Positions 1 to 64,000 of a DNA stretch of 64,000 nucleotides are shown here, in pieces (positions within the stretch are counted from its first letter, which is position 1; every line of letters begins with the position of its first letter). Origin of the DNA: a phage. Position numbers and translations under genes: made by a program. The notes under the pieces are model-generated. The model was not told where the DNA came from. It ran no database searches and saw only the letters and a list, made by a program, of their open reading frames with translations. The stretch is from the sequence record PZ295659.1; one strand, 5' to 3'.

Positions 1-780
1 TTCTTTAAATGGTACCACATCTAAATCTATTGAGCCGCCTGTAATAGCGATTGCATTGGGTATGAATAAACTATCAATAGGGCCTTCCATTACCCAGACG
101 TCTCCTTCCTTAACACGTTCAACACCATAAATTTTTGTTGCAGACTCAAACGCTTTAATAGTGATATATTTCTGAGGAGCATCTTTACGAAGTGCACGTC
201 CTTGGAATGACTCGGCCTTCCCATCTTTATTAAAAATAGGAATCACTAAACGTGGTTCTGGAATCTCTTTCTTATACGTACCAGGTTGAATCTTGTTGAC
301 CAATTTGGGCCATTCTAATGTGAACCATAATCTGTTCCATGATTCTTTAGGAATGCATCGAGACTTAACATATTTCACAATAGGATGCTCTTCAGGCAGC
401 TTGTCCAGACGAGAACAAGACGGCAAAGAATTTATAGTCTTTTTCTCCGGTTCTGGTTTATGTTCAGGAACCTTTTCAATCTTTGGTTCCATTCTAGCTT
501 TTTCTTTACGAACTTCCATTAGATATTCGCGGTAAAGCTCTTCATCATACTCTTTTAAGTATCCGGAAATTGTATTGTGGTATTGACAATTATAGCAATG
601 TACATTACCAGGAGTACCGCCATAATACCATCCACGAGCTTTCATTACATCTGTCTGGGAGTCGCCACAAACTGGACAACGAAATGTTAATTTAAATGTG
701 CTTGAATTATTGATTTGTCTAAAACGAGGTAGGTGAGAAAACGCACGATAAGCAAATTCATTATCTATCCATTCAGCCAT
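1..780 (-). CDS. 61: DNA primase gp61, N-terminal ~260 aa (rest of gene lies beyond window start)
   Basis: Minus-strand translation from ATG 780-778 gives MAEWIDNEFAYRAF...RQINNSSTFKLTFRCPVCGDS, matching T4 gp61 zinc-ribbon N-terminus; absent from ORF track because it runs off the edge. Confidence 0.85.
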   Translation of the reverse strand, partial: MAEWIDNEFAYRAFSHLPRFRQINNSSTFKLTFRCPVCGDSQTDVMKARGWYYGGTPGNVHCYNCQYHNTISGYLKEYDEELYREYLMEVRKEKARMEPKIEKVPEHKPEPEKKTINSLPSCSRLDKLPEEHPIVKYVKSRCIPKESWNRLWFTLEWPKLVNKIQPGTYKKEIPEPRLVIPIFNKDGKAESFQGRALRKDAPQKYITIKAFESATKIYGVERVKEGDVWVMEGPIDSLFIPNAIAITGGSIDLDVVPFKE

Positions 781-819
781 AGTATTCTCCAGAGGCCTTA
801 AATTAATAAGGCCATCATA

Positions 820-1314
820 TCACAACTTATTAATATTTACTTTAATTCGCTTTCTTTTCTTGGAAGGAATTTGTTCTGGACCTTTATTTACGACTGCACC
901 TGTAGTTGTTCCTGATGCAATAGCTTGAGGACTACCGCCTGAATCACCAGCAACCATATCCTCAAATAAAGGGAGTTCTTTAAATATTTCTTTCTGTTGT
1001 TCTTCCGTAATGTTATAGCGTGAAGCTACAGCACTCCAGGCAGACATCATTGAGGCCATTCCATTAAGACCTGGAACAGTGCTCATCATTCGCTTCATTG
1101 AACGAACTGAAGCATGAAAAGGTGTATAAGCCGCTTTCTCTTCGGGAGTAGAAGGACGTTTAAGAACACTTCCACGTTCATCGATGATTTTGGCTTCGTA
1201 TGCTTTCCATTCGGTAAAAGGTTTTTGCATTAGTCGAATAAACTTATATGCATAAACAGAATCTATTGCAGTGTTAATAATACCCATAGGTACCTCCTGA
1301 GTATATTTAATCAA
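820..1314 (-). CDS. hypothetical protein (61.x region)
   Basis: 164-aa ORF in track, same strand as flanking genes; start may be an internal Met. Confidence 0.5.
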   Translation of the reverse strand: MIKYTQEVPMGIINTAIDSVYAYKFIRLMQKPFTEWKAYEAKIIDERGSVLKRPSTPEEKAAYTPFHASVRSMKRMMSTVPGLNGMASMMSAWSAVASRYNITEEQQKEIFKELPLFEDMVAGDSGGSPQAIASGTTTGAVVNKGPEQIPSKKRKRIKVNINKL

Positions 1315-1504
1315 TTACAAAGATTGCTTTGTCACCATTTATATCTGTGACTTCATATGTAGTGCCTTCATACTGTGGAATATTCCAAATTACACCATCA
1401 TTAGCTTTTACGCTAATATGGTATTGGTGTTTTGAAACAACTTCATAATCTTCAAAACTTGTAAAAACACTAATTTTAGAACCAGTGCAAATTGCAGTAG
1501 TCAT
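1307..1504 (-). CDS. hypothetical small protein
   Basis: 65-aa ORF packed between neighbours on the minus strand. Confidence 0.45.
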   Translation of the reverse strand: MTTAICTGSKISVFTSFEDYEVVSKHQYHISVKANDGVIWNIPQYEGTTYEVTDINGDKAIFVID

Positions 1505-1505
1505 T

Positions 1506-2165
1506 TTAACCTCGATTCATAAATGCATTAAATATTTGGTCATCAACAGAAATTTCTAATTCGACTTCAATTGTTTCAGCCTTTTCTTCAGGTGGTAATT
1601 CGTATCCACACACTACAATTTTTTCATCGATATCAAAATACACAGAAGCAATACGATTAATGTTATTTTCGGTTAAGTCTAAATCAACATCAACATCTTT
1701 TTGACCTACACTTAAAGGATAACTAATACGGGTTATTTTATTATCTTTAACAAAGAGACCACCAACATACTCTGTACTACGTTTGAAGTTTACACGTTTC
1801 CGAAATGAAAGATATGATGCATCTTTACCGTGAGCTCGGCTCATAGGACATAATGAATAGCTAGAATAAGAGATGTCAAATCCTACACCTTCAATATGAG
1901 CCAACGCGTCATGATTAAACCAATTATAATCATATGCCAAATCCATTATATTGTAATATGTGAAAGGCACCGGATTAACATCATACGTTGTACCTTTAAA
2001 ATCTGCCCAGGCAACGATTTCGTTATCTTTAACAATTACAAAAATTACACCAATATGATATCCGTTATTATTTTCATTCGGCGTTATATTATAACATTGT
2101 GCATTAGGAAATTTACCATATTTAAACGGCGCATTTTTGTGCATATAATAAATCATATTATTCAC
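1506..2165 (-). CDS. hypothetical protein
   Basis: 219-aa ORF, no recognisable motifs. Confidence 0.55.
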   Translation of the reverse strand: MNNMIYYMHKNAPFKYGKFPNAQCYNITPNENNNGYHIGVIFVIVKDNEIVAWADFKGTTYDVNPVPFTYYNIMDLAYDYNWFNHDALAHIEGVGFDISYSSYSLCPMSRAHGKDASYLSFRKRVNFKRSTEYVGGLFVKDNKITRISYPLSVGQKDVDVDLDLTENNINRIASVYFDIDEKIVVCGYELPPEEKAETIEVELEISVDDQIFNAFMNRG

Positions 2166-2451
2166 CTGTGATTTCGGTTACGATATCTTTGTTATCGAAA
2201 TTAGGGTCACAATACAAGACATAATTGTACTGCATGATACCACCGGACTTAAGTTGTTCAACAACTTTATTAACCATATTAGGACGGTCTCGTTTAGTGA
2301 TGTTCATGATATCAGAGAAAATTTGTTGTTCAACATCTTCTTGATTTGCAGTCATTGACCACTCACAGAGGTCTTTATCATAACCTGCCGTAACTGGAGC
2401 CGGTGCACATGATACTGCAAGTAAGATTGCTGCCAATGATAACTTTTTCAT
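2158..2451 (-). CDS. sp: Spackle, periplasmic inhibitor of tail lysozyme (superinfection exclusion)
   Basis: 97 aa, signal peptide MKKLSLAAILLAVSCA, then GYDKDLCEWSMTA...LKSGGIMQYNYVLYCD as in T4 Sp; AAGGAG SD upstream. Confidence 0.85.
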   Translation of the reverse strand: MKKLSLAAILLAVSCAPAPVTAGYDKDLCEWSMTANQEDVEQQIFSDIMNITKRDRPNMVNKVVEQLKSGGIMQYNYVLYCDPNFDNKDIVTEITGE

Positions 2452-2470
2452 TTTAACTCCTTAGTTGATT

Positions 2471-2510
2471 TGATAGGACTACTATACTATAGTCCATCTA
2501 TAATGTAAAC
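2471..2510 (-). promoter_or_regulatory. early promoter with stem-loop (PeSL type) upstream of sp
   Basis: Minus strand GTTTAC -35 (plus gtaaac 2505-2510), ~18-bp spacer, TATAGT -10 inside inverted repeat gataggact/agtcc. Confidence 0.5.
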
Positions 2511-2514
2511 AAGT

Positions 2515-2763
2515 TTATTCTTTTTCGCGAATAATAATTACTTGTTGAGGCTGCTGAGCAGATTTCTTTTCGGCAACGATAGACCAAATTAAAGTTCCAA
2601 TCCAACCAACCATCGTCCAGTTAAAGAGTAAAGATACAAAGAAGATTGCTGTTGTGCTTTTTGTGCCACGAATAAGTGCGATTACCCAAGGCAACATGTA
2701 AATGATGATTGAACCAATACCTGCGATTAAAACCGCTACTGAACTAGCTACGAATAATTCCAT
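2515..2763 (-). CDS. small membrane protein, superinfection-immunity (Imm)-like
   Basis: 82 aa, two hydrophobic helices; LPWVIALIRG...NWTMVGWIGTLIWSI resembles the Imm_superinfect family signature. Confidence 0.55.
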   Translation of the reverse strand: MELFVASSVAVLIAGIGSIIIYMLPWVIALIRGTKSTTAIFFVSLLFNWTMVGWIGTLIWSIVAEKKSAQQPQQVIIIREKE

Positions 2764-2824
2764 GTTAATTTCCTCTTGATTTGTTATGTTTATAATATCT
2801 TATTTTAACTTTGGCGTAAACCAA

Positions 2825-3193
2825 TTAATTAAATTTGTTTAAACGTTCAATACACTGGACGTAGTTATTTGCGATTTGTTTCTGGGTAGGCTCTTTACCA
2901 GTTGTTTCAATATAGCGAATGAATGCGATTTCAGTAGCCTGTAAGCAATGTTCTTTAACGCGCTGTTCTTTTGACATAGCTACGGTATCAGAATCACGAT
3001 AACGTTGAGCATGAGCATCAGCTTGAATCATTCGATTACCTACAGTAACCGGGTCTTCCACTTCAACTTTAGGTTGGTCATACTGTTTAACATTCGGATT
3101 GTAAATCAGTTGGCCAACGTTATTAGGGATAAAGCCGTGGGCACCACATCCGGTTAATCCAAATACCATTGCTAAAGCGATTAATTTTTTCAT
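2825..3193 (-). CDS. putative lipoprotein
   Basis: 122 aa; MKKLIALAMVFGLTGC signal peptide with lipobox LTGC. Confidence 0.55.
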   Translation of the reverse strand: MKKLIALAMVFGLTGCGAHGFIPNNVGQLIYNPNVKQYDQPKVEVEDPVTVGNRMIQADAHAQRYRDSDTVAMSKEQRVKEHCLQATEIAFIRYIETTGKEPTQKQIANNYVQCIERLNKFN

Positions 3194-3210
3194 TTCAATT
3201 TCCTCTGTAG

Positions 3211-3251
3211 TTGATAGAAAGATAGTAACACAGTATGCGATGCTTGTAAAC
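3211..3251 (-). promoter_or_regulatory. early promoter (GTTTAC -35 type) for lipoprotein gene
   Basis: plus gtaaac at 3246-3251, stem-loop-like gatagaaagatagtaacac, GAGGA SD and ATG at 3193. Confidence 0.45.
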
Positions 3252-3253
3252 AG

Positions 3254-3466
3254 CTATTTTAAACTTTTGCGAAATTTGCGTTTTTCTTGACGAATCTGTC
3301 GTTTAGTCGGACGTACAGCAAATTTAACGAAGTCCACTTTACCGTGTGGAAACTTTTCAGATGCTTCACAGTCCATCATTAGTTCCCATCCTTCCAGAAT
3401 AAGAGCTTTCCATTGTGTAGTTGATGCAAATTCGTATGTTGATGGTTTAAACACAGTTGAATACAT
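3254..3466 (-). CDS. hypothetical small basic protein (VRPTKRQ motif family)
   Basis: ORF 3254..3511 in track; start placed at internal ATG 3466 with GAGGA SD; C-terminus FAVRPTKRQIRQEKRKFRKSLK; paralog at 31249..31446. Confidence 0.5.
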   Translation of the reverse strand: MYSTVFKPSTYEFASTTQWKALILEGWELMMDCEASEKFPHGKVDFVKFAVRPTKRQIRQEKRKFRKSLK

Positions 3467-3467
3467 A

Positions 3468-3659
3468 TTATCCTCTGAAATCAGCTTCGAAAACTTTCTC
3501 GTCATTAACAAACGCTTTAACTAATGCGTTGTTCACTTCAGCAAGTTGTACCGCAACCCACTCGATTTCTTCGCTATCACCTGATAACATGATATCTTTA
3601 GTGAACATCTCGCCGCTTTTAAACCAACCGATAAAAGTAACTTTAGTTAATTTGCTCAT
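3468..3659 (-). CDS. dmd: Dmd, antitoxin against host RnlA/LsoA RNases
   Basis: MSKLTKVTFIGWFKSGEMFTKD...YAEVNNALVKAFVNDEKV matches T4 Dmd (gene 61.5); ATG overlaps upstream stop (ATGA). Confidence 0.8.
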   Translation of the reverse strand: MSKLTKVTFIGWFKSGEMFTKDIMLSGDSEEIEWVAVQLAEVNNALVKAFVNDEKVFEADFRG

Positions 3660-3973
3660 ATTTCCTCGCAAAATGCCCATTCAGCGTGATAAACTGTAGC
3701 ACCTTTAGTATTATTCATTTGAACTACGTCTACCGGAGAAATTACTCGATAGAGACGTGGTTCACCTCCATAAGAGCGTGCTGCTCGTCCTGCATAAATC
3801 TTTGCTAAACCGATATCTTCAGTAAAGAATACACGATCCAAGTTTTTCTTACGTCCAGTTTCAGACAGAACTCCTGTTTCTTCAGGAGGACAAAGTATAT
3901 TTTCGATGTTAGCTGAACTACTTGAACCGTGATAAAAAATCTTAAATTCTGCTTTACAATCGATGGTTTTCAT
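3656..3973 (-). CDS. hypothetical protein with HGS...Y...E motif
   Basis: 105-aa ORF between 41 and dmd; FYHGSSSS, YAGRAARSY, YHAEW motifs noted. Confidence 0.5.
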   Translation of the reverse strand: MKTIDCKAEFKIFYHGSSSSANIENILCPPEETGVLSETGRKKNLDRVFFTEDIGLAKIYAGRAARSYGGEPRLYRVISPVDVVQMNNTKGATVYHAEWAFCEEI

Positions 3974-4039
3974 TTTGTTCTCCTCTTGGTTGGTGTAAGT
4001 ACATCATATCATGCCTAGAGGAAGATGTAAACCCCGAAA

Positions 4040-4061
4040 GGAGACCGAAGTCTCCTTTTTA
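4040..4061. terminator. GC hairpin immediately 3' of gene 41 stop (orientation ambiguous)
   Basis: ggagac-cgaa-gtctcc at 4040-4055; T-run follows on plus strand, weaker U-tract on minus strand. Confidence 0.35.
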
Positions 4062-5504
4062 TTAAAATTTTAACTCATTGGCTAAGCTATCTAGGTCAGC
4101 ACGTGTTGTTTTGGCTTTACCTACGCGTTCCGTACGATTCATCTCTGCCTGACGCATCTGAGCACCTGCGTTTTCATTTACTGTGTTAGGTGTGTTCATG
4201 CCTTCTTGCTCAATCTCAACCCATTTCTGGTTGCCTTTACGTACACCCATCAGGAATTTATTCCACTTATTCTTATCACCGTATCGTGATTTGATTTGTT
4301 TGATAAGTTGTTGTTCAGCTTGTGCAAGTTCTTCGGTTTCAATTACGGCCAACATGAAATCTGCCGTTGCTGGTAAACCTGCTGATTCTGCAATATCGCT
4401 CATGTTCATATCCGAAGCATCCCATGCTGCACGTCCTACTTGAGCTGCAGTCCATAGAACTGTTTCAGATTCTACTGCTAATGCACGAAGTTCTTCTGCG
4501 ATAGCTTTAACTAATGTGTAGCTATTTTCAGTGTAAACTCTGATACGACAAGACCCACAAATACCTAAGTAATCAACCATGATTACAGATGGCACAAAGT
4601 TCTTCTTGAGTTTCAATTCATTAAGCAATGCACGGAATGTATTAGCATTAGCTCCACCAGTAGGATACTGTTTAACTACTAAACGTCCTAATGTGGATTT
4701 TGAACGCCATTTTTCCATCTTGGCTTTATATTCAGCATAAGATACGTTACCATCATCGATATCATCAAGTGATACGTCAAGCATGTTTGCATCTATACGC
4801 TTAGCACAAACTTCTTCAGCCATTTCCATGGAAATATAAAGAACATTATGACCTGTTTGAAGATAATCTGCAGCAAGTGAACAAAGGCCTAAAGATTTAC
4901 CAACGTTAACACCGGCCATTAAAACATTCAGTGTACCGGTTTCAGCACCACCTTTAGTGATTTTATTCAGAATGTTTAATTTGAACGGGACCTTACGTGC
5001 TTTGTTCAGATAAGAAAGCCAGCGGGCTTCATAGTCTTCCATCCAGTCGTGTCCAACATAACTATCAAACGAAATTGAAAGTGCTTGACGCATAATATCA
5101 GGAATAGCTCCTACGTCAGGCATTTTCTTGTTACGTTGTTCTGGAGGTAGTTCAGCATTAGACTGAATCTCAATGATTTTGGATGTAGCATTATACATCG
5201 CTTTTTGCTGGACATATTTCTCAGTTTCTTTAACCAACCATTCGTGGTCTTCAGGAGTATCAGCCAATTTTTCAATTAGGTCTGAAGTTCCTTTATATTC
5301 GGCTTCAGTTAAAGAACTGTTATCTAAAGCCACCTTTAATGCGTTGATAGACGGCATTGCATTATATTCGTTAACGTGGCTCTTTATAATTTTAAAGACG
5401 TTTTTTGCCGGTCCACGCTCAAAATACTCAGAATCCATATAAGGCCAAACCTTAGAAAAATAAGCCTGGTCATATACTAGATGAGACAAAATAATTTCTA
5501 CCAC
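4062..5504 (-). CDS. 41: replicative DNA helicase gp41 (DnaB-like)
   Basis: 480 aa, near-colinear with T4 gp41 (MVEIILSHL...Walker A GVNVGKS...). Confidence 0.95.
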   Translation of the reverse strand: MVEIILSHLVYDQAYFSKVWPYMDSEYFERGPAKNVFKIIKSHVNEYNAMPSINALKVALDNSSLTEAEYKGTSDLIEKLADTPEDHEWLVKETEKYVQQKAMYNATSKIIEIQSNAELPPEQRNKKMPDVGAIPDIMRQALSISFDSYVGHDWMEDYEARWLSYLNKARKVPFKLNILNKITKGGAETGTLNVLMAGVNVGKSLGLCSLAADYLQTGHNVLYISMEMAEEVCAKRIDANMLDVSLDDIDDGNVSYAEYKAKMEKWRSKSTLGRLVVKQYPTGGANANTFRALLNELKLKKNFVPSVIMVDYLGICGSCRIRVYTENSYTLVKAIAEELRALAVESETVLWTAAQVGRAAWDASDMNMSDIAESAGLPATADFMLAVIETEELAQAEQQLIKQIKSRYGDKNKWNKFLMGVRKGNQKWVEIEQEGMNTPNTVNENAGAQMRQAEMNRTERVGKAKTTRADLDSLANELKF

Positions 5505-5513
5505 GATAACTCC

Positions 5514-5855
5514 TTAAAAGAATTTAAATTTTTTCTTGGTCCGTTCATTAAAAGCTTGTTGTACTTGCATTGTAACACATTTTTCAACATGTGGTGCAAG
5601 TTCTGCTTTTCTGTCCTGGTCAAGAACTGCAAAGTCCATTACGATTTTACCATCAACCCAGTCTAGTTTTGTAATATAGACTATATGATGAGAACCATCT
5701 TCAAGCGTAATCAGAATCTCTTGAATGACATTTTCCATTGCTGAACGGATAATTTTAAGAGATTCATTAAACACTCGTTCTTTGCGAATGTCTTCCCCTT
5801 CCGAAGAAGGGGATTCATCAACGATTTCTAGATTTAAATCATCGAGATTATTCAT
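5514..5855 (-). CDS. 40: gp40 head vertex assembly chaperone
   Basis: Syntenic small ORF between uvsX and 41; track ORF starts at a TTG, ATG at 5855 preferred. Confidence 0.6.
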   Translation of the reverse strand: MNNLDDLNLEIVDESPSSEGEDIRKERVFNESLKIIRSAMENVIQEILITLEDGSHHIVYITKLDWVDGKIVMDFAVLDQDRKAELAPHVEKCVTMQVQQAFNERTKKKFKFF

Positions 5856-7020
5856 CGAAATCTTCCATTTCGTCAAGGTCGTTTTCTATATCTGCTGCAG
5901 ACGGAGCATCAGAAGTTTTAACCGGAACTTTAGTTGTTGCTTTGCAATTAATAAGGTCGTTAACAGCGTCATCAACTTCTTTAATAGAAGAGATAGCACC
6001 TAGTTTATATTTAGTTTCAATTGCATCTCGGAAAGGTTTGTGTTTAAACAACGGTCCCCAGAATTCTACACAATCAGTAGCTTTAGCACGCCATGATTTT
6101 TCTTCACGAATCATTTCACCTGTTTCTTCGTCAAGGAATTCACGAGCATACCAACCAGCTTTAGGCTTAACTACAAAACCAATTTCAGTTGCCATTTCTA
6201 ACAAGCCACTGAATGGGTCAATACCACCATCAAAATTAACTGTGATCGGAAAAGTAGATTTCTCTTTAACCGTACGAGATTTTTCTGCTTTCAACGTGAA
6301 GTCATAACCGGTCAATTCTGTACCTTCTTTAACCTGACGTTTAGAGATAAAGAATACAGTGTTAGCAGAGTAAAGAATACCTGTACCACCACCCATAATC
6401 TCTTTAGGATACAATCCGCCAATTTCCATTGCGGTATGGTTAATTGCAACACACGGAATATCTTTAATAGTCAGATACGGGGTCACAATGCGGAACAGAG
6501 ATTTAAGTGCCTTAGCACGAGACATATCACCTACAACTTTCTCGTTCAATGCATCTTCGGTTTCTTTCTTAGATGCAGTATTACCGATTGAATCGATAAA
6601 GATAATAACTTTATCACCGCGTTCAATCGCGTCAAGCTGATTAGTCATATCAACTTTAAGTTGTTCGACAGATTGAATCGGAGTATGAACTACACGGTCT
6701 AAATCAACACCCATTGAACGAAAATAAGATTCTGAAGCACCAAATTCTGAATCATAGAACAAACAAATTGCATCTTTATATTTCTTCATATATGCTGCAA
6801 CCATGGTCAGACCAAACAACGTTTTAAAGTGTTTAGAAGGAGCAGCAAAAATAGTTAAGCCTGATTGCAACCCGGCATTCAGTGCACCACCTAATGCAAT
6901 ATTCAACATCGGAATACGAGTAGGGACTTCATCACGATTATTAAACAGCTTAGACTTAGTCAAGTCTGCAGTCATTTTAGAAGTAGAAGCTTTAATCAGA
7001 CGAGATTTTAAATCAGACAT
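5848..7020 (-). CDS. uvsX: UvsX RecA-like recombinase
   Basis: 390 aa, MSDLKSRLIKASTSK... RecA fold motifs, colinear with T4 UvsX. Confidence 0.95.
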   Translation of the reverse strand: MSDLKSRLIKASTSKMTADLTKSKLFNNRDEVPTRIPMLNIALGGALNAGLQSGLTIFAAPSKHFKTLFGLTMVAAYMKKYKDAICLFYDSEFGASESYFRSMGVDLDRVVHTPIQSVEQLKVDMTNQLDAIERGDKVIIFIDSIGNTASKKETEDALNEKVVGDMSRAKALKSLFRIVTPYLTIKDIPCVAINHTAMEIGGLYPKEIMGGGTGILYSANTVFFISKRQVKEGTELTGYDFTLKAEKSRTVKEKSTFPITVNFDGGIDPFSGLLEMATEIGFVVKPKAGWYAREFLDEETGEMIREEKSWRAKATDCVEFWGPLFKHKPFRDAIETKYKLGAISSIKEVDDAVNDLINCKATTKVPVKTSDAPSAADIENDLDEMEDFDE

Positions 7021-7120
7021 TGTATTTTTTCCATAGGCATCATTATATTTTACTCATGTTTAAAAGATAAGACGATTATATACTAAGGGTTATACAGCAT
7101 TTAAAACTTTAAACAGGCTC

Positions 7121-7669
7121 TTAACGAGCCCATTTGATAATTTCTGTAATCAAATTATTACGTTCGCTTGCATTAAATCCTATAACTTTGTTAGCACCAT
7201 CATGATTAAGTAATTGATACGTTTGGATTTCGTTATGAATTGCAAACTCTTCAAAATATGAAATGACTGTATTAAAACCGAACGAAGACAAAGTAATAAG
7301 GTCGTCTTCAAAACTTTCAGTCATTTCGTTACGTGTTAAAATAATTGTGAACACATCATGGTTTTGGCAAAGACGAACATAATCCTGTTCATAAACGTCA
7401 AGAACCGAGTCCGCATCTTGTCGAATACGTCCATAAACCCAGTTACTAATATATCCACGGTCTAACAGATAAATCTTAGTAGGGTCTAAATAATTCAACA
7501 TCGTTTCGAAACAGCCAACTTCATTTCGAGACTTAACATCGAAACGTCCATCAACTGTTCGTTTAGGGAAATCAATCTTTACATATCTTTCGCTAATTTC
7601 CATTATGTCATTAATGAAAGTTGTTTTACCAGCATTATCCGGGCCATCTACTAAAATAATTTTAGCCAT
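7121..7669 (-). CDS. P-loop nucleoside-monophosphate-kinase-like protein (Tmk-like)
   Basis: 182 aa; Walker A ILVDGPDNAGKTT and LLDRGYIS (DRY-like) motif of thymidylate-kinase-type kinases. Confidence 0.6.
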   Translation of the reverse strand: MAKIILVDGPDNAGKTTFINDIMEISERYVKIDFPKRTVDGRFDVKSRNEVGCFETMLNYLDPTKIYLLDRGYISNWVYGRIRQDADSVLDVYEQDYVRLCQNHDVFTIILTRNEMTESFEDDLITLSSFGFNTVISYFEEFAIHNEIQTYQLLNHDGANKVIGFNASERNNLITEIIKWAR

Positions 7670-7670
7670 T

Positions 7671-8570
7671 TTATTCCTCGATTACGACATCTTCATATTT
7701 AGGTATATTATACGGCGAAGAAATTAAAGCATTAAAGTAGATGAACTCACCAAGACCTGGATGGAATACTTCTTCAGGATTTTCGAAATATTGAATCTTC
7801 GGTCGTCCTTTAAGAATTTGATAGTACTCAGTTTTAGTTGGGTTAAAAATTCGAATCAGCGCTTCTTCAGGATACTTATTTCTGTCGAAGCTATTATTTG
7901 GATCGGTTATATAAAGCGGTTGGCCTAATTGAATTGCACATTCAACCACTTGTTCAAAACGATAACACGGGTCACTAATTCGAAATGGATGAAAAATACC
8001 ATCTAGATGAATAGGAGCCAAATCACCTACAAGACGCTGCATGATGGAAGGACGTATAACTTTCTGCGTTACGATAATCTTATTACCATCTGCACCTGCG
8101 TTAACCAGCACTTCTTTTTGACGTTCATTCAACACAGTAGTTTGAAGTGAACGATTAACCGACAACATGTCGGTTTTTAAGAATTCGTCAATATAAAAAC
8201 GTGGTTTATTAGGGTCCGCAGTGATATTGAAATTGAATTCCACATCAAAAGCGCCGTCATATCCAGTGATATCTGTGATTAGAAAATCACAATCATAATA
8301 AGCAATTAATGAATCAACCACAAATTCATTTTCAGACCAGAAATATTTACGAGTGTTATATGCGTTATCTTTATACCATAATGGAACAAACTTAAATTCT
8401 GGGAAAAGACGTTCACATTCTTTAATATCAGATGCATTACGTGGATATGTAATCACATCACCCGGATTAGCACGGTGCAAATGAAGTTGGAAGTTGCCAT
8501 CCTTAAGGATAGCATACTGTCCAGTTTCATAAGACCGCATACTCAAGATAGGTACGCGGAAAATAGCCAT
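7671..8570 (-). CDS. hypothetical protein; candidate DNA glycosyl(arabinosyl)transferase
   Basis: 299-aa ORF at the position T4 uses for beta-gt, no clear T4 bgt similarity; HPGLGEF region faintly GT-B-like. Confidence 0.5.
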   Translation of the reverse strand: MAIFRVPILSMRSYETGQYAILKDGNFQLHLHRANPGDVITYPRNASDIKECERLFPEFKFVPLWYKDNAYNTRKYFWSENEFVVDSLIAYYDCDFLITDITGYDGAFDVEFNFNITADPNKPRFYIDEFLKTDMLSVNRSLQTTVLNERQKEVLVNAGADGNKIIVTQKVIRPSIMQRLVGDLAPIHLDGIFHPFRISDPCYRFEQVVECAIQLGQPLYITDPNNSFDRNKYPEEALIRIFNPTKTEYYQILKGRPKIQYFENPEEVFHPGLGEFIYFNALISSPYNIPKYEDVVIEE

Positions 8571-9286
8571 TAGTCAAGGAATCCTTTAACATAATCAAAA
8601 TCACGTTCAAACACATGGGCACTTACCATGGTATGAGTATAATCACCAACTTCTACACCACATTCGTTAGCGATATAATGAAGTAATTTTCCTTGGAGAT
8701 AAAAATCCAACTGCATAACAACAGCACAGTTCTGAGAACGCATATGACAGTGGGTATAAAGCTTACCATCACGAATATAATAAGTCACTGAGTCAGTACA
8801 TGGATATTCAAGTGTTTCGTCCGAATCAAGCAAAGCCTGATCTGAACTTTCTAGAATTTGGAACACAACTCTTCGGGAGTTAGGCTTCTCTTTAAGTTCT
8901 TTTAGAAGAGCTGGTAATTGAGCCGCAATGCGAGGACCGTAGAAAGTGTTGAAGTTTGCAGGCAAAGCGTCTGATTTAGGTTTAGAAATAAATTTAGCGA
9001 CATTAGGATATGCCTTAAATGCTTCTTCTGCATCAGTACCACCAGAAATCATAAACTTCCAGAAGTCTTCGGCATATTCATAAGAGATGCGATTAATACG
9101 TGGATCGGTCATTTTGAATGATGAAGGGGTATCAACAACTACTGTCATAGACCCAATTTCATTACAACGTCCAATACGAGAATCAGTAACGAACTGTGGA
9201 TTTTCTAAAATTTCACGATTAACAGCTTTAAATGCGGATTGAAAATCTGCGGCTTTAATATATTTCATTGTGTTATGTTTTCCCAT
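8570..9286 (-). CDS. 42: deoxypyrimidine (dCMP) hydroxymethylase, thymidylate-synthase family
   Basis: NSRRVV, catalytic YPCTDSVTYYIRDGKL, MRSQNCAVVMQLDFY, ECGVEVGDYTHTMVSAHVFERDF align with TS/gp42 core; Asp rather than TS Asn in the pyrimidine-recognition position. Confidence 0.75.
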   Translation of the reverse strand: MGKHNTMKYIKAADFQSAFKAVNREILENPQFVTDSRIGRCNEIGSMTVVVDTPSSFKMTDPRINRISYEYAEDFWKFMISGGTDAEEAFKAYPNVAKFISKPKSDALPANFNTFYGPRIAAQLPALLKELKEKPNSRRVVFQILESSDQALLDSDETLEYPCTDSVTYYIRDGKLYTHCHMRSQNCAVVMQLDFYLQGKLLHYIANECGVEVGDYTHTMVSAHVFERDFDYVKGFLD

Positions 9287-9302
9287 GTTTACCTCAATAC
9301 AG

Positions 9303-9330
9303 TTATTATATACTCAATTCATAAAGCTTA
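9303..9330 (-). promoter_or_regulatory. possible MotA-dependent middle promoter upstream of gene 42
   Basis: Minus strand AAGCTTTA (MotA-box-like) followed ~12 bp later by TATAAT. Confidence 0.35.
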
Positions 9331-9406
9331 TTTGAATTTCTTAGCAATGTTGATATAACGTAAAGCTTCAGCATCGATACTTCCAAGAACACTATGAAGA
9401 AATGCA

Positions 9407-9568
9407 TCAGCGTAGTATTCTAGTTGAACAGGTTTCTTTAATCACTTTAGCCGCTTTAGTTTCAAACAGGCCCATAAGGGCCTTTTTAAGAATTTGTTCG
9501 TTGCTGTTAATTTTCGTAGTCAAAATCTCTTCATTAAGTTGGTGGTTAAAAGTTTTTCTAGAAATCAT
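9407..9568 (-). CDS. micro-ORF (53 aa) translationally coupled to upstream gene
   Basis: ATG overlaps stop of 386-aa gene (ATGA), GAGGT SD; MISRKTFNHQLNEEILTTKINSNEQILKKALMGLFETKAAKVIKETCSTRILR. Confidence 0.35.
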   Translation of the reverse strand: MISRKTFNHQLNEEILTTKINSNEQILKKALMGLFETKAAKVIKETCSTRILR

Positions 9569-10725
9569 TCCGGGTACCTCAAAGCGTCGTCAGAGTTAGT
9601 TATATCAATAATAGATATAGAGTTTTCTGCTAACCCATTTTTAGATAACTGACGTTTATAATATCTTTCACAATATGTACACGTCGTCCCGCAGATTTCA
9701 TTAGCACAATCGAAATCTGGATGTCTGAACCACCTTTTTTCTAAAAAGCCATCTAACAAAGAGGTTTCAATATTTACCGTATGTGAAAACTCGGTCTCAT
9801 TTTCAAGAGTGAAAATAGTCTCTAAAGGCTTCCACAATTCCAACAAATTACCTTCAAATTTTTCAGAAGCATAAGCTTCAAGAACTTTCAAAATGTAGTC
9901 TGTGCTACCTGTACGTCCTGAAACTTTGAATTGAGTGATACCAATATCATTATAAAGTTTCAAATCTTGAGGACGAACAAAACGAGTTCTCAACCAGTTA
10001 AATGGGTCTGTATCACGAGCTTTAATACAGTGTTGCATTGGATAGCCATTTAAGGATTTGGCATCATCTACTGTAACGTCGGTGCTATGGAAAATATAGC
10101 AAGAGTCACGATAGCTACAATGTGTTGTATACCCTTTACCAGCATTAGAACAGAACTCATTTACAAGAACTTCAAATATTATATTGTTCTTATTGCAAAA
10201 CTCTGCTGCACGCTTCAGGAAAGAAACTGAACGGTTCTTATGAATTCCACAGCAGACCTTTTTGATATTATATTGGTCATGCAAGTATTTGATTTGAGTT
10301 ACAGCATCGACATGTAGAATTGTTGAAACTTCAATCTCAATGTCTTTATTAACTTCACGAACAATTTCCATAACAACAGGGTTAGCGATAGTAATACGCC
10401 ATACGCCTATTGACCAAAGATACTGAACATAATCCTGAATAGCTTTCTTCTTCCACTCAACTAGTTCTCTTTTTGAACCAGGATTTATCGTGTTGAGTGT
10501 ATAGTTAAAGCAAATACCTAATTCGTTACAACGTTTAACATAATCTTCTAACATCTTTTTGTCAACGTCAGGAAGCCTAAAATCAGGTCTGGCTGCTACA
10601 AAAGCCATTTCTCTTGTAGAGCCGTATACTTCATTTATCAAGCTATTAGGATAAGTTTTATTGAGCTCTACGATTTTATCAAGAAGAGCTAAATCAAAAT
10701 TCGTTCCGATTTTAAAAGTATTCAT
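9565..10725 (-). CDS. Cys-rich enzyme of unknown function (U32-like layout, C-terminal CX4CX3CX2C cluster)
   Basis: 386 aa; N-terminal region resembles peptidase-U32-type TIM-barrel proteins; C-terminal CANEICGTTCTYC; several central Cys. Confidence 0.5.
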   Translation of the reverse strand: MNTFKIGTNFDLALLDKIVELNKTYPNSLINEVYGSTREMAFVAARPDFRLPDVDKKMLEDYVKRCNELGICFNYTLNTINPGSKRELVEWKKKAIQDYVQYLWSIGVWRITIANPVVMEIVREVNKDIEIEVSTILHVDAVTQIKYLHDQYNIKKVCCGIHKNRSVSFLKRAAEFCNKNNIIFEVLVNEFCSNAGKGYTTHCSYRDSCYIFHSTDVTVDDAKSLNGYPMQHCIKARDTDPFNWLRTRFVRPQDLKLYNDIGITQFKVSGRTGSTDYILKVLEAYASEKFEGNLLELWKPLETIFTLENETEFSHTVNIETSLLDGFLEKRWFRHPDFDCANEICGTTCTYCERYYKRQLSKNGLAENSISIIDITNSDDALRYPE

Positions 10726-10779
10726 TTTTACATCTCGCGTTAATTGATGCGATGGTTTTTGCAGGTCTTACTTAAATTA

Positions 10780-11181
10780 TTATAGATTCGGTTTATATGA
10801 TTTAAATGTTTCGAATTCGCCTTTATTCATAAGAGCTTTGAATTCGTCAGGACGCATAGCTTTGTCGTCGATAATCCAATCATATACTGGTTTATGTGTT
10901 AGCAAATTATGGTACTTCAAGCCAATGTTTGCCAAGTTCTGAATCAGACTTGGGAGAATGTCAATTGCTATACGACCAGGACCTACTGACTTCATACCGC
11001 GAGCAGTGTAAAGCGTTATTGTATGCCCTGCATCATACAGGGCATTAATGGCAGACACCATTTCGACGTCTGGTTTGAAGTTCACGTAATCACGATTGTT
11101 ATTCCACTCGGTTATACAATCATCGACATCAAAACAAAGATTAAGCATGTTTTCTACACGGTGCATTAGATTCGTTCCCAT
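10780..11181 (-). CDS. HAD-superfamily phosphatase-like protein
   Basis: 133 aa; motif I FDVDDCIT, motif II LYTAR, motif IV IIDDK. Confidence 0.6.
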   Translation of the reverse strand: MGTNLMHRVENMLNLCFDVDDCITEWNNNRDYVNFKPDVEMVSAINALYDAGHTITLYTARGMKSVGPGRIAIDILPSLIQNLANIGLKYHNLLTHKPVYDWIIDDKAMRPDEFKALMNKGEFETFKSYKPNL

Positions 11182-12851
11182 TGATGAGTGATATCGCCAC
11201 CGATTGGACGATAGGAAACACCAGTTTCTTTATCAGTTAGTACCCATTTACCAGGATTTTTTGTAATCAGAGTAGCCGTTACAGGTTCTGCTACGTCATA
11301 ACTAATAGAGCCGTCTTGAAGTACACGGCCCATGTTACGTAATTGCTTAGTCAGAAGTTCCATACCTTTATAATATGCGGCTACCGCTTTAAGTGGATTA
11401 TTCTTGAAATAACCACCTAATGCAATCCAGATAATTGCTACAGCCAAATGATGATACTCGTTAAACGAACTCATCTTTCCATATTTGTAAACTAATGGAT
11501 TGATGTTAATAGTCACATTACAAGTTGTTTCATCAATAGTAAACTGACCCCAGGTCGGATTAGCGTTGAATTCATCATAACCTGAAACAGCGTAAAGCAC
11601 TTTAGCTTCATCATACAATTTTGGCCCGTAAATCTTGGTTTCACCAAAATATCCACGAGGGTCGATAAACTTGACTTCACCATTATCAGTAATCATAGTA
11701 TTACTGAAGTTCGGGTCACCATGAATAACAGAGTACTGTCCCTGAGAACGGTTATGATAACGAATAAGGTGTTCTAAAGCTTGTTTCAACATTGGCTTCA
11801 GACGTCCAATCTTAGTGTAGTTCACATGTGTGATTTTACCAAATGAATCAATCAATGGTTGAATACTTTCACAACGATCAATAACTTTCGTATAGAATTC
11901 TTTAGTGAAATCACGACGAACAGTTTCAGGACTTACAAAATAAGTGTCTGTGCTGAATTTCAGTGCATCTAAAATTGCATCAACAATTTGTGGACGAGCA
12001 AGACTCGATTTGGATTTAATATATTCAAATGCCGGCTTACCTTTAATGCGTTCCATTTCAAAGTTATTTTCATTAACAGAAACTAACTGAGGAACTGAAT
12101 CTGATTTCACTTTAAGATACCATGAAATCTCATCTTTCTGAAGAGCTCGACCCTGTTCGGTTAATGCGAATTTAGTTACAGTTTCTTCACCAATTTCAAC
12201 TGCATTAAAACTACGATTAAGTTCACGAACTTCATGAGCTTTTTCAAGTTTAGGCATATCACCTAAATCAATTAGATTCATAAGCTCTGATTTATTGAAT
12301 GCGCTGCCGTAAAGGAATTCTACGAAATCACGCCCTTTGCAGTATTCATGAATTTCCTCATCAGTAGAACCCATATAGAATTCCCAGTCTTTGAACTGAT
12401 AAATTCCTACAACATTACCACCTGTTGAACCTACGTTAGTGATATTTTCACCGTCGAAATTATATCGACATTCGTCACCCTTAACATAGATTGCGTTAAC
12501 ATTCCAAGACCATGAACCAAAATCAGGAATAATATCGCACCAGTTAACAATTACATTATGGCTGTCTAAATCTTTGTGTAATTTAGCAAGAGCATAAGCA
12601 GAACCATACGCTTCATCAACTGTACGAATAGTCACATTGAACCCTTCTTGCTCACAATAAGCTCGAACAGTTTCAGCAAATTTTGAATGAACTACTACAA
12701 TAATTTCATCTGCGCCAAGGTCAGAATAAATTGTATACAAATTGCTCAGAATAGTGTCTTGTTTATAGTTAACAAGCACCTTAGGAATATGATGCGTTAT
12801 TGGATACAAACGAGTTGCCAGTCCAGCACCAAGAATAACAGCTTTTTTCAT
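11166..12851 (-). CDS. bifunctional sugar-1-phosphate nucleotidyltransferase / APH-family anomeric sugar kinase
   Basis: 561 aa; N-terminal VILGAGLATRLYPIT (G-x-G-T-R-L NTase motif); C-terminal VIHGDPNFSN...KFIDPRG (Brenner motif and DxG of choline/aminoglycoside kinase fold). Confidence 0.8.
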   Translation of the reverse strand: MKKAVILGAGLATRLYPITHHIPKVLVNYKQDTILSNLYTIYSDLGADEIIVVVHSKFAETVRAYCEQEGFNVTIRTVDEAYGSAYALAKLHKDLDSHNVIVNWCDIIPDFGSWSWNVNAIYVKGDECRYNFDGENITNVGSTGGNVVGIYQFKDWEFYMGSTDEEIHEYCKGRDFVEFLYGSAFNKSELMNLIDLGDMPKLEKAHEVRELNRSFNAVEIGEETVTKFALTEQGRALQKDEISWYLKVKSDSVPQLVSVNENNFEMERIKGKPAFEYIKSKSSLARPQIVDAILDALKFSTDTYFVSPETVRRDFTKEFYTKVIDRCESIQPLIDSFGKITHVNYTKIGRLKPMLKQALEHLIRYHNRSQGQYSVIHGDPNFSNTMITDNGEVKFIDPRGYFGETKIYGPKLYDEAKVLYAVSGYDEFNANPTWGQFTIDETTCNVTININPLVYKYGKMSSFNEYHHLAVAIIWIALGGYFKNNPLKAVAAYYKGMELLTKQLRNMGRVLQDGSISYDVAEPVTATLITKNPGKWVLTDKETGVSYRPIGGDITHQWERI

Positions 12852-12892
12852 GTTGTGGTCCTCATTGGTAAGTAGGAGTATTGTACACTATT

Positions 12893-13036
12893 CTAGTTAA
12901 AGCATTCATACTTTGCTTGTAGTCCAATCATAATCCATCCGATTACAAGTGTTGGAATCATTACTGGAGCCGTTAAGCTCCAGTAGATAGTCATGACAAG
13001 CATCAATAGTAAAAGTCCTATTGTTATTGCTTTCAT
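12893..13036 (-). CDS. micro-ORF encoding 47-aa hydrophobic peptide
   Basis: ATG overlaps stop of SIS gene (ATGA); MKAITIGLLLLMLVMTIYWSLTAPVMIPTLVIGWIMIGLQAKYECFN; followed by GAGGA SD of NTase/kinase gene. Confidence 0.4.
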   Translation of the reverse strand: MKAITIGLLLLMLVMTIYWSLTAPVMIPTLVIGWIMIGLQAKYECFN

Positions 13037-13668
13037 TGTTCGCCTCGTAACATGGCACCTAGTGCACCGCCAGGGTGGAACTTAAGGAAGTCATTAGAGG
13101 TAAATCCACGTTCAGACGAAAGGTTGATAGCAAACGTATCGATAAGCGCTAACAACAATGTAGTGGACATGGTCGGAGCCAGAGAATTCTCATCAACCTC
13201 TACTGCGATGCCTGTACAGAACGTATAATCAAAAAGAGCTTCATATTCTTGTGGAATGTCTGGGTTACAATGCAACAGAATCTGTTTGACGTTCGGACGA
13301 ATCATTTTAAGATGCTTAGCCACGCCTATCATTTCTTCAGTTTTACCAGAACGACTAATATGAATCAACACATCATTAGGCGCAATGAATCCTGCATCAC
13401 CGTGAGAATAATGCCCGGTGTTCAAGTACATACTAGGGATACCGAGTGAAGCAAATGTTTCAGAAGCTTTAGTTGCAATATTAGCATTCTTACCAACACC
13501 TGTAATAATTACTCGGCTTTCATAATTACTAAGCCCTGGGCGTCGAAGAGTTTCTAGAATAGCATTATAACGAGCAGGGTTTTGACTAATTACTTTGGCC
13601 ATAGCGGCCAAAGAAGAAGCTTGTTTTATGATTGCGTCAATAGCGATAGTAATAGGAGTAGTTTTCAT
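13033..13668 (-). CDS. D-arabinose-5-phosphate isomerase (KdsD/GutQ-like, SIS domain only)
   Basis: 211 aa; IITGVGKNANIATKASETFASLGIPSMYLNTGHYSHGDAG parallels KdsD GMGKSGHIG.K.AATFASTGTPSFF.HPGEASHGDLG. Confidence 0.8.
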   Translation of the reverse strand: MKTTPITIAIDAIIKQASSLAAMAKVISQNPARYNAILETLRRPGLSNYESRVIITGVGKNANIATKASETFASLGIPSMYLNTGHYSHGDAGFIAPNDVLIHISRSGKTEEMIGVAKHLKMIRPNVKQILLHCNPDIPQEYEALFDYTFCTGIAVEVDENSLAPTMSTTLLLALIDTFAINLSSERGFTSNDFLKFHPGGALGAMLRGEQ

Positions 13669-13708
13669 ATTTCTCTCATTTAATTAGTTTACCGTCCATG
13701 ACATTATA

Positions 13709-16420
13709 TCAAAAATCGAACATATCGAAAAGAGATGCTTTCTTCTCGTAATCGAGTTTCGCTGCTGATGTGAATCCTTCAAGTGGTTTAATAAATGTCT
13801 TCTCAAGGAGAACAGTGTAGTCCATCCAATGAAGTACGTCGTCTTTAATTAAATCTGTGATTTCAGTACCAGAAGGCCATGCGATACATTTATCACCGAA
13901 TGGGTTTCCTTCACGTAAAGGCAGAACATATACTTTTTCACCTTCTACAACTTGCGGTGCATCGATATTACCTTTGATGGCCCGGTTATATGTCAGAATT
14001 CCACGAATATGGAACGGACATTTAGGACCAGGGAATCCACCTACGTCATATTTAGCGATGTTATTCGCAGAAGATACCGACGCGATGCTAATATAATTCA
14101 ATTGACGGAATTCTTTTTCAAACTCTTTAAAATATTCTTGTAATGATTCTTCACCTTCTTGAAGCATACGACGAATACATTCTTTAAGAGCTTTCTGTAC
14201 GGCTTTAGGAGTCGAAGATTTCTGCGTCTCTAGACCCATGATTTTGAGTTTAGGCTCAGCGTAACGAGTACCTTCCATATCCCACACGTTTAATGCATAA
14301 CGTTTCTTACCAGTCCAGAATCCACCAATACCTTTAGAACCAAGTGGAGGCCCAGCGATAGCTTCTCGGTCCATGAACATTAAGTGTTGTTTATTGTTCA
14401 TGTATTCACACATTTCACGGAAACCTCTATCAATAGCTGGTTCCATACGTTCACGTGCAAACTTATCTAAGAAGTCTACCCAGTGGTTGGTATCACGGAA
14501 TTTAGATTCACCAACCTTATCGATAATTTTATCAGCAGATACGTAAATAGAGTCTGTATCACCATAAAGAACGAAAGCTTCACCTTCTGTACCACAAACT
14601 TCGTTCAGATATTCATTAACTTTACGTTCAATCCACTGTAAAGCCATTTGCCCAAATGTTGTGATTGCAGTAGCATTACGCAAATCATAATAACGGAACC
14701 AAACGTTGCCAAGTGCACCATAAAGTGAGTTGATAAGCAATTTACGGTTAATTTGAGCAGTCATACCTGCAACTTCGGTACGTTGAGCTCTAAACAACAT
14801 TTCATTAAGAGATTTAGCAGACAACTTTTTAATCTTTTCTTTAATCTCATCACTGAAGTCGAAACGATAATCAACATCTAATGGTTCGTCAACAGAAAGA
14901 TTAGGATTATGCAATGCCTCTTTAATTATTTCACCGTTACGTTGAGCTGCAAGCATGTAACCTTTATGTTCTTTACGTTGATTAAAGACCTTAGTGATTT
15001 CAGTTGGAACTACACCATCACGGTCTTTATAATACATCATGCCGTTAGGAGAGCAACTGTACACATCTGAAGGACGTTCAGCAACAGCGTTAATATAATC
15101 ATGCAATGGAGCTACTTTAAACGTTCCTGCTATTGTTTCCGGGCTAATATTCACTTGGCGAATAATACTTGGATACAGAGATGTAAGGTCGAAACTCATT
15201 ACATATTTGTATCGATTTGGAATAGGTTCCTTAACAAAAGCACCAGGATAAGGTTGAACCGGGTGAGAACGACCTTGTGGAATCACCTTGTTCTGCTCTT
15301 TAAGGCTATTAAAAATAATAGCATCCCATGTTTTAATTGGGCTAAACACAGATTGAATCTGTATCTTAGCATAATAACCCATGTCCAAACTCAAGTTGAT
15401 GAACTGACGCTTAGCATCAATTTGCAATACACGATACACGTCGATAATGTTATAAGAAATATATCGTTGGTGATTGCTTTCACGAAGCTTAGAAATAGGG
15501 CCGTCATATTTCAGTTTACCAACGTTCAATTCAAATTCTGAAATGTAATCCAGAGAATATGACGGCTGATTGGTAAAAGAGAATTTTTTGTAAAGGTCAA
15601 TGTAATCAAGAACAGAGATACCGAACAATGTAATGATTTCACGAGAACCATACATGTTTTCGATAACTTTAACACGAGTTTTACGATGTGGTGATAAACG
15701 TTTCGCAGTAGATTCGCCAAAAATATTCTTGATTCGGTTATACACATATGGAATATCAAATGACTCAACGTTCCATCCAGTCAAAATGACAGGAGTTTTC
15801 TGTTGCCAGAAGTTGAGATATTCCATCAACAATTCTTTTTCGTTATCGAACGGCATATAAATGATTTTATCGATAATTTCGGATGGAACTTCATCACCGC
15901 CTTGTTCTTGAAGCTTGGCCGCAATTTCGATAGACCATTCTTCTACATTACCATATGGAGAATTCAATAGATCAAATACGTAGAACCTGTCGTCAATTGA
16001 GTCATAATGGGTGATAGCATCAATCGGATGTTTTGCTTGTGACGGCTCAGGGAACCCATCCGGGGATGTTACTTCGATGTCGAAGTTAGCCACACGAATT
16101 TTTGTATGGTCGTATTTGATTTCATAGTTATAAGTGTCAGACAAATACGCCAATTTGAAATCGTCCATGCCAAGTGCTTCAAGTCCGATATCTTCCATGC
16201 GTTTAATCCATTGGGAGGCATCACGCATATTGGCGAACAACTTACGAGTACACGGCTTACCATAGATATCAAAATATTTCGTGGCCTGACTTTCAGGACA
16301 ATGTGCAAACAATGATGGTTTATACTCTACTTCACGAGTACGTTCACGGCCGTTAGAATCGATGTAACGTTCAAAAATTGAATCACCAATCTGTTCAACC
16401 GTTAAGTAAAATTCTTTCAT
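13709..16420 (-). CDS. 43: DNA polymerase gp43 (family B)
   Basis: 903 aa; exo motifs FDIE, YNIIDV; pol motifs SLYPSII, YGDTDS; matches RB69 gp43 as I recall it. Confidence 0.97.
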   Translation of the reverse strand: MKEFYLTVEQIGDSIFERYIDSNGRERTREVEYKPSLFAHCPESQATKYFDIYGKPCTRKLFANMRDASQWIKRMEDIGLEALGMDDFKLAYLSDTYNYEIKYDHTKIRVANFDIEVTSPDGFPEPSQAKHPIDAITHYDSIDDRFYVFDLLNSPYGNVEEWSIEIAAKLQEQGGDEVPSEIIDKIIYMPFDNEKELLMEYLNFWQQKTPVILTGWNVESFDIPYVYNRIKNIFGESTAKRLSPHRKTRVKVIENMYGSREIITLFGISVLDYIDLYKKFSFTNQPSYSLDYISEFELNVGKLKYDGPISKLRESNHQRYISYNIIDVYRVLQIDAKRQFINLSLDMGYYAKIQIQSVFSPIKTWDAIIFNSLKEQNKVIPQGRSHPVQPYPGAFVKEPIPNRYKYVMSFDLTSLYPSIIRQVNISPETIAGTFKVAPLHDYINAVAERPSDVYSCSPNGMMYYKDRDGVVPTEITKVFNQRKEHKGYMLAAQRNGEIIKEALHNPNLSVDEPLDVDYRFDFSDEIKEKIKKLSAKSLNEMLFRAQRTEVAGMTAQINRKLLINSLYGALGNVWFRYYDLRNATAITTFGQMALQWIERKVNEYLNEVCGTEGEAFVLYGDTDSIYVSADKIIDKVGESKFRDTNHWVDFLDKFARERMEPAIDRGFREMCEYMNNKQHLMFMDREAIAGPPLGSKGIGGFWTGKKRYALNVWDMEGTRYAEPKLKIMGLETQKSSTPKAVQKALKECIRRMLQEGEESLQEYFKEFEKEFRQLNYISIASVSSANNIAKYDVGGFPGPKCPFHIRGILTYNRAIKGNIDAPQVVEGEKVYVLPLREGNPFGDKCIAWPSGTEITDLIKDDVLHWMDYTVLLEKTFIKPLEGFTSAAKLDYEKKASLFDMFDF

Positions 16421-16447
16421 TTAATTTCCTTTAGACGAGTTATTGTC
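16421..16447 (-). promoter_or_regulatory. gene 43 translational operator-like hairpin plus SD
   Basis: Minus strand GAC-AAUAACUC-GUC hairpin followed by UAAAGGAAAUUAA AUG; loop resembles the T4/RB69 gp43 autoregulatory operator. Confidence 0.5.
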
Positions 16448-16501
16448 TTTTGTTTGTTGATGAACTTATTATACTCCAAATGGGACCGAAGTCCCATTGC
16501 T

Positions 16502-16870
16502 TTAATTACCAATTGTATATTTTGCTTTCAAAGTCCAGTCATCTTTCTGTTTAAAAGAGATAACTCGGAAGTTATTAGTCAGGCTAAATAGATCTTCACG
16601 AGCAGAGTCTTCAATAATAATCAATCCCCAGTCTTCAAGCAACTGAGCAATCGAATCACGTCGCTGATAGTCTTCACCATCAATATCAACCTGACGTCCG
16701 TCCATACGCAGCATTTCTTTAAAGTGGACGATATAGTACTTACCTTGCTTTTGGAGGATATGACAAGACTGGTAAAGGACTTTATCCTTGTTATTAGCGA
16801 TGCCCATACGGGTCAAAGTCTCTTTGACTTTCAGAAAATCTTCAGGGTTCTTCAATTTAATTTCAATCAT
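16502..16870 (-). CDS. regA: RegA translational repressor
   Basis: MIEIKLKNPEDFLKVKETLTRMGIANNKDKVLYQSCHILQK... matches T4 RegA; start at ATG 16870. Confidence 0.9.
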   Translation of the reverse strand: MIEIKLKNPEDFLKVKETLTRMGIANNKDKVLYQSCHILQKQGKYYIVHFKEMLRMDGRQVDIDGEDYQRRDSIAQLLEDWGLIIIEDSAREDLFSLTNNFRVISFKQKDDWTLKAKYTIGN

Positions 16871-16872
16871 TT

Positions 16873-17436
16873 TTACCATTCCAATGCTAATTTTTTAAAT
16901 TGTTTTTGTTCTTTCACATTTTTTGTAACTTCTTTGAGAAACTCATCGGTGACCATGGCCTTCAGTTCTTTAAGGACTATTGGCAACTTGTTATTTTTTT
17001 CAAGGAGCCGCTTATACTCAGTAGCATCATTCATGTTGATTGTGTAATGTTTCATCAACAGTTTGATAACTAGTAACTCTGAAGTGTCTTCGACTAGTTT
17101 AGCCCATTTAGAGAATCGACGACCACGTGGAATTGCCGCCATCATATAGTTGAAGTGCGCTTCATCACTTAATTCAGAACCGACTAAGTTCATCATGTAA
17201 ACAGCTGGCATACATTCTGGGAACTGGGATAATGAGTTCTCAACCATAAATTTTGAGTAGTCGACCTGAGCAATTGACATAGATTTCTTTTCATTAATAG
17301 CATTAATGATTTTAAAGAATTCATTCTCAGGTTTTTCTTTAAACATATCAGCACATTTTTGAATCGCATCAGCGTCATTAGACTTCCATGCAATTTGGTG
17401 CTCGTTAAGCCGGACGTCATCATCGAATAAGTTCAT
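16873..17436 (-). CDS. 62: clamp loader small subunit gp62
   Basis: 187 aa, syntenic and colinear with T4 gp62. Confidence 0.9.
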
Positions 17437-17437
17437 A

Positions 17438-18400
17438 TTATTTCCAAGTCAGTTCGCAGGTCAGTTGAAGAAGCATATACATAACATGTAATTCAATATT
17501 ACTTGCTAATCCATGAAACTTATTGTTTTCGCCTGCAATTTCATAAAGCGAAATAATACTTTTACCAGGTGCAACTTGGTCATAACATTCTGAAACTAAT
17601 TTATCGATGAACCATGAATAATCTGCGGCATATTTTGGAGCTAATGCACGAAGCTGTTTGATATCTTTGTTCTTCATTGCTTCGATAACATCAGAGACTG
17701 TGCCACGGTCATTAGTTACGATAGACAAAATACCCGCATCAAGAACACCTTTAGACGAGTACTGGTCTAATTGACCAATTGTACGACGAAAGTCCGGGAA
17801 GTTCTTTTTAACCAGAGCTGCAACAACTTTCATATCAGCGATTTCGATATTTTCGTTCTTACAGATTTCAACCATACGATGAATCATTTTCTTCATCATC
17901 GAGATTTTATCTTCTTCGGTTGGACGTCCGAATTCGATAACTCGACAACGACTACGTAACGGTTCGATAATTCCATCGATGTTGTTGGCAGTAATAATAA
18001 TAGAACAGTTACTAGAGAATTCTTCCATGAATGTACGAAGGTGTCGTTGTGATTCGGCAAGGCCACTACGGTCAAATTCATCAATAACAATAACTTTCGG
18101 CTTGCCTTCCATTGAGACTGAACGAGCAAATGCAGTTAACGGTCCACGTACAAAATCAATCTTACAATCAGAACCGTTGACGAACATCATTTCGGCATTG
18201 ATATCATTACATAATGCTTTTGCTACGGTTGTTTTACCTGTACCAGGAGAAGGAGAGTGCAAAATAATATGAGGAAGTTTTCCTTTAGATACTAAAGACT
18301 TGAATGTTTCATGGTCATACGCAGGCAGAATACATTCGTCAATGGAAGAAGGACGATATTTCTGTTCTAGAATGTGTTCTTTGGAATTGATAGTAATCAT
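17438..18400 (-). CDS. 44: clamp loader AAA+ subunit gp44
   Basis: 320 aa, Walker [11 protein letters not shown], colinear with T4 gp44. Confidence 0.95.
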
Positions 18401-18475
18401 GTAATTTTCCTCATTATCATTAAACTGGAGGATTTCTCCTCCATAATCGTATCACAATAAACGTAAAGCTTTGAC

Positions 18476-19162
18476 TTAGAAGTCGTGAGTAGAATCAGCT
18501 TCCATCGCAATAACATAACTTACTTGAGAGCTTTCAAACTTAGCTGCAACTTTATCACCAGCTCCCCACAACATTACTTTATAGTTACCTGGCTGGATTT
18601 TCATATTAGCCATATTGATTACGAAGTTAAAGTTATTAGAACCATCATAATCGGTAAGAGTCAAAGAATACTTAGGACGGGTTAGTCTAGAATCTTCAAC
18701 TTTATTATAGCCATTGATAACAATTTTACCATCTTTATTTGTAATAGCAATTGTATCAATCTGAAGACCACGTGAAACTCGAAGCAATTGTTGAAGGTCT
18801 TCAGCTTTAATTTCAGTAATCACAGAAGCCACTGGGAATTGAATTGGCTTATTAGGAAAAACAATGGTGCTCTTGTCAGCGGCAGGCCAATAAACCGTGG
18901 AACGTGTATCTGCAATTTTAATATTGCCATCAGTGTGCATTGAAATTTCAGCATCATCAGACACTAGACTCAAAATGCTTAAGAAGCTATTCAAATCATA
19001 AAGTGCTACGTCAAAATCAATTTCATCAGAGATATTTGCTTCTGCATAAGTGGTGCCATTAACTGCACGAGTCATAATAAATTTACCTTGACTCAGCAGA
19101 ATGCCGGAGTTAATAGAGGCAAAGTTTTTCAGAATAGCGATAGTATCTTTAGACAGTTTCAT
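18476..19162 (-). CDS. 45: sliding clamp gp45
   Basis: MKLSKDTIAILKNFASINSGI... matches T4 gp45; start at second Met of track ORF. Confidence 0.9.
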   Translation of the reverse strand: MKLSKDTIAILKNFASINSGILLSQGKFIMTRAVNGTTYAEANISDEIDFDVALYDLNSFLSILSLVSDDAEISMHTDGNIKIADTRSTVYWPAADKSTIVFPNKPIQFPVASVITEIKAEDLQQLLRVSRGLQIDTIAITNKDGKIVINGYNKVEDSRLTRPKYSLTLTDYDGSNNFNFVINMANMKIQPGNYKVMLWGAGDKVAAKFESSQVSYVIAMEADSTHDF

Positions 19163-19202
19163 TTTATTTCCTTTCAAGACAATTCAAAGTTTAACAAATT
19201 TA

Positions 19203-19619
19203 TTATGCAGCAGCCATTTGCTTTTTAATAGCTTCAGGCAGTGATTCAATATATTCTGGAATTTTAGAAGCAACAATTTCGCCAGCTGCAATTAGTTGTT
19301 CGTCGGCATCAACACAGTAGAAATCTTCCAGACGCTCAGAACCATCTTTATCAAGAACGATTTTTCCGCCGGCTTCAATAGAATCTTTATAGTGCTTACG
19401 CATCAGATGAATCCACATATCAGATACATCGTTATCAATAAAACCATAAATCATAAAACGAGTTTCTTGTGGCAAAGATTGGAGTTTTTTAGCACTTGCG
19501 TCATCACAATGCAGGACCCATGCTTTACGAACACGATTATGGTTATGTGGGTTAGCGTCAGTACGGATAGAAGTAACTTTCAGATCAGCAGCAGTGAAAC
19601 CTTTAGCAGTAGTAAACAT
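19203..19619 (-). CDS. rpbA: RNA polymerase binding protein RpbA
   Basis: 138-aa ORF at the T4 rpbA position between 45 and 46. Confidence 0.7.
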   Translation of the reverse strand: MFTTAKGFTAADLKVTSIRTDANPHNHNRVRKAWVLHCDDASAKKLQSLPQETRFMIYGFIDNDVSDMWIHLMRKHYKDSIEAGGKIVLDKDGSERLEDFYCVDADEQLIAAGEIVASKIPEYIESLPEAIKKQMAAA

Positions 19620-19631
19620 ATTATTTCTCTC

Positions 19632-19832
19632 TTATTCGTAGAAGTCGGTAACTGTCCATGCGGAATTGCGATTAGACATTATTTTATTATACTCATCTTT
19701 AAAAGCAGATTTGAGCATTTGTTCAGTAACAATATGTTCTTCACCTGAAAACGTATTGGTCAAAACATATTTTTTAATTTCAGGGACAACGAGAAGATGT
19801 TGGCCAGTTGAATACTCCATGTTGTTCTCCAT
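19632..19832 (-). CDS. hypothetical protein (45.2 position)
   Basis: 66-aa ORF. Confidence 0.5.
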   Translation of the reverse strand: MENNMEYSTGQHLLVVPEIKKYVLTNTFSGEEHIVTEQMLKSAFKDEYNKIMSNRNSAWTVTDFYE

Positions 19833-19874
19833 TTAATTTGATGTGGTCATTATAACCACATCGTGTTAAAGCAT

Positions 19875-21563
19875 TTATGAAACAGTCATTACAGTAAATC
19901 GTCCAACTTTGCTCATCTGAAGATGTTGTCCATAACGTTGAGGGTCATGGTCTCGATGAGAGATAATGAACACGTTAGTATTTTGTAAACTTCCAAGAAT
20001 GGTATCTATAGCCTTAACAGCCTCAGAATCGACAGCACCATCAAAAACCTCATCAAGAATCAGAGTGTTGATTTTAACACCAGAGACCTTTTCAGCAATA
20101 TCTCGCCATGTAAACAACAATGCGATATCGATACGTGCCTTTTCACCTTGACTAAATGAAGCATAACTGAAATCTTCACGGCCACGTGATTTTATAGATT
20201 CATTGAATTCTTCGTCAATAGAAAACACGTAATCAGCTTCCATGATTTTAAGATAATAGTTAATCTGCTTGTTGAACAGAGGCACATATTTTTTAATGAT
20301 AGCACCTTTAATACCAGAATCTTTTAACATATCTGTGATAATACCACGATGGTATTTTTCAAGAACGATATCCGATTTTGTTTTAATGATTTTATCAAGT
20401 TCTTTTTGAAGCAAAGCTATCTCATCGGCATGGTCGATAAATTCCGCCGAGGCTTGTTCTATTGCAGCTTTAACTTTCTTAGCTTTATCAATAGTGGCAA
20501 TCATTGCTTGTTTCTTGGTACGAATATCAGATGCAAGGTCCTGTTTAGTCTTAACATTAGCTCTATATTCGTCCACTAGGACACTCAGATTATCTCTGTG
20601 ACATGTAAGTTGCTCGAATGAGTGATTACATTCATGAAGCTTATCGGTAATCTTAGAGACAATAGGGTCACCCTGGTGCAACTGTGACGCACAAGTAGGA
20701 CATGTGCCACCGTCATGATACATCTTAATAACTTTGTTATATGAGTCGATTTTAGATTTAATCAAGAATGCTTCTTGTCCGATCTTGTTGAATGCCTCAG
20801 TAGGGTCTTCATCAAGAACGATATTAAGTAGTCGCTCATTAGCTTCTTCGATTTCTGCTTTTAATGAACGAGCTTCTTTGGCTAGGTCGTCATACATATT
20901 CTGTAGACGCGCTACATTATCACCAGATAATTTCTTTTGACGTTCGATATTCTCGTTATAAATCTTAATTTGTTGGATAATACCATCTTTCTTGGCATCG
21001 AGAACTTGTCCCTGGGAATTAAGTTCTCGAACTTGAGACTTATTGATTTTATCCATTTCAGCGAGTGTGCCGACTTCTAAAAGGTCTTCGACAAGTTTTC
21101 TACGAGCAGGGGTGCTAAGAGCCATGAAAGGGGTATACCCTGCCGTCCCAAGCACAACGATTTGTTTAAAAGACGCGTATGACATTCCGATGCTACGTTC
21201 AAATTCTTCTTGGAAGTCACGACTGCTGGCAGATTCATCAAGACGAACACCGTCAACGGAGATTTCGAAAATATTGGGCTTTTGGCCACGTTTAATGAAG
21301 TATTTTTTACCATCGAATTCCATCCAAAGCTCAACTAAGAGCTCTTTCTTGTTCGTGCTATTAATGATTTGCCCTTTCTTAACATCACGAAATGGTTTAC
21401 CGAAAAGTCCGAAAGTAATGGCTTCTAACATCGTAGATTTACCACCGCCGTTTTTACCAGTGATTAATGTCTTTTGGACTTTATCTAATTGGATGTCAAT
21501 AGGATTCCCACCTACCGACATGATGTTTTGATAACGAACACGATTTAATTTAAATGATTTCAT
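19875..21563 (-). CDS. 46: recombination endonuclease subunit gp46 (Rad50/SbcC-like)
   Basis: 562 aa, Walker A GKNGGGKST, coiled-coil middle, signature and D-loop; colinear with T4 gp46. Confidence 0.95.
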   Translation of the reverse strand: MKSFKLNRVRYQNIMSVGGNPIDIQLDKVQKTLITGKNGGGKSTMLEAITFGLFGKPFRDVKKGQIINSTNKKELLVELWMEFDGKKYFIKRGQKPNIFEISVDGVRLDESASSRDFQEEFERSIGMSYASFKQIVVLGTAGYTPFMALSTPARRKLVEDLLEVGTLAEMDKINKSQVRELNSQGQVLDAKKDGIIQQIKIYNENIERQKKLSGDNVARLQNMYDDLAKEARSLKAEIEEANERLLNIVLDEDPTEAFNKIGQEAFLIKSKIDSYNKVIKMYHDGGTCPTCASQLHQGDPIVSKITDKLHECNHSFEQLTCHRDNLSVLVDEYRANVKTKQDLASDIRTKKQAMIATIDKAKKVKAAIEQASAEFIDHADEIALLQKELDKIIKTKSDIVLEKYHRGIITDMLKDSGIKGAIIKKYVPLFNKQINYYLKIMEADYVFSIDEEFNESIKSRGREDFSYASFSQGEKARIDIALLFTWRDIAEKVSGVKINTLILDEVFDGAVDSEAVKAIDTILGSLQNTNVFIISHRDHDPQRYGQHLQMSKVGRFTVMTVS

Positions 21564-21814
21564 ATGTATTCTCTTCGAATGAAGTCCTCTACATATTTTA
21601 ACATGTTATCTCTATCAGCAAAATATTCATCTAGTTCTGCATACATAACAACACCTGGTGCGTACTCACAGGTAACATACATTGTTCCAAAGAAACGAGG
21701 AGTTGATTCCTCGTAATTCTCGGTCCATTCAACGATACCAATATAACCGTCACCAATACTAAATTCATGACGATGGATTTCATAATCAGTCTTCGTCATT
21801 ATACGCGTCCTCAA
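21560..21814 (-). CDS. hypothetical protein (46.1 position)
   Basis: 84-aa ORF overlapping stops/starts with neighbours. Confidence 0.5.
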   Translation of the reverse strand: MRTRIMTKTDYEIHRHEFSIGDGYIGIVEWTENYEESTPRFFGTMYVTCEYAPGVVMYAELDEYFADRDNMLKYVEDFIRREYI

Positions 21815-22043
21815 TACACGCTTCAGCCATTTTAAGAATAGAGCCAGGAGTATCGTTGTCCATTATATTAAAGCTAAATTCAATAGCCCAGTCTGTGCAG
21901 ACATGAACTGCTTTAACTTCATTGCCTTCAACGCGTAATGGCTCAATCCAATACTTGATAGTGTTCTCGAATCCATCATCATCTTTAACGTCCATTTCAA
22001 CTTCAAGCCCAAGCCCAGCATTGTTAAATTCATCTAAAGTCAT
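21786..22043 (-). CDS. hypothetical protein (46.2 position)
   Basis: 85-aa ORF. Confidence 0.5.
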   Translation of the reverse strand: MTLDEFNNAGLGLEVEMDVKDDDGFENTIKYWIEPLRVEGNEVKAVHVCTDWAIEFSFNIMDNDTPGSILKMAEACIEDAYNDED

Positions 22044-23059
22044 TGTGTTGCCTCAATATAAAGTTCATTGGAATATTTGACCAGCGCTTCTCTTTCTTCG
22101 TCTGAGATATCTGGAATCGCGTCAATATATTCTTTAATGATATCTTGAAGTGATTTAATCTCGATTTCCTGGTCATCATCAGATTCAACACTGTTATCAA
22201 CTTTAGAAACCATACGAAGAGAGTGAACTACTTTTTCAAGTTCAGATTCAAACTTAGTCAACTCTGAATCAATTTCTGATACTATAACACGTACGGCTAG
22301 ATTAGTATAATCAGAATAATTGATTTTGCCTTTAAACGGATAAGTGATTCGTCGATGCCATGTTGTTTCATTAGGAATAAATTCCATACGTTCAACATCA
22401 GTGTCAAATACCCAGAATCCGCGCGGGTCGTTCTCATCGCCTGCAGTAAGGGTCCATGGTGTCCCAATATATTTAACGTTAGCAGCTTCAGAGATTGTGT
22501 GGAAGTGGCCAGACCAGACTTGTTTATAGGTCTTTAAGAAATCAGGTTCAAGCCCATGAGACTTCATTCCTTTATAGAAATAAAAGCCATTCAGTTCCCA
22601 GTGACCAACACAATACGCCGCAGAAGAAGTCTTGATGTGCTCTAAGATTTCACCTGTATTTTCTTCACACATCCATGGAACGATATCAATAAGACATCCG
22701 TCAAAATCTACAGTAGTTGGATGTTCGTAAATAGTAAAGTTTTCAAATTGAGTTAACAATTCAGAAACAGTGTTAGGTGTTATTGTATTCTTAAACGCCA
22801 TGTCATGATTTCCTATCGTGACATGAACGTGAATGCCTGCTTTAGAAATCATATCAACGATTTCACGATTGAATTCCATTGTACGATGTGTTATTGCTTT
22901 ACGGACGTCAAACCAATCACCGTACTGAATCCAAGTTTTAATCCCGTGTTTCTTAGAGTATTCAATTGCTTGACGAATACCATCACGTTGAATATCTTGA
23001 ACCCATGGGTCGTCTTGTTTGACTCCGATATGGAAGTCGCCTAAGTGCAAAATTTTCAT
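22040..23059 (-). CDS. 47: recombination endonuclease subunit gp47 (Mre11/SbcD-like)
   Basis: 339 aa, phosphoesterase motifs GDFH, GNHD, GHFH; colinear with T4 gp47. Confidence 0.95.
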   Translation of the reverse strand: MKILHLGDFHIGVKQDDPWVQDIQRDGIRQAIEYSKKHGIKTWIQYGDWFDVRKAITHRTMEFNREIVDMISKAGIHVHVTIGNHDMAFKNTITPNTVSELLTQFENFTIYEHPTTVDFDGCLIDIVPWMCEENTGEILEHIKTSSAAYCVGHWELNGFYFYKGMKSHGLEPDFLKTYKQVWSGHFHTISEAANVKYIGTPWTLTAGDENDPRGFWVFDTDVERMEFIPNETTWHRRITYPFKGKINYSDYTNLAVRVIVSEIDSELTKFESELEKVVHSLRMVSKVDNSVESDDDQEIEIKSLQDIIKEYIDAIPDISDEEREALVKYSNELYIEATQ

Positions 23060-23100
23060 ATTATTTCCTCATTAGTTAATTCATTCTATCATCCGTTTAT

Positions 23101-23132
23101 AAAGCAAAAAAAAAGGAACTCCGAAGAGTTCC
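23101..23132 (-). terminator. rho-independent terminator
   Basis: Minus strand GGAACUC-UUCG-GAGUUCC followed by U9. Confidence 0.6.
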
Positions 23133-23290
23133 TATCCACATAGTACACCGTACAGAGGCTCACGGTTCGATTTGAACTTGATCGGCCTACGGGTAATAGT
23201 ACCTTCTGCTTTAGCTTTTTCATATGATGCGTTAAAACGCTTAATCATATTAGTTTTGCTTTCTCTAATCTTGTTGAAATCGATGTCCAT
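23132..23290 (-). CDS. small ORF (52 aa) ending in the terminator
   Basis: AAGGA SD, MDIDFNKIRESKTNMIKRFNASYEKAKAEGTITRRPIKFKSNREPLYGVLCG; below track length cutoff. Confidence 0.35.
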   Translation of the reverse strand: MDIDFNKIRESKTNMIKRFNASYEKAKAEGTITRRPIKFKSNREPLYGVLCG

Positions 23291-23344
23291 AGGAGTCCTT
23301 AGAAATCTGGATGTTCGTCATTCATTAACCAGCGGTCCATGTTA

Positions 23345-23560
23345 TCACCGTTGCCACCATTTTTTAAGTTGATGTGAATCTACCCACACCTTCGCTACAG
23401 GTTCAATCTGAAAAATACCATCAGACGTACGTCCAATCATTTTGTATTCGGTCTCAGATTGTTTGACACAAATATCACCGTAAGAGCGAAGTCTAAAAGC
23501 GGCTCCTACTAGAAGCCGTTTAAATGGTTTATTTACTAGCGCCATTAATGATGTCCTCAA
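23345..23560 (-). CDS. hypothetical protein
   Basis: 71-aa ORF. Confidence 0.45.
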   Translation of the reverse strand: MRTSLMALVNKPFKRLLVGAAFRLRSYGDICVKQSETEYKMIGRTSDGIFQIEPVAKVWVDSHQLKKWWQR

Positions 23561-23852
23561 TAGCCTGACGAGTAGTAACCCACTGAATTTTAATCAATTC
23601 GTCAGTGTAGGGTTGACGCAGAATATCACGAGATTTTTTAATAGCGTATTCGTAAGCTTCGAAGTTATTTTGAATTGCAGCTTCTTGCGCGTGAGCATAA
23701 AGACGATTAAGTTCGCTACGATTCTTTTTAAGAATCTTTTCGGCTTTCTTAACCGCTTCTGCTTCATTTTTCTTTTGAATTTCTTGTAGCATTTTAGCTA
23801 CTTTATCTTCGGCTTCTTTGTTTTCAGCTCTTTCAATAATCTCAGTATTCAT
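23529..23852 (-). CDS. hypothetical helical protein
   Basis: 107-aa ORF, Lys/Glu/Ala rich. Confidence 0.45.
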   Translation of the reverse strand: MNTEIIERAENKEAEDKVAKMLQEIQKKNEAEAVKKAEKILKKNRSELNRLYAHAQEAAIQNNFEAYEYAIKKSRDILRQPYTDELIKIQWVTTRQAIEDIINGASK

Positions 23853-23853
23853 A

Positions 23854-24147
23854 TTATCTCATTAAATTAAAATAAAAACGTCCGTCCTCTTCAATACAGA
23901 ACTCATACTCAACCGGAGTCCCATTTATCGAAAATGACACGTCATGTGGGTTCAAAGGGTCGATGTCAAAATTAATTTTAAATTCTCGACCCAACAGTTT
24001 TACCAAATAAGGGATTGCTTCGTCAAAAGGTTCTTCTAAGTAGTTAGAGATGTCAATTGTCATCCTCATATAAAAAATCCAAACTAGGCGAATCGCTAAC
24101 AACTTCCTTCTTTTCAGCCCCAGGAGCTTTATAAGCGGATTCTTCAT
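23854..24147 (-). CDS. hypothetical protein (start uncertain, overlaps 3' end of gene 55 in track)
   Basis: 97-aa track ORF; internal Met (MRMTIDIS) more likely start. Confidence 0.4.
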
Positions 24148-24610
24148 AATGCGTCATTTTATCGTAGATGTCTTGAATAAACGTTTCATCTACCAACGCT
24201 ACCATATCATCGTCATGACTGTCGTAGACATTATGAACGAAGTAACTATATTTCTTTGCAACTTCCTTACGTTCTTTTTTGATACGTTGGACAAAAGCAT
24301 TAAAACAAGCTCGAGTTATGTATGCATGTGGGTTATTGTACTTAGTTTCGTCGAAATTATGAAGTCCCTTAATAGAGGCTTCAATCCCATCTGCAATCAT
24401 CTCCTGCTTCCAAGACTGGGTATATCCTGAAAAGTTGAAACGTTTGGACAGGCCTTCGGCGATAAGCATAATTGCTAAACCGATGGTATCATTCTGACGA
24501 ATAATTTTGTTTGGGTCTTTATTATTTAAGAGCTCCTTTTTCCACTCGATTATAGCGGCGAGAAGCTCTTTATTATTCACATAGTTATTTTTAGGTTTTT
24601 GTTCAGTCAT
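24053..24610 (-). CDS. 55: late-transcription sigma factor gp55
   Basis: 185 aa; ...[27 protein letters not shown]...[31 protein letters not shown] colinear with T4 gp55. Confidence 0.95.
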
Positions 24611-24682
24611 AAGTACCTCTTAGCTCAATTCATAGGTCTATTATATCATAATATTTAGAGACCTATCTTAAAGCACGAGATA

Positions 24683-24952
24683 CTATCGGAGCAAACAATA
24701 AGCCTGAAACACTTTTTCCATTAAACGTTTGAACTCATGGATATCGATATAAAGCTCAGTAAGACCGGCATTATAAAGAAAATCTAAAAAGTTCTCATGT
24801 GTTTCATTATAGTCGCCTTCGTTTAATTGAGATACATGAGTTTCCCAAAAACCAACACCTTTAACAAATGGAAAATACGTGACTTTCATGTATTCGTCAA
24901 CATAAAATTCGCCCAGCTTTTCTTCAGTTATACTGATTCGAGTTAATTTCAT
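24683..24952 (-). CDS. hypothetical protein
   Basis: 89-aa ORF. Confidence 0.45.
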   Translation of the reverse strand: MKLTRISITEEKLGEFYVDEYMKVTYFPFVKGVGFWETHVSQLNEGDYNETHENFLDFLYNAGLTELYIDIHEFKRLMEKVFQAYCLLR

Positions 24953-25176
24953 TCTAGTTCCTTTGCTGCTTCAAGAGCAGCATCCAGCGAATCAAATTGG
25001 TCAACGAAATCAATATTCAACGCATCGTCAACCGTAGCATATAACCACCATTGTTTGAATTCATATTCTAGGATAAATCCAGGACCTTCAATCTGAGGAA
25101 GACCTAGGCTATTTGTACCAACTTCGTAACCAGCTAGACGCAGGTCGTTAATCAAAGTTTCTGTTAATACGCTCAT
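24949..25176 (-). CDS. hypothetical acidic protein
   Basis: 75-aa ORF. Confidence 0.45.
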   Translation of the reverse strand: MSVLTETLINDLRLAGYEVGTNSLGLPQIEGPGFILEYEFKQWWLYATVDDALNIDFVDQFDSLDAALEAAKELE

Positions 25177-25505
25177 TTTACCGCCTTAACAATTTTCAGG
25201 TCAACGAATTTTTTCTTACGTTGATTTTTCATACGACGGATAGTCTTTTCAGAGATTTCATGTTTCTGATAAGCTTTAGATTCAACACCAAATGCAGCAA
25301 CGTCAAATTCAGAAAGAATATATTGTACTAGAATTTCACGAATAGAATTACGTCCAATTTTCTGGTCGTGTTTTTGCATGATTTCATAAAGACGGAATTC
25401 CCACGCGTCAAGAACTTGAGGAGTAACAATATTGCCGGATTCCAGAAGAGCAACAACTTTATCGAAAGCGAAAGAATTAACTACGTTTTTGATTTTAGTA
25501 GACAT
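25173..25505 (-). CDS. hypothetical protein
   Basis: 110-aa ORF; preceded by promoter repeat 25536-25570. Confidence 0.5.
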   Translation of the reverse strand: MSTKIKNVVNSFAFDKVVALLESGNIVTPQVLDAWEFRLYEIMQKHDQKIGRNSIREILVQYILSEFDVAAFGVESKAYQKHEISEKTIRRMKNQRKKKFVDLKIVKAVK

Positions 25506-25535
25506 ATTATTTTCCTAGGTTATTTTATTATCCAA

Positions 25536-25570
25536 TGAGAGAATTATACTTTGCTCTCAAGAGTTTGTAT
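25536..25570 (-). promoter_or_regulatory. early promoter stem-loop (TTTACA-17-TATAAT), copy A
   Basis: ~45 nt about 90 percent identical to 55700-55748; inverted repeat gagagaa.../...ttgctctc brackets the -10. Confidence 0.45.
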
Positions 25571-25571
25571 A

Positions 25572-25811
25572 CTATTTTTTAAGCATGAAAAGTAAGTAAT
25601 TTGTATCACGTGGAGTAATATCAACACCCATATCAAAGATGCCTTTATAGATTGGGTATTTGTTTTCGGTTGTATCGAAGCTGAAACTATTTCCATCGCA
25701 TCTAACAGTAATAGCATCTGTTAAAATGTCATACTCAATCCTAACAATTGAATCCCCAATTTTAACGTCGAGGTGTTTTTTGAATTTGATAAAATCTAAT
25801 TCTTGGGCCAT
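25572..25811 (-). CDS. hypothetical protein
   Basis: 79-aa ORF. Confidence 0.45.
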   Translation of the reverse strand: MAQELDFIKFKKHLDVKIGDSIVRIEYDILTDAITVRCDGNSFSFDTTENKYPIYKGIFDMGVDITPRDTNYLLFMLKK

Positions 25812-25874
25812 GATATTTTCCTCGTTTTAAGACGATAGGAAGACATGTTATTATCTTCCTATCGTTGTACATTA

Positions 25875-26087
25875 TTAACCGAACTTTTTAGCGCCTTTCC
25901 AGCCTTCGTACATAACTGCACAAGTCAGTAGTACAGCGTGCTGGCATTCTTTGTATTTGTAAATCCAGAACCAGCGTAAGAAGTCTTCGTCCTCAACGCC
26001 GTTGAGTTTCATATTGGCAAAGAATTCGGCACGTTCTTCACGAAGTTGCCATGACACAATATTTTCAGGATTCATTTTGTGTTCCAC
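25875..26087 (-). CDS. hypothetical protein
   Basis: 70-aa ORF. Confidence 0.4.
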   Translation of the reverse strand: MEHKMNPENIVSWQLREERAEFFANMKLNGVEDEDFLRWFWIYKYKECQHAVLLTCAVMYEGWKGAKKFG

Positions 26088-26299
26088 GCCCCGTTTTCGT
26101 CGATGAACTTAATCCAGTCATTTACAGACCATTTAGTTGTATCATCCTTTGGATTAACATTTAAAGTATATAATCCCTGCTTAAAAAGCATTCGTTTGAT
26201 ATTCATAATTTCCTCAACTGTAACGATAACATTCGTTAGCTTTACGTTTGGCTTCAGTATGAGAAGTATTATAATCATAATCTTCTTTACTGTAAACAT
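26072..26299 (-). CDS. hypothetical protein
   Basis: 75-aa ORF. Confidence 0.4.
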   Translation of the reverse strand: MFTVKKIMIIILLILKPNVKLTNVIVTVEEIMNIKRMLFKQGLYTLNVNPKDDTTKWSVNDWIKFIDENGAWNTK

Positions 26300-26534
26300 C
26301 TTTTTTCAACTTACGAACTTCTTTGCGAAGTTGTCGATTCATTTCGTTCTTGACTTCAGAATCAACCCCGCTCATACGCTTCCATTTATCTGAGCGGAAT
26401 ATGTTTTCAACCATGTCTTTGTGGCTAACACCGTCAGGAGCTTTACGTTTACCAAAATAGTCGTAATCACGAACTTTCAAATCTTTACGACGATACGTTT
26501 TACCCATAAGTACCTCAGAGGTTGATTGATACAA
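26214..26534 (-). CDS. hypothetical basic protein
   Basis: 106-aa ORF, Lys/Arg rich. Confidence 0.4.
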   Translation of the reverse strand: MYQSTSEVLMGKTYRRKDLKVRDYDYFGKRKAPDGVSHKDMVENIFRSDKWKRMSGVDSEVKNEMNRQLRKEVRKLKKDVYSKEDYDYNTSHTEAKRKANECYRYS

Positions 26535-26763
26535 TGCGTTTGATAAAATTCACTTCACTTACTGAAAGGTCTTTGAGACCGATTGATTCTAAACGTTGAG
26601 TAAGCGTCAACATTGGGATATAGTCCCATTGTGTTTTAGACGTTTGATAAGTACGGACGCCATTAGCAATTTCAACATGCAAATCGGAAATGGTAACGAA
26701 TACTGGACGCTCATCATTAACTTTAAGGGTTAGAACAACTTTCTTTGAATCTAAACTAATCAT
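26515..26763 (-). CDS. hypothetical protein
   Basis: 82-aa ORF. Confidence 0.45.
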   Translation of the reverse strand: MISLDSKKVVLTLKVNDERPVFVTISDLHVEIANGVRTYQTSKTQWDYIPMLTLTQRLESIGLKDLSVSEVNFIKRIVSINL

Positions 26764-26942
26764 GGCTTAATTTCCTTTGCAATTGAACAGAAGATACCAC
26801 GGTCACAAAGCATTTCACCAATTTCTGGATATTTGATTGAACGGTACCAAACATCCAGGCTTGAAACTCTGGTTATCTGTACTGCATTACCGTTGACAGA
26901 ATAGTACTGGTCGACCTTAATTTCTTTATCTTCAATTGTCAT
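26760..26942 (-). CDS. hypothetical protein
   Basis: Track ORF 26760..27062 trimmed to ATG 26942 (GAGG SD) downstream of promoter. Confidence 0.45.
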   Translation of the reverse strand: MTIEDKEIKVDQYYSVNGNAVQITRVSSLDVWYRSIKYPEIGEMLCDRGIFCSIAKEIKP

Positions 26943-26955
26943 TTTATTTTCCTCT

Positions 26956-26999
26956 ATAGTAGATGGCTTAATCTTAACACATCTATTGAGGATGTAAAC
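26956..26999 (-). promoter_or_regulatory. early promoter (GTTTAC -35)
   Basis: plus gtaaac 26994-26999; -10-like TAAGAT; sits between terminator and next gene. Confidence 0.45.
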
Positions 27000-27070
27000 T
27001 GTTTTATGAAAATATTTTCGATTTGAGAGGGGCACAAGGAGATAGTGAAGTGAAGATTCCAATGGATTAT

Positions 27071-27109
27071 ATTAGAAATGAGATAAAGAAGACCAGGCGG
27101 CACCTGGTC
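27071..27109 (-). terminator. rho-independent terminator after nrdH
   Basis: Perfect hairpin gaccagg-cggca-cctggtc (27091-27109), then U-rich tract on minus strand. Confidence 0.6.
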
Positions 27110-27431
27110 AATCTTCTATAATATCAGAGTCATATCCTAATGAAATCAAGGACTTTTTAAACTCTGCAATATTCTTTTGTTTCTTATCATTTAAAAATAT
27201 GACAGGATAACGAATATTAAGTGAAGTGAATCCTGCACGTTTAGCAAGAGATACGATTAAAGGACGGTCATATTCAATCTTACCATTATTAGTGAGGACT
27301 TTATAAAATGTATAAGGAGCATTGAGCTCCTTTAAAAGTTTTGTAACAGTATAACATCCCGGACAACGTCCTACTTCTTCAGGGATGCCGTAAATTTCAA
27401 TCTTATTCTTTAAGTTCGAGTTTTGTTCCAC
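27108..27431 (-). CDS. nrdH: glutaredoxin-like protein NrdH
   Basis: ...IEIYGIPEEVGRCPGCYTVTKLL... CPGC redox motif; start set at GTG 27431 with AAGGAA SD (track ORF extends to 27560). Confidence 0.6.
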   Translation of the reverse strand: MEQNSNLKNKIEIYGIPEEVGRCPGCYTVTKLLKELNAPYTFYKVLTNNGKIEYDRPLIVSLAKRAGFTSLNIRYPVIFLNDKKQKNIAEFKKSLISLGYDSDIIED

Positions 27432-27714
27432 GAGAAATAATTCCTTGGTAAGCCCAATAAGGAGGATTAACAGAATCCTCGCCAGAGTTTTCTTCAGGAA
27501 AATAAACCTGGATAACAAATCCAGATTCATCAAAGGTAAAATAAACTGTAGGCAGTTCACCTAACAATTCGGCACGAGCATTAATTTCTTCGAGATCTCG
27601 TTCACGTCCAGCCCAAAAACTAGGATTTAGATTACATTCGTAAAAATAATAGTCATTACCGAACATATCAAAACCTTTCCAACTCTCTACCACATACCGC
27701 TCAAAACTAATCAT
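27403..27714 (-). CDS. hypothetical protein
   Basis: 103-aa ORF. Confidence 0.5.
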   Translation of the reverse strand: MISFERYVVESWKGFDMFGNDYYFYECNLNPSFWAGRERDLEEINARAELLGELPTVYFTFDESGFVIQVYFPEENSGEDSVNPPYWAYQGIISRGTKLELKE

Positions 27715-27716
27715 AA

Positions 27717-27932
27717 TTAAGCCTTTTTATCAAGAACAGAATTCAGTTTATTAGTAATTTTGTCCAAACGTTCATTGAATTCGCTGGAGGATAATCCCTT
27801 TTCCGGAGAAATTAAACTAATCACGAAAAATACACCAGTAAAAGGAATAAGAAAAATAGCTCCAACTGCCATAAACAAAAAGAATGTTACGGTTGTAAGA
27901 AAATCAGCTAAACCTTTACGAAATTTATACAT
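27717..27932 (-). CDS. small membrane protein
   Basis: Hydrophobic stretch FLTTVTFFLFMAVGAIFLIPFTGVFFVISLI; ATG 27932 with AAGGG SD. Confidence 0.5.
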   Translation of the reverse strand: MYKFRKGLADFLTTVTFFLFMAVGAIFLIPFTGVFFVISLISPEKGLSSSEFNERLDKITNKLNSVLDKKA

Positions 27933-28046
27933 ATTTACCCTTAATTGATTAACCAAGCATTGATAAGCACTAAACTATATTGCGAATAAAATTCTGGACC
28001 AAAATGAAAAATCATATCATTTATAGTATCCATAATATAATTCAAT

Positions 28047-28517
28047 TTAATCATGTTTCCACACCCCATCGGTATTTGACCAAAGTCGCTGATTATCTGA
28101 TCCTCGCCACAGTTTTTTGGTCGGAAGATTTTTCTCATACTTCCCATCAATAATAACATCAACATATTTAAGCATTTCTAGTTGTTTAATATCTTCAAAC
28201 TTATATCCTGTCCACAACCAAATGCTTTTATTGGGATAAAGATTTTTTACTGTTTGAACAATGCAATGAACAACATCTCGGTTATCAGGATAGAGAGGGT
28301 CTCCTCCAGTTATAGTTAATCCTTCTATATAATCATTATTCAAACATTCAATTAATTGTTCTAGCGTTTCACCAGTGAATGGAACGCCATTTCTAGCATT
28401 CCATGTTGATTTATTATAACACCCTTCGCATTTATGCAAACAACCGGTAACGAAAAGAACGACCCTGCAACCAGGGCCATTCACAAAATCACAGGGATAA
28501 AATCTATCATAATTCAT
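28047..28517 (-). CDS. nrdG: anaerobic ribonucleotide reductase activating protein NrdG (radical SAM)
   Basis: 156 aa; CX3CX2C-like GCRVVLFVTGCLHKCEGC; syntenic with nrdD. Confidence 0.9.
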   Translation of the reverse strand: MNYDRFYPCDFVNGPGCRVVLFVTGCLHKCEGCYNKSTWNARNGVPFTGETLEQLIECLNNDYIEGLTITGGDPLYPDNRDVVHCIVQTVKNLYPNKSIWLWTGYKFEDIKQLEMLKYVDVIIDGKYEKNLPTKKLWRGSDNQRLWSNTDGVWKHD

Positions 28518-30331
28518 TGGTGTTTAACCCTATGCATGATTTCTTTATTTTTGCCGAGATTAAATCCACGTTCGTTCGGATTTCCAAGATAACCGCATGT
28601 TCTTCTTATGGTGTTCATCTTTTTAGGATCAGTTTCTCCACAAATAGAACAAACAAATCCGTTTTCAGTAGGAGTCATTTCATGGGTACTTCCACACGTA
28701 AAACATTTATCTACTGGCATATTAACACCAAAATAATCTAAATGTTGCGCAGCATAATCCCATACAGCCTCAAGACCTTTTAGGTTATTTTTCATATCAG
28801 GAAGTTCAACATAAGAAATGTGACCGCCAGTCGCAATGAAATGATATGGGGCTTCGCGAGAAATCTTTTCAAACGGAGTAATATTTTCTTCTACTGAAAC
28901 ATGGAAACTATTAGTGTACCATCCTTTATCAGTAACATCTTTTACACTTCCATATTTTTCAGTATCGAGTTTACAGAAGCGATAGCACAGGTTTTCAGCA
29001 GGAGTAGAATACAAGCTAAAAGCAAAACCGGTTCTTTCAGTCCACTGCTTAAGACGAGCATTCATTTTAGTTAAAATTTCTTGTCCAATATCACGACCGA
29101 CAAGAATATTCAATTCGTGAATACCAATGTATCCTAGGGACACTGAACTTCTACCGTTTTTAAATAACTCAATTATGTCGTCGTCAGGTTTAAGACGAAC
29201 CCCGAATGCACCTTCTTGGTAAAGAATAGGAGCAACAGTCGCTTTAACTCCTTTTAAGGAACTAATTCTACACATCAAAGCTTCAAAACATAAATCCATT
29301 CGTTCATTGAACAATTCGGTAAATTTCTGTTCATTGAACTGTGTTCCAATATAAGAATCTAACGCAATACGAGGAAGATTCAGTGTTACAACACCAAGAT
29401 TATTACGTCCATCAAGAATTTCATTACCAGTCGAATCTTTCCATACACTCAAGAAACTACGACAACCCATTGGAGAAACAGGAATAGATGAACCGGTGAT
29501 AGCTTTATTATTCTTAACTGAAATAATATCAGGATACATTCTTTTGCTTGCACACTCTAGAGCAAGCTGCTTAATATCATAGTTCGGGTCGTCTTTATAA
29601 AGATTGACACCCTCTTCAACGAACATAACAAGTTTAGGGAAAATAGGAGTTATTCCATCACGACCAAGGCCTTTAATACGGTTTTTAAGAATTGCCTTCT
29701 GAATAATTCGTTCAGTCCAGTCAGTTCCAGTACCAAATGTAATTGTTACAAAAGGCGTTTGCCCGTTTGAACTAAAGAGAGTATTTACTTCGTATTCATA
29801 CGCTTGGAATGCATCGTATACGTCTTTTTCTGTTTTAGATTGGGCATAATTCAACGCATCAGCGATTTGCCATTTTTCTGCATCCTCAATATGTTTTGCA
29901 TAGGTGCGTTTAACATAAGGAGAAAGTACTTTATCTACATTCGCAAAAGTCGTTCCGCCATATTGATGGGAAGCAACCTGTGCAGTAATTTGTGCCATAA
30001 TTGCAGTAGCAACGCCGATTGATTTAGGAGTTTCAATCTGTGCATTACCTAGCTTAAATCCGTTTTCAAGCATTCCTTTTAAATCTACTAAACAGCAATT
30101 AGTAAATGGAAGAGCAGGGGAATAATCAATATCATGGAAATGGATAATTCCGCTTTCATGTGCTTTCATAATAAAAGACGGGACCATATTTTTGGCAATG
30201 TGCTTAGACACAATACCAGCCATAAGGTCCCGTTGAGTTGGAAAAACACGAGAATCTTTATTAGCATTCTCGTTCAAAAGATCTTTATTAGTTTTATGAA
30301 TTAATCCTTCAATTTCTTTTTCAATTTTCAT
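28514..30331 (-). CDS. nrdD: anaerobic ribonucleoside-triphosphate reductase NrdD
   Basis: 605 aa; C-terminal glycyl-radical motif RRTCGYLGNP; colinear with T4 NrdD. Confidence 0.95.
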   Translation of the reverse strand: MKIEKEIEGLIHKTNKDLLNENANKDSRVFPTQRDLMAGIVSKHIAKNMVPSFIMKAHESGIIHFHDIDYSPALPFTNCCLVDLKGMLENGFKLGNAQIETPKSIGVATAIMAQITAQVASHQYGGTTFANVDKVLSPYVKRTYAKHIEDAEKWQIADALNYAQSKTEKDVYDAFQAYEYEVNTLFSSNGQTPFVTITFGTGTDWTERIIQKAILKNRIKGLGRDGITPIFPKLVMFVEEGVNLYKDDPNYDIKQLALECASKRMYPDIISVKNNKAITGSSIPVSPMGCRSFLSVWKDSTGNEILDGRNNLGVVTLNLPRIALDSYIGTQFNEQKFTELFNERMDLCFEALMCRISSLKGVKATVAPILYQEGAFGVRLKPDDDIIELFKNGRSSVSLGYIGIHELNILVGRDIGQEILTKMNARLKQWTERTGFAFSLYSTPAENLCYRFCKLDTEKYGSVKDVTDKGWYTNSFHVSVEENITPFEKISREAPYHFIATGGHISYVELPDMKNNLKGLEAVWDYAAQHLDYFGVNMPVDKCFTCGSTHEMTPTENGFVCSICGETDPKKMNTIRRTCGYLGNPNERGFNLGKNKEIMHRVKHQ

Positions 30332-30801
30332 TTTAAACTCTTTCTAAGCTGCTTTTTGAATGAAGCTATTAATTGTGTTTTGGTATCAGATTCATTATAT
30401 TCAAATCCTCTTTGAAGCATCTCAGCCATCATTTCCTCTTTACCTAGTCTTGAGAACTCTTTAGTTTTGTCTGGAACAAAATTAGGATGGATATTATTAT
30501 CAGAATAATCTTGTTTCAAATAAGCAAGAAGAGCTTCAAGCCATTCGAGGTAGTCGACATCACGTCCTTTAAGACCGGAACGGTTGAACTTATGCTTCAT
30601 TTGACCTTCTGCTGCGTTGCACAGATTACAGAGTAACCCACGAACTCTACCTGCTTTTGGCCCGTTTAATTCGTGGTCGTGGTCAAGATGGTTACCTTGA
30701 ACATCAGGGTCTAATTCACGGTGGCAAATAGGACACTTACCATTCTGTGCATCATAAAATTTTTGTTTTTCTTCTTTATATTTTGTGCCTGATAATAACA
30801 T
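30328..30801 (-). CDS. 49: endonuclease VII (Holliday junction resolvase) gp49
   Basis: 157 aa; CPICHRELDPDVQGNHLDHDHELNGPKAGRVRGLLCNLCN as in T4 endo VII. Confidence 0.95.
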   Translation of the reverse strand: MLLSGTKYKEEKQKFYDAQNGKCPICHRELDPDVQGNHLDHDHELNGPKAGRVRGLLCNLCNAAEGQMKHKFNRSGLKGRDVDYLEWLEALLAYLKQDYSDNNIHPNFVPDKTKEFSRLGKEEMMAEMLQRGFEYNESDTKTQLIASFKKQLRKSLK

Positions 30802-30836
30802 GATAAACCCTTACCTTAAATAGATAAGGGTATTTA

Positions 30837-31247
30837 TTAACTTAAACGTCTTTCTAAATATTCAATGTATTCTGCGGCTGCTTGCATCAGGTTACCTTCA
30901 TAGCCGTCGTTATTTTCTTGTCCGGCTAATTTAGCTAATGCATAAGAAATTCGTTCACCTTCGAATTCACCAAGTTTACTGCCACAAACTACTTGATCAA
31001 TTTCTTCGAGTTCATCTATTGAATTGGATTCCCAGAAACACCAAAAACCAATATCACGGTCGTGAATGCAAAGTTTCTCGCCGGTAGACAACATCACTTC
31101 AACGATGCCGCCGTCAAGGTCAGCCGTTGTTGAAATACCAATTACCTTGATTATTGTTCCTTTCTTTAATTCAGGAAACTTGACTTGTAGTTCTTCATCT
31201 TCTTTAACAATCTTGAACCATTTACCGCGAGTTTCAGAAATATTCAT
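30837..31247 (-). CDS. hypothetical protein (syntenic with T4 pin region)
   Basis: Track ORF trimmed to ATG 31247 (MNISETRGKW...). Confidence 0.45.
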   Translation of the reverse strand: MNISETRGKWFKIVKEDEELQVKFPELKKGTIIKVIGISTTADLDGGIVEVMLSTGEKLCIHDRDIGFWCFWESNSIDELEEIDQVVCGSKLGEFEGERISYALAKLAGQENNDGYEGNLMQAAAEYIEYLERRLS

Positions 31248-31248
31248 A

Positions 31249-31446
31249 TCAATATTCTCTATAAAAGTTACGATGAGAACGTTTAGCTTTGCGAAGCTGA
31301 CGTTTAGTAGGACGAACTGTAAACGGTTGTCCAGAGAAAAAATTCGGATCGGTTTTAATAAGCAAATACCAATCATGCTTGCCATTTTTTAATAAACGGT
31401 ACAATAATTTAACTTGCATAATAATCTCTTCCCATTTCCATATCAA
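31249..31446 (-). CDS. hypothetical small basic protein (VRPTKRQ motif family)
   Basis: C-terminus FTVRPTKRQLRKAKRSHRNFYREY, paralogous to 3254..3466. Confidence 0.45.
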   Translation of the reverse strand: MIWKWEEIIMQVKLLYRLLKNGKHDWYLLIKTDPNFFSGQPFTVRPTKRQLRKAKRSHRNFYREY

Positions 31447-31547
31447 TTAATTCATTTATTGAAGGTTCATCATAACATGGTTCTTCGTAGTTGTAAACCG
31501 TTTCGACGTCTGGCTCGACAGTTTCCCATCGAGCCGAATACCATGGT

Positions 31548-31904
31548 TTAACCCCGGAGTTTATTGAGCTCTTCATAATCAATCCAGGATTCTAGCCCTG
31601 ATGGCAAATCAGATTCAACATCCCACAGAAGCTCTTCAATGGCTTGCAGGCGATTATATTCTTCAACGGTAATGGTAACCATTGGTGCAACCGGTTCCGC
31701 CTTTTTAACCATCATATCGTTCATCAGGACGTAAAGGTCATCACGAACGACAGTGTCGTTCCAACCCCATGATTTGGCTTCGTAAGCTAACGATGAAGGG
31801 AGCACATTTAAAACTTCAATAATAGTTGGAGCATCAGGACCAAGTTCATTGGCACAAACTTCGTATACATCTTGGAAATCTTTAAGATTTAATGAATATG
31901 TCAT
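31548..31904 (-). CDS. hypothetical protein
   Basis: 118-aa ORF. Confidence 0.5.
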   Translation of the reverse strand: MTYSLNLKDFQDVYEVCANELGPDAPTIIEVLNVLPSSLAYEAKSWGWNDTVVRDDLYVLMNDMMVKKAEPVAPMVTITVEEYNRLQAIEELLWDVESDLPSGLESWIDYEELNKLRG

Positions 31905-32164
31905 TTAAAATATTCTCGTAGTTGGTCAAATCCACCAATGTGACTTCCGTCAGGAGCAAACACTTGAGGCATAGTCAATCCGACTTGTGATTCACGTCCA
32001 AGCTTAACCAGAAGCTCAGCAATTTTCTCATCATCGAACACACCTTTTTCTGGCATAACATTAATGAATTCGAATGGCTGTTTCTTAACAGTCAGCAATC
32101 GTTTCGCATTATCGCAATAAATGCATTTATGAATAGTAGAGTCATACCCGTACACTTTAAACAT
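31901..32164 (-). CDS. nrdC: thioredoxin/glutaredoxin NrdC
   Basis: MFKVYGYDSTIHKCIYCDNAKRLL... CIYC redox motif, matches T4 NrdC. Confidence 0.9.
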   Translation of the reverse strand: MFKVYGYDSTIHKCIYCDNAKRLLTVKKQPFEFINVMPEKGVFDDEKIAELLVKLGRESQVGLTMPQVFAPDGSHIGGFDQLREYFK

Positions 32165-32570
32165 TATTTTTCCTTTCATCAATTAAATATGCAACGCCAA
32201 ATACAATACATGTAATAAAACCTGTGATACAGATAGAAACCAACAACACTGTACCAAAGAACCAAATCAAGTTATCTTTAGTAGTTTGTTTGATATCCAT
32301 CTCACGAATTTCTATAGCTATCGTATCACCTTTATTCAGAAGCGTATAAAACGATGGCGATACACGCCTGTCAAAAACTCGTCCTTGTTCATCTTTATAA
32401 ACTGCAATAAATTCCAATTTAGAATATTTTCCTGTAGATTGACCTGAAATTAACTCCACTACCTCCACAGGAATTACTTTAGTTTCCATGTAAGTATTCT
32501 GGCTGTTCCAAATGAATGGAATGATGGCAAAAACTAAAGCTGCAATAAAACAACGAAGGCTATATCTCAT
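32157..32570 (-). CDS. membrane protein
   Basis: 137 aa with N- and C-terminal TM helices. Confidence 0.5.
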   Translation of the reverse strand: MRYSLRCFIAALVFAIIPFIWNSQNTYMETKVIPVEVVELISGQSTGKYSKLEFIAVYKDEQGRVFDRRVSPSFYTLLNKGDTIAIEIREMDIKQTTKDNLIWFFGTVLLVSICITGFITCIVFGVAYLIDERKNNV

Positions 32571-32875
32571 TATAATGTTCTCTCAAATTTGTGGAAGCAT
32601 TTACGGCATTTCAATTTCAAGTTATCAGTTGTCCAGTTAACCAGTTGGACTTGGATAGTTCCACATTCCGGGCATGGATGTTTTGCTGCCGATTTGGCAG
32701 CATTTTCACGTCGTTCAACCATTTTCATTATTTCGTTCCATGCCGGAGGAACGAACTCTTCTTCACCGTGGATTTTATCTCGCTGAACAAATTCAATCTT
32801 TGAACTATCGTCAATAAACTTAACCAAGCTGTGATTAGTGCTCATGTCAATATCCTCTAAAAGACGTAGTTTCAT
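32570..32875 (-). CDS. zinc-ribbon protein
   Basis: 101 aa; CPECG...CRKC. Confidence 0.5.
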   Translation of the reverse strand: MKLRLLEDIDMSTNHSLVKFIDDSSKIEFVQRDKIHGEEEFVPPAWNEIMKMVERRENAAKSAAKHPCPECGTIQVQLVNWTTDNLKLKCRKCFHKFERTL

Positions 32876-33825
32876 TATAAAACCTCAATTGCATTTCGTA
32901 AACCATCCGCTTTTGCATTCAGAGCTTTTAACGATTTAGTTTGTTCTGCAATCTGGGCTTCGACTTCTTTCAGACGAGATTTGAGATATTCGCGTTCTTC
33001 TCTTAAGTTATCAACTTTTTCTGCTTTAGGCTCTTTAATAGGCTTAGGCTTATACTCGTTAGGGTTCTTCAACTTAATTTGAATGCGAGAACTGTATAAC
33101 ATTGAACCATTATCTTCGGTTTCATCATACATTTCTACCACGTCCATGATTCTTAACATCATGCGAAGTTTATAAGACAGCGAACGAATGGTTTTGTTGC
33201 GCTTATTAATTTCTTCGGCTTTCATGGTACCGAGATTACGTGAGTAGTAATAAGGAACCTGGATATCAATTGACAATGATGCGTTACCATTACCAGTTGG
33301 TTTGAATACTGCAGTAACCCAATCTTTAACATGAACTTTATTTGTACGACCATCACCGCCTGTGAATAATTTACGTGAATGTTTAAAAAGCATATTCACT
33401 TGGTTATTGAATTCACAAGCAAATTTATCAGCGAATTTAGTTTCAGGAATGGTAGATAACCAATCAGCCAAATGAGTCTTTTTAACATCGTTAATAATAG
33501 TAAATTCAACCAAATCAGTTTTAGATGTCACAGATTTAATAAAGCTCGGCTTCATAAAGTTTTTAATGTTATCACGAGCTACAGTAGAAGATAATAAACG
33601 AGAACGTTTAAACCATTGAAGCAGCGTCCCTAATGAATGAGAATACGCATTCTGAGTATCTTTACAGATATGATTTTCTTGGCCTGTGTATGTACCAAAA
33701 TCGCGAAGAATACCACTTACTACAACTCGGTGTGGAACATCAAATCCTAGTGCACCAGTAGCGCGCTGAGCATGAACGTTAGCGATAAGACCTGCAAAAT
33801 AATCAATGTAATGTGAACGTGTCAT
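32875..33825 (-). CDS. hypothetical protein with C-terminal coiled coil
   Basis: 316-aa ORF; own promoter 33850-33883. Confidence 0.55.
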   Translation of the reverse strand: MTRSHYIDYFAGLIANVHAQRATGALGFDVPHRVVVSGILRDFGTYTGQENHICKDTQNAYSHSLGTLLQWFKRSRLLSSTVARDNIKNFMKPSFIKSVTSKTDLVEFTIINDVKKTHLADWLSTIPETKFADKFACEFNNQVNMLFKHSRKLFTGGDGRTNKVHVKDWVTAVFKPTGNGNASLSIDIQVPYYYSRNLGTMKAEEINKRNKTIRSLSYKLRMMLRIMDVVEMYDETEDNGSMLYSSRIQIKLKNPNEYKPKPIKEPKAEKVDNLREEREYLKSRLKEVEAQIAEQTKSLKALNAKADGLRNAIEVL

Positions 33826-33849
33826 AATATTTTCCTCTCGTTAAGATAG

Positions 33850-33883
33850 ATTCATTATACTCCAACCATCCTTGGTTGTAAAC
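33850..33883 (-). promoter_or_regulatory. early promoter GTTTAC-18-TATAAT with internal inverted repeat
   Basis: minus CAGTTTACAACCAAGGATGGTTGGAGTATAATGAATC; similar element at 34845-34876. Confidence 0.5.
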
Positions 33884-33887
33884 TGAT

Positions 33888-34820
33888 TTATGATTTTAAT
33901 GCATTCATTGCGTTAAAAAGTTTAGAGTACTGCAACTGGAGCTTGGTAACTACTTGTTGAGCATCATGAAGCTTAGCTTGTGCTTTGTCAAGTTCAACAG
34001 ACAGTTGGTCCACAGTGGCTTTGATTTGATTATAATAGTAATCTTCTGCAGGAAGAAGACCGTTAGAGATTTCCAGTTTAGACGACGGTGTACCGTTAAA
34101 CATAACAGGTTGTGCTGAAGCTGAATTAATCTTACCGATAGTCGGGGCGACAATAATTGACGCTTCAAACGTTGCATTTTCCTTTTTAAGATTTTTATAA
34201 TATTCAGAGTCTTTGTGCCACCATGGCGCAGGAACCTTTTTACCAATAGATACACGAGCCTGGATAGCGATATGGCCCTTATTCTTGATAGGGTCGATAA
34301 TATTAAGCTCACGAGAATAAATTGCTTTAATCTGGTGGATATTATCACCTAACACTTCCAACGCTTGGTGGAATACACGAGCAACGTTATCATTCTTAGG
34401 TTTATACGTAAGAGTGAACTCGTTCTCACTGATAACCATGATTTCTAACTTATCGTAAGTATATTTCAAATGTTTCATGTTAATTGCTTGAGGACGAATA
34501 CGAGAAGCAATGGCCATCAGATTGTTAAGGTTATTCCGGAACTGCTTAGCGAAATATTGTCCTTCACCACCAATACAAAAATTACGAAGTTTCTGTTTGG
34601 CTAATAAACGGCTGAACTCACCATTTTTAATGAACTCTTTAACGGGTGTGTTAGTAACGCATTCAAATTGAGTAAACTTACGAGAAGTAATCCCATAATA
34701 TGAACAGATTTCCTCAATCTCTTCAGGAGTCTTTACAGGCATACGGATAGGATTAGGACCTGGGGTATATGCGTTAGAGGTAAATTCTTTGATAAGTTCT
34801 CTACGTGTAATAGAAGCCAT
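33888..34820 (-). CDS. hypothetical protein with C-terminal coiled coil
   Basis: 310-aa ORF. Confidence 0.55.
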   Translation of the reverse strand: MASITRRELIKEFTSNAYTPGPNPIRMPVKTPEEIEEICSYYGITSRKFTQFECVTNTPVKEFIKNGEFSRLLAKQKLRNFCIGGEGQYFAKQFRNNLNNLMAIASRIRPQAINMKHLKYTYDKLEIMVISENEFTLTYKPKNDNVARVFHQALEVLGDNIHQIKAIYSRELNIIDPIKNKGHIAIQARVSIGKKVPAPWWHKDSEYYKNLKKENATFEASIIVAPTIGKINSASAQPVMFNGTPSSKLEISNGLLPAEDYYYNQIKATVDQLSVELDKAQAKLHDAQQVVTKLQLQYSKLFNAMNALKS

Positions 34821-34844
34821 TTTATATTCCTCATGTTGAAAAAT

Positions 34845-34876
34845 TTATTATACTCCAACCATCCTTGGTTGTACAT
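34845..34876 (-). promoter_or_regulatory. early promoter, second copy of CCAAGGATGGTTGG type
   Basis: ttatactccaaccatccttggttgtaca shared with 33850-33883. Confidence 0.45.
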
Positions 34877-35871
34877 CATTCCTTAAGAAGTTTTACTACT
34901 TGAATAAGATTAGCTCGTTCTGTTTTATTTTTACCATTTAAGCCTGCTAATCGTGAGATTTCATCGTCAGTTTGTTGAATAGTTACATTAAGTTCGTTAA
35001 TCAAAGCTTCAAAGTATTTGATTTGCTCAGCATGTTTTGATTCAAATTTCTGAACCGGAATAACGTCTTGGTTTAGTTCATCAATAAGGTCTTTAAGAGC
35101 ATCTTCTTGGTTGATGTCATATTCAACTTCTTTTATTTCTTCAACGAGCTCGTCTTTATATCTAACGTCTTTTAGTCCTGGTGCTGGTCCTGAAATCTCT
35201 TCTTTAAGAGTACAAACATATCCAATACGATATCCAATGCCGTCTCGCTTGATAACAACTTCGTCAATAAATCCACAATGTTTAAGACCAGAGCCGATTA
35301 AGTCAAAATATCCTTGACGTCGTCCTTCAAACGTTACACGAACTACTAAGACAGTTTTACCTGCAACCTTTTGAAGCTCACATTTATAAAAGTCTGTTGA
35401 ACCTGAATAACGTGGATGAGTTTTAAAGTTCATCTGACGATCTAGGCCCATTTGTAAGCGTGCTGATACGGCCATAAAACGTGTTTGGTTCTCGTTAAGA
35501 TGAGCAACAATCCATTTCAAAGGCATTTTACCTTGTTCACGACCGAACAAATCAGTATATCCTAGATTACGCAGGATGTTGTTAGAGTTAATCATCGACA
35601 GAACGTTAAGTTTATTCAGCGCGCTGAAGATTCCATCAGCCATTGATTTTCCGTAACCTTTACACGCTTTAATAAGCGCTCGCGGTAGATTAGTATAGAT
35701 TTCAGACGGCATATGAAAATCAAATTTACTAGTCAGTAATTGATGGACTTGGATAGCAATTTGCTCATAATTAAGTGCTCTGCGATCATTATGGTCTTTA
35801 AACCACACTTTAATCTGTGAAGCACATAAACCGTTAATTTCATGTTTTACCGCATCAGATGTAATGCTCAT
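34876..35871 (-). CDS. hypothetical protein with C-terminal coiled coil
   Basis: 331-aa ORF. Confidence 0.55.
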   Translation of the reverse strand: MSITSDAVKHEINGLCASQIKVWFKDHNDRRALNYEQIAIQVHQLLTSKFDFHMPSEIYTNLPRALIKACKGYGKSMADGIFSALNKLNVLSMINSNNILRNLGYTDLFGREQGKMPLKWIVAHLNENQTRFMAVSARLQMGLDRQMNFKTHPRYSGSTDFYKCELQKVAGKTVLVVRVTFEGRRQGYFDLIGSGLKHCGFIDEVVIKRDGIGYRIGYVCTLKEEISGPAPGLKDVRYKDELVEEIKEVEYDINQEDALKDLIDELNQDVIPVQKFESKHAEQIKYFEALINELNVTIQQTDDEISRLAGLNGKNKTERANLIQVVKLLKE

Positions 35872-35933
35872 AACTATTTCCTCAGATTGAATTGGAACTC
35901 AAAACCATTATAACCCGTCCTTGGGTAAAGCGT

Positions 35934-36461
35934 TTATGCGTGAACCGTCTTTAAACGTTCTTCAAATTTCCGAAGAGTACTAATACGTTCTGCTTTCTGT
36001 TTTGTATAGTTTGCAATACGTTCTGAAGTGAGAGCGTATCGTTCGTTTACTGTTTCTTTCATGAAGTCAGGGATTTCACGAGAAGCTTTAATTTCATCAA
36101 ACTTATCGAGTACTGCCTGGTCTTCAGCGATTAAATTTTCATACATCTCGATATCTTTCTTGATAAACTCGATATCTTCCTGGGTTACTTTGGATAAACG
36201 AGATGCTTTATCCTTTTTGTACTGCTCGTTAGTTTCACGAGACCAGAATAATGTACGTTTTTTGTTAGTGTTTTTGTAGACTTCCACAATTCCAACTGAA
36301 TCGATGATAGCAATCCAATTCCAGCGAGATTTGAAAATCTGACCTCCGTCCACGGTAATCTCGTTACCATAAGCAATGTCATTAAAGAACTTGCTTTGTG
36401 CTTCAGATTTAAATTTACCGTCGTTATAATTTACCAGGTTGAAAATATCTTTAGCGTTCAT
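35934..36461 (-). CDS. hypothetical protein
   Basis: 175-aa ORF. Confidence 0.5.
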   Translation of the reverse strand: MNAKDIFNLVNYNDGKFKSEAQSKFFNDIAYGNEITVDGGQIFKSRWNWIAIIDSVGIVEVYKNTNKKRTLFWSRETNEQYKKDKASRLSKVTQEDIEFIKKDIEMYENLIAEDQAVLDKFDEIKASREIPDFMKETVNERYALTSERIANYTKQKAERISTLRKFEERLKTVHA

Positions 36462-36475
36462 GTTTTACCTCCAGT

Positions 36476-36517
36476 AGTTGATAGGTCTATAATAACATAA
36501 CCATAGACCTTGTAAAC
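36476..36517 (-). promoter_or_regulatory. early promoter stem-loop (PeSL)
   Basis: plus gtaaac 36512-36517; inverted repeat ataggtctat...atagacct around TATTAT -10; GGAGGT SD. Confidence 0.5.
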
Positions 36518-36519
36518 AA

Positions 36520-36807
36520 CTAAAAGAAACTTTTTTCGGTATTTTTTCCACTGAACCAAACCGATTTCGGAATTTTCTGTGATTTTTCAGATTTAAGTTT
36601 CTCTTCCTGTTCTTTCTTATATGCATCCTTGTCGTACTGGAACAACTCTAGGGCATTCTTTTGTAGACGGTCTAAGGTAATTAAGGCTTTAGTTTTTCCT
36701 TTCAAGGAAGAGTCCTGGCGAACCTCCTCGCTATATTGCATCGTAGAACTAACCATACGATGAGCATAGAGTTCTACTGCGGCTTTAATTTTTTGCATAA
36801 AATCCAT
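36520..36807 (-). CDS. hypothetical protein
   Basis: 95-aa ORF. Confidence 0.45.
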   Translation of the reverse strand: MDFMQKIKAAVELYAHRMVSSTMQYSEEVRQDSSLKGKTKALITLDRLQKNALELFQYDKDAYKKEQEEKLKSEKSQKIPKSVWFSGKNTEKSFF

Positions 36808-36945
36808 AACATATCCTCTTTGATTTGTACATCATTATTTTTAAATATTTCTATGCCCTCAGTAGGTTCCTGGTGTCCTTCTTTGAGGTAAGCCATATGA
36901 TTATTCATCTTTATGGCTTTTGTTACCTCAGAACTTCCTATAAGC

Positions 36946-37947
36946 TTATTTCAGTAAAGTAACTTCAGAGATTTCCTCCCAACCATCTTTATCAGTTGAA
37001 ATAAAATCTGCTACATAAAGAGCCGTACGTAATGATACATTGCGAAGACGAGATACGTTAGCCTTCATCCAGGACAATGCTTTATACGTTTCTGCATCTG
37101 TCAGACCACGTTTCTGCATCATGTCAGTAGATAATATTACATCTTCAACTCGAACCATAATCTCTTCATTAGAGTGTACTCCAAGGTCGAGATACACTGA
37201 ACGAGATACTAAAGCTTGAAGGTGTGGGGCAAGTTTCGAACCGCGTTCTAACTCTTTATCGATATCAACGTTTGTAATGAAAACGATAGTACCTTCAAAC
37301 TCAAATTCTTTATCAATACCCTTATCATCGAGATAAGATGACGCAGTGCTCCAGCAAACTTTGCGTTTATCTCCGGTATCTAATGCTGCTTTAAGAAGGT
37401 TCAAGATGTCCATATCTGAGAATACGTCAACGTCGTCGATTAAGAGAACGCTGTCTGCATCACGGTTGAGCCAAAGTTGTTCGTAAAGACCAATACCAGA
37501 GATTTTACCATTAATGCTTTTGTATTTGATGAAACCGTTATCATTAGCATTATTAAGCGCTTTATCCAGAGAATACGTCTTACCAATACCTGCTGCACCT
37601 GAAATAATGAGTGAACGAATTTTGCCATCGATAATGCCATTCGTCATCATGTTCATTACTTTAAAGCGTTTGTTGATACGAGTTTTCATATCTTCAGTGC
37701 TTTCAACAACTGCAACTGGTGATGTCTCAGCTCCTTCCATTATGATGTCTGATTTGAAGACCCATACTCCACGTTCAGAACCATCGATCATAACGAAAAT
37801 TTTACCGTCACCTAAGTGGGAACATTCAGGATTAAGCTTTGCCGGGAACCATGTCTTTGTGGCAACATAAGAACCAGAGATTTCGTTATTACGATAGATA
37901 CCTTTTTTGATTTGAACGTTGAACATTTTATTCTCCAATTTACTCAT
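36946..37947 (-). CDS. P-loop ATPase (AAA-like)
   Basis: 333 aa; Walker A ISGAAGIGKT, Walker B-like VLLIDDVD. Confidence 0.55.
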   Translation of the reverse strand: MSKLENKMFNVQIKKGIYRNNEISGSYVATKTWFPAKLNPECSHLGDGKIFVMIDGSERGVWVFKSDIIMEGAETSPVAVVESTEDMKTRINKRFKVMNMMTNGIIDGKIRSLIISGAAGIGKTYSLDKALNNANDNGFIKYKSINGKISGIGLYEQLWLNRDADSVLLIDDVDVFSDMDILNLLKAALDTGDKRKVCWSTASSYLDDKGIDKEFEFEGTIVFITNVDIDKELERGSKLAPHLQALVSRSVYLDLGVHSNEEIMVRVEDVILSTDMMQKRGLTDAETYKALSWMKANVSRLRNVSLRTALYVADFISTDKDGWEEISEVTLLK

Positions 37948-37954
37948 TTCGTTT

Positions 37955-37993
37955 CGATAGGTCTATAATAACATGTTTAAAGCAAAAGTAAAC
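37955..37993 (-). promoter_or_regulatory. early promoter stem-loop (PeSL)
   Basis: cgataggtctataataacat...gtaaac (37988-37993). Confidence 0.5.
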
Positions 37994-37995
37994 AA

Positions 37996-38214
37996 TTATT
38001 TGCGACGAGATTTTTTGGTAAGAGGTTGAAAGAACACTGCTTTACCTGCAGGAGTCAAAGTAACTCGTAATGCATTACCGATTCCCAAGGATGCTTTAAC
38101 AAGACCTTTAGATTTCAGTTCACCGAATGCTTGACGTTGGTCTGCATCACGAGTGTTAACCATAAGACCTTTATCACCAGCTTCACGAATCATTTCTAAC
38201 ATTTTGGTTTTCAT
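37996..38214 (-). CDS. hypothetical small protein
   Basis: Track ORF trimmed to ATG 38214 (GAGGAG SD) so it no longer overlaps its promoter. Confidence 0.45.
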   Translation of the reverse strand: MKTKMLEMIREAGDKGLMVNTRDADQRQAFGELKSKGLVKASLGIGNALRVTLTPAGKAVFFQPLTKKSRRK

Positions 38215-38230
38215 TTTGTTCTCCTCTTGT

Positions 38231-38271
38231 TTTGATAGGTCTATAATAACATATCCTAAAAGCATGTACAC
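38231..38271 (-). promoter_or_regulatory. early promoter stem-loop (PeSL)
   Basis: ttgataggtctataataacat with GTGTAC -35-like box. Confidence 0.45.
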
Positions 38272-38301
38272 TACTTTTTAAAAATATTTTGACCCCCTAA
38301 A

Positions 38302-38315
38302 GGGCCCGAAGGCCC
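38302..38315 (-). terminator. GC hairpin 3' of NTase-like gene (weak terminator)
   Basis: gggcc-cgaa-ggccc directly after stop codon; short U-tract only. Confidence 0.35.
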
Positions 38316-38318
38316 TTA

Positions 38319-39308
38319 TCATTTATAGTATGAATTGTGGTTTTCTAAGTAGACTTGCTCAAGGAAGTCATCCCAGAAACTCATATCTACTTTTTGCTGC
38401 ATACCATTCTTGGCAGCTTGTTCTGATGCTTGTTCAACTTGGTCAACGATATCTTCTAGGAATTCTTGTACAGTTTTAAATGTATGTTTACCAAGCTTAA
38501 CATCGAGAATAAATGGAGCATCCTGAAGTGGGTAAACCAGGTCGCCTGTTTTGTAAATTTCCAATAATTGAAGTCCACCACGACATGCATGACTCAATGC
38601 TTTCCAGTCAATACCTTCGTTAGCTTCTGCCTTACGAGCACGTTCACCATAGTTCTCTTCCAGTTTAACTAGGATGGCATTGAACTCTTTATTGGTTAAC
38701 GTGTCTTGGAATTTACGGTCTAACAGATTATAGAATGTTTGCTTACCTGTTTTCTCGTTTTCAGTTTCAACCCACGAAGCAAATTCACCTACAGGCAGAA
38801 CATTCTTCATATGTGATAAACGAATTACTGCACCATTATCAAAGTATTGTCCCCATTCGTTAGAACGTTTAAGGGCTTGACGAAGAACAGCCAGTCGAGA
38901 ACCCTTGACACCGTATTTAGAAGCTTGCTTACGGACATACCCTAAATAAGATTTCATGTTAGTAGTATAGAAACGAGACCTGTTATCTTGAATATACTTC
39001 CATACATCAGGCAAATCAGATTTAACTACTAAACTTGGTGGAGTGTGAAGCATATCTAATGCGACGGTTTCACCATCCGCAGCTAGTTTAAAGAAATATT
39101 TGAGACTATACAACTCATGGTCAACGTCGTCTTTTGTGTTCTTAGAAGATGTGTTATTCGTGTTCTTGCTCATGTGTTCTTTAACGTTACCGGTCAAGAT
39201 GTCACGAGCATGAGGGACATAAATTTCTTTAAAATCAACGTCAGATTCAGGAGTAGACGTTCCATAAAGGTGGCTACCAAAGTAGCCTTTCATAATTGTT
39301 TTCATCAT
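38319..39308 (-). CDS. Pol-beta-superfamily nucleotidyltransferase-fold protein
   Basis: 329 aa; N-terminal YFGSHLYGTSTPESDVDF (GS...DxD NTase motif). Confidence 0.55.
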   Translation of the reverse strand: MMKTIMKGYFGSHLYGTSTPESDVDFKEIYVPHARDILTGNVKEHMSKNTNNTSSKNTKDDVDHELYSLKYFFKLAADGETVALDMLHTPPSLVVKSDLPDVWKYIQDNRSRFYTTNMKSYLGYVRKQASKYGVKGSRLAVLRQALKRSNEWGQYFDNGAVIRLSHMKNVLPVGEFASWVETENEKTGKQTFYNLLDRKFQDTLTNKEFNAILVKLEENYGERARKAEANEGIDWKALSHACRGGLQLLEIYKTGDLVYPLQDAPFILDVKLGKHTFKTVQEFLEDIVDQVEQASEQAAKNGMQQKVDMSFWDDFLEQVYLENHNSYYK

Positions 39309-39778
39309 TTAGCCTTATATTCAAGAGTAGGACAGACTTTTTCTTTACGAGCTTTAAGGTATTCGCCTATTAATGATTTCTTACGTTCAATAGGCTCAAG
39401 TCCATTTTTAATTCGTTCTTGGTTTTGCGCAATGAGCTCAATTTCTTTATAATATTTTCTGTCGTTATATTTGTCTAACAACCAAGACGGACCAATTATC
39501 AACCCGGCAGAAATAAAAGCCATGACTGATACCATTAAAATGCCTACGCCAATTGAGGCTGGAACTAATGTCCATAGACTGCTAAAAACAAAGAATCTAG
39601 TTAAAATTTCCTGGCCAATGATTACGACTGCTGCTAAAATAGCAAATCCGATAATTGAAACAGACAATACCGGGATTAACGTTTTCCAAAAATAAGCACA
39701 CAACGTTTTAGGGCGATTCCATGTACTATTGAACGCGGCATAAATTTTAAAGTGCCAAGAGTTTTCATTGATAATCAT
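39305..39778 (-). CDS. polytopic membrane protein
   Basis: 157 aa, 3-4 predicted TM helices; stop overlaps NTase-like gene start. Confidence 0.55.
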   Translation of the reverse strand: MIINENSWHFKIYAAFNSTWNRPKTLCAYFWKTLIPVLSVSIIGFAILAAVVIIGQEILTRFFVFSSLWTLVPASIGVGILMVSVMAFISAGLIIGPSWLLDKYNDRKYYKEIELIAQNQERIKNGLEPIERKKSLIGEYLKARKEKVCPTLEYKAK

Positions 39779-39787
39779 AATAATTCC

Positions 39788-40330
39788 TTATTTCAAAGTC
39801 GGGATAATGGAATCAAGATAAGCTTTAAGAGCAACTGCTTCATCTTTGTCTAATGTAACGATATGTTGACGAAGGTCATCAATTTGACGAATAACTACGA
39901 CATCACCATCTTCATAAGAAGGATTAACGCCTAGGACTGTTGTATAGTCAGGGCGGTCCTGATTTGTAATAAAAGCATTACGGCATTTAGCCCATTGAAG
40001 TTTGGCCTTTTTGGCTGTTTCAGATTCCACGAATTCTTTCACCTTAGTGACGAATGTTTTCCAATTATTAATAGAAAAACATTCGTCTTCAGTTTCGATA
40101 TTAACCCCACTATAAAGTCCACGATAAAAACGAACTTGAAGGTCTTCGTCAATGTTAATTACAGATGCATGGCCCGGTGGATTGAGTTTCAAAATCTTGT
40201 CCAGTTCCATAGGAAGAATAGTAACCGCATCATCTTCTTGCGTCAGAACGTAAGCACAACCACGTTTTTCTATACATAAATCACCAAACAACTCAGTCGT
40301 TTCAATTACAGTTTTCATATTATTCACCAA
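39788..40330 (-). CDS. hypothetical protein
   Basis: 180-aa ORF. Confidence 0.5.
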   Translation of the reverse strand: MVNNMKTVIETTELFGDLCIEKRGCAYVLTQEDDAVTILPMELDKILKLNPPGHASVINIDEDLQVRFYRGLYSGVNIETEDECFSINNWKTFVTKVKEFVESETAKKAKLQWAKCRNAFITNQDRPDYTTVLGVNPSYEDGDVVVIRQIDDLRQHIVTLDKDEAVALKAYLDSIIPTLK

Positions 40331-40499
40331 TTAAAGTTTCAACAAAATTCACCAAAGCATTCTGGCAAGCATCAACCTGATTTTCATAAAAGTCTCCGTT
40401 ATCATTTACCGCATGATAAGCTACATCATTCAAATCTGAATCGGCTTCACGTAAGTCACGGATAAGGTCCATCAATTTATTAGCTTGTTCACGGGTCAT
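40320..40499 (-). CDS. small ORF (59 aa)
   Basis: MTREQANKLMDLIRDLREADSDLNDVAYHAVNDNGDFYENQVDACQNALVNFVETLIGE; just below track cutoff. Confidence 0.35.
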   Translation of the reverse strand: MTREQANKLMDLIRDLREADSDLNDVAYHAVNDNGDFYENQVDACQNALVNFVETLIGE

Positions 40500-40623
40500 T
40501 TTACCATACTCGTTTCAATAAGATTCACTATGCCGTTTACCATGTTATAAGTAAACATCGGATAATTGTATTGTACTACAACATAAGCGATAAGCAAAAG
40601 TTTCATTTTGTTCTCCATTTGTT

Positions 40624-40664
40624 TTGGTAGGATTACTATATCATAGTCCTACCAAGACGTAAAC
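40624..40664 (-). promoter_or_regulatory. early promoter stem-loop (PeSL)
   Basis: gtaggattactatatcatagtcctac inverted repeat with GTTTAC -35. Confidence 0.5.
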
Positions 40665-40879
40665 TACCGATTGTGTTTTAAAATACTATAAAGAGCTTCT
40701 ACTTGGCTTGCATCCAGGTAAATAACAACATCATCTTGCTCAATGGAAATTCCGCCAGTATTACCTTCAACGAAATTACATTCGCATACTTCAACGGTGC
40801 GATATACATCACCAACTGGATGCTCAGGCTCCAGAACAATCACACCATCTTCAGAACAACCGCTTGGGTCATATAACAT
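40664..40879 (-). CDS. small Cys-containing protein (MLYD family)
   Basis: MLYDPSGCSEDGVIVLEPEHP...; tandem paralog of 40971..41135. Confidence 0.45.
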   Translation of the reverse strand: MLYDPSGCSEDGVIVLEPEHPVGDVYRTVEVCECNFVEGNTGGISIEQDDVVIYLDASQVEALYSILKHNR

Positions 40880-40970
40880 TACAGTTTCCTCGCTAACCAT
40901 GAAAAGAATAAACCAATTAAAACAGGTCCTACAGCCATTGTTAACCAAGCCCAAGGTTCAAGATAATAAA

Positions 40971-41135
40971 TCATCTCATGCTCCTGTGCCAACAGTTTCT
41001 TGGTTCACGTTTAAAAATTTCATCATGCATTGATTGACAACCAACACAATATATCATCACCATATCATCTTCAGCGCTTTCAGGTAAAAGTTCAAGTACG
41101 CCGTCTTCAGATTTTCCAGTATAATCGTAAAGCAT
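40971..41135 (-). CDS. small Cys-containing protein (MLYD family)
   Basis: MLYDYTGKSEDGVLELLPESAEDD...CVGC. Confidence 0.45.
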   Translation of the reverse strand: MLYDYTGKSEDGVLELLPESAEDDMVMIYCVGCQSMHDEIFKREPRNCWHRSMR

Positions 41136-41142
41136 AATATCC

Positions 41143-41322
41143 TCACATAATCTCGTTAACATACATTTGCAATTCGGTGTGGGCTTCGGCCATCTTTTTC
41201 ATAGCTCTGTTAATGTCGATGTCTCCATCTTCGCAACCATGAGCATTTTCCCAATCAGACACCGCATTAGCATACTCTTCAATCAAAAACATTAACTTAG
41301 AAATTTTTTCTTTACGTGTCAT
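41143..41322 (-). CDS. small acidic helical protein
   Basis: MTRKEKISKLMFLIEEYANAV...; GAGGAG SD. Confidence 0.45.
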   Translation of the reverse strand: MTRKEKISKLMFLIEEYANAVSDWENAHGCEDGDIDINRAMKKMAEAHTELQMYVNEIM

Positions 41323-41337
41323 AACGTTCTCCTCTAG

Positions 41338-41378
41338 TAAGTAAAGACTACTATAACACAACCTGAGGAGAAGTAAAC
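41338..41378 (-). promoter_or_regulatory. early promoter stem-loop (PeSL)
   Basis: gtaaac 41373-41378; inverted repeat tcctc...gaggag around TATAGT. Confidence 0.5.
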
Positions 41379-41386
41379 TGCTAAAT

Positions 41387-41416
41387 GCAAAAAAGCCCCA
41401 ACCTTTCGGAAGGGGC
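41387..41416 (-). terminator. rho-independent terminator (copy 1 of a repeated hairpin)
   Basis: Minus strand GCCCCUUCCGAAAGGUUGGGGC then U6; same hairpin recurs at 57493-57521. Confidence 0.55.
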
Positions 41417-41423
41417 AGGTAAA

Positions 41424-41726
41424 TTAGATAGATTTAGGCTCTAATTTTATTTTCATGAACTCGGCAAATTGTCTGGCAGTTTTTATGCCTTGTTCATGAC
41501 ATTCAAATGCATCATCACAGGGGCTATTTTTGTAATGCTTTGCCATATACTTATAAAATTTTTCAGAATTCTCAACATTTTGAATTTCGAACAAAGTATA
41601 TACGTTTTTAATCCCTGATTCCATAAAGTTGTCAAAGTACGGGTCAACATATGCAGTGCCAACGATAGGAGTTGTTGCTGCAAAAAACCCCAGCATCGCC
41701 ACAATGGCTATCGCTCTTAAGGCCAT
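41424..41726 (-). CDS. secreted/periplasmic protein
   Basis: 100 aa with N-terminal signal-peptide-like hydrophobic segment. Confidence 0.5.
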   Translation of the reverse strand: MALRAIAIVAMLGFFAATTPIVGTAYVDPYFDNFMESGIKNVYTLFEIQNVENSEKFYKYMAKHYKNSPCDDAFECHEQGIKTARQFAEFMKIKLEPKSI

Positions 41727-41738
41727 ATAGGCCTCCTG

Positions 41739-41951
41739 TTAATTTTGGCCAGTATTTATTTTTCGCCTTTGGACGGCCTTAACATCTGCGAGGTATTTTT
41801 CCAGCTTGCGCTTGCGTGTATAATCTGCTTTAGAACCAGTTTGACGGATATCCTCGTTTAAATGAGAAATAGAATGTCCTAATTCTCTTCGGATTTCATC
41901 CAATTGGGTTACAGTAAGATTACGAAGTTGTTTTTCGTTTAATTGCTGCAT
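41739..41951 (-). CDS. hypothetical protein
   Basis: 70-aa ORF. Confidence 0.45.
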
Positions 41952-41978
41952 ATATACCTCTTGGTTAGATATTAGTAT

Positions 41979-42560
41979 TTATAACAACCCTGTCAAATCA
42001 TTCCAATGCTTCCGGCATAATGACACATATCTATCGGTGTCACCAATTTCAATTTGACTGCCATCTGTAATTGGAAGTCCGTCTTCCGTGACTCTAGCTA
42101 CCATTGTGGCCTTTTTACCACAATGACAGACACCTTTAAGTTCAACAAGCTTATCGGCAATAGCCATTAATGCTTGAGAACCTTCAAATAGATTACCTTT
42201 AAAATCTGTTCGTAGTCCATATGCCATTACCGGCACATTGTATACGTCAACAATACGACTAAGTTGATACACCTTTTCAGTAGTTAAGAATTGAGCTTCA
42301 TCAACAAATACACAATGAATATCCTTTTGTGCTGCAGCCCATTTATAGAATTCAAAGATATCCATGTCTTTTGTAATTATATTGGCGTCCTGACGAATAC
42401 CAATACGAGAGACTATTTCACCTTTTGAATCGCGAGTATCAATAGCCGGTTTAAGAACTAATACACTCATGCCACGTTCTTTATAGTTATGAGCGGCAGT
42501 AAGTAATGAAGCAGACTTACCAGCGTTCATAGCGGCATATGTAAAAATTAAACTAGCCAT
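41979..42560 (-). CDS. tk: thymidine kinase
   Basis: 193 aa; P-loop YAAMNAGKS, zinc-ligand Cys pairs CHCGKK...SLCRKH; colinear with T4 Tk. Confidence 0.95.
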   Translation of the reverse strand: MASLIFTYAAMNAGKSASLLTAAHNYKERGMSVLVLKPAIDTRDSKGEIVSRIGIRQDANIITKDMDIFEFYKWAAAQKDIHCVFVDEAQFLTTEKVYQLSRIVDVYNVPVMAYGLRTDFKGNLFEGSQALMAIADKLVELKGVCHCGKKATMVARVTEDGLPITDGSQIEIGDTDRYVSLCRKHWNDLTGLL

Positions 42561-42750
42561 AAGAGTCCTTAGTTAAATTTTCTAAATATGTTTCTAAATC
42601 ATTTTCAGCTTTATCGATAGATTTTACTAATTCGTAGTATGTTTCAGCATCTCCATAATCCGAAGCCAATTCAAAAGATAAATCTCGTTCTAAACTAATA
42701 ATTTCGCTGATTAAAAATCGTATTTCATTCTTTTGTTCGCGAGTAATCAT
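42553..42750 (-). CDS. hypothetical small acidic protein
   Basis: 65-aa ORF. Confidence 0.45.
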   Translation of the reverse strand: MITREQKNEIRFLISEIISLERDLSFELASDYGDAETYYELVKSIDKAENDLETYLENLTKDSYG

Positions 42751-42953
42751 AAGGAATTTATATAATCAATAAGTTCTTGTTCTTTATCGTCGAAATCTTT
42801 ACACAGTTCTTCGTATTCGTCGGTATTAAAAGGACCGCATTCATCGTAAACTTTTTCCAATTCACTATTTTTATCCATAACTTCGTGAATAAGAGAAAAT
42901 AGTCTGTCTTTTTGTTCTTTACTTAAACTCATAACCATGTAACCTTTAAGCAA
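42747..42953 (-). CDS. hypothetical small acidic protein
   Basis: 68-aa ORF. Confidence 0.45.
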   Translation of the reverse strand: MLKGYMVMSLSKEQKDRLFSLIHEVMDKNSELEKVYDECGPFNTDEYEELCKDFDDKEQELIDYINSL

Positions 42954-43141
42954 TATTCTTCTACATGTTGTTTACGACCTTTCTTATCAATAAAGGTATA
43001 TTCAACGAATGTTCCGATGTAGTCTTTATCTACGTCATGTGGACTATTAATTGGGCATTTAGTACGGCAAATGCGTTCCCATTGACGAATAATTACTGCC
43101 TTATTCTTTGGGTCATATGGATGTGGATAATGTATATTCAT
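42929..43141 (-). CDS. hypothetical protein
   Basis: Track ORF trimmed to ATG 43141 (MNIHYPHPY...). Confidence 0.45.
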   Translation of the reverse strand: MNIHYPHPYDPKNKAVIIRQWERICRTKCPINSPHDVDKDYIGTFVEYTFIDKKGRKQHVEEYCLKVTWL

Positions 43142-43635
43142 AATAATGGTTCCCAATCAACAATCACAATTTCTAGTTTAGTGGAATACGTATCTAAAAT
43201 CTCTTCGATGATATCCCAGTTTCCGCCACCGATACCTGCACCAATTCTTGGCATATAAATTACAGGCTTTGTTATCTTATTCTTTCCGAATTCATTTAAT
43301 TCTATTATACAATTCATTAAAGCAGAGTACTCAAAATTAGGTCCTGGCTCAAACTGTGTATAAAGATTAAAGCAATAAGCTTTATGTGTCTTAAAATATT
43401 TTTCATAAACCGAATAAGTCCCGAGTTTAGACTCGTCTCCGAATTCGGTTTGAAGTTTATCGGCTTCTAGAATTTTTGGATAAGCCTTTGCTAATTGTCC
43501 TGCCACACCAGCGCCCATTGTATGAAAACAATTACACCCATGAGCGATATTATTACCTTTAGAAAACAGGGCGACAATATCGCCCTTGATATAGTTTTTA
43601 ATCACTTGCTGCAAGTCCTCTAGTATAAGAGTCAA
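43138..43635 (-). CDS. macrodomain protein (ADP-ribose binding/hydrolase fold)
   Basis: 165 aa; IAHGCNCFHTMGAGVAGQL and MPRIGAGIGGGNWD glycine-rich macrodomain motifs. Confidence 0.75.
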   Translation of the reverse strand: MTLILEDLQQVIKNYIKGDIVALFSKGNNIAHGCNCFHTMGAGVAGQLAKAYPKILEADKLQTEFGDESKLGTYSVYEKYFKTHKAYCFNLYTQFEPGPNFEYSALMNCIIELNEFGKNKITKPVIYMPRIGAGIGGGNWDIIEEILDTYSTKLEIVIVDWEPLL

Positions 43636-43945
43636 CTAGACGGTCCACCATAGAATTGCATGCTGCCTTATCTTTAGGTTCCGCCACCGAGCATTCTAAT
43701 ATTTGCCATTTTTTATGATATCGTTTAATTAAGGTAGACGCCTTGAACCTACTAGACGCCCCATCTTTTTCTCCGTCTTTATACGCATATAACAATTTTT
43801 GTGAAAAATCTACTTTACACTCTTGACTTTTACCACAATAATCAGACGCCGTTCTGTTTGTATACTCCGTTACATCAGTATATGTAGTATTAGCAAGAGC
43901 GTTAAATGAAACCAAGCCAACTATTAAAGCCAACATTTTGGTCAT
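43598..43945 (-). CDS. secreted Cys-containing protein
   Basis: 115 aa; signal peptide MTKMLALIVGLVSFNALA. Confidence 0.5.
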   Translation of the reverse strand: MTKMLALIVGLVSFNALANTTYTDVTEYTNRTASDYCGKSQECKVDFSQKLLYAYKDGEKDGASSRFKASTLIKRYHKKWQILECSVAEPKDKAACNSMVDRLVDSYTRGLAASD

Positions 43946-44484
43946 TCTTTTATTTCCAGTAGTTTGTTTGATTTAAGGTAATTAGCCTTTTCTAGGACTT
44001 CAGAAGCATATTTACTTCCAGCACTTGTCTTCCATCCCGCATTATATGAGGATATAGCTTTTCTTATATCCCCGTTATGTATATTTAACCAATAAGAAAA
44101 TTCGATATAAGCCCATCTGGCTGAATTAGACCGCTTAGATAGCATTTTCTTAATTTGGGCATCAGACATATTATAACCAAGCTGGTTAATTCTTGCCCTC
44201 ATTGTTGGTAGATAATTTTGGAACATTCCATACGCATGGTGACCTTTCTTATCTTTAAGATTAATACCAGCAGATGATTCCTGCCATAGTATTGCGGCCA
44301 TTATGTATCCAAGTCCTTTCTTATGCATATTTTCATGCGTTTTAAATTTTCCATCCTTAGAAAACTGTTCCCCAAACTGATAAGCATAATTCAAGTTATC
44401 GAGTTGGACATTACTAAAAGTATGCTCGGAGCTATGTGCTGATAAAGAAAGAGCAAATAGACCAGCGAGTAGTGCTTTTCTCAT
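43942..44484 (-). CDS. secreted lytic-transglycosylase-like protein (SLT domain)
   Basis: 180 aa; signal peptide; WQESSAG...AYGMFQ resembles SLT catalytic Glu and AYGLMQ motif. Confidence 0.55.
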   Translation of the reverse strand: MRKALLAGLFALSLSAHSSEHTFSNVQLDNLNYAYQFGEQFSKDGKFKTHENMHKKGLGYIMAAILWQESSAGINLKDKKGHHAYGMFQNYLPTMRARINQLGYNMSDAQIKKMLSKRSNSARWAYIEFSYWLNIHNGDIRKAISSYNAGWKTSAGSKYASEVLEKANYLKSNKLLEIKE

Positions 44485-44492
44485 GTTTACCT

Positions 44493-44951
44493 CTAGATTT
44501 TAATCACTGCTTTAGAAGCTTTTCCTGGTAGTCGTTTACTGTTAATAATAGCCATTCTGCATTGAAGAGTCTTCATTTTGAATGCTGGATTTTCGCGACA
44601 AACTGTAAGTCCTAACCAAAGATTTCCATCAGTTATTTCTAAACGGCCTGGGCGATATTCGACGCCTTCGACAAAATCTTCATCAACATCTGGACGTGCC
44701 GGCATTGATAAAAATTCTGCAACTTCTTTAACATGATTTTTTACTTTACGAAATAATTCAAAAACGTAGTTCTCATCTATTTCCCTCTGGATGGCACGAT
44801 CTAAGAGATGTTGAGAATACTTGATATGAAAGCCTGGTAGTCCAAGAGACTTTGCAGCATCTTTTATACCGGCATTTATTTTGCGGAACTCCGTTTCAAA
44901 GATTCGACGGAGTTTATTACGGCGGATAAAAACGTCTGAATTGATAGTCAT
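44493..44951 (-). CDS. regB: RegB endoribonuclease
   Basis: MTINSDVFIRRNKLRR...KYSQHLLDRAIQREIDENYVFELF...GVEYRPGRLEITDGNLWLG colinear with T4 RegB. Confidence 0.9.
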   Translation of the reverse strand: MTINSDVFIRRNKLRRIFETEFRKINAGIKDAAKSLGLPGFHIKYSQHLLDRAIQREIDENYVFELFRKVKNHVKEVAEFLSMPARPDVDEDFVEGVEYRPGRLEITDGNLWLGLTVCRENPAFKMKTLQCRMAIINSKRLPGKASKAVIKI

Positions 44952-44960
44952 TTTGATTTC

Positions 44961-45008
44961 TCCTCTAGTTGACAGGTCTATAGTAACACAACTAGAGGAG
45001 AAGTAAAC
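44961..45008 (-). promoter_or_regulatory. early promoter stem-loop (PeSL) upstream of regB
   Basis: 12-bp inverted repeat ctcctctagttg/caactagaggag around TATAGT, gtaaac at 45003-45008. Confidence 0.5.
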
Positions 45009-45012
45009 TACT

Positions 45013-45228
45013 TTATTGATAAAATGGAGTTAAAGCCCAAGATTCTTTAGATACCATATCGGCGAAATGCCTCATCTCTTCGATTTGGCGACGACGCTGG
45101 TCAGCGTAGTCTTCTTCGCCTTCTTCCTTACAATCTTCAAGGTCTTCTTCAAGATACTTTAAGTATTCACTACAAATTTTGTTGACCTTTTCTTGAAAGT
45201 CTAATAACCCTGTAATAGTAGAAGCCAT
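45013..45228 (-). CDS. hypothetical acidic protein
   Basis: 71-aa ORF. Confidence 0.45.
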   Translation of the reverse strand: MASTITGLLDFQEKVNKICSEYLKYLEEDLEDCKEEGEEDYADQRRRQIEEMRHFADMVSKESWALTPFYQ

Positions 45229-45662
45229 TAGTATTTTTCCTCAGGTCGAAATACTGCACGACACGCCCACATGCTGGCTTCTTTTAGATGTTGCTTAGCA
45301 TACTTAAGAGCCTGCACTGCATCCATATCTTCTTTGGTTTGTTGCTCTGTTTCGTTTTCTTTCAAGATATATGCTTCTTCAATCAGAGCATCAAACATCA
45401 ATCCAAGACGGACTTCTGCATCTTTAATAGCATTCACTTTACTGATTTTATCGTCGGTATGCGGCTTGTAGCCTTTGATGTCTTCAATCGACATAAGGAA
45501 TTTCCTCATCGGTGGCAAGGTCATATTCGACCAATTGGATAGGCTCATTAATACCATATCCACGTACAGTGATATCGGTTGACGGATATTTTCCAGTAAT
45601 ATCACCCGTTCTAAATGATTCAATGAATGATTGCTCGCCTGAGCAACTAAACCAGGCGGCAA
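45228..45662 (-). CDS. hypothetical protein (start uncertain)
   Basis: 144-aa track ORF; an internal Met (MSIEDIKG) may be the true start. Confidence 0.4.
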   Translation of the reverse strand: MPPGLVAQASNHSLNHLERVILLENIRQPISLYVDMVLMSLSNWSNMTLPPMRKFLMSIEDIKGYKPHTDDKISKVNAIKDAEVRLGLMFDALIEEAYILKENETEQQTKEDMDAVQALKYAKQHLKEASMWACRAVFRPEEKY

Positions 45663-45708
45663 AACATTTTAAAACATCTTCAGACCCTTCTATAATCAAT
45701 TTAGCCAT
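45484..45708 (-). CDS. hypothetical protein
   Basis: 74-aa ORF. Confidence 0.4.
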   Translation of the reverse strand: MAKLIIEGSEDVLKCFAAWFSCSGEQSFIESFRTGDITGKYPSTDITVRGYGINEPIQLVEYDLATDEEIPYVD

Positions 45709-46070
45709 TATAGACTCTCAGTAAAGGTACGAGCGATAACGTCACGCTGCTGTTCCGGAGTCAGAGAGTTAAAGCGAACTGCATAACCGGATACACGGAT
45801 GGTCAGCTGCGGATATTTTTCAGGATGCTTAACTGCATCTTCCAGAGTTTCGCGACGCAGAACGTTAACGTTCAGGTGTTGACCACCTTCAATTTTAACT
45901 TTAGGTTGATGTTCAATTTCAATTTCACGAGCATTAAAACCGTAGAAAATTTCCGGGTCTACAATAGCGTCTTCTTTAAAAGTCTTAGAGACAATAATCC
46001 GGGCTTGAGTATCGTCTTCAAAATAAATAGTGCCTTTATGTGCACCTTCAAGAATTTGATATGCTTTCAT
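45708..46070 (-). CDS. grcA: autonomous glycyl-radical cofactor (GrcA/YfiD-like)
   Basis: C-terminal [59 protein letters not shown] carries the glycyl-radical motif RVSGYAV; 3' half visibly more GC-rich than phage average. Confidence 0.8.
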
Positions 46071-46076
46071 ATAACC

Positions 46077-46385
46077 TCAATTAGAAAATAAATTTATCCA
46101 AGATTTTTCTTTAATCAAAAATGGGTCGGAATTATACGCCATTAAACTTTGAGTGATTAATCCCTTAAATGGTCCATCAATAAATTCCATTTTGAAATGT
46201 GGAATACTAGTCATCAACCGTGCATTAGGAGCAGTACAAAGAACCTGCTGCCCTGCGAACGGACCTTTAGTCAAACGATATCGTTTAGGTTTAAAATGGT
46301 AAATCTCGTAATTTTCTACAAGAGCCCTTTTATTGCATACTGGGCTGTTATAACAATACTCAAAAACTTCAATAGTGGTCATCAT
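46077..46385 (-). CDS. hypothetical protein
   Basis: Track ORF trimmed to ATG 46385, which overlaps upstream stop. Confidence 0.45.
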   Translation of the reverse strand: MMTTIEVFEYCYNSPVCNKRALVENYEIYHFKPKRYRLTKGPFAGQQVLCTAPNARLMTSIPHFKMEFIDGPFKGLITQSLMAYNSDPFLIKEKSWINLFSN

Positions 46386-46921
46386 TGCATTCCAATCACA
46401 AAAAATTGAGGACGAGCAATACCGCCGATGCAATATTTGCTTTTGCAGCAGTGCTGTACTGATTTAATATGGACATTGTAAATCTTATCCATATCAGGAG
46501 CTTTAATAGGCTCGTCAATTATATACAGAATACGAGAAAGCATTAATCCACGGAATTTAGAACCTTCATTGCCAATAAAACTACGGACAGAATCAGTAAA
46601 TAAACGGAATCGAATATCATCGCTAGAATAACGAGAAAATTCTTTTTTAATGTTGCCAACAGAAATTTTAGCATAAGCTGAAGTATTAGAAAGAACAATA
46701 ACTGTTCCACCGTCGTACAGCCAATTAACCGCAAAATTAGTTACTGCGGTCGATTTACCTGATTGTCTGCCACCATCTAAACGAAGTGTACAGTACTGCT
46801 TGAGTACGTCTTCAAATGGCGGGGCATAACCGTTCTTACAAATTTCTTCTACTCTAGCATCAGAATGGTGTGTAAAAGCATTCATCAGGGATAGATAAGG
46901 TCCAGTTAAAAATGTTCTCAT
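46382..46921 (-). CDS. P-loop NTPase-like protein
   Basis: 179 aa; Walker A-like GGRQSGKST. Confidence 0.5.
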   Translation of the reverse strand: MRTFLTGPYLSLMNAFTHHSDARVEEICKNGYAPPFEDVLKQYCTLRLDGGRQSGKSTAVTNFAVNWLYDGGTVIVLSNTSAYAKISVGNIKKEFSRYSSDDIRFRLFTDSVRSFIGNEGSKFRGLMLSRILYIIDEPIKAPDMDKIYNVHIKSVQHCCKSKYCIGGIARPQFFVIGMQ

Positions 46922-47094
46922 TTAGTTTCTCTTAAGGTTGGGGGCCATTCCGTGGCACATGTTAGGTCCTTCGACTCGCTATGTAAACCCATTACCGCAT
47001 TGCGCTCGACCTTATTACAGGTTGGAAAAGGTACATCACTCAGAGGACTCGACGTTCATAAGGAGAGGTTGCGTTTCCCTTTATTAGGCAAGAA

Positions 47095-47424
47095 TTATAC
47101 TCTAGGCTTTTGAGCTTGTTTGGTATTGGATTCCCATGCGGCTTTGGTAATTTTGTTAGCGGCATAACCAAAGGCACTAGATAGAACACCTTTAGAGTTG
47201 AATACATCCAATCCAATAAGTACACCGGCTGTGTTAAATTTAGGAGCAAAGTACGCATTAGTTTTAGAAAGAGCTTTTTTCAATTCAGGGTCTTGAACCA
47301 AGCCATCAAAAACGCCTTTACTATTTACTTTATATGTTACTTTGGGATTTTTAGCTTCTTCGATAGCAGCTTTCTGTTCCGCAGATAATGTAACTTCAGT
47401 GATAAACTCTTGATATGTTTTCAT
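47095..47424 (-). CDS. internal-protein-like (Ip) with capsid targeting sequence
   Basis: N-terminus MKTYQEFITE matches T4 internal protein CTS (MKTYQEFIAEA) with LxE-type gp21 cleavage context. Confidence 0.65.
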   Translation of the reverse strand: MKTYQEFITEVTLSAEQKAAIEEAKNPKVTYKVNSKGVFDGLVQDPELKKALSKTNAYFAPKFNTAGVLIGLDVFNSKGVLSSAFGYAANKITKAAWESNTKQAQKPRV

Positions 47425-47465
47425 ATGTTTCCTTTAAATGTAAATAGGCCTAAGTATAGGCCTTA

Positions 47466-48044
47466 TTAATTACCACGGGCTGCATTAGCAACGGCATAAG
47501 CGTACTGAACATTAGCGTCTTTAAACGTACCTTTAGAGGTATCTATTTCTGCCTTAAAGCCGCCTTTAGCCATAACATCGGCAAATTCTTTACGGAAAGC
47601 CATTGCATCAAGACCTTTCCATGATGATTTGTGCTTGGCGAATTCAAGACCAGCGTAGTTGACAGCCTTAGCTAATTTATTATCAATAACCCATTTACCG
47701 GCTTTAGGCACAAACTTCGGGCCTTTTTGTTTAGAGAACAGTTTTAAATTCCAGCGACGAAGATCACTGTCGGCTTTAACAAAAGCTGCGTCTAAGTTAC
47801 TAGCAACAACATCTTCAATATGAGCAAATTTAAGTCCGTCAACTTCAATATTTAGATCGTTACGCCAGCGAAGTCCTTCCCAAGCGAAGGCTTTAAAATC
47901 AGAAGCTTTTGTGGCTAGATATCGTTCAATTGGAGCAGTTTTAGGGTCAAAGCCGTTTCCACCACGATAAGTCCACTCGTCCTTATTAATGCCTTGAGCT
48001 TTTCCTGCAAAGGCCTCGGCGATAAATTCTTTATACGTTTTCAT
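47466..48044 (-). CDS. internal-protein-like (Ip) with capsid targeting sequence
   Basis: N-terminus MKTYKEFIAEA; 192 aa. Confidence 0.65.
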   Translation of the reverse strand: MKTYKEFIAEAFAGKAQGINKDEWTYRGGNGFDPKTAPIERYLATKASDFKAFAWEGLRWRNDLNIEVDGLKFAHIEDVVASNLDAAFVKADSDLRRWNLKLFSKQKGPKFVPKAGKWVIDNKLAKAVNYAGLEFAKHKSSWKGLDAMAFRKEFADVMAKGGFKAEIDTSKGTFKDANVQYAYAVANAARGN

Positions 48045-48169
48045 TTTTGTTTCCTTGTTTGTTTTGATAGAGTAATTATACCATATTAATACTTAAGCGT
48101 AAACTGTTTAAGCTTTACCGCCGGAAATAATTCCGAAGTTGTTAAAATCGTATCCAATATCGTCAACAT

Positions 48170-48367
48170 CTACTTTAGGCTTGCTACAACATAAGCAATT
48201 TCACTACGTTTTGCATAGGTGTTGATTTCTTTACCATCGCCACCTAAGAAAAAATACCCATTACGTTTTAATGAGCCAAAGTCTTCCGCATCACCAATGA
48301 AAGCTTTAACTTTAAATTTAGGACCTTTGGCATCTGCTTCAGCGATAAATTCTTGATACATTTTCAT
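48170..48367 (-). CDS. internal-protein-like (Ip) with capsid targeting sequence
   Basis: N-terminus MKMYQEFIAEA; 65 aa. Confidence 0.55.
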   Translation of the reverse strand: MKMYQEFIAEADAKGPKFKVKAFIGDAEDFGSLKRNGYFFLGGDGKEINTYAKRSEIAYVVASLK

Positions 48368-48373
48368 TTTTCC

Positions 48374-48787
48374 TTAGTAAATTGATTTACCATAGTATTT
48401 GTACCAAGTAGGACGTTGAGCAATTTTTTCATCTAAGCGTGCTTGACTTATCGCAATGGACGCTTCTGACGGGACATAATTATTACGAAATTCGGCAGGG
48501 ATGTCAGAAATATCCTGAACAGTCGTGTCCTTGATTTTGAAACCACGTTTCAAGCATTCAGCGATTAGCTCGATTTGTCGTAAACGTAAAAATTCGAGTT
48601 TGTCGTAAAAGAATGTTACGTGACCTGTGCCTAAGATAAATGTTGGAGAGATTTTAAAATCCTTTACACGTTTACCGTTTTGAACATGTTTACGGACCGC
48701 ACCAAATACGCGTGGTAATTCACGATACTCAGCCATAAGATGTTGGTCGGTCAGTTCAGAAACAAGTGTTAAATTGATACGAGTCAT
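48374..48787 (-). CDS. denV: endonuclease V (pyrimidine dimer DNA glycosylase) DenV
   Basis: [35 protein letters not shown]... colinear with T4 DenV; start at ATG 48787. Confidence 0.9.
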
Positions 48788-48794
48788 AATTTCC

Positions 48795-48844
48795 TCCAAG
48801 TAGTTGATGAATGTATAGTATCAAAGTCCTTGGAGGAAGTAAAC
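48795..48844 (-). promoter_or_regulatory. early promoter stem-loop (PeSL) upstream of denV
   Basis: inverted repeat cctccaag.../...cttggagg, gtaaac at 48839-48844. Confidence 0.45.
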
Positions 48845-48845
48845 A

Positions 48846-49127
48846 CTATTTTTCTGAAGCGCCCGAAATATATTTTTCAAGACGTTGTTTCATCAGCGAA
48901 CCGTTCTTGGCGATTTCTTCCGGTTTATCACACATACGCAACAAGGCTTCAAGCTTAACGATATCACTGGTACGTTCAAATTTGCGAGTATCTATCTTAC
49001 TAGCAAGTTCAGAAATACGTGCTAATAGACTTTCAGCTTCAACCAAAGCTGCACCTAGCTTAGTTGCAAATGTGTCAGTAGCTTCGTTAAGAATAGATTC
49101 TGATAAAAATTCACTATATGTTTTCAT
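48846..49127 (-). CDS. internal-protein-like (Ip) with capsid targeting sequence
   Basis: [11 protein letters not shown]-terminus; ATG overlaps stop of lysozyme gene. Confidence 0.6.
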
Positions 49128-49612
49128 ATATACGCTTTCCAAGTTCCTGTTTTAAATGTTGAGATTACGCGTTTCGCACGATTAGGTGTCTGACGATACC
49201 ATTTAGATTGGGCTAGATTTACTGCCGCTTCGTCCCAACGTTTCTGTTGAAGCATACGAAGAGAATTAGTAAAACCAGCGACGCCTGCTACACCCATTTG
49301 GAAGACCATATTAACCAATGCACATCGACGAACTGCATCTAAAGAATCATATACCGGTTTAAGTTTAGCATTACCCAAGATTCCGCGAACGGCTTTATCA
49401 ACGTCTTCATTAAATAGCTTTTCGGCCTCATCAAGGGTAATTGTACCGTTGCATTTACGTCCGATCATTCTGTCAAGTTCAGCTTTAGCTACGGCTAAAG
49501 ACGGGTTCTTTGTTACTAAATGACCTATGCCAATCGTCCAAAAGCCTTCAGTGTCTTTGTATAAAGTCAGTCTAAGACCTTCGTCATTACGAAGCATTTC
49601 AAATATATTCAT
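49124..49612 (-). CDS. e: lysozyme (endolysin) E
   Basis: [32 protein letters not shown]... catalytic E11/D20/T26 context as T4 lysozyme. Confidence 0.95.
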
Positions 49613-49646
49613 AATACCTCCCACGTTTATAGGAGGTATTTATTAC

Positions 49647-50120
49647 TTATAGGATGGTAGTGAGCACCTTATATAATGATTTGCCCATTACATATTCCCA
49701 TTGAGAAGGTTTAATTAAAGCGAATGCATCAAATTCAGGAATCTGTCGTCCGTCTGGGAATGTATGATAGGAATTACAAACACTGTTTCTGAATTGCTCG
49801 TGCTCTACAGGGATGGTATATAGGAACAGATGAATATTCTTATTGTCTGAGTAATGATGTTCACCTAGGTCTTTCAGGAAGGCAGGGTCATATTGTGTAA
49901 ACCCAGTTTCTTCTTCGCATTCACGAATAGCGGCTTCGATAGGAGATTCACCGGGCTCGACACGACCTTTAGGAATATCCCACCGATGAGCTAAAGAACC
50001 TTTAGGACGAGAACCAGTTACACGCCCCATGAATAATTCTTTATCTTCGGTAAGGAAAATAATACCAGCTGATAGTTCTTTCACTTTATTTTTCTTACTC
50101 ATCATCTCAAATTCCTGCAT
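49647..50120 (-). CDS. nudE: Nudix hydrolase NudE
   Basis: Nudix box GRVEPGESPIEAAIRECEEETGF. Confidence 0.8.
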   Translation of the reverse strand: MQEFEMMSKKNKVKELSAGIIFLTEDKELFMGRVTGSRPKGSLAHRWDIPKGRVEPGESPIEAAIRECEEETGFTQYDPAFLKDLGEHHYSDNKNIHLFLYTIPVEHEQFRNSVCNSYHTFPDGRQIPEFDAFALIKPSQWEYVMGKSLYKVLTTIL

Positions 50121-50593
50121 TCGGTAATAAAACGTTCAACTTCATTATTCTTGGCCTTTATCTTGTCTTTATGTTCTTGTAAACTACTTTTAATAAGATT
50201 AATAATGATGGCGGCGGTACCGCCGCCAATGATGCCACCAACAACACTTATGATAATAGATACTAATAAGATAGCAATAATATCAACAAAACCGAAAGAA
50301 CTCACCTTAGTACTGAAAAACCATATAGATGGTACAAATATAATCCATCCTGTTATCCATTGGCACTTATTGAAAAACTTTTCAAGCTCAGCTTGAGTTG
50401 TTCGTATTACTTCATCAATAGGTTGATATCCATTAATGTATCTGTTCACGATAATACCTGCTGGCTGGTCGATTTTAAATTCTTGGCAAATACGTTTCAC
50501 TAAGTAGGATGGACAGGATGTCCAATCTACTGAATAGTATGAAATACCTTCATTGCCGTCGTCTATATTAGACCAATATGTTTTGTTAATCAT
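50102..50593 (-). CDS. membrane protein with C-terminal FITECR motif
   Basis: 163 aa, two TM helices, C-terminus ...ERFITECRNLR. Confidence 0.5.
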   Translation of the reverse strand: MINKTYWSNIDDGNEGISYYSVDWTSCPSYLVKRICQEFKIDQPAGIIVNRYINGYQPIDEVIRTTQAELEKFFNKCQWITGWIIFVPSIWFFSTKVSSFGFVDIIAILLVSIIISVVGGIIGGGTAAIIINLIKSSLQEHKDKIKAKNNEVERFITECRNLR

Positions 50594-51279
50594 TACCAGC
50601 CTTCCATAGGGAATTCCAGATAAACTTGAGCATTGACACGAATTTCATTGGTAATCTTTTTAACTCGGTCTGTATTACGAGATACACGTCCGAACCAACG
50701 CCATCCATTACTAATTGCACGAGAACCAGTGTGCCATGTTTGCCAATCAAACTGAAGAAGAGTACGATCTGGAGCTTCCCATTTCTCTAGTTCACCTTTT
50801 TCAATTTTTTCGAGGACTTCTTTGTGCCACTGACGATAGATAAGTTCGCCATCAGGAATCTGACTGAACTCTGCAGTTCCTGTTGCAAAATGAGTAGGAC
50901 ACACATCAGCGTTAACAAGACCAAGAATATGTTCAGACAAATAGCGAGGATTGTCATAATCAGGTTGTCCTGCAGTAATAAAGTGCTGACCAACTGGAAT
51001 ATCTGGGCGTGGTACGTCATCATGGTGATATCCAGGAATAGCAGGATACCAACCAGGCATCAGCATGTGGACTCGTGAATCAAATACTACATCCGAGTCT
51101 TTCCAATTATCAGGAAGATTTTGGATAAAGCTACGAGTAATTGGGCCGCCATTATCAAAAGCAAAATTCAAATCACAGTTAAAGAACATAGGCTCGTTTT
51201 TAATCTGGTCGTTTTTAATCGCATGAGCAAAACCACCTACTGCACGAGCTTGGCTATTAAACACTTTAGAACTATTCAT
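50593..51279 (-). CDS. hypothetical protein
   Basis: 228-aa ORF. Confidence 0.5.
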   Translation of the reverse strand: MNSSKVFNSQARAVGGFAHAIKNDQIKNEPMFFNCDLNFAFDNGGPITRSFIQNLPDNWKDSDVVFDSRVHMLMPGWYPAIPGYHHDDVPRPDIPVGQHFITAGQPDYDNPRYLSEHILGLVNADVCPTHFATGTAEFSQIPDGELIYRQWHKEVLEKIEKGELEKWEAPDRTLLQFDWQTWHTGSRAISNGWRWFGRVSRNTDRVKKITNEIRVNAQVYLEFPMEGW

Positions 51280-51280
51280 A

Positions 51281-51586
51281 TTATTTTCCTCGACATTCTT
51301 TAATGAAATTTTCTAGATTGGTAGATTCAATAGCTTTTTTACGAGCTTCTGCGTGTTCTTCTTCAGACAATTTACATTTATAATTGACCCAGACATTATG
51401 GTCGAAACTAGTCGTGGCATATAATAACAATGCTCCGACGAATAATAAAAACGGTGATAAGAATACAAAACCGGGAACACCATCCATATCGTAAGCCTTT
51501 TGTAATACTGCAACAGAAAGGGCTGCGTAAAAAGGTGATGCAAATATTGTTAAAAGACCAATTCGGTTGGTTTCGCCTAATTTCAT
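51281..51586 (-). CDS. membrane protein with C-terminal FIKECR motif
   Basis: 101 aa, two TM helices, C-terminus ...ENFIKECRGK whose codons contain the SD of the next gene. Confidence 0.5.
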   Translation of the reverse strand: MKLGETNRIGLLTIFASPFYAALSVAVLQKAYDMDGVPGFVFLSPFLLFVGALLLYATTSFDHNVWVNYKCKLSEEEHAEARKKAIESTNLENFIKECRGK

Positions 51587-51605
51587 AATATTCTCCTCAT
51601 GTTTT

Positions 51606-51644
51606 AATAGGACTACTATAACATAATCCTATAATTGTGTAAAC
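51606..51644 (-). promoter_or_regulatory. early promoter stem-loop (PeSL)
   Basis: ataggactactataacataatcctat with gtaaac at 51639-51644. Confidence 0.5.
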
Positions 51645-51656
51645 AGTTTTGTGAAG

Positions 51657-52613
51657 TTATTTGAAAGGTTTCACCATATGAAAATTTTCTTTAAACCGTT
51701 TGATGTAATCATCATGTCCTAAGCTTTGGTACATACTTACTACTTTGCTGTAGTTTTCCCAGGCGTATTCACGGAACCAACCGGAGGTGATGCTTGTACA
51801 GACTTTTTCCAATGCCATCATGAAACTGGCTTCAGGATTAATTTTAAAGTCATTAGGAATCTGAGAACGTTCTAATGCTAGTACACATGATTCTTCATAT
51901 ACACCGGCCAATTTGACCATTTCTGGTAAAGATTCGAACTTCTCGCGTGAGGTCATGACTTCAGAACCGTCTTTCATATAAAATGTATATGCTGGACGGT
52001 CTGTTAGTGCAATGGCTTCATGAATAGTATCATGGTCATATGTATAGATGTCATCTTTAAAGAACGCACTTTTAGAAGTGTCAAGAACTGGGTGAGCATA
52101 GTTCAAGGTTTCTTTCTGGCGTTTCAGCATAATTTCAGTAAGTTCATCGTTCAGTGTAACACCTTTACCACGAAGATACTGAATATGGTTCATAGTCTTT
52201 AAAAAGAATGGATTATTTTTCTTGAAACGATGAGACATCTTAATTGCAAGACATATCTCAGGAGTTGCCCAGTAAAACCCGTTCAAACGGTCTTTAGTCA
52301 AATTTTTCTTGGCGTATTTTAAAAGGTCATAAGAAGACGTGAAATCTTCAGGAGTGAGTTCACCGACTAATTCACGGACATTAGTGATTGCCGGAACAAT
52401 ATATGCTTCAAAATGAGTTTCGCGTCCATTATGGAAGCATTTGAAAACTTGGACATCAGGGTTATCTTGATGAACATATACACCCATCATTTGATTTTTG
52501 AACACATTCCAAGAACATTGGTCCGCAATAAAGTCCCAATCACTATTTTTGATAGCACTAGAATCAATAAGACCGTGATAGTGAAGTGCACGAGAACCAA
52601 TAACTAACATCAT
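51657..52613 (-). CDS. nucleotidyltransferase-fold-like protein
   Basis: 318 aa; N-terminal MMLVIGSRALHYHGLIDSSAIKNSDWDF resembles the GS...DxD start of 38319..39308. Confidence 0.45.
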   Translation of the reverse strand: MMLVIGSRALHYHGLIDSSAIKNSDWDFIADQCSWNVFKNQMMGVYVHQDNPDVQVFKCFHNGRETHFEAYIVPAITNVRELVGELTPEDFTSSYDLLKYAKKNLTKDRLNGFYWATPEICLAIKMSHRFKKNNPFFLKTMNHIQYLRGKGVTLNDELTEIMLKRQKETLNYAHPVLDTSKSAFFKDDIYTYDHDTIHEAIALTDRPAYTFYMKDGSEVMTSREKFESLPEMVKLAGVYEESCVLALERSQIPNDFKINPEASFMMALEKVCTSITSGWFREYAWENYSKVVSMYQSLGHDDYIKRFKENFHMVKPFK

Positions 52614-52641
52614 AATATTTTCCTCGGATTAATTCATTAAC

Positions 52642-52893
52642 TTAAATTTCACGACATGCGGTATCATATTCATCCCAGAGGTCATCGTGTGAAGCCTCTA
52701 CCAATGGAACGATTGTACCATTTATATCTTCATTATAAGGACAAATTGTACAATGTGCATCTTCGAATCGGATGCCTTTGTGTTCAGATTTTTTATAACG
52801 CATATCGAATATCTTTGCAAACTTTTCACGAGTAATGGTTTTAGCAACCACTTCGGTTCTAATACTTTCGTAATAAATCATTGTGGGCTCCAT
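52642..52893 (-). CDS. hypothetical protein
   Basis: 83-aa ORF. Confidence 0.45.
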   Translation of the reverse strand: MEPTMIYYESIRTEVVAKTITREKFAKIFDMRYKKSEHKGIRFEDAHCTICPYNEDINGTIVPLVEASHDDLWDEYDTACREI

Positions 52894-52898
52894 TTAAT

Positions 52899-52939
52899 TT
52901 GATAGGACTACTATAACATAGCCCTATCTTGTTGTAAAC
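52899..52939 (-). promoter_or_regulatory. early promoter stem-loop (PeSL)
   Basis: gataggactactataacatagccctatc with gtaaac at 52934-52939. Confidence 0.5.
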
Positions 52940-52944
52940 TGTTT

Positions 52945-53142
52945 TTAGCAAGAATAACTAGATGATACCCAGCCTTGAACAGTAATACTATTATTTGATA
53001 CCGAGATTGCGTTCTGGAGATTCAGACCTGCGTTATCTTCAATCCATAATGTAACTTCTTCGCGTTCTTCTGTTGCAATTTGGAACAGGTTTTCCAGGGC
53101 AGCTACTGCCGTACGTACAGCACAATCTAATTCACGAGACAT
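52945..53142 (-). CDS. small protein, C-terminal WxSSxxC family (member 1)
   Basis: 65 aa ending QGWVSSSYSC. Confidence 0.45.
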   Translation of the reverse strand: MSRELDCAVRTAVAALENLFQIATEEREEVTLWIEDNAGLNLQNAISVSNNSITVQGWVSSSYSC

Positions 53143-53151
53143 ATGATTTCC

Positions 53152-53424
53152 TTAACAAGTGTGAGAAGATGCAATCCAACCACCGGTTTCGAGGCTTAGG
53201 TTGTAGTCGTATTGGTAAACGTCAGCCCATTCAGCATAGCCGTTTTTTGTACAACGTTCAAGGTCGGCTTTAAGCTGTCCGGGTGAATGATAGGTTCCAC
53301 CCATACCATAAGCTGGATACAAGTCGAATGTTGTGTTTTGTTTATCAGCAATTTCTTTGGCGGCCTCAATAGCTGCATAGATTTTTGCTACAGCTTCAGC
53401 CAGTTCGGTTTGTTCTTTAGACAT
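53152..53424 (-). CDS. small protein, C-terminal WxSSxxC family (member 2)
   Basis: 90 aa ending GGWIASSHTC. Confidence 0.45.
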   Translation of the reverse strand: MSKEQTELAEAVAKIYAAIEAAKEIADKQNTTFDLYPAYGMGGTYHSPGQLKADLERCTKNGYAEWADVYQYDYNLSLETGGWIASSHTC

Positions 53425-53433
53425 AGTGATTCC

Positions 53434-53739
53434 TTAGCACAACGCAGAAGACGAAACCCAAGCACCTTCAGTAATAACGTAACCATTACCTTCACGCTTA
53501 ACATCGCCACCATTATTTTCAATTTCATTTTTCATCCACTGGGATACGATTTCACCCTTAGGATAATAAGTACGACCGCTACCATAATCACCTACAGAAA
53601 ATGATACGGCATATTGGTCTGCGATCTTTGTTGCTTCTTCTTCGATACGTTCAGCTTGATTCAGAAGTTTATAAATTGCATCTGAAGCGGATTTGGCATC
53701 ATTAAACTCTGGTACTTTAATTTCAATAATCTTACTCAT
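53434..53739 (-). CDS. small protein, C-terminal WxSSxxC family (member 3)
   Basis: 101 aa ending GAWVSSSALC; internal similarity to member 2. Confidence 0.45.
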   Translation of the reverse strand: MSKIIEIKVPEFNDAKSASDAIYKLLNQAERIEEEATKIADQYAVSFSVGDYGSGRTYYPKGEIVSQWMKNEIENNGGDVKREGNGYVITEGAWVSSSALC

Positions 53740-54095
53740 TTTCTACATTCCTTAATAAAGTTTTTGATTGTTTCATTTTCACGTCTAGATAAGAGTTCAT
53801 TATAACTAATCATTTGAGAAGCGTAAACCTTTTTATTTTTCTTGTTATGGTTTATAAAATCGTAGTAAAAATAGACTACAGTACAAAATGATGCGATGGA
53901 TGCAAAGGCTTGGGTATACCGTAAGTCCTGCCATTGGTCTGTGAATCCACCAGTGTTCCCTATAAATCCTAACACAACGCCGTCAATAAGAAATCCAACT
54001 AATCCAAAGGCAAATCCCATGCCAATACTCATAATAAAAATTAGAATGTTCTCACCAAGAGAAGGCCATACGGTTAAGAGTTCAGGCTTTTGCAT
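53736..54095 (-). CDS. membrane protein with C-terminal FIKECR motif
   Basis: 119 aa, TM helices, ends NFIKECRK. Confidence 0.5.
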   Translation of the reverse strand: MQKPELLTVWPSLGENILIFIMSIGMGFAFGLVGFLIDGVVLGFIGNTGGFTDQWQDLRYTQAFASIASFCTVVYFYYDFINHNKKNKKVYASQMISYNELLSRRENETIKNFIKECRK

Positions 54096-54469
54096 CTTAT
54101 CTCCTTAACGAATTCCATGGCTTCTTCATATTCATACTTTTTAACAGCTTCATCATACTGAGCTTGGGCTTTTGCGCACTGAACTTTCCATTCTCTTAAT
54201 CGGGCTCTGTGATGACGGCCTTGGTACCAATATCCCACCCAGTTAATAGGCATTAATAAAAACGGTACAATAAGTGGTGCGACGAACATTAATGAAAATG
54301 CTGCATCAGACGATATAACTTCACTAGAATCTAAAACAGCTCCTATAATCATAAAGATTAAAAATGCTAAAGCTAAAATAGGGCCAAATAGTACTTCGTT
54401 TGGGATTAATTTACGTTTGTATTCATACGCCCAGGGCTTAATTGGCATGTATAGGGTTGGCTTTGACAT
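54074..54469 (-). CDS. membrane protein with C-terminal FVKEIR motif
   Basis: Track ORF trimmed to ATG 54469 (MSKPTLYMP...); ends ...EFVKEIRCKSLNS. Confidence 0.5.
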   Translation of the reverse strand: MSKPTLYMPIKPWAYEYKRKLIPNEVLFGPILALAFLIFMIIGAVLDSSEVISSDAAFSLMFVAPLIVPFLLMPINWVGYWYQGRHHRARLREWKVQCAKAQAQYDEAVKKYEYEEAMEFVKEIRCKSLNS

Positions 54470-55034
54470 ATTCTCTACATTCCATAATAAATTGCTCAAG
54501 GATTAAATTGTTAGTGAAATTAGGACTAACAACCATGGTTTCATAAAGCGCATCAATAGCACTTAAAGCATCAACTCTTTTAAGCAAAGGCTTGCCTTCA
54601 TACATAGTTTCAGAATCGACGATTAACGTAAAGTAATATTTTTTATTATTGACCAGAACTTCTGTATCAATATAAAACATGTTAGATCTTAAAAGCTTGT
54701 CTCTAAAACCATAATAATCTTCAGAGCGTTCGCTGATATATTCCCATTCAGTGTTTAAACAACAAACAGACCACGTAGGAGCAACGAAATCAGTGAATCT
54801 AATATCATGGTCTGCAACTAGTTTAGCAATAGCTCCGATATCATGAATCATAATACCTGGGGCTAATAAAGATTTTCGGTTATTTGCATATTCAGTTGTC
54901 TCATAAGAAGACGACCAGTACCATTTACGTCCAGTTGCAACATATCGTAATGAATCAACTAAAGACGTAGGTGGATTTACCTTATTTCGGAACTCTTCGA
55001 ACATTGAGTCAATATCATTATTTTGGTTTCGCAT
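54438..55034 (-). CDS. hypothetical protein with C-terminal FIMECR motif
   Basis: Track ORF starts at TTG; ATG 55034 with AAGGA SD preferred. Confidence 0.5.
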   Translation of the reverse strand: MRNQNNDIDSMFEEFRNKVNPPTSLVDSLRYVATGRKWYWSSSYETTEYANNRKSLLAPGIMIHDIGAIAKLVADHDIRFTDFVAPTWSVCCLNTEWEYISERSEDYYGFRDKLLRSNMFYIDTEVLVNNKKYYFTLIVDSETMYEGKPLLKRVDALSAIDALYETMVVSPNFTNNLILEQFIMECREYVKANPIHAN

Positions 55035-55051
55035 GTTAACTCCTTTATTAT

Positions 55052-55075
55052 CCAAAAGGAGGACCGGAGTCCTCC
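55052..55075 (-). terminator. hairpin terminator
   Basis: ggaggac-cgga-gtcctcc; U4 follows on minus strand. Confidence 0.45.
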
Positions 55076-55083
55076 GTATTATT

Positions 55084-55677
55084 TTATTTCAAAGAGTTAA
55101 TATATTCTTGTACATCAGCAGAAGTGGTTTCGACACCAGCTGGAGTGCCATTGAACGTTTCAACACGAGTCAGAGTGTCTTCGATATCAACCTTAGTTAG
55201 TGCAGCGATTTCAATTACATCATCAGCCGTAGAGATACCAAGGGCATTGGCTGCTCGAGTTTCACGAATGTATTCGAGTTTGATTGCCAGATTCTGACGA
55301 GCATCGTCAAGTTCAACCACCTTACGAGCAATTTCAATTCGCATAGCGGCATACCCGTCAGCTTTTGTATTAAGTTGTTCGGCAGTTCGACGATACAGAA
55401 GACCAAGCTTAGCATGCATGGTAACATCTTGTCCTTCAGCCAGGAGCTTACGAATTTCACGTTCCTTAGAAGCGGCTTGCTTATTCTTTTCAATAACAAG
55501 TTCGCGAATACGTTTTTCTTCATTAATAGATTTAACAGAAGCCGTTTTTAGTTCTTTGATTTGGGTAATCAACTTATCTGCAGCTGCGTTATACTGTTCT
55601 TCAACAGTCAGATTTTTAGCCATAGCAGTACCCAGTTTAGTGCGGATGAATTCAACAAGTTTCTTCAGTGTGTTCAT
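55084..55677 (-). CDS. coiled-coil protein (possible PspA/IM30-like)
   Basis: ~197 aa, almost entirely helical heptad-like sequence; ATG 55677 with AAGG SD. Confidence 0.45.
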
Positions 55678-55711
55678 ATTATTACCTTTCAATTGGTGGT
55701 TTATTATCCAA

Positions 55712-55748
55712 TGAGAGCATTATACTCTGCTCTCAAGAGTTTGTAAAT
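55712..55748 (-). promoter_or_regulatory. early promoter stem-loop (TTTACA-17-TATAAT), copy B
   Basis: Near-identical to 25536-25570. Confidence 0.45.
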
Positions 55749-55975
55749 TATTTTTTAATCAAATTGACATAAAACTTGGCGTCTTCCGGATGCATGCCTT
55801 CACAGTATTCTTCAACCATGAACTTCTTAACGGCTTCATAAGGACCACTCAGATTAAGCTCAGTTGTCCAGAACTTGGAATCTTGGACTGAATCGATACG
55901 AACTTCAGGGTGACGGTTGCGAATAACTTCTTCAGTGTATTCATAATCAACGACATCAATACTAACTGTAGCCAT
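55748..55975 (-). CDS. hypothetical protein
   Basis: 75-aa ORF. Confidence 0.45.
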   Translation of the reverse strand: MATVSIDVVDYEYTEEVIRNRHPEVRIDSVQDSKFWTTELNLSGPYEAVKKFMVEEYCEGMHPEDAKFYVNLIKK

Positions 55976-55989
55976 TTTGTTTCTCCTCT

Positions 55990-56034
55990 GTAGTTGATAA
56001 GTCTATAGTATCACCATCCTTGGTGCTTGTACAT
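55990..56034 (-). promoter_or_regulatory. early promoter with CACCAAGGATGGTG inverted repeat
   Basis: Hybrid of PeSL and CCAAGGATGG promoter types. Confidence 0.4.
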
Positions 56035-56042
56035 CATTATTT

Positions 56043-56348
56043 TTAATTTTTCCAACTTAACAACTTGTAGTGCCCTTCATTCGTACGAGGTTTATCCCAA
56101 GAAATACTAATATATGATTCACTGTCAATAGAAGTCGCCGGGTTTTTCTCTACCGTAAGACCTTCACTTTCCAGCCATTCAATAGTATTTGCGCATAAAT
56201 CAGAAGAACACCTCATCGGAAACCTGCAAGATTTTTCACCTTTAGCTGCAGTGTTATACATCTTTTCTAAAATACGCTTTTGCACGTTTTTAAAAATAGT
56301 TTCAGCGGATTCTTCAGATTTTTTATTCAGTTCAGTATAAAGACTCAT
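56043..56348 (-). CDS. hypothetical protein
   Basis: Track ORF trimmed to ATG 56348. Confidence 0.45.
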   Translation of the reverse strand: MSLYTELNKKSEESAETIFKNVQKRILEKMYNTAAKGEKSCRFPMRCSSDLCANTIEWLESEGLTVEKNPATSIDSESYISISWDKPRTNEGHYKLLSWKN

Positions 56349-56405
56349 AACATTCTTCTCATTAATAGGGCTCATAATATCTCAATCATAAGCCCATGTA
56401 AACAA

Positions 56406-56669
56406 TTATTTCATATTATTGAAATAATCTTCCGCATCAAAATCGTTATCATGGTAAACTTTGGTAGACGATTTGGCGTAGCCTTCAGCCGAGAACATAT
56501 TAATCACAACTTTAATTGTATACCACTGTCCGTCTTCATTACCCATTACTGCATAGGTTTCATACACAGGGTGTTCAGGACCGATAACTTTAATATCATT
56601 CACCGTACGTCCGAAATCTTCTGGAACGCATTTCATAAAGAAGTTGAACAGTTCACCGTAATTATCCAT
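56406..56669 (-). CDS. hypothetical protein
   Basis: Track ORF trimmed to ATG 56669 (GGAG SD) so it no longer overlaps its promoter. Confidence 0.45.
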   Translation of the reverse strand: MDNYGELFNFFMKCVPEDFGRTVNDIKVIGPEHPVYETYAVMGNEDGQWYTIKVVINMFSAEGYAKSSTKVYHDNDFDAEDYFNNMK

Positions 56670-56699
56670 TTCATTCTCCAAGTTTTTCTGTATCGGTAG

Positions 56700-56740
56700 T
56701 TGATAGTTGTATAGTACCACAGAAGAACAGGGATGTAAAC
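56700..56740 (-). promoter_or_regulatory. early promoter stem-loop (PeSL)
   Basis: gtaaac at 56735-56740. Confidence 0.45.
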
Positions 56741-56840
56741 AGTTTTGTGAAAAAATTTTTAAAAAGTTTTGTGGAATTCTAGGACATGGAGAGGAAAGGC
56801 CTAGATACCAAAAAGCCCTATCTAAATGATAGGGCTAAAA

Positions 56841-57404
56841 TTATTTACCTAGTTTAGTTATTATAGCTTCGGCAGCAGCTTTTAGCTTAGATGCAGTGTT
56901 AATACGATTTTTAATTTCAGTATACGCATCGCCAAGAACATCAAGGCTATCAGAATAAACACTTACACTATTGCGTTCGCTATTTGAAATAGAACCTTTA
57001 GTTTTACGATCAAAATCAGTGTACACGTCTTGAAGATCACGGGCTGCCTTCTTTGCATCATCCAATGCATCAAGAGCTTTATTCAAAGCATTGACATATT
57101 TTTTAGTGTCAAACATATTCTTAGAAATTTTAACAGGTGCACGTTCAGGAGTAGCTAAGGCGGATTTAGGAACCTGCGTGCCAGATGCCAGTTTCTTAGA
57201 AATTTTGAAAAACGCTTTATTGAAACTATTTTCTTGACTCATCGTAAAAGAACTAGTATCGATGTTATACATTTCAATAGCTTTAGCTTTCCACTTAAGA
57301 AAATCGCCACGGTCTTTTGGATCCAAGTGGAAGAATACTTTAGTAAGATCTGCTTCAGATGGTAATTTTGCTGCTTCTGTTAAAAATTCGGCATAGGTTT
57401 TCAT
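56841..57404 (-). CDS. internal-protein-like (Ip) with capsid targeting sequence
   Basis: N-terminus MKTYAEFLTEA; 187 aa. Confidence 0.6.
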   Translation of the reverse strand: MKTYAEFLTEAAKLPSEADLTKVFFHLDPKDRGDFLKWKAKAIEMYNIDTSSFTMSQENSFNKAFFKISKKLASGTQVPKSALATPERAPVKISKNMFDTKKYVNALNKALDALDDAKKAARDLQDVYTDFDRKTKGSISNSERNSVSVYSDSLDVLGDAYTEIKNRINTASKLKAAAEAIITKLGK

Positions 57405-57492
57405 TTAAAATCCTTGAAATAATTTATCGGTTTGTTATTAATTATTTATTACTTTGGTATTATTAGTAACAGCATTCTCTGAGTGATTCAAA

Positions 57493-57521
57493 CTAAAAAG
57501 CCCCAACCTTTCGGAAGGGGC
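57493..57521 (-). terminator. rho-independent terminator (copy 2 of repeated hairpin)
   Basis: Same GCCCCUUCCGAAAGGUUGGGGC + U-tract as 41387-41416. Confidence 0.55.
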
Positions 57522-57833
57522 TAAGCCTTGCGGCAACCTTGTCGGGGTTCCACCTGCTAAGGCAAGTGTTTGTACGAAACGCCGGGATTCGAACCCGGTT
57601 ATTAAGCAGTTGACGCTACTCAATATTTTTAAAAGGCCATATCTCGACCATATCCGAACGTTCCGTCAAAAACGCTACTCGGCTTACGGCAAAGATATTT
57701 CCTCGAATCGATAATTCTGTGCGCCGTTTCTGCTGTGATGTAAGGGGATATTAACAAATCATAAAGATTTATTAAGACCAGTCCTTACGCAGGGAACATC
57801 AGTCCGACGACTTACCGGTAGCGACCCGGCTTC
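57522..57833 (-). ncRNA. possible small stable RNA / degenerate tRNA region
   Basis: ~310 nt without convincing ORF, relatively GC-rich, canonical T-arm CCGGG-TTCGAAT-CCCGG (plus 57582-57598) but no full cloverleaf found; ends at a terminator. Confidence 0.25.
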
Positions 57834-58178
57834 TTATTTTGGCATATCATCAATTTGCTCTCGACGCCGACGCCATAGATTAATCGCTTCATTAGCACAT
57901 TCGGCGTTTGGTATATGGCGGCAATAATATAATGATTCGCGTTTCTGGAACCGATGTTGCAACGGGATTTCGTTTAAAAGGTCTTTACGGTCAAAGTATT
58001 CAAAACTAGTTAACCCGGAACGATTTTTAAGGAACTTCCAATGGCCGAATTCATTTTGAACATAGATGTAATCTGCATGTTGGTATAACAAATTAATCAA
58101 TCGGTCTGAAATAACTGTATCATATTCGTTAAAATAAAACGTTAAATCATGAACTACCAGATAAATATTGCCTTTCAT
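57834..58178 (-). CDS. hypothetical protein
   Basis: Track ORF trimmed to ATG 58178 to avoid overlapping tRNA. Confidence 0.45.
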   Translation of the reverse strand: MKGNIYLVVHDLTFYFNEYDTVISDRLINLLYQHADYIYVQNEFGHWKFLKNRSGLTSFEYFDRKDLLNEIPLQHRFQKRESLYYCRHIPNAECANEAINLWRRRREQIDDMPK

Positions 58179-58196
58179 ATTTTCCTCACTTAAAGT

Positions 58197-58273
<77 letters not shown>

Positions 58274-58279
58274 AATATA

Positions 58280-58353
58280 TGACCCAGACCAGATTCGAAC
58301 TGGTAACCTTTCCCTTATGAGGGGACTGCTGCTAACCGTTGAGCTACAGGGCC
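58280..58353 (-). tRNA. tRNA with anticodon CAU (Ile2 or Met)
   Basis: Acceptor GGCCCTG/CTGGGTC (one U-U mismatch), T-arm ACCAG-TTCGAAT-CTGGT, anticodon loop CTCATAA; D-stem weak. Confidence 0.5.
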
Positions 58354-58432
58354 TAAATAACTTTCTATTATTAAAGGCACTTTAGAGCACCTTTGGTAAT
58401 AGAGGGTATGAATTAATAATAACACATAATTC

Positions 58433-58948
58433 TTAAAGCAAATCAATCATTTTAACGGTTGGCAAAACGATTTCTTCTTCAATATAAGCAAATTCGACAC
58501 GTTCAACTACACGCAAGAAATCATAATCATAATATTCAGAAGCATAGCCAAGAATATCAGTGAGACCTTCTGATACCAAATATCCATTCTCACGGAACAG
58601 GTCAAATACACGTGATTCGTCTTCTTCAGATTTATTACCGAGGTCGACTTCAATATCAAAGACCTTTTTAATGAATTCTGGATAAAGCTGGTCTGAGAAC
58701 AGTCCTTCAACCAAGTATTCATAGATTAAAAGCGAGCAATCACTGAATAGTGTATTACCACAGTAACGTTCAACTTTAGTACTAGAATGACGACTCTTAA
58801 ATTTCTTCAAGAGATATTTAAACTGTTGGAGCTCATGCTCTTCTACACCAAATAATGTTTTGGTTTTATAGTTGTCGCCGTCATTTTCCCAAGTAGTGAC
58901 ATCAATTACATAACCTTTAGGAATTGTACTGCCTAAACAAATATTCAT
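58433..58948 (-). CDS. hypothetical protein
   Basis: 171-aa ORF. Confidence 0.5.
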   Translation of the reverse strand: MNICLGSTIPKGYVIDVTTWENDGDNYKTKTLFGVEEHELQQFKYLLKKFKSRHSSTKVERYCGNTLFSDCSLLIYEYLVEGLFSDQLYPEFIKKVFDIEVDLGNKSEEDESRVFDLFRENGYLVSEGLTDILGYASEYYDYDFLRVVERVEFAYIEEEIVLPTVKMIDLL

Positions 58949-58952
58949 TTAA

Positions 58953-59243
58953 TCACCGTACCATATTAATGTAGTTATATTCAATGCAACGTAATTTCAA
59001 AGGGTTCTTGAAAATATCATATTCAAGAGGGCCTGATTCAGTTTCAATAAAGAAATCAAAGTTAACTGTGTTAAATTTATCATCTTCACAGAGTAATTTA
59101 ACCTGTGAAGACGAACGGTCGATGTAAACCTTTTCAACTTCAAAACATGTTAAAATGCCATAATCATCAATCAAGGCTTTAGCTGCTTCTTGATCATATT
59201 TATATCCATTTTCAATGGATGATACTTTCGCATAAAGAATCAT
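58953..59243 (-). CDS. hypothetical protein
   Basis: 96-aa ORF. Confidence 0.45.
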   Translation of the reverse strand: MILYAKVSSIENGYKYDQEAAKALIDDYGILTCFEVEKVYIDRSSSQVKLLCEDDKFNTVNFDFFIETESGPLEYDIFKNPLKLRCIEYNYINMVR

Positions 59244-59245
59244 TA

Positions 59246-59620
59246 TTAACCTTTATCAACAATAGTATGTGTATGGGCATTTACGATTTGCCACCAGTCA
59301 AAACTATCGCCAAATCGTTTTGATTTATTGTCTTCAATAATTTGGCGTAATTCATCTTCAGTAGCGGCTTTCGCGATTAAATCAGCATATCCACCACGAG
59401 GATAATAATTATCACCTGCAAAAAGTAAAAAGTTTGGTTTAATATTATTAAACTCTTCAAGAGTAATAACTGTTCCACCAGGTTGAACAATATCTACATA
59501 ACTATATCCTAATTTTTGAGCAGCATCTACTGCTTCAAGCAGGGTATCATGAGCCCATCCAATTTGGCAATCTGGCTTTTCAGATGGATTAGCCTGATAA
59601 TCCGCGTACACTTTATACAT
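59246..59620 (-). CDS. hypothetical protein
   Basis: Track ORF trimmed to ATG 59620. Confidence 0.45.
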   Translation of the reverse strand: MYKVYADYQANPSEKPDCQIGWAHDTLLEAVDAAQKLGYSYVDIVQPGGTVITLEEFNNIKPNFLLFAGDNYYPRGGYADLIAKAATEDELRQIIEDNKSKRFGDSFDWWQIVNAHTHTIVDKG

Positions 59621-59621
59621 T

Positions 59622-59828
59622 CTATTCACCTTTTGCAATTTTATCCATAACGATAGCGATTAAGCCGATTAGAAATGCTACTACCAATGAGATAGAATTT
59701 TCTGTTGTTGTCAGTAGTCCGCAAATGAATCCTACAAACATCGAAAAACTAAAAGCCATTGAAGCAATTACTACAGCAACATTACGAATCAGTTCAGCGC
59801 GTTTCATTTTATTTCTCCATTTACTCAT
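59622..59828 (-). CDS. small membrane protein
   Basis: 68 aa, two hydrophobic helices. Confidence 0.5.
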   Translation of the reverse strand: MSKWRNKMKRAELIRNVAVVIASMAFSFSMFVGFICGLLTTTENSISLVVAFLIGLIAIVMDKIAKGE

Positions 59829-59834
59829 TTGATT

Positions 59835-59874
59835 TGATAGGACTACTATAACATAGTCCTATCAGCATGTAAAC
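59835..59874 (-). promoter_or_regulatory. early promoter stem-loop (PeSL)
   Basis: 10-bp inverted repeat gataggacta/tagtcctatc around TGTTATAG, gtaaac at 59869-59874. Confidence 0.55.
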
Positions 59875-59877
59875 TAC

Positions 59878-60165
59878 TTACAGAAGAGTTTTTGCAATAA
59901 TTTTAAGCTGAGCTACAGAAATATGCTTAGCTTTAAACAGTGCAGTCTCTTCAGCCGGAGAGATAACAATAGTAGCGCCATCTTTCTTAGCAGACCATCC
60001 ATCCCCTAAGTAAACAGTACCTTTTACTTCTTCGCCGTCAACCAGACTAATCATTGGTTTACCCTCGCGTCCTTTATTTGCTTTAATAACTTCAGAAGTA
60101 AGGGTTGCTTCGGTCAGAGTAGAAACGTTAGCAACAGGTGATATAAATTCTTTAAATGTTTTCAT
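59878..60165 (-). CDS. internal-protein-like (Ip) at the ipI locus next to 57B
   Basis: N-terminus MKTFKEFISP...LTEA; sits where T4 carries ipI. Confidence 0.55.
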   Translation of the reverse strand: MKTFKEFISPVANVSTLTEATLTSEVIKANKGREGKPMISLVDGEEVKGTVYLGDGWSAKKDGATIVISPAEETALFKAKHISVAQLKIIAKTLL

Positions 60166-60189
60166 TTTATTTCCTTGAGGTCGTTTATT

Positions 60190-60229
60190 TGATAGGATGA
60201 TAGTAACACACCATCATCCTTATGTAAAC
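60190..60229 (-). promoter_or_regulatory. early promoter stem-loop (PeSL)
   Basis: gataggatgatagtaacacaccatcatcc, gtaaac at 60224-60229. Confidence 0.5.
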
Positions 60230-60242
60230 TGTTTTGTGAAAA

Positions 60243-60928
<686 letters not shown>

Positions 60929-60932
60929 TTTA

Positions 60933-61667
60933 TTACCTTAAGATTTTTTCAATTTTAGAATAAAGCTCTTCTAAAGAGCCGTCGTTTGTAATAACTAAGT
61001 CGCCTTCTTCAATAGGCAACCCAGCTTCTGTAATATGTTTATCAGTGGATTCAGTACCAGAGCGAACCACATGAATAACTGTAGCACCCATCGCTCTAGC
61101 GGTTTCCATTTCATGGACTTGGCGTGTATCGGTCACAACGTAGTAATCGAAATCACTTCCAATATAATCCATATAGTTTAATGCAAAAAGCTTAACCCAA
61201 TACATACGGTCAAATAAATTAACGACAACATCCGTACCGAGGGCTTGCATAAGACGGCGGATTGACCACGTGTCGTTGATATTATTTATAGCTTCACGCA
61301 GGGCTTCATACGGTTTAATATCTAGATATGAATATCCACCTTCTAGTGATGATAATACGTTAACACCATTAATTGGCAGGTATTGTCGCTGTAAATAAAT
61401 TAGCGTTTCTTCCATTAATTCAATAACATCCAATTTATTGAGATTTAATGGTGTTTCACGGTCGTATCCAATGCCTTCAAAGTATTCATATTTCAACTCG
61501 GTGAATACATCAGGGTTTTCGGCATGTTTACGCTCCCAAGCTATTGCTAGAGCGTCTTTAATTGGATATGCTAATTGATATTTTATGGATTTAAAGTTTG
61601 AATTGATGTAATCAGCAGTAGTGTCTTTACCACTACGTTTGATGCCGCTTAAAAAGATTAGCTCCAT
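60933..61667 (-). CDS. 1: deoxynucleoside monophosphate kinase gp1
   Basis: MELIFLSGIKRSGKDTTADYINS...DRMYWVKLFALNY...AMGATVIHVVR colinear with T4 gp1. Confidence 0.95.
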   Translation of the reverse strand: MELIFLSGIKRSGKDTTADYINSNFKSIKYQLAYPIKDALAIAWERKHAENPDVFTELKYEYFEGIGYDRETPLNLNKLDVIELMEETLIYLQRQYLPINGVNVLSSLEGGYSYLDIKPYEALREAINNINDTWSIRRLMQALGTDVVVNLFDRMYWVKLFALNYMDYIGSDFDYYVVTDTRQVHEMETARAMGATVIHVVRSGTESTDKHITEAGLPIEEGDLVITNDGSLEELYSKIEKILR

Positions 61668-61721
61668 AGGTTTTTCCTCATATAATTTATGAACGATTAT
61701 AACATATGGAGCTAGAAGCGA

Positions 61722-62312
61722 TTAACGCAAGGAAGGGTGTCTAGAAATGGATTTAGATTCGACCGCTTGACGTGGCTGTTGAGATACAATGACTTCGCCA
61801 TCCTTTTCTATCGTCATATACGCGTAGTGAATAGTTGCTACGCACGTAACGGCAGGGTCAGAGTCTTCGGTGTAACTAAATTCAATTTCACTCAAATCAG
61901 AAATCCATGGTTTATAGAAATTTGCCGTCAAAACTACTTCGGTCTTATTGTTGTTTAAAATGTGCAAAGTAACAAACTCAGGACCATCTGAGTGGGCCGT
62001 ATTATGTCCGGTTATATAGTTATTAGTGCTGAGCATCCATTTATACATGTTCATCCAGGACGTCATGTCTTCATCAACTATAAATCGTACAACAAAAGGG
62101 TCATATTCAAATGTGGTGCCTGCACGCATTGCACGTCCTAACCCCATTGTGCCTGTCACAGTTTCAACAACAGGAATTCTCACACCTGGTAATGGAGCCG
62201 TTTGGGCATTGAGCACAAAACCTGAAGTTCGTGTACTATCTGGGATATCCACAACAAAGTTTGTTATATTTGTTTGGTTAAAAATCTGTCTCGTTGGACG
62301 AGTCATAAGCAC
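61722..62312 (-). CDS. 3: tail completion / sheath stabiliser gp3
   Basis: 196-aa ORF at the T4 gene 3 position between 1 and 2. Confidence 0.65.
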   Translation of the reverse strand: MLMTRPTRQIFNQTNITNFVVDIPDSTRTSGFVLNAQTAPLPGVRIPVVETVTGTMGLGRAMRAGTTFEYDPFVVRFIVDEDMTSWMNMYKWMLSTNNYITGHNTAHSDGPEFVTLHILNNNKTEVVLTANFYKPWISDLSEIEFSYTEDSDPAVTCVATIHYAYMTIEKDGEVIVSQQPRQAVESKSISRHPSLR

Positions 62313-62408
62313 CTCAAAAACGCTTTAATAAAAATGCAGTATAATGGTTTTAGGTCTCTTCCATTAATCTGGTTCAACAGAATATCAGAAGAACGGAAGA
62401 GAATAGAA

Positions 62409-63230
62409 TTAAGATTTCCAAACAGTATTCGCAGAGAAACGTTTTCCTTTTGACATAAACTGCTGAGTAGGTAACATGATTATGTTAGCCCAGTCTTTGG
62501 GAGCTATTTCTGTTATTGTTCCTCTAATGTGGCCTGGCAGGTATGCTTTAATCATTTTGTCAGCACCTTGAAATCCTTTCACCTTGCTCCAGTCTATCTT
62601 CAACTTTGTGTTATTAGTAATAGTAGTTGTGCTAGCATATTGCTTCAGCAATTCTTCAAGAAACTGTTGACGTGCTTTAGGTGGGATATAGTGCAAGTTT
62701 AGCCCATACATCAAATTATGTTTACCTAATCCTAAATAAATAATCAAAGGATATCGGTCCCAGTATGGCAGAGTATCTTTATGTTTAGCATCATACACGT
62801 AAGTATAAATTTTGCCTGGCGTAGGCTTGACTACTTTATGACCTTTTACACTTTTCTTAATTGTTTCAACGAACCACTTGGATGATTTGTTGTTTACTGC
62901 TGCGCCTTCATTTCTAATCTTTTCTCGTATTGAACTGCGAAACGAGTTTATCATCAGAAGCTGGCGTTCTTGCTTATTGAGTTTATTTTTAGGTTTAGAT
63001 TCAAGCGTTTCAATTTTCTGTGCAGTCTTAATAGATGATGCGTATCTAGACATTGCAGATGTAAACGACGAGTATTTTATTCCTTTTGATTCTGCAAATG
63101 CTTTTGCAGTGATTCCTTTCTCTTTAGCTTTCTTGTATTCTAATCCTATCTCAATCCATTTTCTTTCATTCATAGACTGAGTAATCTTAGGGGCTTGTAC
63201 GCCTTCAGATATAATTTGGAATATGCTCAT
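62409..63230 (-). CDS. 2: DNA end protector gp2
   Basis: 273-aa ORF at the T4 gene 2 position. Confidence 0.75.
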
Positions 63231-63232
63231 AA

Positions 63233-63682
63233 TTACCCCTTGTATCCGAGTTTCCTAAGCCCGTCTTCGGTTAGAACTCGAAATTTTATATTTCTCTTTT
63301 CTGCGACAGCAGAAGCAGCTTTCCATTTGTCACAGTTCACAGACCAGGTATATATTTCATTCATATAACGTTTCTTTGCTGCAGTCGTAAGATTTACAGG
63401 CTTAATAGGCGGCTGAGTTTCTTTCTTTGGTTTTATTTCTACAAAGAACTCTTGACCTGATGCATCTTTCATCCATATATCCATAAAGTATCGACGTTTT
63501 TTACCTTCTGCGTTACAGAAATATGGAATTACTGCTGTTTCGCTGCCCCACGCAATAATTTCTGGATTTTTATCTAACCATTCGAAAAAGAATTTTTCCC
63601 AGTTTGAACGATACGTTATTTTGGTATGGTCTCCACGGTATTTTTTTAAATTTTTCGGGACCCATTTACCAGAGTAGGCCAT
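63233..63682 (-). CDS. 4: head completion protein gp4
   Basis: [42 protein letters not shown]...; ATG 63682 downstream of late promoter. Confidence 0.8.
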
Positions 63683-63693
63683 GTTGTCCTCCT

Positions 63694-63701
63694 TATAAAT
63701 A
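63694..63701 (+). promoter_or_regulatory. late promoter TATAAATA for gene 53
   Basis: Exact T4 late-promoter octamer on plus strand ~40 nt upstream of gp53 start. Confidence 0.6.
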
Positions 63702-63708
63702 GTATTAT

Positions 63709-63716
63709 TATTTATA
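63709..63716 (-). promoter_or_regulatory. late promoter TATAAATA for gene 4
   Basis: plus tatttata = minus TATAAATA, ~27 nt upstream of gp4 ATG; divergent from the gene 53 promoter. Confidence 0.6.
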
Positions 63717-63742
63717 CCAATTTCATATTGGAAGGAGACTAT

Positions 63743-64000
63743 CTTGTTATTTACATTCTTCGACCCAATAGGATATAGTGCTAAAACAGTTAATAAGAAC
63801 GCACCTACTATTCCTATGACAGACATATTTCGTAACTATAAAGAGTACTTTAAGCGTGTTGCTGCCAATTATAGATTACGTTCTTATTATATTAAAGGCT
63901 CTCCACGTCCTGAAGAACTAGCAAACATAATTTATGGCAACCCTCAATTATACTGGGTCCTTTTGATGTGTAATGATAACTATGATCCGTATTATGGTTG
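63743..64000 (+). CDS. 53: baseplate wedge protein gp53, N-terminal part (continues beyond window end)
   Basis: Only plus-strand gene; AAGGAGA SD then TTG 63743 (or ATG 63815); ...MTDIFRNYKEYFKRVAANYRLRSYYIKGSPRPEELANIIYGNPQLYWVLLMCNDNYDPYYG. Confidence 0.6.

Follow-up and report, generated by a model that had tools for sequence, protein, structure and literature searches.

Homologs of the T4 stable RNAs rnaD and rnaC, the latter with a tRNA-like fold, beside the tRNA genes of an RB69-like phage

A non-coding stretch at the end of a tRNA gene cluster

The DNA analyzed here, a stretch of 64,000 nucleotides (PZ295659.1; hereafter the window), comes from an RB69-like (Mosigvirus) T4-type phage, and its positions 57300-57950 are 97.8% identical to RB69 (AY303349, 73886-74536). 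The genes of this region are carried by the minus strand in the order tRNA-Met, tRNA-Arg, an ORF of 114 amino acids, a non-coding stretch, and an ORF of 187 amino acids (Table 1). The original prediction, which had been made from the sequence, placed a possible stable RNA or tRNA remnant in the non-coding stretch, next to the tRNAs. Both tRNA genes indeed lie just upstream of it in the direction of transcription, at a distance of 0.5-0.8 kb and on the same strand.

The ORF between tRNA-Arg and the non-coding stretch is the homolog of RB69ORF150c. A mechanically called version of 130 aa starts from a TTG at 58226 and so shares sequence with tRNA-Arg (58197-58273). This phrog_3355 gene most likely begins instead at the ATG at 58178, as in the RB69 annotation. 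The phrog_3355 family also adjoins a tRNA-Met in Karamvirus VIPECLOM01. The ORF downstream of the stretch, a phrog_2280 member, begins with MKTYAEFLTEA, which resembles the leader of the T4 internal head proteins (T4 IpI begins with MKTFKEF). Its earlier labeling as an internal protein (Ip) gene is plausible given this N-terminal likeness but is unproven, as BLASTP of the ORF against T4 IpI gave no alignment. Searches of Pfam and PHROGs with the flanking ORFs, and with the ORFs found in place of the RNAs or next to them in related phages, returned families of unassigned function only.

In agreement with the claim that the stretch contains no convincing reading frame, we found that only ORFs of 34-61 aa with TTG starts overlap 57405-57833. 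These short frames are not consistently open in close relatives, and the 42-aa frame is absent from RB69 and LH01. The stretch is also richer in GC than average, as had been noted, with 42.4% against 37.0% for the window, which places it in the top 1.8% of 429-nt windows; for the RNA block described below (57493-57837), the value rises to 47.0%, in the top 0.1%. The extent initially assigned, 57405-57833, captured this block but needs correction at both ends. The block begins at 57837, and the stop codon of the ORF150c homolog (57836-57834) falls within its first 4 nt and hence inside the rnaD homology. At the other end, the last ~90 nt (57405-57494) are the leader of the downstream gene, where conservation with T4, which stops at the terminator, is no longer seen.

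Table 1. Features of the region, listed in the direction of transcription (positions in the window).
Feature	Position	Strand	Remarks
tRNA-Met(CAU)	58353..58280	-	Upstream member of the same gene cluster
tRNA-Arg(UCU)	58273..58197	-	Upstream member of the same gene cluster
RB69ORF150c homolog, phrog_3355, 114 aa (345-nt ORF)	58178..57834	-	Between tRNA-Arg and rnaD
rnaD (T4 species 2 RNA) homolog, ~120 nt	57837..57718	-	85.8% identical to T4 over 120 nt, 98.3% to RB69; ends taken from homology
rnaD 5′ hairpin P1, GCCGG-GUCGCUA-CCGGU	57814..57830	-	Closing pair covaries AU/GC/GU among T-even phages
rnaC (T4 species 1 RNA) homolog, 139 nt, tRNA-like	57711..57573	-	98.6% identical to T4 rnaC, 139/139 nt covered
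rnaC acceptor-like stem, 5′ strand CGAUUCG	57704..57710	-	Pairs with 57581..57575
rnaC P2 apical loop UUGACG	57664..57669	-	Complementary to the P3 loop in 21/21 sequences
rnaC P3 loop CGUCAA	57610..57615	-	Proposed kissing partner of the P2 loop
rnaC T arm CCGGG-UUCGAAU-CCCGG	57582..57598	-	Middle pair covaries G-C, U-A, A-U
rnaC acceptor-like stem, 3′ strand CGUUUCG	57575..57581	-	Abuts the T stem without a spacer, tRNA-like
Conserved 3′ trailer	57523..57572	-	Hairpin CACUUGCC-UUAG-CAGGUG at 57568..57551 and a small GCAA-loop hairpin
Intrinsic terminator	57495..57522	-	Hairpin and U5; closes the tRNA/stable-RNA transcription unit
AT-rich leader, and possibly promoter, of the phrog_2280 gene downstream	57405..57494	-	22.7% GC; outside the RNAs
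RB69ORF149c homolog, phrog_2280, 187 aa	57404..56841	-	Downstream of the stretch

The stretch aligns with T4 rnaD and rnaC

The RNAs rnaC and rnaD are textbook features of T4 that date from the 1970s. As a reference for the alignment, we used the annotation of the T4 record, in which rnaD (species 2 RNA) comes right after tRNA-Arg and is followed by rnaC (species 1 RNA). The reverse complement of the window matches T4 rnaD, rnaC, the ~80-nt trailer, and the terminator with 322 identities over 349 nt (92%), from about 57839 to 57493 on the minus strand. The identity amounts to 85.8% for rnaD, 98.6% for rnaC, and 92.6% for the trailer, and the order rnaD, rnaC, trailer, terminator is common to the window and T4. 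This alignment bears out the suggestion that the stretch is the counterpart of the T4 stable RNAs. Judged by homology, the stretch very probably encodes this phage's own rnaD and rnaC, followed by the conserved trailer and an intrinsic terminator, all on the minus strand. With 86-99% identity to T4, both the gene and the kind of feature are already known, and all that this lineage lacks is the annotation.

The gap in annotation is wide. Neither rnaC nor rnaD is annotated in the RB69 record. About 800 phage records carry the stretch, and a few of them label the two RNAs (RB27, RB10, GiZh, and T2L). In many GenBank records, a "hypothetical protein" has been placed over it instead (LH01, WFbE185, Klebsiella EI and Marfa, Kosakonia 305, and NM4.3). 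Among the relatives, we noted such coding sequences on rnaC/rnaD homologs, some of them with ribosome-binding sites, at L019 343-480, L024 516-653, L029 726-830, and L027 683-811, and further ones at L022 606-734, L021 445-618, and L008 1564-1722. These are probably annotation artifacts.

Standard RNA finders passed over the stretch as well. ARAGORN made no tRNA or tmRNA call in it, the tRNA model of Rfam (RF00005) gave no match in 57405-57837 even at E ≤ 10, and only the two tRNAs passed the gathering score in Rfam 15. The best Rfam match in the stretch was isrK, on the opposite strand, with 16.5 bits against a threshold of 50 (E = 1.7). The sole YrlA match of the neighborhood falls on the real tRNAs, with none in the stretch. 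This silence arises because neither RNA has an Rfam family and because rnaC is not a cloverleaf. Thus, the lack of a covariance-model hit, which the original prediction would have counted against a stable RNA, was indeed obtained with Rfam and ARAGORN but is misleading, since no model for these RNAs exists.

rnaC has a covarying fold with tRNA-like acceptor/T-arm geometry

The perfect T arm that had drawn attention to the locus, CCGGG-TTCGAAT-CCCGG, is found at 57598..57582 of the minus strand. The 64 kb contain a single copy of GGTTCGAATCC, whose sole match with one mismatch is the real tRNA-Arg. To place the arm in its structural context, we aligned 21 distinct rnaC sequences from at least nine genera, namely Tequatro-, Mosig-, Karam-, Moon-, Kanagawa-, Gelderland-, Kagamiyama-, and Marfavirus together with Edwardsiella phage PEi20. 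The length is 138-142 nt in all 21 homologs. In the consensus fold, a 7-bp terminal stem (C2-G137 to G8-C131) passes without a break into the 5-bp T stem, as the acceptor stem does in a tRNA; besides the T arm, the fold contains a long arm, P2 (positions 9-78), and a 10-bp hairpin, P3 (positions 87-112). The acceptor-like stem includes two U.U mismatches that are invariant, and its third pair is A-U in 6 sequences and G-C in the other 15.

The proposed pairing is strongly reflected in the alignment. Across the 43 pairs, 98.4% of the cells hold standard pairs, as compared to 36-51% when the partners are slid by one to three columns. Double, compensatory changes are found in 24 of these pairs, and the observed values were reached in none of 500 shuffles. 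For the copy in the window, the minimum free energy is -50.2 kcal/mol (z = -4.55). A covariance model built from the 21 homologs, the window's own sequence included, scores this copy at 152.7 bits and finds it as the single match in 64 kb. Furthermore, the P2 arm has been swapped wholesale for unrelated sequence in several phages with its pairing retained; selection therefore acts at the level of the RNA and not of codons.

The T arm itself is not uniform among the homologs. In rnaC of the Kanagawavirus type (L018, L277, L280, and L282), the T stem is kept and the loop UGCAUGC replaces UUCGAAU. A canonical T loop is not required in the Kanagawavirus lineage, and hence T-loop identity is not a universal requirement.

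The apical loops of the two remaining arms are complementary to each other in every homolog. The motif GAGTAGCGT, reported earlier as duplicated, occurs at 57680..57672 and 57621..57613 on the minus strand and nowhere else in the window; its two copies compare with a chance expectation of 0.21, and at least two copies were obtained in 3 of 100 shuffles. Each copy corresponds to the 5′ strand that runs up to one of these two loops, P2 or P3. The clade of Klebsiella Marfaviruses has both loops altered together, to UUGGCG/CGCCAA, which turns an A-U into a G-C pair. This co-change, which represents one evolutionary event in one clade, suggests a kissing-loop contact between P2 and P3. Such a contact might also be made between two molecules rather than within one.

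rnaD consists of conserved cores around a replaceable arm

The 14 rnaD sequences, each from a different phage, share an almost invariant 5′ core of ~50 nt (AGAANCCGGGUCGCUACCGGYAAGUCGUCGGACUGAUGUUCCCUG) and a 3′ core of ~22 nt (AUCACAGCWGAAACGGCGCAC). The central hairpin between the cores has been swapped wholesale in the genomes of BW-1-type phages and of Dhakavirus B-01. The stem of the 5′ hairpin P1 has taken on a new sequence in Vequintavirinae W70 (UCGGG/CCCGA) and another in Jiaodavirus KP185 (UCAGAA/UUCUGA). Our model for rnaD consists of this 5′ hairpin, an invariant terminal stem, and the replaceable central arm. Its 24 proposed pairs are kept in 97% of cases, as compared to 33-54% for slid partners; six of them show double changes, and most never vary. 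The model is thus moderately supported and is weaker than that of rnaC.

We also considered a tRNA-like CCA end on rnaD. The bases that follow GCGCAC are CA in T4, CG in RB69, and AG in the window, and the candidate was rejected because of this difference between phages. With an overlapping ORF stop codon and without an adjacent tRNA, the 5′ end of rnaD may differ here from that in T4.

Trailer, terminator, and transcription signals

The trailer downstream of rnaC is 92.6-98.9% identical to those of T4, RB69, and VR20 and is kept even in phages that do not carry rnaC. Its fold (MFE z = -2.96) shows one double change, from G-C to A-U, in LH01. The strong terminator described at the end of the stretch can be read directly from the sequence as the hairpin AGCCCCUUCCGAAAGGUUGGGGCU followed by U5 (57522..57495, minus strand). 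A simple terminator scan missed it because its stem has two U.U mismatches. Among the homologous sites, a terminator is annotated by ARNold in PhAPEC2, and the stem in T4 is a perfect 10 bp. Transcription of the T4 tRNA cluster has been reported to stop past the species I gene (PMC2330249).

Between the tRNAs and the RNAs, a scan for sigma-70 promoters gave no site on the minus strand. Upstream of the cluster, inside the start of the tRNA.2 homolog, we noted a sequence resembling a T4 late promoter, TATAAATA, at 59204..59197 on the minus strand. This motif, which is no more frequent in the window than expected by chance, could drive late transcription like that reported for T4 RNAC/RNAD.

Many relatives carry an insertion of ~550 bp past the rnaC terminator, among them PhAPEC2 (L003 1686-2269), L010, L013, L015, L026, and L027. 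It contains a second phrog_2280 gene (154 aa) bordered by a second copy of the final ~40 nt of the trailer/terminator, an arrangement that resembles a shuffling of cassettes through terminators in the internal-protein region.

rnaC and rnaD are independent modules of tRNA gene clusters

In the genomes compared, rnaC and rnaD are independent modules that nearly always reside in tRNA gene clusters. In Karam-, Moon-, and Gelderlandviruses, rnaC occurs alone between tRNA-Trp and tRNA-Gly with spacers of ~5 nt. In EcS1, rnaC has tRNA-Phe and tRNA-Trp as its neighbors, and in Kanagawa- and Marfaviruses, it is found downstream of tRNA-Met. Conversely, rnaC can be missing while its surroundings persist. 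In Gaprivervirus VR20 (L007 1743-2126) and Yersinia phage P8 (L008 1744-2127), an ORF of 127 aa, which gave no Pfam or PHROG match, takes the exact place of rnaC between rnaD and the trailer, and in Dhakavirus B-01, rnaD is joined straight to the trailer.

For its part, rnaD lies directly past the CCA end of a tRNA in T4, W70, RZH, and KP185; in Karamvirus RZH and Jiaodavirus KP185, the rnaD that follows the tRNA is diverged. In the lineage of the window, the phrog_3355 ORF has separated rnaD from tRNA-Arg. The module is also found outside the T4-type phages, in Vequintavirinae W70 and A73, where the cores are identical to those of T4, the P1 stem is compensated, and rnaD comes directly after the CCA end of tRNA-Met. 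The central hairpin of the copy in W70, an rV5-like phage (OP778610, L030 1197-1297), resembles the Karamvirus version. Together, these features suggest that the rnaD module has spread horizontally from one phage family to another.

W70 contains a further tRNA-like sequence, GCGCGGG...GAAGGUUCGAGUCCUUC...CCCGCGC, which immediately precedes its tRNA-Met (L030 ~1025-1110). It has an acceptor stem and a T arm with an aberrant middle and received no ARAGORN call.

The pattern TTCGAGGA..TTGRCG..CGYCAA was searched in genome and metagenome contigs, and among the matches listed (at least 240 loci, checked by regular expression), all were chance matches in unrelated GC-rich bacteria. Scans of IMG/VR returned T4-type contigs only, together with a few extra variants.

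Probable maturation and possible roles of the RNAs

RNAC and RNAD of T4 have been detected as late RNAs by RNA sequencing, with Northern validation using an RNAC probe (PMC9697503). Together with general tRNA biology, the T4 literature leads us to infer the following course of events for the window. tRNA-Met, tRNA-Arg, ORF150c, rnaD, and rnaC would probably be co-transcribed, with read-through to the terminator at 57522..57495. Cleavage by RNase P and 3′ trimming of the tRNA type are likely for rnaC because it combines an acceptor/T minihelix with tRNA-like spacing in the arrays. The host tRNA-processing machinery would thus release rnaC: RNase P would make its cut at the acceptor stem, and endo- and exonucleases would remove the 3′ trailer. 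An acceptor/T-arm minihelix is the minimal substrate of both RNase P and the CCA enzyme. As in T4, rnaD and rnaC would then accumulate as stable species.

The function of the T4 stable RNAs has been called unknown (PMC3014915; PMC9697503; PMC12685909), and our literature search found no reported function for rnaC or rnaD. All lines of the T4-like phage BW-1 that were evolved on E. coli ECOR34 acquired a single SNP within rnaD (PMC12685909), which hints at a host-dependent role. On the side of the host, the candidates are proteins that bind the acceptor/T arm of tRNAs, for example tRNA-processing, tRNA-modifying, or tRNA-targeting defense enzymes. It is conceivable, and we offer it as our best but tentative guess, that rnaC mimics the top half of a tRNA and occupies such a protein, in which case the kissing loops would lock the body of the RNA. 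The tRNA-like domain of tmRNA, the bacterial Y-RNA-like YrlA, and the 3′ tRNA-like structures of plant viruses all borrow the acceptor/T-arm shape of tRNA to engage tRNA-binding proteins. T4 deletions of the whole region permit growth on laboratory hosts.

A comparable chance must be given to a rival reading in which the same RNAs have another role: instead of mimicking tRNAs, they might act in trans as base-pairing regulators of phage or host mRNAs, or might serve only to protect the tRNA precursor against exonucleases at its 3′ end, thereby stabilizing it. Long invariant stretches of rnaD that are predicted to be single-stranded, GGACUGAUGUUCCCUG and AUCACAGCAGAAAC, speak for pairing with other RNAs, and a regulatory role was suggested by the authors of PMC12685909. 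In T4-type genomes, both RNAs close the operon on its 3′ side, which likewise agrees with this reading. However, Karam-, Moon-, and Gelderlandviruses have rnaC within the tRNA array and not 3′-terminal. The invariant loops of rnaC are complementary to each other and not free, and BLASTN against 5,426 complete E. coli genomes gave no match, so that there is no detectable host or prophage homolog.

A broader proposal, which we regard as rather doubtful, extends the tRNA-mimic guess to both RNAs. Here, rnaC would be a decoy of the tRNA top half, either locked by the kissing contact or assembled into loop-linked head-to-tail multimers, rnaD would be a horizontally mobile module shared by Straboviridae and Vequintavirinae, and both would counter host factors that act on tRNAs. 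If this counter-measure were real, it would explain why the RNAs ride in tRNA arrays and why rnaD mutated convergently on a natural E. coli isolate.

Alternatively, the stretch might act in cis only, as a structured 3′ UTR/terminator region of ORF150c and as a recombination cassette (terminator plus promoter) for gene shuffling, with no discrete RNAs produced in this phage. ORF150c does run into the block with its stop codon overlapping it, the terminator end of the trailer is duplicated around the extra phrog_2280 gene of PhAPEC2 and many relatives, and the trailer persists in genomes that do not have rnaC. We nevertheless consider this very unlikely, because the cassette behavior is confined to the last ~40 nt, because rnaC/rnaD modules occur with their own folds kept but without ORF150c in T4, Karamvirus, and W70, and because the T4 copies, which are 86-99% identical, are discrete RNAs.

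The original prediction also allowed for a decayed tRNA gene, a functionless pseudogene remnant beside live tRNAs of which the T arm is the last recognizable piece. A perfect T arm and a tRNA-type acceptor/T junction adjoining two tRNA genes are what such a remnant could leave behind, and neither ARAGORN nor the Rfam tRNA model recognizes a tRNA here. A remnant would, however, gather unpaired changes and indels, whereas length and fold have stayed constant in at least nine genera with compensatory changes in 24 pairs, and the T4 homolog is an abundant stable RNA (PMC9697503). Decay is thus contradicted by the covariation and by the constant length and fold across the 21 homologs, and we hold it to be highly improbable. 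Of the "orphan" T arm, the kinship to tRNA stands, as the arm is accompanied in rnaC by an acceptor stem; its status as a remnant falls with the evidence for structural selection. rnaC may nevertheless have originated from a tRNA, without decay.

Finally, we give almost no credence to the idea that the stretch encodes small proteins of 34-61 aa, as implied by the "hypothetical protein" entries over the homologous stretch in the GenBank records named above, since the ORFs of 42, 46-61, and 34 aa that are open in the window all have TTG starts and are not consistently open in close relatives, one of them crosses the terminator hairpin, and the swap of the P2 sequence with retained base pairing in distant homologs reflects selection on the RNA.

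Finding rnaC and rnaD in an RB69-like genome is in itself routine. The practical point is that the two RNAs have no Rfam model, are missed by tRNA finders, are unannotated in RB69, and are often mislabeled as "hypothetical protein". Beyond this, the tRNA-like minihelix, the covarying complementary loops, the modular spread through tRNA arrays, and the presence of rnaD in an unrelated subfamily offer handles on a question of function that is ~50 years old.

Comparison with known systems

The closest relatives are the T4 RNAs themselves. T4 rnaC (NC_000866, 70908-71046) shares with the copy in the window 137 of 139 nt, the strand, the fold, and a place where the tRNA region ends, just ahead of the trailer and terminator. 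The two differ by only two bases, and by the fact that RB69-type records leave rnaC unannotated. T4 rnaD (NC_000866, 71053-71171), at 85.8% identity, has identical 5′ and 3′ cores, P1 hairpin, and terminal stem and likewise lies 6 nt upstream of rnaC, whereas its central hairpin differs from that of the window. It begins 2 nt past the CCA end of tRNA-Arg, from which the rnaD of the window is separated by the 345-nt phrog_3355 ORF. The 3′ end reads ...GCGCACCA in T4 and ...GCGCACAG in the window; an encoded CCA-like end is therefore not conserved.

With tRNAs and acceptor/T-arm minihelices, rnaC has in common the 7-bp terminal stem continuous with a 5-bp T stem, the UUCGAAU loop, and the tRNA-like spacing in arrays. 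In contrast to a canonical tRNA, it has no D arm, no anticodon arm with a 7-nt anticodon loop, and no encoded CCA, and its acceptor stem contains the invariant U.U mismatches. A functional tRNA would be a cloverleaf with an anticodon arm, which rnaC does not form. Moreover, the annotated 3′ end of T4 rnaC lies just 1-2 nt past the acceptor-like stem with no CCA; rnaC is therefore not an analog of a tRNA that can be aminoacylated. From tmRNA, rnaC differs in having no tag reading frame and no ARAGORN tmRNA call. What sets rnaC apart from tmRNA, YrlA, and the plant-virus mimics alike is its pair of arms that are predicted to be joined by complementary loops.
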